From contig CT868013.1 of assembly GCA_000165425.1 (NCBI GenBank), positions 186,001-250,000 of the forward strand: 64,000 bases of DNA. The letters run 5' to 3'. Shown here one piece after another: positions 1-64,000 of the stretch. Each line of letters starts with the position of its first letter. Within the stretch, counting starts at the first letter, position 1. Both the position numbers and the translations under genes were made by a program. This stretch comes from Paramecium tetraurelia (Eukaryota). Below the pieces are notes generated by a model. The model searched no databases. It had not been told where the DNA came from and was given only the letters and a program-made list of their open reading frames with translations.

Positions 1-1360
<1,360 letters not shown>

Positions 1361-1437
1361 TTTTGTGATTCTGTTTTAATTCATCATATATTTAAACATG
1401 CCAAATCACACATTTGCATAATTATTATTATTTTTTA

Positions 1438-2862
1438 ATGGCAACAGGCTACGACAGAATTGACCAAGAAACACTCAGGAGAGACGATCAACTTAATGGG
1501 TTGTTGTAGAGAATCAGATAAGATGTGATGAACGGATATGTTGTGGAGGTCAAAACTAGAGCCAATTCATATAATTAAGTAAGGAAATTGATCAAATTAG
1601 TTAGAGAATAATTCTAAGTAAAGTTCTGGATTACCCTCTATGAGCAATTCAATAGTTAAACATCCTCTGATTCAATAAAATGATTAACGCAAAGATTTAG
1701 ATGAAATTGCTGTAATTTCATAACGAGATCAATTATAAATGCTAAACCATTCCAAAGCACTTGGCTTTTCCCCTCCCAAAGTCAAAAGTGAAATAGTCAA
1801 GCCAGTTGTCGTCAACCAAGAATTGTCTCCCCAATAAACTCATCATTCAATTCCATAGAAAGAAGAACCTGCCCCTCAAAAAACCATCTCCCAACAATTG
1901 GATGAAATAGAAACGAATGCAGATACAGGTGATTGTTATAACAACATTAAAATCTTGAAGAAAATCAACGCTTAGCTCTAACAGTCAATGAAAGAAAGCA
2001 TTCTAGATTGCAACCATTTATTCAGTTAGGCAATATAGACTGTTAGAACCATGTGTTTATTGACCAGATTCTATAAGTAGGTAGGGGATTTCAAAAATGC
2101 TATCAAATAGTTGAAGGCTATCTAGAAATAATTCAAGATATTAGAACCAAATTTAGTTGGAAAAATTCTTATAGAATTGGGAAAGTTGCACTTTCTAAAT
2201 CAAGCCTATTAGAGTGCTCAATCTTCATATTATATGGCTCTCTAGCATTACGAAAAATTGGAATGGAAATCTGAAATAGCTCATATATTGCTTCTGATGG
2301 CAAAATTACATGCTTGGACAAGTACTTATTAATTAAACCATAGAAAATTTTGATTTATCAAAAAAATTAATCTATGGATCAATAGCCCTCCTAAAAGAGT
2401 TCCTTCCAGAGGATCATGAATAAATAGCTGAAGCTTATGTTGCATTAGGCGAATGCAGCTATATTTCTAAAAATTCAGAGGAAGCTATCGAATTTCTGAT
2501 GAAGGCTGTTAAAATAAAATATCAAATATACAAAGATTACAAGCATCTTAAATTTGTTGAAGTATTCAATCTTTTAGGACTGAGCTATGGATTAGTACCT
2601 GATATACAACAATCACTCAACTATTTTATCTAAGCATTATAATGCTTTCAGTATATCTCAAAATTTATTTAGGTAAAATTGTGTGTAACGAGCCTAAATT
2701 CTTAATAATATATCTGTGATCTATCAAGCATAAGGAGATGTAGACAAAGCAAGCAAATGTCATTCTAAAGCCAAGGAAATCTACTCAACTTTCTTACCAA
2801 ATTAGCATAGTTAGATGTAAAGATTAGTTTTAAATTAAACATGTCTAACTCCTCCTATGTGA
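1438..2862 (+). CDS. TPR-repeat protein
   Basis: MATGYDRIDQE...; helical repeats such as IAEAYVALGECSYISKNSEEAIEFLMKAVKI and VFNLLGLSYG; short GT-AG introns near 1579, 2322, 2651. Confidence 0.8.
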
Positions 2863-2897
2863 ATCAAATATTTAATATTTAATATATATATATAACA

Positions 2898-4069
2898 TCA
2901 TTATTCTTCTTCTATTTCCTTCTGAATCTCCCTTGCCAATTGTCTAATTTATTAAGAAACATCAATCATTCCCGATTTTTGTATCTTCTCAAACCAAACT
3001 AAGGCTGCCTTTTTATTTGTTTTGATCTTATCTGCACCTTCCCAATACATCATTCCAGCATTAAACTACATGTATCCGATATTTTCATACCTAAGATAAT
3101 GGGAATCCCAAGTTTCCAGCATGAGTAAACCATGCCAAAGCCTTAAAGTCATCCTTCTTCGTTATTCTGCCTTCTCTGTATATGACACCTAGATTGTGTT
3201 AAGCATCTAGTAGCCCCATTTCAGCTGCTTTCTTGGTGTAATGGAATTCTAAATTGTGATCCTTCTCGCAAACTATTCCCTCTCGATGACTAATAATAAA
3301 ATAACTTAGAATTTACAATTTTGCTAATTTAAAGAATGCCTAAGGGTTTTCATAAGCTGCAGCAATGAAATAGCACTCAAGTGCAAATTTCAAATCTATT
3401 CCTCCTGGAGTATCACCTCTTTCTGCCATCTCTCCAATATAATAGTAAGAATGGGGGAATTCATTCTCAGCGCAATCATAAAATAATTTATATGCTTCCT
3501 TTAATAATTTCTCTCTATCTTTTCTTTATTTTGATTGCATCATATTCATTGCTACTTTATACATTTCCTTGGCCACTAAATGTTAAGCTGGTTTATTCCC
3601 CTTATTTGCTAATTCTAATAGTTGGTGTTGGGCATCATCAAATTTGGCTTGATCTCCTTTTTGTGATGCATCTAGTTTTTTCAGATATGACAAATAATAT
3701 TCAGTATTCAATTTTTCAGGCTCATCAACAGCATTCTTTTTTGCATGAGTTAAAAATAATTATGTAATTTGCTCATTTTTTGGAGTGTCTAACTAAAATT
3801 AAACTTATATCTATACACATAGATCCAACAAATTATTCCACTGCAGCAACACATAAATAATGAGATTTGACTGAAGATAACACCTATTCAACCAAAGGAA
3901 ATTAATAGGCCCTTTCAGTCACAGATTTCATATCAAAAATGATTTTCTATATGGCTAATTTCAACTCTTCATTTTCAACTTGGGCATTCATAATTTGATC
4001 TGTCAATTTGTAATAGTCTACTTGTTTATCTGTCGAAAATCTGAATAGTCGAAATATTTTTCTAAACAT
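2898..4069 (-). CDS. Sel1-repeat protein, possibly mitochondrial
   Basis: Starts MFRKIFRLFRFST (presequence-like); Sel1 repeat AEMGLLDAQHNLGVIYREGRITKKDDFKALAWFTHAG. Confidence 0.85.
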
Positions 4070-4124
4070 ATTATAATAATTATTAATAAAAAAAGACATG
4101 TAATAAGCATCTATGGATAAATAA

Positions 4125-4754
4125 TCATTAAACGCTATCTGATCTTTATGAGAATAACTTGTCTACTAATTTGTCTTAAGCTTTTTATTTTAAGAATTAT
4201 TTCGAATTTGTTTTGTTCATTATTTTATTATTAATTAGTCCATACGGATCATTTACTTTTATACTACGCTTTCTTTCCCCTTAAGCTGATACAACACTAC
4301 ATCTTGAATTAGTTCTGCTCTCCCTTGTAATATTCATTGATTTCTCCTTTAAAGGGATAATCAATTTATATTGCATTGAATTCGCACTCTATGCATGTTT
4401 CAGTTTATTAGTATTATTGAATTAACTAATAATACTGAGTATTTTTGAATAGTCTTAAGCATTTGCTTAGGTCAATTATTTCAAGCTTTTATTTGGTAAC
4501 TTAATAGATTGAGTCATTTGGCTATTGTCTTGAGTTGTTGTCGTATGAGTATTGCGTCTTTATGTGATATTGGTGGTTATCTTAATAGGTTGCTTGAGAA
4601 ATCCCTTAAAGTCATCAAAGTAATAAGAAGGCATCGAGATTTCCCTTTTTTTTATTTTCTATGGCATTCTCAAAGTTCCATTGTTCCCAATATCTGGATT
4701 AAAGAACTAAGCTGTTTGTTAAAATTGTGCAAAGCTCTAATCAATACAAGACAT
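4125..4754 (-). CDS. hypothetical protein
   Basis: Open ciliate-code frame MPSYYFDDFKGFLKQPIKITTNIT...; start and intron structure uncertain. Confidence 0.45.
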
Positions 4755-4792
4755 TCAAAAAATGTGATTGTTAAAAATATAAATTACACATC

Positions 4793-5478
4793 TCAATTAT
4801 ACTATTAAGGCATTTTATATTCGAAATCACCCAGTTTCTCTCTCCTTATGTAACCAACGTATGGCATCACCTCTATCCAGACTTCAAAATTCACTGTAGC
4901 ATTACGCAGCTATTTATGAATATCTTTGAGTGGATATTCTGCTCTTTAATTTTTCAGAACAAGCTAAAATGACTAATAGATTTACCTTTGATGAAGTGCT
5001 CCAACTGCTGGGGTCATCTGGTCTAGAAATGATTTTATCATATATCACACAATCTGATTCATACTAATACTTCGATAAAATAAGCATACTCCTTTCTATT
5101 AATGCTCATGATGGACATTCACATACAAAAACAATTACTTTAAATTCCAATTGTACACAGGCTCAAAATCTAAATATTATACGTGTATCAAAAACCTGCC
5201 TCCAAGGAGAATTTAAATGTCACCTAATCCCAATCAGTTGCACCTCCATTATAATAAGTGGCCTTGTAATGTTGACTAAACAAAATAATCATTTTATCTT
5301 TGATACAATTTATCTGCACTTAAGATCTTTAGATCTACTGTTGGCTTTCCAGTCTTAAAAAAATATGCTGTGCCCTAATTCAGCAATGATAGAACGACTT
5401 ATCTAGAATTAGTAACGTACCTAATGTCCATGATGTGAAGAACACGATCTAATTAAAACGAGCTGTAATTGAATACAT
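4793..5478 (-). CDS. SPCS3: signal peptidase complex subunit SPC22/23
   Basis: MYSITARFNQIVFF; DFEPVYNWNLKQLFLYV; VIYDKII; NATVNFEVWIEVMPYVG match the SPC22/23 pattern (WNxKQLFLY, WDKI, WNVxPxxG). Confidence 0.88.
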
Positions 5479-5559
5479 TATTTAATTATTTATCAATATA
5501 AATATTTACAAACTCTCTTTACTTTCTAATATCCTCAATCAAAAGAGATATTATTTCCT

Positions 5560-5960
5560 CCTTTAGTTTCATTGTTTAATTCTAACAAATTTACATATTT
5601 CCCATAATAATTCCATTCATTTTTAAGTTGCAAAATTAAATTTTATTGGAATTAACTCTTAAAACGACGTTTCTAATTTTTATTATTGATAGGCGATGAC
5701 TTAAGTTGTACCAGTGATGATTAAGCAACAATGAATTTTGCACAATGGATGTTTAAAGTTTTCCTTAACTGCTTCATACTTCCCAAAATAGGCACTTCTA
5801 TATAATATGATTTTCAAACAGAAACTCTAAAGCATCTTTGAATTTTCTGTAACTCATATCACCAATATTTGTAGCAAATCTTGTTCTACAAAAGCGAGTG
5901 GATTAAAACCATCATTGAAGTAATATCAACTGTATCATAAATTACCTCTGCACAAGCAGA
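5560..5960 (-). pseudogene. decayed mitochondrial ADP/ATP carrier-like fragment
   Basis: NPLAF / RTRFATNIG and IILYRSAYFGKYE in shifting frames with in-frame TGAs; resemble YPLDFARTRLAADIG and IIYRAAYFGLYD. Confidence 0.65.
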
Positions 5961-6216
5961 GCCCTATTACTATTAATATATAATGCATTATGAAAAAAAT
6001 CAATATTATTATGAATTACTTTTAATTTATAAGGGGCAACTAGTTTAATTAGTGGAACAACAAAGATTTTTCATCTATATCCTCCCTAATTTTGATAATC
6101 TGTCATGAGATTCTAAGTTGAAGATCTCAAACAAGGAATTTTTTATGATTTAAGGTATAATAAATAAAAATTCTTTGTGATTTAAGATATAATGAATAAA
6201 AAACATGAAAATTTAA

Positions 6217-7173
6217 TCATTAGATTTGTTATGCTATTTTAAGATTTAAAGTTCGCAATTATTCATTTTCTTCGCTTTGTGTTATCTTTTCAAAAATGGT
6301 ATCAGTGAAGTCAATTTAGGTTTGTATAAAATTAATTTACTTAATTTCTTTTAAAATGTCTTCTTATTTCATATTTTTATTAATAAATATTATTTAATTA
6401 CAGTCCATATATTTGAAACTATTTCTCAAATGACTTTTATCTCCTTCTTCATTTTCGCTTAATTCCATGTTTACAACTATGATTGAAATGATATTTTTAA
6501 ATTTTCTTAAGTACTTTAATACTGATAATACCTTTTTCTTCATTAAATCAGTTCTTTCAAAGTTTACAATAATTCCAAAACTGGAAATATCTTTTCTATT
6601 ATCAAAATAATTTTAAAATTCCTTAATAAAAGCTTCTCTTTAATCGATATCGTCATCTAATTAAAATGATGGTGTGTCCACAAAATAATATTATTTATCT
6701 AAACTACCTACATGATAGTTTGAAATGCTAGTTGCGGTTTCATTTGAAATATTTGATAATTCCATTTATCTAAAGAAACTGCTTTTTCCAACTCCTGCTG
6801 TACCAAGCAGAATTACATAAATGGGATCTATCTATTATTTTGAATCTTTTTATCTTATTGGTTCTGGCACTACTTTTTGAGATGCTATATTTTACTCTTC
6901 TTATTTAATGTGTTTTTGTTAATTATTAGGTTCTATTTTTTTTTTTTGTAATTCAACCTAATTATCTAATTCAGGCTACTATTCAGGGCTTTTATGATCC
7001 ATATTTAAAAACTAGCCCATTTTGTGATCATGTTGTTTTCTTCCTGGATCAGCCACAACCTTTGGAGATGTTATATTTTATTTTTCTTATTTATTTTATT
7101 CTTATTCTTACTCACAATTGATTTCTTATTCTGGTTGCTATTTCTTACCTTTAATTGCACAACAACTCCCCAT
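6217..7173 (-). CDS. AIG1/GIMAP-like P-loop GTPase-fold protein, copy 1
   Basis: 957-nt frame; MGSCCAIK; VILLGTAGVGKSS; FVDTPSF; GIIVNFERTD. Confidence 0.8.
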
Positions 7174-7401
7174 TTAATTATCTTGTGATTATCATTATGT
7201 TTGAATGTTTTTTATCAATTATTAATAGAATTAGTTAATAGAAATATGTTAATTTGCAGATTTATAATTACTCCTCTACAGATGTGAATGACATTGTGTC
7301 TCTGAATAATAAACAATTAAAATATTCGGTACATAATATAAAAACATACATTTTTTTAGAATAAAAAAACTGATTTAAATTTAATTAAAAAATGAAAAAA
7401 A

Positions 7402-8277
7402 TCAAGGTTGCCTCAGATTACTGAAATGTTCATTCAACATTTTTAAGAAGTTCTCCTCCTCTGTTATATTAGGCTTTTCAAAAATAGTATCGGTGAAATC
7501 GATTTTTGTTTTTTCTTTAGGTGTAATTTACATAAATTATTCTAAAATCTCTTCTTAATTCATGTATTTGTTAATAAATATTATTTTATTGCATTCCATA
7601 TGTTTGAAGCTATTTCTCAAGTGATTTTTATCTTCTTCTTCATTTTCACTTAATTCCATGTTTACAACTATGATTGAAATGATATTTTTAAATTTTCTTA
7701 AGTACTTTAATACTGATGTTACTTTTTTCTTCATTATATCGGTTCTTTCAAAGTTTACAACTACCCCAATGCTTGAAATCTATTTTGGAACCTCAAAATA
7801 TTCCTAAAATTCCTTAATAACAGCTTCCCTTTTATCAATCTCATCATCTAATTAAAAAGACGGTGTATCAACAATAACATATTCTTCACCAAGAATTCCT
7901 TCTTTAATTTTTGGTTCATTATCCTTAGAATTTCTTGAAATATTGATTTCAAGTCCCTTAAGTGTCATTAACTCAATTAATGCATCTTTTCCAACTCCCG
8001 ACTATCCTACTAAAACTATGTAAGATTTATCCTCAAGTTACATTGCAAATTAATTATTATTACTATCATTATATGAACTAGATTTCTAATTGCCCTTACT
8101 TTTTATCTCAGCTTCTTTTATACCATCAGATTTTATATCTTCTTGTTTTTTATTATTCAAACTACTATTGTAATAGTGATTCTCTGATTAATTTAGGGTG
8201 TTCTTCGGCTGTTTCGTTCGTTAATCGTTTAATGAGCTGTTGGGTTCTAATTAACCTCCACAACATTATTATCCCAT
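7402..8277 (-). CDS. AIG1/GIMAP-like P-loop GTPase-fold protein, copy 2 (tandem paralogue)
   Basis: 876-nt frame; MGQQCCGG; IVLVGQSGVGKDA; IVDTPSF; long near-identical DNA blocks shared with copy 1. Confidence 0.8.
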
Positions 8278-9039
8278 CTTTATTTTTTTTATTATTATTT
8301 ATGGATCACAAAGCTTCAAAATTTGATCTAATAGAATTTGTTTAATATATTCAATACAAAAATCAATTTTTAAATAATAAATTTATATGAATTTGATTTG
8401 AATATCTATAATTTATAATTTGTATACAGAGTTTTAATTAATTATATACCTTTAATTTTTAGAAATATATCATTAAAATGCTTCACATAGGTAGTATTAC
8501 ATCTTTATGAGTTGATATAATAGATAATTACTGATGATATTATAGATAATTACAGATGGCCTCACCAAGCGATGATTACCCAAATCAAGATCTCATATTG
8601 AGGAATTACAGAATTGTTATGATTTTATAGTATTATATTGCAAAATTAATTGTATTTCTAAGTTATTTTAAAAATCATCAGTATTCTTTACAAATAAATC
8701 CAGTGGAATATAATTGGTTTGTTAAAACTTATACAAGTGCTCATTTTTGATTTACCCAATAAGAATAACTACTTTTTTATGACTTTAAATTTGCAGAAAA
8801 CACAGTTAATATTTCATTTATATTCTTATTCCCCAAAGAATAAAATTGTGGATTATTTAAATAATAAAGTTGCAGTTAACTACTAAAACAGAAAATAAAC
8901 AGTCTGGTTTGAGAGGCAAGGAATAAATAAAATTATAATTATTAATTCTATTTATATTTACAGATAGAATTATAAAAACAATAATTAAAATACGATTTGA
9001 TATTTGGATGAGTGATGCTACGATTAATTATCTATATTA

Positions 9040-10341
9040 TCAGATGTTATATTCACATTTAGACTACGGTAGTTGATGTTTTGTTATCCAAGGATGTTTA
9101 AGCATTTATTCGATTGTCAATCTTTTATTTGGATCGGATTGAAGACCACCTTTTACAAAAAAGGTTAATTCAGCTGAAAAAGTATGAGGAATTGTTAAGC
9201 GATGCTAAAGAAAGAGATAACTATTTTGATTACTTTTATTATGTTATCCATGATGCCTCTCTGATCTTTATTGCCCAATAGAATAAATGGAGTTTATCCA
9301 TAAACTAATTCATATGCAAGCACAGCTATTTGCCATGCATCCACTCTGGAATCATACCCTTTCATTTAAATTACTTCAGGTGCCATGAATTCAATCGTTC
9401 CACAAAAGGTTTCTCTTCTGTCTTGGTTTGAACAAACACAACCGAAATCTCCAATTTTTATTTGATTAAATGATAACATTATATTCTCTGTCTTCAGATC
9501 TCGATGCATAACATTGTTTTAATGCATATATTATATGCATTGTAGAATTTAGTATATATAATATGATGCTTTATTCTAAGTATTGAAGGCACAATTACTT
9601 CTGGGAACTTAAATCCAGGTTACTTTCTTTGAACTTTAAAGAGTTCACCATCATTGCAATATTCCATTAACAAGTACAAATTGAATTCATCAGAGTAACA
9701 ATTATACAACTTAACTATGTTTGGATGATTAAGTTCCATTTGCACTTTAATTTCTTGGATCATTTGTTTCTATAACTATTCATCCTAAATCTTCTCTTTC
9801 TTGATCACCTTCAAAGCATATATTGTACTAGTCAATTTGTCGCTTATTTTAAGTTCTGATAATACATGCACTAATGAACTTCTGAAAATTGTCCCCTTCC
9901 TAACAATTTGCCAATCCTAAATTGAGGAATTCCCTCAAATGTTTGGAACCTCTGCTTTGGAAACCAAGATTGAACAGTCTTATAATTCTATGTTCTTGAC
10001 ATTGTCATGCAATCCTGGGGGGAAACCTTTTTTAACATTGGTGATGCTATTCTGCTAGTCATGTTAACTAATGTTGGTGGTTTGTGTAATTATTCTGCTG
10101 TTGATTTTGATGAAGTTGATTCTTTGCTGCCACCTCGTAGTGTTTAATTAACTGAATCACGTAGTCTTAATAAGTTTTATTCAAGGGTGACTGTTTTAGC
10201 TATGAGGCCATTCCATTTGGTTTAGCTTTCATGCACCTTTTAGGAAATCGACATTTTAAGATTATTTTATATCTTTTCTGGTTTCTTGGGTTCTGAATTG
10301 CCTCTAACTTAAGTTGGCTTTTGGAGATAAAACGATTTCAT
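9040..10341 (-). CDS. Aurora-like Ser/Thr kinase
   Basis: FRIGKLLGRGQFSEV, YALK, MHRDLKTEN, IGDFG, CGTIEFMAPE; low-complexity N-terminus. Confidence 0.88.
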
Positions 10342-11101
10342 ATAAATATTAATTCTCAATTTATAAAGTAAGAATTGAAATTTTATAATATTCATAAAGT
10401 TTCATTTGAAATCTTTAGATGATTTATATTTCTATGTATCATGATAATTAATGGCTCTGCTTTATTTGATCATTAATAAATTGAATTACAATTTGAGTTT
10501 TATTTGATATGGATCAGATGGAATCCTAATTTTCAATTACAAAATTGAATTGAAGATACCCTAACTAGTTTAATGTCGAAATTTCAAACGATTGCTATAA
10601 TGAAGATTTGTGTTAAAAGAATAATATAACTTTGGAAAATGTATCTACTCAACAGTTTTTTTTAAATTCAGAATTAGGGTTTCATTGAATTTCTGAAATA
10701 ATCTCTTAACACATAAAAACAATCATTTAACCTTAAATTTGTAAAGCAATCAAAAAACTATTTAATAGATAAACCAACATTTAGATAGATATAAAATTGG
10801 AAATTTACTAAATGTCATTAATATTCATATAATAATAAAATAGCTCATGTTCAAATTGTTTGGAATAATATAAACAAGAAGTTCTACCTTACAAACAATC
10901 TTCAAAAAACCATTAAAACAAAAGTTATAAATTTTCCTATTAATTATACTATATCAAATTTAATTATGCAATCAGTTATCATATTTCAACAACTTAACTG
11001 CTACATTTGGTATAAAATTGTAGATTTAAATTCTTAATCTTATTTTATAAGCACTAGAAACAGTATACTTCAACTTTAAGAGTTTGGATTTAATTAATGA
11101 T

Positions 11102-12235
11102 ATGGATGATTTATTCACATCTTAATATTATTGGTTTATCTCTTTTGCATCATTAGTTATCTCCTCTGCATCATTAATTATCTCCCTGTTATCAGATATG
11201 CCTTTGATATATTATTAAATTGTTTAATGTTTTTTTATTATGTTTTAATTACTTTAATGGTTTGAATCTGAAGGGATTCATACAGAGAGTATAAAAATTG
11301 CGGAACTTACTCATGGATGCAATGGTGTTGTTGCAACTCAACCTATCCCATCAGATCAAGTATTTTTGCTAATTTTATGTAAAAGATCGTAATTAAAATT
11401 CCACTTCATTTGTGTATATTTAGTGAAGATCTCTTGAAAAATCACTACCAAAGATACAAGAAATTCTATCCTCATATATTCAATATTAATTTAAATGAAG
11501 ATGCTGAATTTAATTCTCTTGTTTTATACATGTAAAAATATATCATCATTCTAAAGATTATAACAAAGAGATAATGAAATGTCATTGCATAAGCCATATT
11601 TTGATTATGTAAAAGATCCCTAAAATATCTTATCTTGGACTTAAGAATAAGTTAATACCATAATGGATGAAAACTTAAAGAAAACAATTTAAAGGATGAG
11701 GGTTGGTTTGCAATTAAATTTTGTCAGGTTTGTAACATTTTTCAAAGAGCAATTCAAAAAGGGACTAAATTATGATTAATTTTTATATGCCTATCAATTT
11801 GTCATGACAAGATGTTTTGGTGGAGATGATCATCTTCAATCCCCTTGTTTGGTTCCTTTTGGGGATATGCTAAATCATCACGATAAATGTTAAACCAAAT
11901 AAAAAATCATTGGAACAGATCTTGTGTTTATTACAACTAAGCAAATTCAAGAAAACGAAGAAATTTATAATTTTTTTGGGGAACATGGCAATAGTTTCTT
12001 GTTATGTTGGTATGGATTCACATATGACAATAACATTTACGATAAACTATATCTATTATATGAAGATGATTAGATTAAAGAAGTGAGTTGCTATGAATTC
12101 CCTATGTGTAATTTCAAATTAAAGTATTACAAAGTTTGTTAAAGTATGATAAATAATCTCAATTTTAGAATTATTAAACCTGTTAGGAGAGTAGAGATTT
12201 AAAGAAGTGATGATGGAAGTGCAAGCGATCACTGA
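11102..12235 (+). CDS. SET-domain protein lysine methyltransferase (Rubisco LSMT/SETD3-like)
   Basis: GCNGVVATQPIPSD, AYQFVMTRCF, LVPFGDMLNHH, EEIYNFFGEHGNSFLLCWYGF; start uncertain. Confidence 0.85.
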
Positions 12236-12300
12236 AAAACAATTGAAATTCTAACCAGATTTATTGAGATGCTAATTATAAGTGATTTAAAATTAATTAA

Positions 12301-14835
12301 TCAATTTTTGAGTCTTTTTATCATATGTCTTCTTACAGAATAAAATTAAGCAGGAACAGAAGGCCTTGAAGATTTAAAAGAATCAAATTTCTTAGTTGGT
12401 TCCTGTTAGAGGTTCACCTGAAGTTTTGAATTCATGGTTGTAGAATTAGATTGAGCATTATTCCTAAGTGTATTTCCTCCATTTTTACTATTTTTAAACG
12501 GAGGTGATTTAGTGGTATTCCTATGCTTCTTTTATTTATTTACGGTTAGATAACTATGTAATCTAGAGTGACGCTTAGATTCAGATTAATTATAAGAATT
12601 AAGTCCTTTGATAGGGATGAATGTTTCTTCATCCAATCCTTCGAGTTAGGATGTAGATGGTCTAGGAATCAAATCATAGATTTTCTATTGTATAGATTAA
12701 TTTAAATTAGAAGGATTTTCTAGTAAATCGATATAGTCAAATTGCTGATTCACATAGTTTGTGATATATTTATTAATTTCAATTTTTTTTTTGGATTAAG
12801 AACGAGAGACAAGCTTTTTCAGATTTATTTATGGAGTAGGTGATTAACATAGTTATTAGGTTTTGTTTTGATGTGATTCAACAGAATGCATTTTAGTTTA
12901 TTGTGAAAATGGTTTAGAACTACATTTTTAATCTAATTTAGATTTTTAACCTGGAGACAATGTTATAAAATATTTTGATGTGTTAGATTTAGATTTAGAT
13001 TTAGGTTTCATAATTTCTTGAGATTAGTGTTCTATTACCTCTTCTTCGTTCTCATCATCATCTAATGAATCTGAGTTACCTTCAGAACAAGATTAGATCA
13101 TTTTATCTGCATCATTCTTTAATTCTTCTAACAACTTTGAAAATTTTGTATTTTAAAATGATATTTAACAAGGATCAATGATACTTTTCTTTTTAAGATA
13201 GTATTAATTTTTTGTTGATCTATAAGATCTACTAAGCTCATCACTTTTTGTATTATATATTTAATCCATTTCATTCTGAATGTTAATCATATCAATTAAT
13301 GTTTCTCCAATAATCCTACCCATATCTAGCCAATGTTTAGAAGTGAAATCAAATGTTTAAGTTTAGTTGTAGTAATTACCATTCGAAGTCTCAATTGTAA
13401 AACAATTTACTATGTCATACAATTGAGCAAATACACCTCGAGCAGTTGACCTCTTATTTGAACTTATTCTGAATATTGACGAGTAAAATCTAAACATCTC
13501 TGTTCTCTAACTAAGTAATTTTGGTAGAATACGACATTTATAATAATTATAATTCTAGAGAGTATATTCTGGACCATACAAAAAGACATTCTTTTTGACT
13601 AGTTTATATGTTATTCATACTAGAATGTCCATGTAAATCGATAAAAGCAATTAAATTACTTCCATATTTCTTGTATTAATCGTAAACTAGTCTCTTCATT
13701 GCTTGGACAGTAGGGAATCGAATTCCATCAGTCTATTTGAACTTCCTGTTTAAATCCTTTCCTGCTAAACCAGTTCTATAATTGCCTAGAATAACTCCAT
13801 CAGGATTCATCATAGGAACCACCTTGATTACGCATCTTTAATAGTTAATGAATTTGGATACTTCTCAAAAAGTTTAAGGGCTGATTAACTTGATAGAAAA
13901 TCCAGTACACCCTACATTACCCATGACCCATTTGATTCGCCAGGATGAATCCGAGCTTAGAGAATCAAGCATTTCTTACTAGTGCTTTTGCCCTTATTAA
14001 AAATCAACATTGGTAATTATACTCCTCCCAATGACTCGCAAAATATTTTGCGTTTGACATAATTACATCTCTTCTCTAAATTATCACAATATTCCAACAA
14101 TTAAGAAAATGTATATGGAACACAATACGCAATCTTTAGAAGTTCATTTTCTTTATTGCATTCAATGCAAAAGCTTAAACAATTATTATTTTGAAATTAT
14201 TTATATTAAATATTGTCTCCTCCCTATAACCATTCTTATGTTGTGGATCTCCAAATATAAGGTTTCATTCCTCTTTCATAAAGACGGTGAGATTTAGTGA
14301 AATTGCAAATATTCAATTGTATTTTTTCTCCTTAATTCAAACCGCTTAATTCAAAATTATACCAAGAAGTGTGTCCTTAAGTGTTACCATCAACTCTCAT
14401 ATATAAATCATACTCGAATTCTGACACTTAGATCACGATATCTAAGTTGCCACTCTCGAAAATGGAATTGAATTTAATTCTATTAAAGTAGGTAGGATTC
14501 ATTCCTAAAAATGGGAATTGTGGTTTGTTTGGGATTGTTGTGGCTCTTTTAAATGGGTAAGATGAAAGAGATGAATATTATTTATGCATTTAGTTGTTGT
14601 CCTGGGGTCTAAATCCAACATAGATTAGTTTTTTGTTCTGGGAGGCCTCCAATATTATTTAGTCGTTTAATTGAGTATTGAAGTTCAGTGTCAGTAATTT
14701 ACTCTAATCGAGTTTTGGTGTCCAGCCAAACAACATGTCATTATCGAGACTGATGGTATCATCAGTGATGTTCATTGGTTTGGGAATTTGATTACGAAAG
14801 GATTATATGTTCAAATCTCCATCTTAATTTAACAT
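12301..14835 (-). CDS. cytosolic zinc carboxypeptidase (CCP/AGBL, M14D; tubulin deglutamylase family)
   Basis: [31 protein letters not shown]...GKDLNR, IDLHGHS, FTIETS; 3' end approximate. Confidence 0.93.
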
Positions 14836-14865
14836 CAAATATATATATATTATATATATTAAAAT

Positions 14866-16301
14866 ATGGGGAACTGCCAAAACTGTTTGTAATAAGAGTA
14901 AGAGCAAGTAGAAATTCAAATCAACAACCACACAGAGGAGGAAGTGTAAGCACCTTGTGAATAACCTCCTTTATTAAATTTAGATGTGAAAACTTGGTAA
15001 AAAGATTCTTACAGTCTTTACGATTATGAGAATAACACATTTATTCATTCTCAGCAAATCCCTATTAATGGCACTAGCTATCTAACTTGCCAAGCTAATA
15101 AAGTTTTATATAATGAGGGGAGCTACTCCAAAAATAAGTAAGCGTTGTGGTTATATTTAGTGATAACAGCGATGAAATACTCCTTCTTCCACTTGAATAT
15201 GATAACGAATCATTCCAATTAGTAAATTTACGCTACAGCAAGAGACTCTAAACTCAAGAACTTGCAGAAGACTATCAAAAAGAAGTATTCATTCTCCATC
15301 GATATCTCATTAGGAAGGAGATAAACTTTTATCTGAAAACCAAACCATTCACGCTGACTTTCAATTGAGTTTTAATATACAGAAATTAAGAACTAACACT
15401 AATCGGCCATCGCCTAAGGGTTCCAAGATCTGGTTGGTTACTAGATCTATTTAAACTAACAGCCTTAACGAAGGGTTGGTGCTCAAGATTGGAGATGTGA
15501 TTAAATTAGGAAGAGTTAAATTAACAATTAAGGAAATTCAATTACACCATGAAACTAATTAAGATTTATTGAATGAAGAATCCATCTGTTCAATTGAAGA
15601 TAAAAATGAATTTACAAAACAATGTCGAATCTGTCTATCTACGGGGGAATCCACTCTAAATCCATTGATTGATCCCTGCAAATGCATTGGAAGTACTAAA
15701 TATGTACATATCAATTGCTTGCTTAAATGGTATGGAATCTTATTCTATTTCAATTAGGATTCAGCAAAGCTCTCATTTTAATAGCAATGCCTACTGTACT
15801 AGATTTATCTGGAAATCTTTGGAATGTGAAATATGTAAGTCTGTCTACCCTCCAGTTTTTGAGAGGAATGGAAAATAGTTCGACTTAATTGAATTAAGCA
15901 AACCTAAGGATAAACCATTCATCATCATGGAATTCCAAAAAAAGAGGCAAAATGAAAGTCCTCAATCAACTGATAGTAATGGATTGTATATTGTGAATTT
16001 CGGTTCAAAAAAAGAACTCAAAATTGGGAGAAATCATGAAGTTGAAATCAGTATTGCTGATATCAGTGTTAGCAGAGAACACGCTCATATTAAATTAGTT
16101 GATAATAAAATTATCTTATCAGATAAAAGATCCAAATTTGGAACTTTGGTACTCTTACAAAAAAATATCACCCTCGCTCCACAATTATCAGGATTGGAAT
16201 TGCAAATTAAACGTACTCTGATTAAATTGAATAATAATTTAATATCTTAAACAAGTCAGAAACAAAGAGATTTTGAATTATACTTAGGAAGAAATGAATG
16301 A
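14866..16301 (+). CDS. FHA + RING-variant (C4HC3) + FHA protein
   Basis: MGNCQNC; GDVIKLGR; CRIC...PCKCIGSTKYVHINCLLKW...CEIC; IGRNHEV...DISVSREHA...SKFGT. Confidence 0.9.
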
Positions 16302-16767
16302 TACATCTATTATTATTAATATGATTGCTGTTGTATTAAGTATTACAATATGTATATTCTTATTAATTATCAAATGTCTAATTCAATATTCGATGTAGAA
16401 TAAGGAATCTACTCATTTCTTGCTTTTTCCAATTAGCATTTGGGATATTCGGGTGAATTCTATTACATTTAATAAATTGAATGCATTTTTTTAAATTTTA
16501 TTTTAGATAGATTATTATGGAGATTTTTAATTTGATATCTTTTGAAAAACCGTAGATAAGACATCTATTAACTTAATTTAATTTGGCTTATATTTTGATT
16601 ATACCTTTTTTAAAATAGTTTGTCGTGGTATTTCAATAGAAAATAACCGCAAATTATTCAATAATTTTTTGATTAATTTATTAATTATAATGAATTAATA
16701 AAAATATTTTTAAAAAATTTAAAAATGGTAATTAAAATTTCTTTTTTGAAAAAAAACAATATTCTTT

Positions 16768-17295
16768 TCAAATACATCTATGACTTGACTTCATTAATTT
16801 TATTTATTCTTAAAGTACAGATGTAACCAAAACGAATTATATCTTTTTGAGATTTTCAAGCTCTTGTTAACAGTGTTCAAGTTTAGAATTAATTTCCTTT
16901 TCACTTTAAAATTATTTTTTTCGAAAGGCAGGTTATATTGATTTTATTTTATCGCTGAGTATTCTAAACTCCTTTTCTCTCTTCTCTATTTTCTCTTACT
17001 TGATTTCAGATTTGATAGATGATATTTGTTTAAGCAACTCAAGTTACTCCCCATAATCTTTCATAAACATGAAAAACATACCCTTATCTGTGTTTTTTAT
17101 GTATCCAAATTATCGAAAGTTTTTGAGAACTAATTTCGCTGTGGAAAAATTGACTTTACTTATTGCGGCTGCATCTTTTATAGTCTAGTTTTGGCAAAGT
17201 ACTAATTAAAGAAATTAGACTTTTCTTTTAAATTTATCATGTCTTACTTTCTTCCTTTTCTCCTCTCTAAGATTAATTTTTTCTTGCTATAACAT
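16768..17295 (-). CDS. small helix-turn-helix (homeodomain-like) protein
   Basis: 528-nt frame; QTIKDAAAISKVNFSTAKLVLKNFRQFG. Confidence 0.7.
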
Positions 17296-17850
17296 AAATA
17301 AAACAAAAATGAAATAATTATTTTTTAAAAAAATTCTGCTAAGTTAACCAATTAACTAACTTTAGAAAATTCAAATATCAAGTTTCGTCTGGTGATTTTG
17401 AGTATCCTTAATTTTTCGACATAAATCAAAACTTTAAATATATGTTTATGATTACTGGCTAAATTCAAATTATCAATCAATACTTATTGTACTTGAAAAA
17501 ATATGGGTATAATATTGACCTTTGATTCCAAAATAAAGTTAATAAATAGTAAGAAAAGAATTCTATATCGAGCCAATTGTATTGCTCTTCTGGATTATTT
17601 TATACTTAAAAGTGAAAAAATGTTTATCACCTTATTAATTTTCTTAAAAATAAAATGACCTATTCATTATACTAAATTACTTTATTAAAAAATTATGATT
17701 ACTGCAGGAACTTTGGTAATTTCTCATATTTAAATAACGTATAAAACTTAAACTAAAAATATTAGGTTTAGCGATTATTTTGCATTATTAACAAATTGGA
17801 TTCAACTTTATGAAAATCTATGGAGACTATTTAGTTTTTGATCAATTTTA

Positions 17851-17912
17851 TATAGCAATGAAGATTATAAATTTTTCATCCTAAATTGTAATCACTTTTG
17901 AATAGATGGTCT
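17851..17912 (+). repeat. 62-bp direct repeat, copy 1
   Basis: tatagcaatgaagattataaatttttcatcctaaattgtaatcacttttgaatagatggtct. Confidence 0.95.
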
Positions 17913-18589
17913 TATTATTTTCCAAATTTAAAGTTAATCAAAGTAAAAGTTTTAATATACTCGATCAGGCTTTTCCTGTATGACATTTCGATAAAATAAA
18001 TTATCTTTATTAAACAAAGGATTAATTATAACAATAAATTATGGAATAGTTAATTGCTTTAGAGGATAAAATCAAAGTATTAAATCTGTCTTGAGGTTGT
18101 CCTTCAAGTTTTTTATAATTTTGAATAATTAGAAGCAAAGGATTAATATATTACTCATGGAATAACTAGCAATTGAAGTAATCAGAGGACCAACTTTTAG
18201 ATAAATTAAAACCCGCCTTAAAAAAGTAAAGCATCATTTTAATCTAAATTTTAACATATGAAACTTATAGAAGGACTTTATTCTTAGACAAATTCTCTTT
18301 CTGAAATACTTGAAAAGATATCAAGAAAATATCTTAATCTGATAATCTTTTCTAAATAAGAAAATGTTATTTTTAGAAAACATGTAATAAATATTTCGGG
18401 AGGACTTTAATAAACAAATTTATCAATTTTAGCTTCCACAGAAAAGTGCTGGTACATTTCTATTCTTTATGATTTAATAGAAAATAAAGCTTCAAGTTCA
18501 TAATACATTTCTATATAATATCTAATTGTCAATAAATTGATAGAAATTTTGATTTAGGTTTGAACTCATCAATATTTCTCATGATTGAA

Positions 18590-18870
18590 TATAAAAAGAA
18601 AGTATAGCAGTGAAGATTATAAATTTTTCATCCTAAATTGTAATCACTTTTGAATAGATGGTCTAAAGAAAGTATGAAAAATTTAGAAATTGAATAGCTG
18701 ATATTTGAACTACTGTCAGATAACTATCAATTCTATTTTTCAATTTAATTATCACATGATAATATCCTTATTTTAATATATAATTCATTCAGGTTTAGGA
18801 TGATAACAATCAAATAAATAAAAATACTAAAGATCTATTGTTGAAGAAAAGAATGCATGACATTTTCAGA
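18590..18870 (+). pseudogene. possible decayed AGC kinase fragment
   Basis: IAVKII...SMKNLEIEQLIFELLSDNY...SHDN...KILKIY resemble YAIKII...[19 protein letters not shown]...VHDH...NILKVY of the intact kinase at 36.9-37.1 kb; frame broken. Confidence 0.45.
18603..18664 (+). repeat. 62-bp direct repeat, copy 2
   Basis: Same sequence with one substitution (gcagtg vs gcaatg). Confidence 0.95.
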
Positions 18871-18953
18871 ATACCAAAAGCTGAATATAAGACGAATTTA
18901 ATAACTAAACTACATTGATCTTGGAACAATTTCAGTATAATTAATTTCATGGT

Positions 18954-21018
18954 TCAGATAATGATAACACTCAAAAGTTATAGTATATTACAGATTTACT
19001 CTTTAAGAAAAGAATGCATAGACATTATCTATCTAGGAAATGTTTAGTTGGTACAACGAATTTTATAAATAAACTACATTCCTCCTTTATTAAATTCTAT
19101 GGTAATATACTTTATTTTAGAAATTCCCTTGATTTAATAATAATGATTACCATTTTCTTTCCTCGAAATCTAAAACTAAAGATTTGCCTGATATTCTTAG
19201 TGAATTTTCATTCATATGGAACAGCCTATTTAAGAAATATTTATTCTTTTCAGATCCTCTTTAGATAGATAATCCAGAATATTGTTAAAATTTTTCAAAT
19301 ATGATTCCTTAGGTGTTTAGTGATTAGTCTTGTGGAATAATGACTTTATCTTATTATGATTTGAGTTTAATGTCATCCTCAGATTCATCATCCTCACTCA
19401 TTGAATCTTCAAAGGAGTATCCTAAGTTGGTATGATATTATTTACTAAGATAATCTTTATCAGTAGTTAATTGATTGTCTTGATTACTTGTATATCTATA
19501 TTTCTCACTATGGAATTGATTTTATTCAGCCAATAATCTCCTGGCTCTAAGTTTTCTCAATTCTTCTTCGTGAATTTCTTGTTACTTAGAATTGACCATA
19601 GTTTACTTTCTATGAACATCAGGGGATTCATTTTCTTCAACATTCTTATTATTTTTAATTCGTTATCTTTTCCTTGTATAATTATCTCCAAGTAAGATGT
19701 CTTCGTCTTTGATAACAGATATTTAAGCATCTGCCTTTGTTATGAATTCTACTAGATCATCATTTAATTTGATGGATTCCTCATTTTGAAATGTTTTGTG
19801 TAATTTACTATTTTTGAATTCTTACTAATGTTCTTTTTCAAGTTGAATAAGATCACTGGCCAAAAATCCAACAACAGAATTCTATAGATTATTGTTTGAA
19901 TATTGAATGAATGTGTATTGTTCTGTTGTTATATTGGACTACATATTATTGTATTTGATATTTGATACTTCCTCAGAATAAATCTTCGATCTATTTTCTG
20001 TTGATGATTTTGTTGATTCAGAAATTGCACTATAATTTTATACAAAAACTGAGGATTTGCCATCATAGTTCCTTCTCTTGGCTTTGGTCTCTAGGGAATT
20101 CAGAAATTAAGTCTTCTTTGACTTTTCTAATAGTGACTTATCTTGCACATCTACTTTGTAGAGACTCTCCTATTTATTGGATGTCATGAGTTATTTTAGG
20201 ATTTCGGAATCTTCAAATTCAAATTGGTCTCCACCCTATTTGTCATCATTTAAATAAGCGTCAATATATTTTTTAGCCAATTCATTTTCTGCCAGAATCT
20301 TCTTGACCCACTGATTTTCCAATTACCCAAATTGCTAATCAAGATCTTTTAGTAGTTGCAGAGTAGGCTTATCGTACATGTGATAGATGAAATAGTAAAT
20401 CTTGCCTATGAGAGTAGGATTCTGACTGACCAGCGGCTTTAGGACTTTAAGCATTTGTCCTTAAAGTTTGGCCAATTCGTCAAAGGACACATACAAGGCA
20501 TCTTGATATCTCTCAGCAAGAGTCTTGATTGTGAATTTGTTTGACAGTCTGATTTATTCGGTTGCGAGGGATTTTGGTTAAATCACATTTTAGTTCAAAC
20601 TAATCAAGAATTTGTAGAGACGTATGAAACTAGCATACAATCTATATTCGAGGAAATTGGGAATGAAATTCAAATTCCAAAACATTATGGAATAGATCTT
20701 TTCACAATCAATGAATGCAATCACACTCCTCACCCATCTTAGAAAGGGCTCCTTTGAGTTATCGAGTAAAGGTAAGATGAAGGTTGAAATGATCAAGTGA
20801 TTTTTCTGCAATGTCTACTACAATACCTTATGCACATTATCTAATGACAATTGAGGTTCATTGGGAAGCAGGTTGAAATCAGGATTAACAATCTAAACAA
20901 AGCTGATTCATGATACCAACTGATTCAGGAAATCATAGTATGGAACTTTGAAGAAATCCTTATCGAAAGACTCTTGATCATACTTTGAAAACCAATGGTC
21001 ATAACTATTATCCATCAT
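18954..21018 (-). CDS. hypothetical protein
   Basis: Long ciliate-code frame MMDNSYDHWFSKYD... with a 24-nt intron near 20893-20916; both ends uncertain. Confidence 0.7.
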
Positions 21019-21160
21019 TAATTTAATTGCATATATAAAATTCAACTGCCAAAGTCATATTTCAAAGACAAACCCTGTACCGAACTCAATTGTGTACTCA
21101 TATCATTTCCAAGCATTCATTAATATATATAATATTATTTATTTATATATATAATCCCAT

Positions 21161-22590
21161 ATGAAAATGAAAAAAGCAACTGATGCTGCTTAATGTATAA
21201 GTTCAATCTCTATCCATAGTTGAGAATGAATACCTCGCCTTCTAAGAAGATAAGTTGTTAGCCAAGATGAGGAAAAAACAAGTATGACTTCAATTATAAT
21301 GGAGGAACGAGAATTGGAGTAATTGAAATTGTATGAGCAATAAAAAGCAGAATAGGAGAAACGTAAGTTCTCCATCATCGAATAGACCAAATCCAAACAA
21401 TAGTAAATTGAATAGACTCTGAAGGAGAAGAAATTATTGGTAACATTGAGTCGATATCATTTTCAGATAGAGTTGAAGAAGAAAGAGAAAGAGAAGGAGA
21501 AGTTGCTTAAAATCAAAAAGATAGAACAAGAACATTTGAAGGAATTAGCCTAAAATGATATATCAAAGGATGATTTTATGGAGTAACTTAATAGCAATTA
21601 AAATAAAGAGGAAACTATTTTGACCAATCGAAATAAGAAATCTAATGTTAAAAAGTATTACTTGCAATCCATTTTAGAATAGCTGAAGGAATAGTCAAAA
21701 CTCAATAGGAGGAGATTCTAATCAAAAAAATGCAATTGGATAAGAATTAGAAAGAGTAGGAGGAATTGTGGAAGGAATTGAATGACAAAAAAGAATAGCT
21801 ATTTAATGAGTTGAAATTGGCGAAGAAGAAATAAATTAAGAAGATCAAATAGAGAAATGAGGAAGAGAAAAATGCATATTATCAAGAATAACTATAGAAG
21901 ATAGAATAATATAAGAAGAAATTAGATGACATCGAACTTAATCAATTAACCAAACAGGAATTATTAGAACAGAAGAAAAAGGAAAAGTTAGAAAAATTGA
22001 AAAAAGTTATGGTATTGATCTCTCATTTATTGAAAATTAGCAAAACTATAAGAAAATTATGTCTGAAAAAAGTGAGAAGGCTTAATTGAAAGTATAATAA
22101 GTTGAAGAGAAGATCAATCTGATATAGGAGAGAATGAAATAGGCAGAAGATAACATAGAGTAATATGAAAAGGATAAAAGTAATCACAGGAAGAATGTAC
22201 TCTAAAAATAATTAACAGTAGATTAAATCAAAGAACGGCAACATTCTAAATAATAAGAATGAAACATTTCAAGAGAAGTTAAGATAAAAGGATGAGGAGC
22301 ATTTAAAATCTATTACTGAAACTTAATCCTTATCTAGATTAAAGTAAGAGCAGGAAAGGCAGAAGAAGGAAGAATAGATTAAGGAACATAAAAAAAAAGC
22401 TGCAGAAATACTTAAAGATATTGTGGAAACAAAAAATAAAAAATTATAGGAGAAACTAGAAAAGGCACAACAATTTAAGGATGATAAAGAGAAATTATTC
22501 TAGTAACAATAAATGCTAGCCAAAGACATTGAGCGTTAAAAAAAATAAATATTACTGAAGAGTCCTAAAAACAATCATGTAGATTAATGA
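21161..22590 (+). CDS. coiled-coil protein
   Basis: E/K/Q-rich heptad-like frame from MKMKKATDAA to TGA at 22588-22590, with small introns. Confidence 0.8.
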
Positions 22591-22638
22591 ATGTTAATTT
22601 TAGTTATATATTAAATTGTATAAAATATAAAAAAATTA

Positions 22639-23068
22639 ATGTAGTAGTAATAATAATAGCAATAATAGCCGAGAGCAAGAACAAAAGAAAGATATGTTTT
22701 TGAAGCAATGAATCTAGTTAAATTGTGGAGGTTTAAGATTTACTTACTCTAAATTAGATAGATTTATGAAACTGAGACAAGAGTTGTAGATGGAAGAACT
22801 GTAAGAATTACATTAGATCAAGCAGCTGAATTGGTGGGATGTCCAAGGAAAACCCTTGAAGATTATTATTATCTATTGAAAAAGGCTTAAAATTTAGGTA
22901 ATTTGCATATAATCTTATTTAGTTAATCTCGAGGAGAGAAAAAATGAAAAAATGGGTTTTATAAGGAAAATTTGTAGAGAAAATAAAAAGCAGCAATAAT
23001 AATTATAGCAGGAAGAAGAATTTTATCAAATAAATTAATTTTAAATGGACGAGATTCATGATGATTGA
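22639..23068 (+). CDS. small helix-turn-helix protein with N-terminal poly-Gln
   Basis: MQQQQQQQQQPRARTKER...RITLDQAAELVGCPRKTLEDYY; 25-nt intron 22898-22922 restores frame. Confidence 0.8.
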
Positions 23069-23210
23069 TATAATAGTTAAAACACTTTAAATTAATATTA
23101 TGTGCTTTTATCAATAATATCCACAACACATGTATTCATAACAATGGTCTTACTATAAGAAAATTAATTCTGTAAGTTTATAAGTGCAAAATATAATTCA
23201 ATTTTAAATA

Positions 23211-23340
23211 TCAGGCAATAAGTAACTATCGATATCAGTTTCTCTTTTTCAGTCATTCTGATGACATTAAACAAAGAGGTTTCTCATCTCCTTTGTTTAT
23301 TGGTTCAGAAATCTCTATGTAAACGAATGTATCACAGCTT
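23211..23340. ncRNA. candidate structured intergenic RNA (snoRNA-like)
   Basis: Nested inverted repeats ttctga/tcagaa (23256-61/23305-10) and taaacaaag/ctttgttta (23268-76/23291-99); several CTGA motifs on the minus strand. Confidence 0.35.
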
Positions 23341-23434
23341 AAATTGGAATATTGACTTTTACATAAATTATATGATAATCGAAAGTAATTATAATAAAGT
23401 TAATTGAGCTTAAGTTATAGTAGATATTTTAATT

Positions 23435-26400
23435 ATGAATCTGATTTCATTGTTGTTATTTGTTGCATTACTAACGACTCCTTGTTTTTAGAAATGCAGC
23501 TAAAAAGTAGATTCCCTCACAGTCTATGCAACAAAGGATGAAAAATTGAATTGGAATTTGATGGATGAATTCTTTAATGGAGCAGGGTTGACATTCTCCT
23601 TAAGTGATATCTAATAAAACTAATTCAAGATAGTAGAACCAGTTGAAAACACAGGCGGTTCAGCTTTATATTCTTAGGGTAATCAGAAATTATTAATATT
23701 ATTAGCTGCCACTAAGATTGTATCATCAAGAGCACTAAAGTCAAATAAATATTGGGTGAATTCATTCGTATTTTTAAACAAGGGAACGACATCAATAACT
23801 TTGGGAATAGCATACGGGTATAAGGAATAATTAATAATATAGAGAGGCAGGTCAGAGCGTGGTAGCTCCAAAGTTTGATGAGGTTGTGACTTTGAATACG
23901 ATTGAGGACAGTTTGGATTGTTATGATTTAGAAATTATAGCTGATAAAACCTTTATAGTGGATTGTTCAAAAAAAGTAAAGGGTGCAATAAAAAATGTAT
24001 TATATTATGTGAATGATGGAGATTCATATGAATATTTGATAGAAGATGCATTAGTACAAGCAAACCATGGGCGTATGCTAGGTTAATACAAAGTGAAGGG
24101 ATAAGGTGAAAAGGAATACAGGTATTTGGTGAGAGCAACTGCATCATATTCAATGTCTAAAGATGGTTCTTTGGGTGGAGATTCGTTGTTGGAGGTGTTC
24201 TTATTGAATGATAAGGGTTAGCCATCTAATACAGGATATGTTTTGGACGGAGTGACTATGGCTTTGTTGTTGGACAAATACTATGATTTTGAGTTCAATA
24301 TAGTGGATATGAAGGTGTTGGAGAATGGAGATATTTATTTATTGGATGCTTAATATGACATATTCATAGTGAATTTCATTCCGAATGGCACATTCTCATT
24401 GAAGAATTCTATTGATACAGGAATGAGTTTTGCTTATGCATTTGATAGAAACATCTTCTTGAGAAGGGATGGGACTTACACTGAGAATATTGCTGTATTA
24501 GGTTATGGATTTGTTGAATTAATTGTAGATGGTTAATTACAATCAGAATACAAATTGCCTATAGGGATTCATTATACATTCCCAGCTAATGTTGATTTAT
24601 CTTAAGAATTCATAGTTGTCAGACATGAAGATGCCACTTATCTTTTTGATATAGATGCAAAATCCAAAGACTTATTACAATTACAAGTGATTCCATAAAC
24701 TAGTTATGTTATGATTAATCCATTCTTGCCAGATATTATAGTGTTGACTTTGGATACTGCCTACAGATACACCTTATCATAAGGATATCTTTAATACAAG
24801 GGTTCTGAGGACGTGTAAGAAAAGAAGATGATTGAAGTAATAGCAACAAGTGTCGACCAAACTTGTAAGGTTCAACTTACATATCAGATTATCGAGAGTG
24901 ATGATAAACAACTATACAAATACAGTGACACCCTCACTCCATTCCCAAATCAAGTAACTGAAGATGCACAACCTTTCTAATTGAATGTGCTAACAAGTGG
25001 CCCAAATGAATAATACAAACAAATTGTAGGAAGGAAACAGGATGGAACTGCTGTGACAGTTTAATTGAAAACTTATTGGGAGTTGAATTTCCCTTAAGAG
25101 TTACAAAAAGACCTATTATTCCATGATGTGTTGGTTGGAACTCAATCATCATATTTCTATTTGGCTCAATAGAATAAAGATGGCAAATTAACTATTCTCA
25201 AGGTTATTCATGATTCGATCTTCAATGGTGATGTTACTTATGAGAAGGTCTTTGATAGTGTGAGTATTGGTACTAAATTGACTAAATCAACATTCTAAAT
25301 GTGGGAATGTGAATGTCCCAAATTCCACTTTGCTTATGTTGAAAATAGACAAGTTAATCTTAAAGTATTCTCTGATAATTAAGTCAAAGATATTAAAACG
25401 ATCCCATTTGAGAATGGTCTTAGCATATTGTTCTTAAAGAATTATCTGTTCCTATTGTAAAATGCCAATGTTCATGCCTATACAGAACATGGAGACTTTG
25501 TTAAGTCTGTTGATTTGGATTTATTAGTAGAGTAAGGTTACAAGGGAACATGGGCACCCAAGAAGATATATGGAAATAGAAAAATAAGAGAAAATCTTAT
25601 ATTTGTGGTTCATCAAGATCACATCACGCTAATTGATTTTCATATCTCATACACTTTCATCAAGTAAATTGCTATAGATGAATCTGATAATATCGAAATT
25701 GCTATTGGAGCAGAGACCTTTTTCATAATCACTAACTAAGTTATTGAATATGATTTTGATAGATTGAACAATATTTATTAGACCAAAACAGTCTAATTAT
25801 ATGATTTTGAATTAGTCTAGCCTATCCTAGGTGATTTCTGTTCAGACACAGGTTATCTCTTTGTACTTGCTAAAACTAAGAGTTAAACAATAAAAGAGGA
25901 CACTAATAAGTATCACCTTTTGGTTATTCAACCTAATACACTTTAACATGAAGCATTATTCTAAGCAGTACCCATAGATGAACCATAATTAATTTCAACA
26001 TAAGGAACTTCATCTCAAATGTATGTCTATCTCCAAACTAAGACTTCCACTCATGTCTACGCTATGTTGACTAATCCTGTCTTAATTATTGAACCTTCTA
26101 TCAATGATCCATAATTCGCAGCATCAGTTGATGTTTCTGTCATGATCTATAACTTTGATGACACACCTTCCATCACTATTAAATAGCCTATCAAAGTTAT
26201 CAATACATAGACTAAATTGTACATTGATAAAAATAAATTCAAAGCTAGTTCAATTGAAATAGATTCTAAAGACTACGTTAAAAAAGAGAAGAAATTAGGA
26301 AGTGATTGGTATAGTGGTCAAATCTCTCAATTCCAAATTATCTGTGAATAATGCAATAAAGGAAAGTATGGAGTTCAAATCACACAAACTGTTGAACTTT

Positions 26401-27796
26401 CCAATGTTTAATTTTACAAACCATACAAAATTAGATCCATCAATAACAACATTGTATAAGCCATAGATGCTCTAATCTTCTTAAATGATGATGACACTTA
26501 ACAAGAAATTGTCCCATTAGATTTCCCTACTCAAGAGTATTCTTGTTTCCAATCCACTTAATTAGATGATTTGATCCTCAGTTTATGTCATGATGGAAAT
26601 CAATACACTATTTATGCCACCAGCGGTATTAGTTTGACAGGTTGGTTCCCTCTTGGTGAAGTCCTGAAATTAAATGCACATACCAAAAAGATTCAACTGC
26701 TTCAAAACGACTATTTAATTGTCTTGGATAATGAATCATTTGTTATTTCTAAACTCAACATGGAGGATCAAGACAATTGGGTTTTGGATGAAGAATATGT
26801 AATCAATATAAATCACATTCAAAATAAATATGAGGAATTGTTAACCTTCACACCTAATGATTTCCTTATCACACCAGTCAATAAGGTTGATGGTATTCAA
26901 TATTATAAAGTGCTTATTACAAGTGGAGAGGGTATTTTCTTCTAAGATTTCTATTTCTAGAATTAACAATTTACTATAGTGAATTTAGAATATGTTAATT
27001 TAACAACCGAATTATAAAAAATTCAATAATATGCCATCAGTTCTACTTAATACTTGTTGGTCAAAGAATTGTAATCATTTAATGTAAACACATTAAACGT
27101 TTTCATCCAAACAAACAATGTAGTCCATTATGGTTTGAAGATTAAATTTGCCATCAAGGAAGGATAATAATACTTGGCCTACCAAAGTTTGGAAAGTCAA
27201 TTCTTATTGAATAGATATGGTAATTGGAATTCTGTGAGAAACATAGCTGTGTCAAAGAGTCATGCTGCAATTCCATATTAAAATCAAGATAAGATTGTAA
27301 TAGCCATATACCCAATAGGAGAATCAACAAAACCATCCACATCTATTGGAAGTTTCAGTTTCACACAAGATGCTTCTACATTTAACCCATTGGATTTTGG
27401 GTTATTCTTTAGGAATGATAAACTCTATGCCAATTCACCTTCTAGTGATACACAATAATATTAGATTAATGCAGAACCTTCTTTAATTTTCACCTAAACG
27501 GTTGATAATCCATTGAAATCAGAGAAAGTAGACATAAAAGTCAGGAATGATTTCAGTTAATCTCAGATTGATTTTGATTTGAAGATTATTGTAAATCCAG
27601 ATCCCCCTGGTCCTGGTCCAGATCCTCCTGGTCCTGAACCTGAAAAAAGGTATCATGTTATATCATTCATAGTTCAAAATTGTGGTGGATCATTTTGATT
27701 ATTGTGGGTGGCTTATTGATAGCTGGATTTATTGGGTTTATTATTTATAGGGCAAAAAATAAGGCTGTTGAAGATGAATACAATGTCGTTGCTTGA
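23435..27796 (+). CDS. large type-I membrane/surface protein (about 1440 aa)
   Basis: Signal peptide MNLISLLLFVALLTTPC; long beta-rich ectodomain; PDPPGPGPDPPGPEPEK stalk; TM LWWIILIIVGGLLIAGFIGFIIY; short tail. Confidence 0.88.
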
Positions 27797-27849
27797 GAAA
27801 TAGTTTTAAAATTTAGATTATTATATGTGAAATGATTAATAAAATAATC

Positions 27850-28581
27850 ATGTCTTACAAATATTATGAGGCCTTCGTATCCTCCAAGAGTAAATCTATT
27901 CCGTGTTGCAATAGTCTAAACTGCAATCTCTGTTTAGGGAAATACTACGTCTAAATCTAATAGGATGACATCAATCTCATTGATAGATTGATTTAGGATA
28001 AATTGCAAAGCAGAATGGCAGAGATCTAATCGAACATAAGAATCAATACAATTGATTAATTTTTAGATTATCATCAACGCAAGTACAACTACCAACTCAT
28101 TTATCTATTTGAAAATCTCACCAAAGGCAAACCTGGGTCACAAATCAATTTCAACTTTAGGTATAAAAATAATGGAACCATTGATTGGCCCAAAGATACC
28201 TATTTTAAATGTATGGAGCCTGGAGAATTCAAAGAACTGATATCATAAGTTACTCCCCTGCCATCTGGAGCTGAAGCAACATCAGAAATTTCATTCAAAA
28301 TACCCCTAATTGCACAAGGAGAATACAAGACTTGGTGGCGTTTATGTTGCAAAAGGAACCAAGAAGAAGTCTTATTTGGTCCTACTATTGAAATTCCCTG
28401 CATAGTCGAAGAGTCCATAGATGCTGCCAACTATCTTCTGCTCAAAGAACTTTAAAACAAAGGCCCTTCGTGGACAGACCCTTTAGATTTTAATAAGGCT
28501 CCCATGGTGCTCAAAGAAGCCAAAGACCAAAAATTAGACATGGATTAACTATACATTTTGTTATTAAAGGAGCAAAATTGA
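27850..28581 (+). CDS. NBR1-like FW (Ig-like) domain protein
   Basis: 732-nt frame; IKNNGTIDWPKDT...PLIAQGEYKTWWRL...FGPTI; N-terminal CCNSLNCNLCLG Cys cluster. Confidence 0.8.
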
Positions 28582-28623
28582 AAATTAACTTATTTCCTAT
28601 ATAACCAAAATACATCAGATATA

Positions 28624-29306
28624 TCACTGTTATACACACTCTAAATCCCCTTCCTTAGGTTTCTTCTTATTTAATTTGTCGAACTCCTGCCTAATCTAAT
28701 ACTCTCTCTCTAGTATTTGATCTGGTTTTGGGTACTAATAACTAAATAATGATGCTTTACAGACACAATTAGAGTATTGTTCTTGTACACATGAGTGACC
28801 TTCCCCTGTTCGAGCTTGAGATTTGCTCTCCTCATATCAGGAATAGCGAATCTTTTATAGTACTTTTTATTGGATGTTCTAATCACAATTTCTTGAGTAT
28901 TCTCATCCACTTCCACTTTATAAACATCCTCTGGATAATTCAGATTACGAACTCTATATTGGAAGTGCTGAGGAGTGTCCTTCCTAACAAATATGGGCTT
29001 CTGTAAATTAAATAGTTACATTTGCATTGGATAATTTCAACTCTCCTTATTGATCGATTGGAGCTTCTCCAACTTCATAAATCCATTAGGATTCCTTAAT
29101 ATTCGATACTCGCTTCCATTTTCTACCTGTTAGTTACTTATTATTCAAAACTTACTAATTAATTCATGATTGTTGATATCATATTCTTCTACAAGTTCAC
29201 TTTTGTCTTCGAATGTATAGTTTACTCTTCTCCTGCCACCTGCTATGACTGCAGTAATATGTGGTTTTCCCACAAACTAGAGATATTGATTATTTGAGGA
29301 TTGCAT
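28624..29306 (-). CDS. DPCD: DPCD protein
   Basis: GRRRVNYTFEDKSELVEEYD, WIYEVGE, PIFVRKDT...FQYRVRNL.YP, IVIRTSNKKYYKRFAIPD. Confidence 0.9.
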
Positions 29307-29418
29307 CTCTATTTAAAATAATATAATAAATAGTTAATAGATCTCTTTGATGAGTGTGGATGATTGTGAATTTTAGTACAACTCTGTATAAAATAACTGT
29401 CAATATATAAACTATGTA

Positions 29419-31328
29419 TCAAATATCAAGTTATTTTATCTTACTTCTGATTTCGATGTAGTGTCCAAAGGTCAGACGCACTGGTTTGCCATCAGCTATT
29501 TATTCGATTTTAGAATCTACAGCAAATCCATAATGATCTTCGAAACACTCTTGAATTAGGGATGCTAATTAAAAGTATGTGATCAAGTAATCCAATAATA
29601 TTACACCTCCTTCGATGTCTATTGGCAATAATTATTGGGTATCTTGGAATGTGATCTTCTATTCGAGTTAGTATTCAATCTCTTTGATTGCACTTCTGAG
29701 AATGGAGTTGAGAATTATGTAAAAAGATTCATACTCAGTAAAATTATCATCAAAAATTGCATCGAACTTTTTGTCAACAACCAACAATTATTTTTATTCT
29801 GGATTCTATAGACACAACCATACAGTATTGAATTGTAAAGTGTATTTTTGATTATACTAATTGATGGCTGAACTCAACTTACTAAACTAAGGATTCTAGA
29901 TATACTCTTAGAACTTATCTAAATTAAGAGCGTTGTGACCATCAATGACTTCTTTCAGATTATTCATTTTGACCATTATGTTCTTGTTCACTAGAAACAA
30001 CAATTTCTCTCTCAAATATTGAGTAGTAACAAATCGATATTTATCAATTAATGCTGCCACTCTATATAAATATCTGCAAAAGTTCATTTAAGCTACAATT
30101 ATGTAATCATTCTTCTTATTTTCATTCCATTCCTCATCTCTCTAACTAGAGTATTCCTGATTCATCGACTAATTGACTTGAGACTCCTTCCTTGATTCTT
30201 GGACTCTTTTAATCGATTTCAGAGGTTGTTACTAAATACAGCCTTGTTATTATCTAGGTATTGAAGATGTATTTTCTTTTCCGTAAGTGCTTTCCCTTGG
30301 TTACATCAACATCTACTATTTATTATGAGCCTCCCCTAAAGGAGATGTGGTATTGACACAACCATTACTCTAGATATTGTGGAATTGAATGTGATTTTGT
30401 TGACCACCATGACTACCTCTAAAAATACCCTAAAATCCATTCCCTTTAATCACTTGCAATTCTTATCTTTGTAACCAGACATGTCTTTCTAATTCTTCAA
30501 CTGTAGCTCTTCTGTTCTCATCAACTACCAGACACCTCTGAATAAAGTCTCTGCATTCATCTGAGAGATGTCCTGGGAAATTCACAGGCACAGTAGCCAT
30601 CCTCTAAGCTAATTCTCGTTCAGTCCCTGCTTGCCATGGAACTTACCCAAATAGTAATTCAAATAAACTAACACCCAAAGCCCAAATATCAGACTTTTCA
30701 GAATATCTATTTTTAAATGCCTGAGGGCTCATGTACAATGGAGATCCAACATTTACATTGGGCATGGTGGCAACAGTCTAAGGAGTAGTGGCAAATCCAA
30801 AATCTGCTATCTTAGGAACCTGTCCTTTTAATAGAATATTGGCTGGCTTGAGATCTCTATGTACAATACCTAAGATGAGAGGCTAAATTTACCCTTTTGC
30901 TTCATCTATTTATATCCCTATATTATTCCTTAGAACAACCTTTGTAACTATGATTCTTTCTATGCTCCTTGTTTGGTTAATAATGAACCCAAATCCCCAG
31001 AGTCACAATACTCTGTTATTAGATAGGTATTGTTCTCAGTGTAATAAACCTTGTATAATCTCATGATATTGTTTGAGTTTAGTTGGGAAAGAGCTTCCAC
31101 TTCTGACCTCAACAATTGATAATGTAAGGGTGTTTTAAGTCCCTTCTTATCAATGACCTTTATTGCCACAATTTCATTAGTTTCATCATTCCTGCCTCTA
31201 TACACAATAGAACTGAAACCCTTTCCAATGGCATCTGTAAGTGCATAGCTGAAGTTCTCAATAACTTTTCTGGCATTGCTCGGAACGGGTGTCATTGGCA
31301 TTTATCTTTATTGCTGTTAGACCAACAT
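29419..31328 (-). CDS. Ser/Thr protein kinase (ULK/CAMK-like)
   Basis: [44 protein letters not shown]. Confidence 0.92.
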
Positions 31329-31443
31329 TGTGTAGTTTATTTTTAATTTTTAATTTCAACGGTAAAAGTACAAAAAGGTTATCCTAATAACACTCTTATA
31401 ATATTTATAATTATCTTAGATATTTAACAATGTCAATAATACA

Positions 31444-33339
31444 TCATTTCAAACACTTCGCCTGTAAGAGGTCCTTGTATTTAGATGTGCCAGGTAAACC
31501 ATCATCCATAATCAATCTAAACAGATTTTTTGGACTGATACTTATGTTTGGTTCCAACCTACTATAATATGCTTGATTAATCTCTTTCTCCAATTTCTGA
31601 CCTAACAGTTCTTTTATTTTTAATTTCTCTTTTGATACCTTCTCTAAAACACTATCAATTATCTTTCTAAATCTTATATATCTACTTCTTAAATAGGCAT
31701 TGGATATTTCTACCATATCTTAAACCATTTTTGTATGTTGCTTAATTCGTGCCTCAGTAGTCTTGAGAGTCTATGGGTTGTAATTGATTTCCATTATATG
31801 AAGTTTCAGGTCATCTGTTAAGAGGAAATCAGCAGCAAAGAACTCTCCTAATTTGCTATCTTTGACAAAAGTCTATTGTGTGCTTCTGATTGCATGAATA
31901 ATCATTCTATCAACTTAAGGTAACAATTCTTATTTTAACCACTTTCTATTCTTTATTTTACCCTATTTTAACAAGAGTTCCTATAAATAATCAAGTTTCC
32001 AATCTATATAAAGATCTTGCAAATTGGTTTCATCAGGAATAGATTTATTATTATTTTAGGTCTAATTAATAGTGCTATCAGTAGTTTTTGTTGTTTAGGT
32101 ATTTGTTGTAGTTTTCTCTGTAGATTTTGTAATAAGTTCATCATTATCATTGTTATCATTCTCATCATTTTCATCATTTTCTGATTCCTTCAACATCGAA
32201 TACAAAGTCTTCTTAACAATTGCTGTGTTACAAACATGAGCTCCTTTGAGTGTTGAGAATTTATCGAATGGATAAATACATCTTCTTATGAGTGTTTTAT
32301 CATATGCATATGCAATCAAGGGATTAGTAGATACCACAATCCAATAAACCCTAAACTCTATTTTATGTCCCTTAAACAAGAATGGATTTCCTATGTATTA
32401 TTAAGCTAATTTATAGGTTTTAATCTCTCCACAAGCATATCCATTCTGAAATTTCTCCCTTAACTATTCAGTTTCTTCAGGAAACAACATTGTTATGCCT
32501 CTCCCTCTATGGACTTCTAATCCCATTTTAACAATAAATTAAGGCCCTTCTTTTTTTACTTTGTTCTGATATTCGGTTGAGTTCAAGTAAGAGAAAAACT
32601 ACTTACATTCAGCCTCCTCAAAGAGTCTGTAGGTTTTGGGCATAAAAGTGGCATTGGCCTAAATATTATCACATCTATTACAATGCAATCCTTATGGAGG
32701 CCTTTATTTTTGATATCTTTTAAATAATTGAGCTAATTGGTCATCAACTAATTTTTATGGGATAAAGAGGATCTTTAAGGTAAATGGTTATAGTTTTGAA
32801 AGAGACACAATGAACCTATTGTTAATGCTAAAATAATATACTTAATCCTACTTTAAATGTAAATAGTAATTAATCGTAATAAGCGTATGGTAGTGTTAAT
32901 TACAAGGGAAATTTATATTTATGAGGTACTAAAAATGAAGTTATGCTTACAATCTTTGTTTCTTTTGTGGAGTGTGACATTTGGTAATACGTCGAAAAAG
33001 TGCTGTTAAAGTGCTTGTTTTATTAGACCTGGATATTCTCTAAATGTATAGGTGTCCATCATAATGGAATCAGGATGATAATATTTGTAGGTATCTGAAC
33101 GTATGCAGTAATCATTCTCTGGTTATACAAGAAGCGAATTGAACTACTTAGAAATAATTAGTTACTTATCTATCATATGACTAAGGATTATAATAATTTT
33201 ATGATATAAACTTATTCAAGAAACCAATTAATATTTCAACATCCTTTTGTTATTTATAGGTGACTATTTATGTGTACAATAAACCTATGAATGTTAATGA
33301 TAGGGAAGAAACCAACAAAGTAATTATATTTGCTATCAT
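31444..33339 (-). CDS. tubulin-tyrosine-ligase-like (ATP-grasp) protein with N-terminal hydrophobic segment
   Basis: FMPKTYRL, HRGRGI, QQYIGNPFLFKGHKIEFRVYWIV, HVCNTAI, FFAADFLL...IMEINYNP; N-terminus MIANIITLLVSSLSLTFIGLLY. Confidence 0.85.
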
Positions 33340-34058
33340 AATTAATAATAATTACACGTAAATATTTAATTTCAATTACAATTCGAGATTTTTAGTTGAT
33401 TATCTATGAATGGATTCTTATGCAGTATCTTATCTGTAATAATATATTCCAATAAACTCATCAATTACTTAAATTACATCTATTCACTAATTTTTGAATT
33501 AAATGATTTAATATTATACATATTTAAAGATAGAAGTTGAATTGTAATTAGTTTTATGTGGATAATACCTATTTCAAACTAAATTTGTTAAAAATAACTG
33601 AAAATTGATAGTATTCTTACTAGATCCAAATGAATTAAATATTAAATAAATTATTATAGAATTGATATTACAAAATAATTATCATTATCAAAGTAATCTA
33701 GAATTTATACTGATCCTAAATTATAAATTATACTTTGAGATTAATGGTTCAGTATGTTATGAATATAATTAAATAAAATTTAGTTTGTTCTTCAAATAAA
33801 TATTTTGAATTAACAAAACATTATCTAGGCAATTCATTTAAATCTAGAGTGGAATATATAATATTAATTCAATATCTGGCCAATATTGTAAAAATCTCTG
33901 TTTATGAGTTTATTAGTTAACAGACCAATCTCTGATAGCATAGATTGATAAATTTATTTAGGCTTATATTTTTTATTGCAAAATTTCTTATTCCGAAAAT
34001 AGTTAATGAGGTTATAAATAATACTATGATTTTCTAATTAAAATATTTATAAATAAAT

Positions 34059-34524
34059 ATGTTTTATGGTATATAATTATCTGCAGGGGAATCATAAACT
34101 ATTCAGAAGAGAGATGACCACAATTAATTTGTATTATCATAAGCAGTTTTGGTTAAAGGAACCAACCTTAATGTATTAATGAATGGAATAGTCATAGCCT
34201 CATTGAATCAAGTATGATTATATTGCTCCATAGAAAATCTCCTAAATGCCACTTAGAATTAAGATCACACCTGAATAATAACCAGCTAAGCTTGAAGCTA
34301 AAGGAAATGGATCTGTTCATCTTTGTGGATATTACATGCAATTTGAATTAGAAAATGAAGATGCTGATTTACAATCAGTGGCCCAATTATTAAAATAAAG
34401 TAATCTAGCCACTCAACCTCCAGTCCAAAAGGCACCTGCTATTCCCATTAAGAAAACTGAAACCTAACCAAAATGGGATGAAATGGATTGGGAAGATGAA
34501 TAATTCTAAAAGAGAGTTAAATGA
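34059..34524 (+). CDS. nucleoplasmin-like (NPL) domain protein
   Basis: MFYGIQL...LSQAVL...GNGSVHLCGYY then acidic/basic tail; 22-nt intron 34212-34233 restores frame. Confidence 0.82.
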
Positions 34525-34845
34525 TATATATTAAGAATGTGTAATATTAATATGTGACACTTTATACATAATTTACCCTAATTATATTATAAATATGATC
34601 ACAATTTTTGTATGTTTTATAAGAAAATTGAAAGCTTAGGAATTCTAGTTATTCATATATTATTTTTCTAATTACAGCAGATTATTATCCAAGCAATTTT
34701 TGGAATTCCAGAAAGTGAGAGAACACTCTTTTATTTAATCTGGAAATACTAAAAGGAATAAAATATAATTATAGAGTGTAATTATTAAGTATTTTCTTAT
34801 TTAATTCAATTATATTGTAAATTCCCCATTGATTAATAATTTCCT

Positions 34846-37800
34846 ATGCAGAACAAGATATTGATGTAATATAAAACACCCCCCCCCAGATTTCAAAATA
34901 ACTTCATAATTACAGTATATTAAGAACTTATATATATATCAAACTAGGTTTAAGTAAAAATTAATTTCAAATCTTCATGTATCATGTTGTTTAAATATAA
35001 ACAGTTTTGGAATGAATTAGATGCCTTTCTTCTGCAACATTCAAATAGAATATCAGCATAGCTTAAATATTTCCAATGGACAGTAGTAATCTAATAGTAA
35101 AATCCTTATACTTGAGTCTTTACAAATGTGTTAATATTAGCTAGTTGAATGTGGTGTAATTTGATGGATTGGGCATTTCAGAGGAGATTACCTTGGTTAT
35201 GATTTCAATAATAAGATAATGTCCTTAAATGATTGTACTCTCTATAAATATATGATGCAAATTAATGCAATAAATTATAATTAATGAAACAAAATAAAGT
35301 TCGCACAAAGTCTTAACATGATTGTCGGGATTAGAGTGAATTGGGTTACAAGAAAATAATTGTGGATGATTCTCCTCAGGATTTCCATCAAAAAAGACAC
35401 TTACTGTAGTAATTACAACAGAATTTAAAGACAACCAGCATGTCATTTAGTAAAGTAATTATTGCCAATCTAGAAATAAGTCTTAAGCAACATCGAGATT
35501 ACTGATATATTTAAATGATATGACCACGAAATTGACTCAAATAGAATCAAATCTTGATTTGCAAGAATGCTAGACTTTAGAACATCTCATTCAAGACATG
35601 GTTTCATAGTACTCATCAATTCCAATACTAAACCAATCGCAATCGAAGCTCAGATTGCAACAACCCTAAAAGCAATGGAATGTTAGTGTGAAGTAAGATT
35701 AGTTCCGATAATAAAACTAGATAATTGGAATCTTTGATCCATCAATGTGTAATTGTCTTAAATAAATTCCTGATGGATTTGGATTACTCGCATTTGAAGG
35801 TGTTCCAAATATTCATGAATAAACAAATCTAGTATCTGTTATGTTGTTATGTAGACATTTACAAAAAAAGAAAGATCAAATATTAAAAGACAATCTTTCA
35901 GTTTGTAGAATTTGTGACTAGGAAATAAATATGAATACAATGTAATAACATAGTTAAGGTTGTTTAGAAAAGGCAAACATTAAAAGATTATTAGTTTAAG
36001 AGAACTTAATTCTTGCTTCTATTTCAGAAAAAGCATATCAAGTAAAGCATGACATTCAAGTCAAATAAGGAATGAAATTGTAACCTTTATTATCATTAAA
36101 TACTAGAATGAAGGAGTTGAAGAATCAATCTAAAAGAGTAATTAGGCAAGATGACGTTAAAGAAGAAGAGTTGGGATCAATCAATTAAGCATTGTCATCC
36201 ATATATCAACATGCAGAAAAGATATTCAATCAACCTGAAAATGAAGAACTCAAATGTATTCAATTTCTTATATCATTAAGCTAATATGTTATTAGTATCA
36301 GAATTATCAATAGCATTGTTAAATATTTCTCATTAATAGAGTAAATAAATTATAATTGATGCTTAAAATTCATTAAAAAATAGAATTGAGCATCTCAAAA
36401 AAATCCAATTAATACAAAATAAAGAAACAGAATCCTAAATAGATTCTATCAAAAAGAATTTCCTAAACAAAGCTAACTCCATCTCCTTTATCCACTCCAA
36501 GTTTTCAAATCAATTAAACCAAAACCCTTTGATGAAATAGGGTTCTCTTCAACCTAAATCCAAAGCAGTCAAAAATCTATTTGAAAAAACCAAGACTGTT
36601 CATCTGACTCCAGATGTTCCCACTAGACCATAATAGATTTAAAAAATGAGTAAATTTAAAATGGAGAAATAGAAGGATGAAGAGGAAGAAGATGATGAAG
36701 ATTTCAATTCCAAATAAATACTAAAAACTGAAGTCATAGAAGATGATGATGTTGATATGAATGTCTAAAAGGAAATCTTCAAAGAAAAAGGCTATAATTC
36801 TGATAGCGAAGTTGTCACTTTCAAAGAAAGTCAAAATAATACCACAGTAAGAATGGCTGATTTTGATATTATTAAACCACTAGGCCAAGGTGCTTTCGGA
36901 GGAGTCTTACTGTGCAAAAAGAAGACATCCTAAGATTTATACGCAATCAAAATTATCGATTGTGCTAATTCATCTTTAGAAACTCTAAAAGCTGAACGTA
37001 ATATCTTCGAAATATTGACTGGTGACTTTGTGGTTAAAGCCTACTATTCCTTTGTTCACGATCACTACTATTGTTTTGTCTAAGAGTATATGGTTGGAGG
37101 TGACTTTGCCAATATTCTCAAAGTCTATGGAGCACTTGACGAAGCATATGTTCAATTCTACTTGGCTGAAATCGTCTTAGCATTGGAATACTTGAGGAAG
37201 AATAACATTGTTCATAGAGACTTAAAACCTGATAACATACTATTAGATAGTTAAGGTCATGCCAAATTGGCTGATTTTGGGTTGTCTGCCTAAGGTATGA
37301 ACACCAAATTGAAGAAGTAATTGCAAAGGTAGTAGAATTTTAAAATTAAAGGAATTGTTGGAGATATGATTCAAAATCTTCAAATCAATTATGAACCATA
37401 ATACAACATCCATAAATCTCTCAAAAAACAATCGGTCGAAACCAAAGCCATAGTGGGGACTCCAGATTACATTTCTCCTGAAATTATCAAAGGAGTGTCT
37501 TCCGATAATTATAGTACAGATTACTGGAGTCTAGGCGTCATCATGTACGAATTGTTGGTGGGAGTACCACCTTTCAATGATACTACAGTTGAGAGACTAT
37601 TTGATAATATATTGAATTTGAGAATGGAATGGCCACAAATAGGGTCTGAGGAAGACTGCATATCTCATAATGCTGCTGATTTGATTAAATAGTTGATGGA
37701 GCCTGAATTTACTAAGAGAATTGGACACAATAACATTTAGGAGATCAAAGATCACCCTTTTTTCGATGGAATTGATTGGAATTAATTAAGAAAAATGCCA

Positions 37801-38073
37801 GGCTTGATTGTTCCGAGAATGGTAATTACTGGAAATGAAAAACCAAATTCAGACAAAATTGATGCATTTCTGAAAAACATGAATAAGTAGGATGACAAAT
37901 ACTAAAAAATAGCTTAAAACATTAAAAAAGAACTCTAGAATTTTGAACGGATTGATTTATTGTAATAGAAGAGTATTGAAGAAGCATAGATTAAGAAAAA
38001 AAAATAATAATTATTAATAAAGGATATAGAATAATAAATACAAAAATTTCAAAGTTAAATATAGATCAAATGA
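34846..38073 (+). CDS. AGC kinase of Rim15/Cek1/IRE/MAST type
   Basis: CRIC...HS..C zinc finger; [30 protein letters not shown], long insert, [19 protein letters not shown]; start uncertain. Confidence 0.9.
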
Positions 38074-38229
38074 GTTATTGTTATTACAATGTATATATAG
38101 TTTATCCAATTTCATCATTGTTTAAGAGCATATAATATACTTAAACAACATTAAATCAATAATTTGATGACAAATTAAAATTCTTTCTCTAATTATTTTA
38201 TTTATTGTTGAATACAACATGAAGATGTC

Positions 38230-38464
38230 ATGAAAAAATCAATTACATTATAGAAATACATATACATAAAGTAACATAATTAAATTAAAAAAAATAATAC
38301 AAATGAATAAGTACGCTAAATCAAAGGAAGAAGCTGAAATCACTTTACAAGCTATTTCAGATTACAATAAGACATAGAAATAGAAAACTTATGGCATTGT
38401 GGCTTTTTTAAGTATTCTAACAATCATAAGCTATGTTTTGGTATTATTGTACCATTATAAATGA
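38230..38464 (+). CDS. small tail-anchored membrane protein (SNARE-like?)
   Basis: MNKYAKSKEEAEITLQAISDYNK...YGIVAFLSILTIISYVLVLLYHYK-stop; 5' structure unclear. Confidence 0.35.
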
Positions 38465-38489
38465 TTTATAAATATTTATATAACATCAT

Positions 38490-39317
38490 TCATTTCAATT
38501 CTGGCTAAACCGATTTAAGGAAAGCTTCCAAATGTTGTCCTTAATATTTGAGGAATTCTATTTCCTATTTCCTTTTTTATTCTTCAATTTGATTTCTCTC
38601 CTTAATCTTTTTATCCAACGAATCCTTCTTATTAAGTAAATCGATTCTCTAAATAAAATGCATTTGATACTTTCTCCTCCAATTTCTATTTCCTCTGTTC
38701 CAACTAGACAATCTTTTCTTCTAATTCACTTTTGCCCATTTCAGCTTATAATTATTTTCGCATTCCGAAAGTAACTGAAGAATTGTATAAGGTTTAATAT
38801 GCTGCAATAGTCATCTTGAGTTCATCCCTCACTCTCATCAATAATAAGCCTAATTAAGAATAGATGAAATTGAATACCCCTTTCAGGACAATCGATTGTA
38901 ACTTATCTGATGATTTCATCAAAACATTGACTCAACAATTCTTCTCTTATTGGACAAATACCAGTTTCTCTAGAATAAGGCTTTAGAATTAAAAATACCT
39001 GGCTTATCGAGCTAATAATCGTTCATCCAAGAGTTTTTGTAAATTGCCAACATCTTCTCTGGTAGCCGCCACATGTGACACATACTGTATATAATGTTTT
39101 CCTTCATGATCCCATTCAATTGGTGGCAAAATAGCATTCAAAATGTCCTTGATTTTTCAAACATATGTATTACTTCTGTATTTGGCTTTGACTCTAAAGG
39201 AGATAACTAAGCTTTCTTTTTTCCTTAAAGTCCTCTGGAGGCATCATTAGCATTGCTGACTTCAATGGGATTCTCGTATTTGACCAAAGATTCTCTTGGA
39301 GGTTTGACTTCTTGCAT
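38490..39317 (-). CDS. DNALI1: axonemal dynein light intermediate chain p28
   Basis: SLVKYENP, ILNAILPP.EW, ATREDV, RQARETGICPIREEL.SQCFDEIIRQVTIDCPERG, AAYQTLYNSSVTFGMRK. Confidence 0.96.
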
Positions 39318-39349
39318 GAATTGATTAATTAAAATAATATAAATTATAT

Positions 39350-41701
39350 TCACATCTGTTATTTTTGTAACAAATTTCTTATTCTACTCAATGATTACCC
39401 TACACTCATGAGTCTCTTATTCCTCTTATACAATTCAAATTGCTTGAGAATTTAATCTGCAAGTATTTGAGTCTATGGAATAGTCTATCGCACACTCTTC
39501 CTCTCAGTCATAGAGCCTTTTATTAGTAATTATTTAGTCTCCTTTTTTTCAGCCGACTTGGGTTGAAATTGTTACTTTAATTCCACTTAATTGGGTTCTG
39601 TATTAGTTCTTCTTCTAATCGGAAGTGTTTTCTTTACCTCACAACGACTTTCAGATAGGTCTTGCTTGGTTCTTGGGAAAACATAATTTTTGTTTATTTG
39701 ACTTCGCATGAACTTTTCTTCAATGGCTGCCTTAAAATCAGGATAACCATTCACATAAACATTGATTTATGGTTTATATGCATAAATTTTAGTTTATTTA
39801 TTCATATTAATTAATCATGAATTAGTTTCCTTTCTGCAATCTTTAATTTTGGTAGACTTATCCTTTCCTCTTCCACAGTCCTGTTTAACAAATTATAGGA
39901 GTTTTTCTTTGAAGGTTTCGGAAACTTTCCATTTAATGGCATGGAAGAATTCAGATTATTTTTGAATTACAACTACTCCAACAATTCTAATCTCTCAATT
40001 ACTCTCTTCCTCTCACTCATCAATCTCTTTTCCCTCTACAACATCTGTTCACTGGCTTCCACATACCCCAACTTGGTTTGCACTTTATTTCCTCTATCCT
40101 TGTAACGAACAGTCACCTCAGTCTTCTGCATGCTTGGATTGCTCACTATCAATAGACCATTATTCGAGAGCTACGTCTACTAATAGGTATTGTATTGCTT
40201 ATCAATTTCTGATCCTGAAAATCCTTCTTCAGACCCATGTTTAATCAAGTGAGAACTTTCTGAGTTTTCATGAGATTAAGATTACAGCTTTTATAATTCC
40301 TCTCTCATCTTCCTATTTTCTTACATCAATTTCTCAACTTCATTCACTGATAAATTTGCTTATCTCAATCTCTCATTCTCTTCTTAGATTTTCATTAACT
40401 TGAAATGAATGTCATTACTATTCAACCCTTTTCTCTTCATATTAAGCAATTGTTTCAAATAGTCAATCTATATTCAATTATATTATCTACCTCTTTTAAT
40501 AATTTATTAACCAATTCTTGATCAGTTGCATTAATCGAATTCGCTTATACTATTTGAGTAATATTTCGAGCTCGTTAAGCAAACTTCAATGAATTTGCAG
40601 TCTCATCTATATTGTAAATATTTGGAGCAACATTCACAAATATATTAGTTAATGTATTCCCACCGAGACTATCTTACAATAATCTTGTGATCTTTGATTC
40701 TCTGTATGGAATTGGCAATTTGTTAATGTTTTTATTGTTTTGAGATAAATTTTGGATTACCTTTCCTAGAGTAGTGAGAGATTAATTGATGCTCTTTAAT
40801 TCATTCAAGTGAGCACTGGTCATTGAATCTTATTTATTAATCTTTTCTGAACCAGCTAAATCACATAAATTGATTTTGGATCTCAATAACTATCCACCTG
40901 AATCAGCCTTGCTTGTTTCAATCAGCAATTGAAATATAGTGTGACTTCTACTCGACTTTAAATTCATTGTTGTTTGCCTGATCATTCTGTTCTTCTCTCC
41001 TCTCTTCATCAATGTCAAGCAATCATATAAATTATTCACTGCATATTCAGTCAATTGTTCTAAAATCTCTGATTATATTTACCAACATAAATCCCTTCTG
41101 TTTTTGATTCATGAATCTATAGAGCTTGAGGAACTTTATGATCTTGCAATAAGTCATAAATCTTCTCATTGTAGATTTGCAAGAATGAACAGTAAACATA
41201 ATACCCTTATTGTAAATTATTAAACAGAGTATAAATAGTTCTGGGTATCATACCTGCATGATTCTAATCTGTTTATAAATCATCAATGAATGTCGATTAA
41301 TGGCCCAAACTTATATTCAGTGAATATTCCCAGTCACTTCCAAACATTGTATGTGTTTTACCTGTTTAAGAACTACAGAAATACCACTGCCTGTTTGCCC
41401 ATATGCCATAATTGTTGTATTGTATCCTTACAATGCTTTATGAATGGTAGGAGATATGAATTTGAATATTTCCGCCTACGACACTTTGTCATCAAACACT
41501 TGATCATATTCCTACTTCAGTATATGTGTAGATTGTTCAATCACAACATATTTTTGCTATTTTTTAGGAACAAATTACTACTTGATCAGTTTTAATTATG
41601 CATTCCTATCCCAACTCTTTTTTCAATAAAGGCCTTACTCTTACATATACTTTTATTGATTGTTGTTACAAGGATGATTTATTTAATTTTGATTGTTACA
41701 T
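39350..41701 (-). CDS. kinesin motor protein (N-terminal motor)
   Basis: IKVYVRVRP, AYGQTGSG|KT, NLKSSRSH, CDLAGSEK, IPYRESKITRLLQDSLGGN. Confidence 0.95.
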
Positions 41702-41730
41702 TTATTATAAATGAAAATATATATAAATTA

Positions 41731-42894
41731 TCATCTAATCCTTTATGGAGATGTAACCTGACTAATTATCTATTCTAGATTCTTTCTTTATTGTGGTGAT
41801 TGAACTCTTGCCAAAAGATTGTCCAAAACTTCTTCATGTTAACTACTTTCACTTTTCTATGTTTTCTTAATAGATTAAATCAGATGTTAAATGCCATTTG
41901 ATATTTTATTCACCTTATGTGATTTTTTTTCAGAAGAATTCTATTATTTGTTTCCAATCATAACTCTAGTTTTTAAGTGAATGTTTTTGATCAGAATCCT
42001 TTGATCAACGATTTAGATATCTTCATTGGAGTATGGAGGATACAGATAATCTTATTTCTGAATTGATAAGATTTGATTCCTTTCGAATTGACCTTCCGTC
42101 AATTATTTAGAATTGTAATTTAAATAAAAACCTTAAGATTAATAACAATAATTACCTTAACCTTAAAAGAATCCATTTTTTAATAGTCCATCATAGATGT
42201 CTCCGCTCTTAAAGATGATTTTTCCCTTTCCATTGAGTGATCCATTTTGAAACCATCCCAAATCTACTCTTCCATTATTATATTAAATCACTCCCAAACC
42301 AGTTAGATCAATTTGTAAGCCATAAACAACTCTATCGTTATGAATATAAATTTATGGTAAATGATCTTTCAACATCATTTGAATATCCTCAATTTATTAA
42401 GGTTCTTCATATAAACATACTCGTATGCCGTCTTTGTATTAGACAACTTCTTTTCCTCTTCTACCAATTTTATTACCGACTCCTTATTATTTGCCTAATT
42501 TGAAATGTCCTTAGTAGAGTTATCCATTTTAATACTAGAGTTCACATTTACCATCAGCAAGTCCTTCCTTAAACTCACCTCTAATATAACCTCCAACATT
42601 AAAGAAATACACTCCAAATCCATGAATGGCATTATTTTTCCATTCCCCATAATAGAAACCTCCATTATTAAAATGACATGACCCAATACCATTAGGTTTA
42701 TTCATTTTAAGCTATCCCCAATACTATCCATTTGATAATTTAAGATGTTAAAATGGTTAGGATTTTTCTATAACAGAATTGATAGAACTATATAATGTAG
42801 AATTGCGATTGAATGACTAATTTTCTTTATCTCTCCACTTTTTAATGATTAGATCATGGCTGTTATTTTAGGACGTGCTTTCATCATTATTCAT
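41731..42894 (-). CDS. MORN-repeat protein
   Basis: YWGQLKMNKPNGIG, YYGEWENNAIHGFG, YDGLLKNG repeats. Confidence 0.85.
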
Positions 42895-42929
42895 GTGTTT
42901 GTATTCGTTAAAATTAATTTAAAATAAGA

Positions 42930-44046
42930 TCATTTAATCCATTTAACTAGTTTGCCATCCTACCATTATCCTTTCCTACTCTTACCATCCACAGTTATAT
43001 AAGTTCCCTCTCCATTTTATTAACCAAATTGCCACTCCCCTCTATATTCCTTACCATCCACCCAACGATAGACTCCATAACCATGTTTTTGATCATTCAA
43101 ATAATTTCCAATATATTTGCGACCGTCGATCCAACTATATTCGCCTTGTCCATTCATCATTCCATTTTTCCATTATCCAATATAGCCTCTTCCATCAATC
43201 CAATGATAAACTCCCTATCCATGTATTTTATTATTCAACCATTCTCCTTCATAATAACTGTTATCACTCCAGACATATTTGCCCTTTCCACATTTCATAC
43301 CTTTAACATATTGACCTTCATAAAATGATCCGTCAGCCCATTTCTCTTTTCCAAATCCATGCTACAAATCATCTTCCCATTCTCCTTCATAATAGGCTCC
43401 ACTAGGTGATTTCAATATCCCATATCCACATGCTTTGTTATTCCTCCAATGTCCATCATATTCTATTTTATCTGCATGACGAAATATGCCTTTGCCATTC
43501 GCTTTGTTATGTTACCATTCCCCTTCATAAGTGGCTCCATCTGGCCACTTCTAAATTCCTTACCCATGTCTCTCATTTCCTAACCATTGTCCATTATATA
43601 ATTTAAGTAATCTAGGGAATCAACTATTTAATACTTCTACGATTTTGACTCATTTCCCAATCTGTCAAAATAACTGCCTGTTGATTTGCTAACCTGACTG
43701 CTAACACTTGTTTGACTCTTTATCATTGAATAGACTTCTTTTCTCACTTTATATCCTCTCCAATGAGATTATATTTTAACTATTGCTTTTGTCTTCTTTT
43801 ACTTGTCTTCTACCATATCAACTACGCTCTTTGTAATCGGTTTTTACATCAAATCACTCTTGCTACCCATCTAAACTGTATTCTGTTAAACATTATTTTT
43901 TGAACTGCGTTTACTAGAAGATTCAATTGGTTTCTCCGATAAAATTTGTTACTGCTCACTTTTCTAAAATAGACACTTATAATTACGACAATTTCTAGAT
44001 CCCTTTTATAGCAGCCAGTGCATTGTCCTCCACAATTATTTCCCAT
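42930..44046 (-). CDS. MORN-repeat protein with IQ motif and N-terminal acylation motif
   Basis: MGNNCGGQC; VKIQSHWRGYKVRK; many YxGxWxxxxxxGxG repeats. Confidence 0.92.
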
Positions 44047-44177
44047 TTTTATAATTATTAATAACTGTATAATTCGTATTTCGCTTTTTTGAGATAAAAC
44101 TAAATATATGAATAATGAGAGAACCCATAATTATTAATTATTCATTTTTTCTTACCAATATACAAAAACTCATTACT

Positions 44178-44290
44178 CTTTGTATGATGAAAATATTCGT
44201 TATCGGCCTTAGAGCATGCTGTTGTTACTCACATACGAACCCGTGAGTAAGCCTGTGTGTTCTGTGATTACATTAACCAATCTGAAATTT
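44178..44290 (+). ncRNA. candidate box C/D snoRNA with antisense to SSU rRNA
   Basis: ATGATGA 44184-90; CTGA 44282-85; internal hairpin with G-U pairs; TTCGTTATCGG and ATTAACCA complementary to the conserved 18S segment TGGTTAATTCCGATAACGAA (rRNA sequence recalled). Confidence 0.65.
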
Positions 44291-44494
44291 ATATTTAATA
44301 GTCCAAAAGGATTGTTTTTTATTTATTTTCTAATGCAACGATTAAATCCATTATTAGATTTATAATACCTAAAATTTAATAATATATTTAAGTAACTAAA
44401 CATTCATTCATAATCAATGATTTTTAATGAGTTTTGAATAAAATAACATAAGTTAAAATTAACCAAATATACAATTTAGTGATTTACTTTTAAA

Positions 44495-44535
44495 AGAACT
44501 ATAATTTACTATTTTATAAGAACTATAATTTACTG
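44495..44535 (+). repeat. short direct repeat (17 bp x2)
   Basis: aagaactataatttact repeated with a 7-nt spacer. Confidence 0.85.
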
Positions 44536-45402
44536 AAATTTTTAATCATTATGTCAATAAAACTTATTGGAAAGATAATACAATAAATGCGGGTGGCTAT
44601 AAAACGATTGTGAGCTCTATCTATATAGTCTCCCTCATTTTTATAATTATTTACCCTTCTATAAAAATCTAGCATATAGTTATGATTTAAAGAAATTCGA
44701 ATAAATTATTAAATATAATTAAATAGATTTCTTAATCATATATAGCTTTAAGCAAACCAAATTAATTTATGTAAGATATAACTAAATTTGTTTTTAACAA
44801 TATTTAAATCAAGAGACATTTCATTATTATTCTGCAGATTTTTAGGACCTGATGCTTATCTTGTAGTTAGGAATTAAATTAATTGTTTTTCTAAATTTAT
44901 TATATATTGTTTGATTTTGTCATGGCAATTTGTTTTTAAATTAAGAGCAATTTAATTTTAAGATAATTCATAAAATGGTAAAATAAAATATTCAAATAAT
45001 TTTATGAAAAAAGAAATTTTTTAGAAAAAAATTAGATTTATAAGAAATTATAAGAATGTCTTTTCTTATAGCTACACCCTACTTTTTAACATTGAGATTT
45101 TAGTGGATATTTTACTTAATAAATATTTAAATATAAGTTAAGATTGTATTATTTTTATTAAGATTACTTTTATTAAATTGGCAAAATGAATTTAAGATAC
45201 AGTAAATTTAATGAATTAGTTTGGATAAATGAAATAATAAAATATTTATTTTAAAAATTATTAAATCATTTTAAAGTTGATGAATGACCTTAAGATAAAT
45301 TTTTATTGGAAAATTGTAAATAATGTGTTTAAACGATAAAAATTATAAGGATTACGATTAATAAAAGGATGATTTATTTGATGTAGCTAGATTCAATAAA
45401 TA

Positions 45403-45914
45403 ATGTAATACGTTCCTTTGACTACACATCTAAATGCTTTAGCTCAATTATATTTGCAATGTGCGAGTTTATCTGAGAGATGTGATAAATTGGCAAGGGG
45501 AGAGGAAATAATGAATGAAGAAAAATAAATCCCAAATCATAATGATCAAGGGAGAATAGAAATGGGTTATGATCCACTGTCAACTTTTGAAGGCAATAAA
45601 TAAAGACAAATAGATTCAAGATCAAACACACCTATAGAGATAAAGTATTTTGATAATGATAAGATAGCATAGTTGATGAAGAAGAGGAGAGGATAGAAAA
45701 AAAAGATGATAATCCAATTTCTCATTAAACAAAAAAGATAAAAAGAGTTTAAATTTAAGGAGTAGACAAATAATAATAAATATAGTGCTCATAATGTAAA
45801 TAAATATTTAAGAATCATAAATAAATGAAGAAGCATTTTGAAAGATCTCATAATACTAAATCTACAAAGAAAGGGAATAAGAAATTATCACAAGAATTCA
45901 TGGTCTAACTTTGA
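45403..45914 (+). CDS. C2H2 zinc-finger protein
   Basis: MQYVPLTTHL...; a 23-nt intron restores frame; CSQCKQIFKNHKQMKKHFERSH. Confidence 0.75.
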
Positions 45915-46135
45915 TATATTAATAAATAAGGTTATTTATATGTATGATATGGTAAAATACTCTATGTATTTGTATCAGTTTTATCTTTATATTCTGAAAA
46001 TGCTCCCTCATTGGAGAACGAAATTCATAAAGATATTCACTGTAGTTCAAGGGATGTATATAAAAAAGAAAAAAACTCAAATTTGTAAAACCGTATATAA
46101 AATAGATAACTGATAATATAATTTAAATAATTGAT

Positions 46136-47104
46136 ATGAAAAAGTATAAAAAATAAAGTAGTTTTTAGGATAAACAATAAAATAAGTTCTGTATTAATGC
46201 AGCAGCACTATAGGATCATTTAAGTAGATAACTCTTCAAATTGCCTAAAATTAATTCAAAATAATTATCATTAGCTTAAAAATTGGGATTAGTACCATCA
46301 CCTCCAAAACCTCTAAACTAAGAGGAATGGGCATAGATTGAGGAACAGTCTCTTAAAAGGGAAGATATTTAAAATTGTGTATGTCCAATTTGCTTAGAGA
46401 AATTCAGAATGCAATAACATGTAATTTTGAGTTGTAGTCACATCTATCATAAAACCTGTTTGGAAAGTTTTGAGAGGGTCTCATAAACAAAACAATGTCC
46501 TATTTGTAGAAGATAGGATTATGAGAAGAAGCAATTTATGGTGGCTAACAAACAATATAAGATTTAATCAATAATTAAAATATAAGCATTATTTCGGTAG
46601 TTTAGATGCAGAAAATAGTTTTATGAGAGGATGATAAAAATGTAATACAAACCAGAAAACAGTTTATTGAAGAGGAAATTGCTATTTTATAAATTATCTA
46701 GAATATCATCAAGAATGTCAAAGACTATTTAATAATAGGGTAATTAAGCACAATAAGCAATAAATCAGTTGGGTGAAAATATTCAAATAAAGTAGGAGCA
46801 GATGGAAAACAATTTAAACAAGATTTATCAAATGAAGCACAATAACGAGTAGATGGCTAAATTGTAACCAATAATAAAGGTGGATTGGATTAGCATAAAG
46901 AAAGTGGCTCTAGAAAGGAGAGAAGTTGATTGCACAATATGTTTATAGAGTATGGTGAATGCCAAGGTGTTTCTACTGAGTTGTTCACATATGTTTCATG
47001 CTAATTGTTTGAATTCTTTCGAAAGATATTCAATGACTTAGGTTAACAATTGTCCAATCTGCAGATAGACTTATCAAAAATCTCACTTTTAGTTATAATA
47101 ATGA
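46136..47104 (+). CDS. RNF32: RING-IQ-RING protein (RNF32-like)
   Basis: 969-nt frame; CPIC...LSCSHIYHKTCLESFE...CPICR; IKIQALFRQFRCRK; CTIC...LSCSHMFHANCLNSFE...CPICR. Confidence 0.88.
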
Positions 47105-47199
47105 TTCATATAATATACAATTGATAGTTCTCAGCATTTATAAATATAGGATTGTATGCAATTAAACGAATTATTAATTAATATAATTTTAATAATTAT

Positions 47200-48541
<1,342 letters not shown>

Positions 48542-48545
48542 TAAA

Positions 48546-49229
48546 TCATATTTATCTTCTAAAATATTCCTGAAGGATGGATTCAAAGCTACTGTTCTCA
48601 TTATTTTACATTTAATTTAAGGGAAGTATTTTCTAGAGTTGTAATCTAGGTTTCATTTGAGAATCAACATTATGCATTTCATCGTGTATTTTCCTATTTT
48701 TTTATTCTATAGAAATATGGGATATAAAATTTTAGACCTCCAAATATTTAGATCTCTTTTCTAAAAGTTGACTTAACTCACTCTATCGATCATTCTATAA
48801 GACTTGACTATTAGAGCTCTATGATCTATATTTACTTTTTAGCTTCTTCTATCTATCTTCAAAATTAATTTCAGGTATCTCACAAATAAATAAAATACTT
48901 ACAGCACTTGTCTAGTAATGTGCCAATTCATCATTCAATCGTCTTATCGAACTTATCTGATTCTCTTCGATAGGGACATCCTTAATGCTTCGAATATAAT
49001 GATATTCAATAGGCCTGACCGAAGTCAAACATTCTGGACAATAGAATTATTTATTATCATAAAATTGATATGGAAGCTGATGCTTTTCACACATTCTCCA
49101 TGTCTCTATCAGAGCATCTACTTCATTTTCTAAATATCTATATTATTAGATTGGAAGTTAAAGAATATTTCGTATGATACCCCTTTCATTCTCTGTGAAA
49201 CTAATACTAAAATAACTTGTAGTTGCCAT
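48546..49229 (-). CDS. hypothetical protein with B-box-like Cys/His motif
   Basis: MCEKHQLPYQFYDNKQFYCPEC...H followed by coiled coil; TGA at 48546-48548. Confidence 0.6.
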
Positions 49230-49567
49230 TAAATAATTTATATAATGAATTTATTTATTCATATAAAGATATCTTTTATATTTTTCTCTTCTCTTAAACA
49301 ATCCAGATGACATTTCTCAATGCTTATAATTATTTTCTCGCTTCTCTAATTAACATGAATAATAGTGTGACATTTAAATCCTTAGAAAAATCACATTATT
49401 GACCTTTATTGAGCTTTAAATTCAAAACTACATAAGCAAAACAAAGAACATCTAATCCTTAAAACATTTATATGATTTTATTTGATCAAATACACTTATA
49501 GTGTAATTAAATATTTATTCAGTTAATGTATTACACAAAATAAGACAAATCATAAGAGAAGGTTTTA

Positions 49568-49960
49568 TCATTCTAGTTGATCAAAGAAGCTGTCAAGATC
49601 ATCTTCTTGATTGTCCACGAAATTCTTTATCATAGGATTTTCAGGCCTTTCGATATCTGTAAAATGAGATTCGTAAGATTAGGTTGACGAAACACTCGAG
49701 GAATCTGTTCTTGAATGTTGCAATATGCGAACTAGGGGTTTTGGGTAAGTAATTGTGTGAGTGTTCATTCTATACTAATATCTTAAAAAAAATATTAAAA
49801 ATTCATTTTTCCAACACCAGGTATTTATAATCAATTTTAATAAATAAAAAAACTTACAATCAGGAAATCTCAGCATTTCATTAAAATGAAACTTCTAAAT
49901 CCTGAAATACTTCTAATCCTAAAGCCAACAAGACACATCTACTAAAATTAATTCATTCAT
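49568..49960 (-). CDS. small hypothetical protein
   Basis: MNELILVDVSCWLQDQKYFRI... with short introns; ...RPENPMIKNF... Confidence 0.45.
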
Positions 49961-50336
49961 TTGAAATATGAATTTAAATTTGAGTTAAAATTCAGTTAAT
50001 CATTATTTCTTTATTGAGATCTAAACTAAAATTCAAAATATAAACCAATCTTTTTATTCGTTATTTATATCCTACTAATTATATATGCATAAATTTTGAA
50101 TTGAGAATCTTCAAAAATCTTGAAATACTAATAACTAACTTATATTATTAGATATAGAATGCGAATATATCTTAATAATTTTAGCTCGTTCCATTCCTCA
50201 AAAATGTCTAAAGAGTGTGAAAAGACTGATATCAAAATTGAATTTGCAATGACAGTTTATTCATTTGATTGTGAAGTATTCGAATAAATATGAATAATGT
50301 TATATTAAATTAGAAAAACGTAATTATTTAATACTA

Positions 50337-51815
50337 ATGAGTTCTAAAATCAAGAATGTCTATTTAATATTGCGTCTGCGTTTGGAAGAACTCAGAGTTG
50401 TGACAATAAAGACTTTTTAGATTGGAATTAACATTTTACTTTTTGCATCTCTTCGAGGTGATTAAAAAGCAAAAAATCAAAATTCACTTTAACAATATGG
50501 TCTTACTTCTCAAAAATAGTTACAATAAGCATAATAAATCTCATCTTCGCTTTACAATCACAACTTTGGCAATTTCTATCCTGAAGTAAGTAAGTTTGAA
50601 CTAATTTGTAGTTTATCAGGGCATCGATAACTTTATATTTAGTAGGATTGGTGATTAATTTACTTCATACTGAAATATTGAATGTAATTAATAGGAAATT
50701 TGTGTTGTAAAAATGTATTGGAACCATAGTTATAGTCTTCCTCCATATTTTAGATTTAATGATCATCAATGATTTCCTAATATTGAACTCAGAATACAGT
50801 AATCTAACTTAGGCAGTCTCAGATATATATGTGGATTCTGTAAGAAAACAGAAGGATATGATTTAATTGTTTGAAGCAGTCGTCAGATAACTGGTTAACA
50901 TAAATAGGTAAAACAATTTTATCAATTTCCAGATTTCTTTCAGTGTTTTTTTAGGCATCTGCTCTTTGGGGAGATGGAATCAGAAAATTGATTAAAAATA
51001 AAAGGAAGACTTGGGGAACAACCGATTCATAATTATAATCACCTTAACCTTAAGAGAAACCTTAATAAAATCATGTAGCCCCAGTAAGTACTGTGAACAA
51101 TAAGATGAAGGGTCAGAAGAAGGATGTTGTTCAGCATTCTGGAAAAAAGAAGAAAACACAATAACAATAATCAATTGAAAAATCAACTGAAGAAAGAGGT
51201 CAATCTATAGAAAAGAAGAAAAAAAGGATTTTGGATAAAAAGCCATCAAAATTGTCACCAAAATAATATGAATAACAAATAGAAGCCAAAATAGATGAAT
51301 CATAATAATTAGCACTTTCTAAATAGGTATCATAAATACAAAAAGATGAATAAAATAATTCAACTTAGGCTGGTTCCAATGGGAATAAATCCTTGTTTGA
51401 ACATAAGATTAAGTCAAACAGAAGTGAATCACTCCCAAATAAACTTTGCTCTTAGATTGAAATATCCTAAAGGTATTTGAGATATTCTTCCTAAAACTAA
51501 AAGAAACCTGTAGAATAAAAGAAATAGATGAGGCCCATTTATGATAAACTGTATAAATTCAACTTATAAACTAATGTTGACAAATATGAAATTAAAGTAC
51601 ATAGTATAACTGAAATGAATAATTCAATTAATAAAATTGCATAAGAGAATTCATGGAATTCATTCTTAACAATTAATGTAAAATTAAATTATTGGAAAGA
51701 AGCATATCAACAAATGCAAACTTAAGAAATTAAAGAGGAATTGTAAAAAGTAATAGCATAATATGCATTATATTTAATGAATTAACATGCTTAAAATTAA
51801 GAAATAGTAGAATGA
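50337..51815 (+). CDS. hypothetical multi-pass membrane protein
   Basis: MSSKIKNVYLILRLRLEEL; three to four hydrophobic segments at 50.5-50.8 kb, then low-complexity C-terminus. Confidence 0.7.
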
Positions 51816-52510
51816 AAATATTATTTATATTTGAATGATTATTTCAATTTATTCAATATTTTATTCTTATTCTATTTGCATTTCGATTCTATTATTAATT
51901 TATCAAAAAAATTGATTATTAATAAATTTAATCTATATTAAACTAAATGAATAGGAATGCTAACAAGTTGAAATATTTTAATAAATTAATCATTTTGAAC
52001 TACTTAATTATTCTATAAAGTCTTCAAATCTAAATAATTTATTCTTATATATACAATCAAAAGTATCAATTTGATATATTTCTTTATTTCATCTTTTTTA
52101 GATATTTTGAAAATTAATTAGAGAATTTAATAGATAAATCTTTTATATAATTTTGTGATTTAAATGAGTTAAATAGCATATTATATAAATTTCATTATTT
52201 TTATTTTTAAATAACCTTTAGTTTTAAATTAGCTTAACAATTAAATTAAGTTTAATTCTATTGAATTATAAGATGCTATCTAAAAATCATTTTATGATAT
52301 TACATTTACTTTAAAATGTTTTCCATTCACATTAACCAAATATTAAATAAATACAATTTGTCACCTAATTTAGTTTATTCTATAAAATCTAGTTTATAAA
52401 AGAGACAGCACTATGAGAGTGTTTAATATTGGAAAATTATAATTGTTTTTAAAACTATATACTTTGATAAGCTTTTCTAAAATTTAATAAATATATTAAT
52501 ATACATATAA

Positions 52511-53052
52511 ATGGGTGATTTAACTATTTTAAAAAGAAAATTTGAAAGTTTGAGTATCGTTGATGAAGAGGCACCATCAATTTAAAAAAAGAATTTCATT
52601 CAAGATGGAGACTTATACATTTTGGGCAAAAAAATCTCATCAATTAATTTGGTTACACCTCTACAGCATATCATAAATAAGCCAGATATAGTTTCAACTT
52701 GTTTGGCATTGAGGACAAAAGATAAATACAATCCTTTCCTGTATATTGATAGACCTATTAAAAAAGCTAATGATGAATAATAATGACATATATAAAAATA
52801 ATTATAAACTTAATAAATAACTACTTATGACAAAAGGAGGCTAAATTTAATAGTTTATTCAAGGATCAGGAATGCCAAATGTTAAGTGAGTATATGAATT
52901 ATTTTAAAGTAAGTTTGAAAATTTAATAAAGAGGCAAAAGATTGAGAATTTAGGAATTTATGAATAATACGAAATCTGTCAAAAAAATCATCAACCTATA
53001 ACTCACATATTAAGACTTGGAATACTATAAATAGGAAAAAAGGGATTTATGA
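52511..53052 (+). CDS. hypothetical protein
   Basis: MGDLTILKRKFESLSIVDEE... open frame; 3' end approximate. Confidence 0.5.
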
Positions 53053-53698
53053 TTTTAAAATAAACACATAATCTTTAGCAAAATTAAACTCTTTTTCTAA
53101 TATATTGATTAATAGAAAATGAATAAGGATTTAAAAATTAATAAATTGATATATTGGAAGTGGAAACTTTAACACAAATTTAACGAGGATTCGAAGAAAC
53201 AATAATTTTATTAAGAATATATAAAAATATATAAAAATATTCATTTGCAATAATGATTACTAATATAATTAAGCTTTACGAACACAATTTATTATAAAAC
53301 AATATGTGTAATTAATACAATATTCTTCAAATAAATATGAATTGAAAAATTATCTTTAAAATCACTAGAGACATTGAAATGATCTATTATTATTTCAGCT
53401 CTATAGATATAAGAATTCTAATATGTATAGGTAAAATACTTATGAGATATAAATAAGAGAAAAAAATGATATAGAGCTGATTTTATATTGATTAAGTTTA
53501 TGTAATTTAATTCTAATCAATTAGAGTAATCATGGAATTTAAAAATTATATCTCAATTTATTGATATCTCTAAACAATGTTCAATTTTAAATATATGAGG
53601 TTTGTCTCTATTTGATAATAATCAACAAATTTTTAATCAATTAAAATTGGTATAATCTTTGTGTGCCCAAATAATGAATAATTTAATAATAATAGTGA

Positions 53699-54733
53699 TC
53701 AATCTTATTGTTTTTGAGGGATTTCAGGAGGGAAGTTTTTGATTTTGGTTATCCTGGAAGATCTGGTTATTCTATTTATACTTATGATTTATAATTACAT
53801 TTAATATATTTTAATTGAAATGAATCCAATCATCTAATGTTTTTAATTCATGAAATCCAGGTAGTGTATATTCAGGTGGTGTTGGATCTATTTTTCTTGG
53901 TTCACCTTTTCTTAAATTATATTAATATTTAGGATTAATGACAGTTGATTAAGTAATTCTAACAATTTAGGCTTTTAATAAATGTTTTTCTTTCCAAAGA
54001 AATAAGGATTATTAAGACATCAGCTTCTAGATTACCTGTAAACATATATGTAATTTGTTATGAAATATTGATTTATTATAGTGTAATCAATGGTAATTCA
54101 ACCAAATCCTTATCATTTCAGATGTCTGTGCGTGCCCAATAAGATTTAGTATTAATTCCACATCCTCTAGGTTTAACATCAGGTAGTAATTCTCCATCTC
54201 AACTGGACTATAAGCTAATCCTTCAGCAATATGATAATCGTTTTATCTACCCATGATTTTACCCCAAAAAATCTTAGTTTAAATACTGATTTAATAACAG
54301 ATAATAACTAATAATAATTAATAAAGAATTACTGTTAATGCTTTTAATATTTTATAATTTTCATGAATTCCAATACCTGCCCATTCATATAAATAAGATT
54401 CTTCAATTAAATTAGGTAAATATCCAGTTGAATTAGTTTCTTAAGGTTCTTCATCAGTTCCAAGATTTATTTTATTTACAATTGTCAATGTTGTTTATTG
54501 TCTATTTGAATCCTTATATACTTTTGATCTATAAAATTCATTGTATTTTTCAAATTTATATCCATTTGATTTAACTTAAATGGAGTAATCTTCAAATAAT
54601 TCAACAGCATTCTATTATTCAATATTTATTAATATGTTTGGATTATCCAATAAGATTTTACTGAATACAATATTCAAATGAACATATAAATTTCTATCCT
54701 ATTTCTTTTTTCTTACTGTTTCTCTTTTAGCAT
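53699..54733 (-). pseudogene. radial spoke head protein RSPH4/6-like pseudogene (N-terminal part plus putative C-terminal tip)
   Basis: LYEWAGIGI, RF/WGKIMGRQNDYHIAEG, FTGNLEADV, EKHLLKAQIVRIT, WIHFNQNIL; in-frame TGA (DI*ND) and several 1-2 nt frameshifts. Confidence 0.85.
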
Positions 54734-54809
54734 TTATACAACAATTAATATATATTAATATGGTATATATTAAAATTAAACTATCGAAATTGCAAAGAAC
54801 AAGTTGTTG

Positions 54810-56560
54810 TCAAATTGAATATTTACAAAATATATATTTTAATACAAAGCTTATCTATCAAATTCTTCTACAACAAGATATAATTTTTGAATATATTTTT
54901 TGTAATAGTCTTTTTAAATATCTAAAGAATCCGATAAAAGACAATGTTAACACAATGTCTAGCAATTCGATAATAAAGGTCTTCTTAAGAACTCCTTCTC
55001 CATACTATAATGGCTAAATGCAAGCTACATCTCCATTTTTCAATAAGAATAGGATTACATTATTATTGATTTAATTTTTTTAGATATGAAAATCTATAGC
55101 TTAGACTCCATATTTAAAGTATGGCATTCTTAATTTCATCGTATCAGTTTTGTTTGACTTATTTTCTAGACTTTACATATCAACTAAATGCATTTTGAAT
55201 TTGGATTAGGAACTTTCTGATAACTAAATGGAATTAATATGAGTAATAGTACTATATAAATGAGTTGATCTTGCTGGTCAAAGATGATTTTCTTAAATAT
55301 CTCTCTTTCTTATTCAAAAATGTTCAATTTAATTTTTTTTGGATTCCATTAATCAAATTACTTGGCAAACATGAAAGGTTTTATTTTTAAAAAGTAGAGG
55401 TATTTTTTACCGAAGGATACTATCATTACATTGTGGTCTGGATTGTAATCATAAAGTAGTTCAATTTACTAGATTTATTCAAGACTTATCATTTCATCTG
55501 TAATGTCTATGTTTAAGAATACATTTTTATATTCATTTAAAGCCATTCCAATGATTTTATATTTATCATTAGTAACTCTAAAGGTAATTAAAAAATATAC
55601 TCTAAATAAAATACACCAATTGTGCTGTCATTTAGAAAAAATAATTTCATAACTTAAAAGTAGAGTACGTGTGTTATTTGGAATGATTGAATTTTGCTTA
55701 TCTTCTATGAATTGGCTACACTTAAATAAGAGTAAATTAATTACAATCATAGAAATGAATTTCTCTATCATTTTAATAATTAAAGATAATATTTTGATTT
55801 TTGGTTGCAATATTCTTAATTAAATGCTTAGTAGTATGTATGATTTCTAATTCATTATCCCTTAATAGAGCAATTTCTGATTCATTATTTTGATAGTCAT
55901 AGAGAACAAAGAGTATATAATTCGATTCTTCAACGAAGGTTGTTACTATTTTGTTTTTCAAATTTAATTATAATTCTTCGTTCCAAAAATTGTTTAATGT
56001 GATTGCTTGTGATAAATCAAAAAAGTTGGTCCCATAATCAGAGTAGATGGAAATATCTAACAATGTTAACATAAGATTCATACCAACTTGTGCCATCTCA
56101 GTATTAATAGTATTCTTAATATTTAATAGATAAATGGAATCAATAGAATTGTTCATTTTATTCCTTAAAAATATTGATTCGGATATGAGGTTGAATGATT
56201 ATCGATATTGATTATTCATTTATTGCAAAGTATAATCCTCTTCTTCATTTATTTGATAATTGATTTTTTTATAAATCTGTTCAATAGTACTTTACATATT
56301 GTTTTGTAGGGTGAGAACTAATGAGTTGCTCTGTTCAGTAACTTCATTTAATTCTAGAATCATTTTATTATTTGTTTGGTCTTTCATTAATTATAACATA
56401 TACCGACTCTTTTGATGAAGACTATTTCAGTTTCTATAACAGTATAATCATAGAATAAGTTGTCTAGTATTTGCGAAAATAAAAACAAGAAACCAATGAT
56501 GACACAAAACACCACAGTATATTTAACACTTATGGTTCTTATTGATGGTTCTGAATTCAT
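54810..56560 (-). CDS. hypothetical membrane protein
   Basis: MNSEPSIRTISVKYTVVFCVIIGFLFLFSQIL (TM) followed by long open stretches; exon structure and end uncertain, may be partly degenerate. Confidence 0.5.
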
Positions 56561-56594
56561 AATATTTTTAATTTTTATTAATATACTTTGATAA

Positions 56595-57939
56595 TCATTA
56601 ATCATTTAGATGAGTCTTAATTCTTCTGGTTGATTTAAGTTCCTTGTCAATGAAGTCATAATACAAACCAAAGGGTTTCTGTAGACTTTTCCCAAAAATA
56701 ATCAAACTTTGCATAGCATCATCAAAGCTTTCAGTGTACATGTAGGTAGGTTACACAGTTTGAATAGGATAGCTACGATCAGCATGAATAAAAGGATCGA
56801 ATTTTTCATATTTTGCCTTAGGGAAATGCTAGTTATTAATAGAAATTAAGAATTACATCGCACTCTCCAATTGAACTTGCAATTCCTGCTCCATATCCTT
56901 TGATAAATCCATTCTCCTTATAAGCACCAAATTCAAGAGTAAACCAATATAAAGTGCCCAGTCTACTGAGATCTTATTTCTTTGCACCACAAGATAAGAT
57001 GCCTAATTCTTATGAAAGATCTGCCACTTCTTTATCAGCGAACAGTGGTACATGACCAACAAGTTCATGGACGATATCAGGTTCAGGTGTATACTCTGGA
57101 GTTGAATGATGTCTTATATATTATGTGCAACAAAACACTCTATGTCCAAGAGCATTTAAGAATTCTCTTTAACTAAGTATTCCATGAGTGGCTTTGATTC
57201 TAAATCCAGTTTCGGCTCTTAAGTATGCATCAATGTCTCTTAATTAAGGAATTTTGTATTTGAATCCAAGAGCATTTTCAATTTTCACAAAATTATTCAA
57301 ATATCTTTAAGACATCACTAAATTAACCTTTTCTCTTAATATTGTGTAGATTTTCTTCCATGTTTATTCCTCTTACTCTGTATAATTGATATAAGGGACT
57401 GGTTCTCCAACCAGATGAGCTTATGAGAGTTTTGCAATTTCTTCTCTTCTCTTTCTGTATTCAATATCCTTGAATTATGGATGATCTTAATTATTTTCTT
57501 CATTGACTTCCATAATTGTACCAACTAAATGTCTAAAACTGCAAATTACTTGTTTTTAGATCTTCATCTGTTCTTGGATACCATGGGACTGAAGGTACAG
57601 ACATATCATTATTTATCAGAACTTAATCATATCTCTATTGCAAATCGTATATCAATTCATTATACTTTTTATCTTCAACCTTTTCAAATGTCAATTTTAC
57701 TACAATATTCTACCCCCTAGTATATATAAATGTAGTTAATACTTGTGTGTTCTGCTTAATTTAAGAGGCTCAATATCTGTTAAATTAATTTTGTGATTTG
57801 AAAATGATTTTAGAATGTTTCTCAAACTACCCCAATAATCTCTAGTGATTATTTCCACGTCCTAGAGGTTTTCATAACTAAAGTTTTTTTTGATGTATGA
57901 GAAACGAGATAGAGATTTGAAAATTGAATTCAAATACAT
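56595..57939 (-). CDS. biopterin-dependent aromatic amino acid hydroxylase (phenylalanine hydroxylase-like)
   Basis: [63 protein letters not shown]. Confidence 0.95.
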
Positions 57940-57985
57940 TTTAACTATTTTATTTTATTAACTTTAAATTATTTTAGTCACTAAT

Positions 57986-59857
57986 TCAAATTTACTCAAG
58001 ATTTTTAAAATTATTCTTTACAACGACTGCAATTTTAGGTAAAGTCTACTATTCATATATTTTTTCTTTGATACTCATAACTTTAGGATTAATATCCTTC
58101 ATAATAATTTCTGGAGTTCTCTAAAAATTAATTATAATATAGCCGTTACTTTAACTATAGGAGATGCAAATTAAGAAGAATTATTTGAATCAACAGCCTA
58201 CTTCAATTTACTAACTAAGAGATATTAAGGTAATCTGTAAGATTAAGGTTAGTCATCATCGAATATCACATCTGTAAGATCATCATCTAAATTCTTGATT
58301 GAAATATTTTCTTCACTATCATTAAATTACTCTTAAATTTATTGCATCATTGTAATTTGTGGAGTCAATAACAAATTATCCTACTTCTTCTATCCAACAT
58401 GATGTAACTGAGGAGTCATAAACCATGGTTTAATTTAGGTTGAAGGACCAATAAAATTCTTCATAAATCCACAACTACCTGCATCTGTATTACTTGATTT
58501 AATAGTACCTTTAGTATCTAAATATTATTCTTCTGATTTATTTAGTTCTGAATATCTAATTCTATCCAAATTTATCATATACCATTCATGTCTCAAGGCA
58601 TCCCTTGGCTAAGGCCTCTGAGATGGTCGAGGATGAAGTAAAAGTTTCAATAATGAAAATCCTAACAATATTTGAACTATTTACCTACTTTGCTTATGAT
58701 ATTTTCAATAGAACAGTAATCAACCTTGCAATGAAAATTTCTCATTACAACTTCATTGTAAGTCTTACCCTTAAAAGGAGATTTGCCAGAAATCAAAAGG
58801 AACATCAAACACCCAACACTAAAAATGTCTACCTTAGTATCATAAAGTTTATCTTGCAAAATTTCTGGAGCTACGAATCCAGGAGTTCCGCATCTTTGAA
58901 ACATATAATTACCCAACGGATCATAAAAATCAGCCAATCCGAAATCAGCTATAACAACATCTTCTAAAACTCCATTTTTCCGCAATATCATATTTTCAGG
59001 TTTTAGATCTCTATGTAGAATGTTCTGTTTGTGTAAATAATCTAAAGAATCCAATAAAGTGGCCAAAATGCTCGCTACTATTTATTCTGAGTGTTTTTGA
59101 TTCTGCTCTATCTGTTTTTACAATTCCCCTCCTTATAGATAATCTTAAATTAATAAGACATGAGCGTCATCTTCAAACACTTCATGCATTTTTATCAATC
59201 CTTTGTAATTCAGCTTCCTCATAATCTAAATTTCTTTAATCAAGGCTTGCTTATCAGTGTCTTTATTCATATTACATTTTTCAAAAGCCTTAACTGCTAA
59301 TTATTATTTATCCTACTTTTTGGTACAAAGATACACCTGACGTATTTAAATTTCATTACCTTTGCGAAATTCCCTTTTCCTATAAGCTTCTCTATAACAT
59401 ACTTTTCTTTGAAGGAACGTTTAATACATTACTTTTTGAGAAATTCCCAAATCTATTAGTTTAGTTCTTTTGATATAGAATAAAGTTCTTTGAATTTTTG
59501 ATTTCGAATTATGCGTATACCATATTTTTTCTAAATTGGATGTTTAAATTACTTTATGGCAAGCATCACCTTCCTAATCATTTTTATATTTAATTCTCTC
59601 TATTCTTGATAAACTTAAATCAACATGGTAAATGTATGCCTTATTTGGCTACATTTTAATCAAATGAATACCCTCAACTTCATTAATTTGCTATTATAGA
59701 TGATATAATTTTTGCTAATCCAAAAACCAGTTGTTTTGCTTTTTTCAAAAAGGGCAGATTGAAAATCAACCAATTCTTCTTCCACTTAAAAGGTAGTTTT
59801 CTCCCAAAATGACCTCGAGATTTTGGCATCATCAAAAAAGGATAACTTTATTTGCAT
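57986..59857 (-). CDS. Ser/Thr protein kinase (CAMK-like, N-terminal PH-like region)
   Basis: IGKGNFAK|VYL, LAVK, HRDLKPEN, ADFGLA, CGTPGFVAPE; 3' end approximate. Confidence 0.93.
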
Positions 59858-60499
59858 CGATAATATTAATTAATTAATAATCACTCAATTTAGGATTCTT
59901 CCTATTAATCTCTTATTTCTAATTTTATAAGATCTTATAATTTTAATATATTTTGGTTAAAATCATTTTGACACTTACCATACTACTTTACTTTATTTCA
60001 TAATAGCATCTGTTGTTGGTTTACTTTATAGTGATATTTTATTCAACACCATTAATATTCATTTTATAAACTGAATTCAATCAATTTTATAATTAAAAAT
60101 CAATAAATTACTGAATTTAATTCAGTTGAATTAAATTATTAAAATTATCGGTGTTTGTTTTCATTCTTGAATTACAAAAATCCCTCCAAATATTGATGCT
60201 CTTTAATAATATACCAATAAGATAGCATAATATTTAAAAGTGCATTATTTTAAATAATAAAAGTAATTTGATACATTTTAATTTCCGTAAAAATTACTAA
60301 AGAATGAATTGAATTCTTATATTCAATAAATAATTTTGTAAAATATATACCGTTATAAGCCATTACAATTGACTTCTGAGTATTTAAAGTAAATCACACT
60401 TGATCTACTTTATTTCAAAAACATTATATCCTTATGTAATCATGATTGCTTATCCAAATTATTCATCTAATAGTTCTCTAAATTTATATGCTAATGATC

Positions 60500-61300
60500 T
60501 TTATTTTTCATTATCATTAATATATATATCATAATTAAAATAATACAATAAAGGTTTCGCAATTTGTTATAATCTAAAAATTCAAGGGCTTGTAATACTC
60601 CTATTTTGAATCACTTGTGCTGATTTAGCATCCCTTCAAGTCAAGAATTTTGATATAACAATTAATCTGTCTTCAGAATTAAAGTGATTATGTATATTTA
60701 TGCTATTTTTTTTATCTTAAATTGAGTGATCTCAATTCAGAATAACAATTAATATTAGTCTTTGAATATCATCTTCCCATTCTATCTGTTATTAATAACT
60801 AAATGAAATTTGATTTTTCAATTGTATCAATAACAATTGTTAGGCAATAATTGTACTAAAATATAGATCTTATCATACTCAATCCTCATTTTTATTCGAT
60901 TTATATTGATAATTCATAATTTTCAGTATTTTATGTAAGTATTAGATTATACTTTTATAATATCTTTTTAATAGTATATTTCTATTCTTCAAACTATTAT
61001 CTATCTAAAGCAATCTAATTTCATATCATTTTTCAAGTAGTTTAATTAATTTATATTACAAATGCATTTCTTGCATATTTTATTGAATTCACAAATAATT
61101 TAATTGACATCATTGTCTATATAAATAAAACATCTTTGAATTGCTAACAACTCATCAAAGCGAATTAATAAAGTATTTTCTTTGGTTTTGATTATTACTG
61201 TAACCTTAGGCATACTAGGACTTGACTATCCATTTTCAAATCATTCTAATGATATATCGTGAAATACTTCAAAAGAAAATTTGTATTCAAAGTATTCTTT
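60500..61300 (-). pseudogene. possible decayed 3'-5' exonuclease + HRDC (Rrp6-like) gene
   Basis: FNSEDRLIVISKFLT*RDAK...LQQIAK (HRDC-like, TGA at the expected Trp) and MRIEYDKIYILVQL; multiple stops. Confidence 0.3.
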
Positions 61301-61559
61301 ATGAGAAAGTGTATAATTTTGCTTATAATTATTGTAGCATAATGTAAATGATGGTTTTATTTGGTTCTAATACTAAAATAACCATCGGGTTCTGATTATT
61401 TAGATAGTGTTAAAAATAGAAAATCATGAATCAAATATCATAGAAGAGATTAAAATATTATCAAAATGATGTTTTCTAATTTTTTTCTTTTGGATTAAAG
61501 TAACTTACTAATTTTAAACTCATGTTCAATAATTTTTGTTTCTTTTGTATTAGTATCAT

Positions 61560-61867
61560 TATTCTGTTCTGTTCTTACTTAATTTCCATTGATGAAATTC
61601 TTTATTATTTAAAATAGGCTAATTTAGCTTTTTCTTAGGCTTAAATTTCGTCATATCGACACCTATGATCAGGATTTGAAAGTAATCGATAAGCCTAAGA
61701 AATAATTTTAAATTATGTTATTCGAAGATTCCTATCCTCATCATATCTTGATAATTTACTGGATGATGTCATCTGGCAAGGTCCAATAGGCTTGTTTTAT
61801 TCGGGCATGATTATACAATACCTAGATTTCATTAAGTACAAACATTAGATGATTGGAAGCATTTCAT
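61560..61867 (-). pseudogene. J-domain (DnaJ/Hsp40) pseudogene
   Basis: IKQAY / LAR*HHP / K...QFKIISQAYRLLSNPDHRCRYD spread over three frames; the HPD codon has lost a base. Confidence 0.8.
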
Positions 61868-61909
61868 TTAAATATATTTAATTTAATTATAAATTTAATA
61901 TATATTAGT

Positions 61910-62220
61910 TTGGTTCTTTTAATACCATATGATTACCAGAAGGTATAGAAACAGATGTATATTAAAAATAAATAGAAGCAGCTGATCCATTTGAAATAGA
62001 TTAAAATAAATTTCAAATGATAAATTTACAAATAATAAACGGTGACACAACTGATTATAACCCTTTACCTAGAGATGTTAATAATAAAGTTAATGATGGC
62101 GTTATTAGTATTAATCTTTAGTTTGGAAGAGATTAATAACTGTCTATTCTGAAAATCATATAATTAATCATTATAATAGAATAAAGTATTATCATAATTG
62201 TATAATGGTTTTAAAACGAT
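61910..62220 (+). pseudogene. RSPH4/6-like internal fragment
   Basis: LPEGIETDVYQKQIEAADPFE and GDTTDYN...KVNDGVISI resemble the region following WxH..NIL in radial spoke head proteins; frameshifted. Confidence 0.55.
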
Positions 62221-62285
62221 TTTTTAAGATCTCTTAAAATACATAAATAAATTAAGCCATATCTACAATTTATAATAGAAAGGAA

Positions 62286-62543
62286 ATGCTTTAATTTATA
62301 AATCCAATGTTTGCAAATAATTTGAAAGCTACTATGATAAAAATTAAGAGAATAAACAGTGAACTAAATTAATCTATAGTAAAACCACCCTTAAGTCCAA
62401 ATTCTAAAAGAAAAAATAAAATAAATATTTAGAAATTTGACTAACGTTGGAAGTATAACTGGATTAATTAGTATACTATCTAATAATTCTCACATATTAA
62501 ATTCTGGTCTGTATATAGAACAGAAGGAAAATTGATTTTCTGA
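62286..62543 (+). CDS. short ORF, possible hypothetical protein
   Basis: 258-nt ATG-to-TGA frame MLQFINPMF...WSVYRTEGKLIF. Confidence 0.3.
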
Positions 62544-64000
62544 CAAGATAAGAATATGCACCGAATGCTTTATTATAAAATACTTTTAAACTTTATATAT
62601 ATATTGTATACAATTATAAGTTTAAATATATAGAATGTAAAATTAAAAATATTTGTATTGAAATTTCTTTAATTTACTCAAAAACAGCCATAGAATTATT
62701 CTAGTTTAAACCATATTTAACCAAAAAATAATTCGATTAAGTAAATTTAAAGAACACATTATAAGAATTTTTGATAAAGAAATTGAATTCTGATCAACTT
62801 TAGATAAATTGTATAAAATTGATTATAAAAAAAAAAAGTTTATTATGAATTCTCAAAATAATTTTATTCTTTTAAGGAAGCCTTGAAATTCATATATTAA
62901 TTAGACTGATTAGCATGTTATCATAAATTCATATCCATTTATTCTTCTAAACTAAAAGAATTGAAGTAGTCAAAAAAAGTTATGTTTGGTTATATCTCAA
63001 ACATAACCATTTTTGTTAAAAATTCTTTGTGTTATGCTTTTTAGTTAAATTATGGAGTTATATGAATATGTTAAACAATCTGGATTGATTTCCTTTTATA
63101 GTTATTTAATATATTGAATTTATTTATGAATCATCCATTAGTAAATATACCATTAACTTAGGGAATAAAATGTAGAAAATTGTGTCAAGCTATTGATTTA
63201 TATGGGATAAATCCAAATTTATTGATTTTTGGTAATCAAAAATATTCAAGTATACTTGGAAGCCTCCTGACAATAATAGCTTCGACATTGACATTCGGAT
63301 ATTTAGTGTAGTAAGTCTAAGAATTGGTGTACAAGTAACTCCCTTAAACAATATTATCAGAACACTTAGTAACTGAAACTTCTGTACACATTTATAATAT
63401 ATAGCCATTTCCATTGGAAAATCATAATTTTACATTATCAATATCAGTTGCTAATATGGAACAAAATCCATTAAAGACAATTGATAAATACTTTACAATT
63501 AAGGTTGAAAATTGTTAAAGATCAAGGTAACTTAATACAACAACTAATAAAATCGATGTTGTTAATACGTATGCGTAAAGTTATAAATTAGATGTATTAA
63601 TTATCCAACAGAGGCTTGCGCGTCAGATAATTTCGTAACAGATATCTAAAAAGAATATTTCAGTAAAATTCGATTAGGAACGGCTTAGTGCATCAAGAAA
63701 GATATCTTGTAAAGTAAACCACCTGTAATGATATATCATCAAATTAGGTACTATAAGGGATTGTTTCAGGAAATTTATACTCCTACATCACTATTAAGTT
63801 TTCAGCATGTAAGAATAGTACAGAGAAATAGGATTGTGCTTCAAGGGATGAGATTAATAAAGAATTAATTAATGGTTATTATGTTGTTCATATGAGTGAT
63901 TCTCTAATTTAAATGAGTAACCCTGAGAGTATCCAAAAAAACTTCATAAAAATGTAGTATACATAATTTTCAATATCAACCTCCAAAACTATATATCAAG

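Follow-up and report, generated by a model that had tools for sequence, protein, structure and literature searches.

Within the 64-kb stretch of DNA analyzed here (the window; G+C content approximately 21–34%), a box C and a box D enclose a hairpin and two short sequences that a first-pass annotation had read as complementary to adjoining segments of the 18S rRNA. This arrangement raises the question of whether the locus is a working gene for a small nucleolar RNA (snoRNA) of the box C/D class and, if so, what an RNA with two antisense elements for a single place in the 18S rRNA would do there. The stretch is nuclear ciliate DNA, since translation of the part between 40 and 48 kb of the window with the ciliate nuclear code gave 33 open reading frames (ORFs) of at least 80 amino acids, compared to 2 with the standard code; the organism is probably Paramecium-like. 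The region from 44300 to 46100 (approximately 1.8 kb) is highly AT-rich, with 22.5% G+C in 44001–46000, and is without a convincing ORF in the ciliate code; some 1.8 kb is a long intergenic region for a compact ciliate genome. Direct reading of the sequence confirmed every element that had been named, each in the place where it had been put, and the features of the locus are as follows:

44121 to 44130, plus strand: promoter element (upstream sequence element), GAACCCATAA, agreeing with 9 of the 10 positions of the consensus AAACCCATAA
44180 to 44290, plus strand: C/D snoRNA in its approximate mature form, about 110 nt, both ends being placed from the boxes alone
44184 to 44190, plus strand: box C, ATGATGA, which fits RUGAUGA (direct reading)
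44196 to 44206, plus strand: antisense element 1, TTCGTTATCGG, with 11 perfect pairs to SSU model positions 1325–1335
44211 to 44263, plus strand: internal two-tier hairpin, found in both the minimum-energy fold and the centroid
44211 to 44219 and 44255 to 44263, plus strand: outer hairpin arms, AGAGCATGC and GTGTGTTCT, with three G-U pairs
44226 to 44233 and 44243 to 44250, plus strand: inner hairpin arms, TTACTCAC and GTGAGTAA (direct reading)
44264 to 44270, plus strand: putative C′-like box, GTGATTA, agreeing with 6 of the 7 positions of RUGAUGA
44272 to 44279, plus strand: antisense element 2, ATTAACCA, with 8 perfect pairs to SSU model positions 1316–1323
44282 to 44285, plus strand: box D, CTGA (direct reading)
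44297 to 44320, plus strand: 3′ trailer, an 8-bp hairpin (44297–44304/44309–44316) that runs into T6 (44315–44320), from the fold

Both hallmarks of the class are present, box C (RUGAUGA) lying near the 5′ end of the RNA and box D (CUGA) near its 3′ end, and among the 41 C-box matches in the window the box at 44184–44190 is the only one accompanied by a complement to conserved rRNA. Elsewhere, at window position 1387 on the minus strand, a sequence resembling box C (RTGATGA) has, no more than 25 nt further on, an 11-mer that is antisense to a single metagenomic rDNA locus (L012); this candidate lies outside the conserved rRNA core and is probably a chance match.

Signals of an independent gene flank the RNA on either side. 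When both strands were scanned, AACCCATAA at 44122–44130 was the sole match in the window and, with 0.83 chance matches expected there, is not significant by itself; from the end of the promoter element to box C there are 53 nt. The consensus AAACCCATAA is reported 53–125 bp 5′ of mature Tetrahymena C/D snoRNAs and also at Paramecium ncRNA genes (PMC3273799), and the same source describes runs of 3–13 T no more than 35 bp downstream as typical of monocistronic Tetrahymena snoRNA genes. The 3′ trailer hairpin, which passes directly into T6, resembles a bacterial intrinsic terminator. On the other side of the promoter element, and in divergent orientation, an ORF on the minus strand (43849–44145) encodes a protein beginning MGNNCGG, which resembles an N-terminal acylation signal; the ORF seems to start near 44045, some 75 nt away from the promoter element of the snoRNA.

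The first-pass annotation had used a hairpin containing G-U pairs to assign the RNA to the plus strand. The same two-tier hairpin is present in the minimum free energy (MFE) fold of plus-strand 44176–44292, which reaches −25.7 kcal/mol (z −2.19) and was equalled by 7 of 200 shuffled sequences, whereas the minus strand reaches −16.2 kcal/mol (z +0.22) and was equalled by 110 of 200. The plus strand is supported by this comparison, since it folds better than its shuffles and the minus strand does not. In the MFE folds, the sequences flanking box C and box D formed no terminal stem with each other; we do not hold this against membership of the ciliate class, since such a stem is reported to be absent from most Tetrahymena C/D snoRNAs (PMC3273799).

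The 44180–44290 region is an independent, transcribed, plus-strand box C/D snoRNA gene. The gene had been proposed from its letters, and the proposal is now backed by RNA-derived contigs and stranded reads that cover it. Two 110-nt contigs of run X17 span 44227–44319 and then continue into 17 untemplated A; one of them is exactly the window sequence, and the other, from a paralog, has 6 differences. Since the 17 A are not in the genome, these contigs derive from an A-tailed plus-strand RNA that ends in the T-run, and both of them place the 3′ end of the precursor at 44319. A-tailed ends within a T-run could arise through Pol III termination followed by oligoadenylation. The stranded run X24 contributed 13 raw reads, with the on-gene reads restricted to bins 44202–44285 and their first mate on the minus strand, which denotes plus-strand RNA in most stranded libraries. 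The contig data give no measure of abundance, and the read depths are modest. A few further X24 reads fall at 43971–44033, on the strand opposite to that of the snoRNA reads. An RNA run with another organism label and 9% of the words, X20, placed nothing on the stretch and speaks for neither side.

A second copy of the gene is expressed as well. A 297-nt contig of run X19 corresponds to this copy over 44101–44316, with 14 differences and 4 gaps, and the listed differences spare boxes C and D, the promoter element, the inner hairpin and element 1. Within 44101–44180 the paralog departs from the window by 3 substitutions and 4 one-base indels, all of them outside the promoter element; since the two copies can be aligned over the 80 nt 5′ of the RNA, the promoter region is conserved between them too. 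In the outer stem, G>A at 44257 preserves pairing by replacing U-G with U-A, and T>G at 44263 removes the terminal pair. The differences at 44194 and 44286 lie in spacers.

What these elements would pair with was first given as a conserved segment of 18S rRNA to whose adjoining parts both halves are complementary with one U between them. The segment so named proved correct. The exact reverse complement of both elements, with one free base in between, was found in at least 92 metagenomic stretches, and the free base was T in 92 of 92 among the matches listed; 6 of the listed stretches were run against Rfam, and all 6 were complete SSU_rRNA_eukarya. In locus L030 the target occupies SSU positions 1313–1320 and 1322–1332, which are positions 1316–1323 and 1325–1335 of the Rfam model. 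By complementarity, then, both elements would grip a single 20-nt stretch of conserved eukaryotic 18S rRNA.

The Rfam consensus folds this stretch into a hairpin of 4 bp with a 6-nt loop (1315–1318/1325–1328), enclosed by a helix of 6 bp with 1331–1336 as its 3′ strand, and we infer that the target is the small conserved hairpin 3′ of the 5′ strand of helix 34. Element 1 pairs with the 3′ arm of the hairpin, a 2-nt linker and, of the enclosing helix, 5 of the 6 nt that form its 3′ strand; element 2 pairs with the 5′ arm together with most of the loop, whose last U is left free. The calculated duplex energies are −15.8 kcal/mol for element 1 and −8.3 kcal/mol for element 2. When the snoRNA was cofolded with a 44-nt stretch of 18S rRNA, its hairpin was retained and both duplexes formed simultaneously, at −42.4 kcal/mol, compared to −25.5 and −7.1 kcal/mol for the snoRNA and the 18S stretch folded singly. 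The cofold supports the proposal that the hairpin brings the two halves together.

Chance was assessed by simulating 150 windows of 64 kb and searching each for an 11-mer and an 8-mer antisense to neighboring parts of the SSU rRNA, with a target gap of 0–3 nt and the elements 20–110 nt apart. Such split complementarity arose in 45 of the 150 windows (56 loci in total), and it is therefore not significant alone at the scale of the window. An upstream C box together with a downstream D box was found at 0 of the 56 chance loci; the real window contains exactly one split-complement locus, and that locus bears both boxes. These figures bear on a further reading, namely a genuine C/D snoRNA in which the complementarity of ATTAACCA is fortuitous, with the true target lying elsewhere, for example in the LSU rRNA or another RNA. 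Element 2 is AT-rich, offers 8 pairs only and is mutated in the expressed paralog, and bipartite matches without boxes were frequent enough in the simulation (the same 45 of 150 windows) to lend this some weight. Nevertheless, once element 1 is given, an adjacent 8-mer appeared in an 11-nt spacer drawn from the window in only 1050 of 2,000,000 draws (approximately 5e-4), and the 8-mer observed here lies exactly where a guide is expected in relation to box D. We therefore regard a fortuitous element 2 as very improbable.

The reading that we favor, and to which we give about an even chance, is that element 2 directs 2′-O-methylation and that element 1 provides accessory pairing for docking or opening. 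The putative RNP would bind the pre-18S rRNA at the small conserved hairpin, where element 1, as the "extra" pairing, would invade the 3′ arm and the enclosing helix, dock the RNP and open the hairpin. Element 2, in the 11-nt spacer 5′ of box D, would pair with the 5′ arm and the loop, and fibrillarin would 2′-O-methylate the second G of UGGUUAAU, at position 1318 of the Rfam SSU model. The internal hairpin would meanwhile keep the two pairing elements side by side, a continuous 20 nt of rRNA being gripped with one U out.

The placement of element 2 speaks for this assignment. Within the D spacer of 11 nt it pairs at positions 3–10 upstream of box D, and C44277, the fifth base 5′ of box D, stands opposite the second G of UGGUUAAU. 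Since methylation falls on the nucleotide that pairs with the fifth base before box D (PMC3116282, PMC9226516), this geometry makes that G the predicted target of an ordinary guide. An antisense element was taken to be in guide position when it ends 1–3 nt before box D or D′, as element 2 does, and its 8 pairs are at the lower limit, the minimum guide length being given as 7–8 pairs (PMC5464676). After element 1, by contrast, there was no D′ box with an unpaired GA to match the C′-like GTGATTA: the sole GA there belongs to TAGA at 44210–44213, which is base-paired in the outer stem of the MFE fold. It is because no D′ box with a free GA follows element 1 that we read this element as the accessory one.

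The paralog complicates this picture. Its T>A at 44273 reduces element 2 to 6 contiguous pairs, at −6.5 compared to −8.3 kcal/mol, and since element 1 has no difference between the copies, element 1 is the better-kept half. The change in element 2 weighs against an indispensable catalytic guide role for it, and the expressed paralog with its weakened element 2 is a natural mutant at hand.

The same observation favors a reading in which the roles are reversed or doubled, element 1 being the methylation guide, or a second one, served by TAGA as a degenerate D′ box and by GTGATTA as C′. The fifth base upstream of TAGA would then be G44205 and the target the second C of the CCG in the 3′ arm of the hairpin, with element 2 acting as accessory pairing or as a second guide for the nearby G. 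Besides being free of paralog differences where element 2 is altered, element 1 is the longer of the two (11 pairs, −15.8 kcal/mol), GTGATTA matches 6 of 7 C′ positions, and tandem G-A/A-G pairs may be drawn between TAGA and GTGATTA. Moreover, highly divergent C′/D′ motifs are reported to be active in yeast, where D′ guides serve 36 of 54 methylations (PMC3116282). However, the GA of TAGA is engaged in the outer stem in the MFE fold, and the alternative stem register that would free TAGA is probably broken by the paralog change at 44257, which improves the MFE register. In addition, 3 unpaired bases would separate the duplex from TAGA, and no more than 2 are said to be tolerated (PMC5464676). 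On balance, a guide role for element 1 seems to us unlikely, although it is the most credible of the alternatives.

A less likely reading still, and in our view a doubtful one, is that the RNA does not methylate at all and acts as a clamp or chaperone, opening the hairpin and its enclosing helix or presenting the free U or the CCG to another enzyme. Such a role might lie in the assembly of the 18S 3′ major domain, by analogy with domain A of U14 or with snR4, snR45 and SNORD13. The pairing covers nearly the whole target hairpin, CCG, the specificity motif of NAT10, stands at the junction, and bipartite C/D guides for a modification other than methylation are known (PMC5464676, PMC9226516). The order of box C, antisense element, hairpin, antisense element and box D is as in U14 with its Y domain, and at approximately 110 nt the RNA is longer than the typical ciliate guide of 55–77 nt (PMC3273799). 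Against this, Rfam gave no U14, SNORD13, snR4 or snR45 match at E values up to 10, the geometry of the D spacer suits an ordinary guide, and the read depths are modest, although they are not a measure of abundance. The C of the local CCG is paired and not looped out, and the layout described for snR4 is different, its first guide lying 5′ of box C and its two duplexes leaving a 14-nt loop of rRNA (PMC5464676).

The CCG itself can be compared with the acetylation site of helix 34. In the 40 nt 5′ of the target there is a U at −37, a G at −35 and a CCG at −27 to −25, a spacing that matches Um1269, Gm1271 and ac4C1280; the helix-34 site would thus be a different CCG, 26 nt 5′ of the target, and this likewise speaks against the clamp. 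The helix-34 acetylation site was accordingly rejected as the target, positions 1269, 1271 and 1280 fitting the upstream U, G and CCG and not the CCG of the target. If the clamp reading were nevertheless true, it would extend the principle of snR4 and SNORD13 to a new site, with a tighter pocket of one nucleotide, and a non-catalytic RNA would mean a new factor in rRNA folding, acting on a universally conserved hairpin in the 3′ major domain of the 18S rRNA.

To return to methylation by element 2, 2′-O-methylation of the corresponding nucleotide is not known from yeast or human rRNA, and a poorly targeted search of the literature found no ciliate methylation data for SSU model position 1318. 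If true, this reading would add to the map of ciliate rRNA modification a snoRNA and probably a lineage-specific ribose methylation. It would also provide an unusually clean natural case of accessory pairing, in which a perfect 11-bp and an 8-bp duplex fall on one hairpin and an internal stem lies between the two elements. Whether both duplexes can be held at the same time was left as a question by the authors of PMC3116282, and the present RNA is a possible test case for the simultaneous binding of one rRNA strand by both spacers of a single C/D RNP.

Whether the gene belongs to a known family was examined in several ways. The whole window had no match in Rfam at gathering thresholds, and 44100–44360 searched with E values up to 10 returned 5 sub-threshold matches only. 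The best snoRNA match on the plus strand, SNORD74, scored 12 bits against a threshold of 41 and was confined to the region of box C; the best Rfam match overall was TtnuHACA8 on the minus strand, which reached 19.8 bits where the threshold is 50 and was dismissed as noise. The pattern of elements 1 and 2 with box D had no match in genome contigs or viral contigs, collections in which ciliate DNA is scarce. The catalogue of Paramecium snoRNAs compiled by Chen et al. (2009, PMC2661823) is described in another paper as having been built by way of the promoter element upstream of conserved sequence, and since the present gene has both, it may well be in that catalogue already.

The Tetrahymena TtnuCD snoRNAs share with the present gene AAACCCATAA upstream, a T-run downstream, the lack of a terminal stem and internal base-pairing (PMC3273799). 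In the supplement of that study, one Tetrahymena guide pairs with 17S positions 1294–1305, thereby overlapping the 3′ end of our target and continuing 3′ of it. Neither antisense element is present among the C/D sequences given in the supplement, which come from a non-exhaustive library, and its text contained neither the core of element 1, nor a G-for-A variant, nor the corresponding words of the 17S rRNA. TtnuCD32, a long C/D RNA to which no target is assigned, was considered as a homolog and rejected, its guides being different.

U14 has the same order of parts, with boxes C and D outermost and one antisense element on each side of the internal hairpin, but these elements are directed at two distinct sites in the 5′ portion of the 18S rRNA, unlike the single stretch here (PMC3273799). 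The site of its B domain is C462 in human and C404 in Tetrahymena, and the RNA is described there as having a dual role as chaperone and guide.

The first-pass annotation had also been reminded of C/D RNAs that guide other modifications, and snR4, snR45 and SNORD13 (U13) do, like the present RNA, place two elements on either side of an 18S site with CCG (PMC5464676, PMC9226516). In snR4, as described in PMC5464676, the first guide (nt 1–5, before box C) pairs with 18S 1286–1290 and the second, in a loop after C′, with 18S 1264–1271, and these imperfect duplexes leave unpaired a 14-nt loop that includes the target C1280. Here, in contrast, neither duplex has a mismatch, a single U stays free, the CCG is paired, and box C stands 5′ of element 1. 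To the extent that these systems are described in the sources cited, the likeness is superficial, with a single U free and CCG inside duplex 1.

The same annotation had judged the geometry unusual for a methylation guide, a view that is not supported, since van Nues et al. (2011, PMC3116282) describe conserved extra antisense elements adjoining a methylation target in 13 C/D snoRNAs of yeast and in many human ones. Extra base-pairing of this kind is reported to raise methylation up to five-fold, it is found with the shortest guides, and its proposed roles are docking and the opening of local rRNA structure (PMC3116282). In our comparison, the C/D methylation guides with extra base-pairing are the closest known kind. 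As in the present RNA, a second antisense element adjoins the guide target in yeast snR75, snR76, snR70 and snR87/U16, among others, and snR70 has a stem between D′ and C′ like the internal hairpin described here (PMC3116282). The adjacency that defines the extra pairing is present at our locus with a gap of 1 nt, its conservation being known from two paralogs only. What sets the present RNA apart from these guides is that its presumed accessory element is longer (11 pairs) than the presumed guide (8), that element 1 fills the entire C-to-D′ spacer position, and that the two targets are only 1 nt apart.
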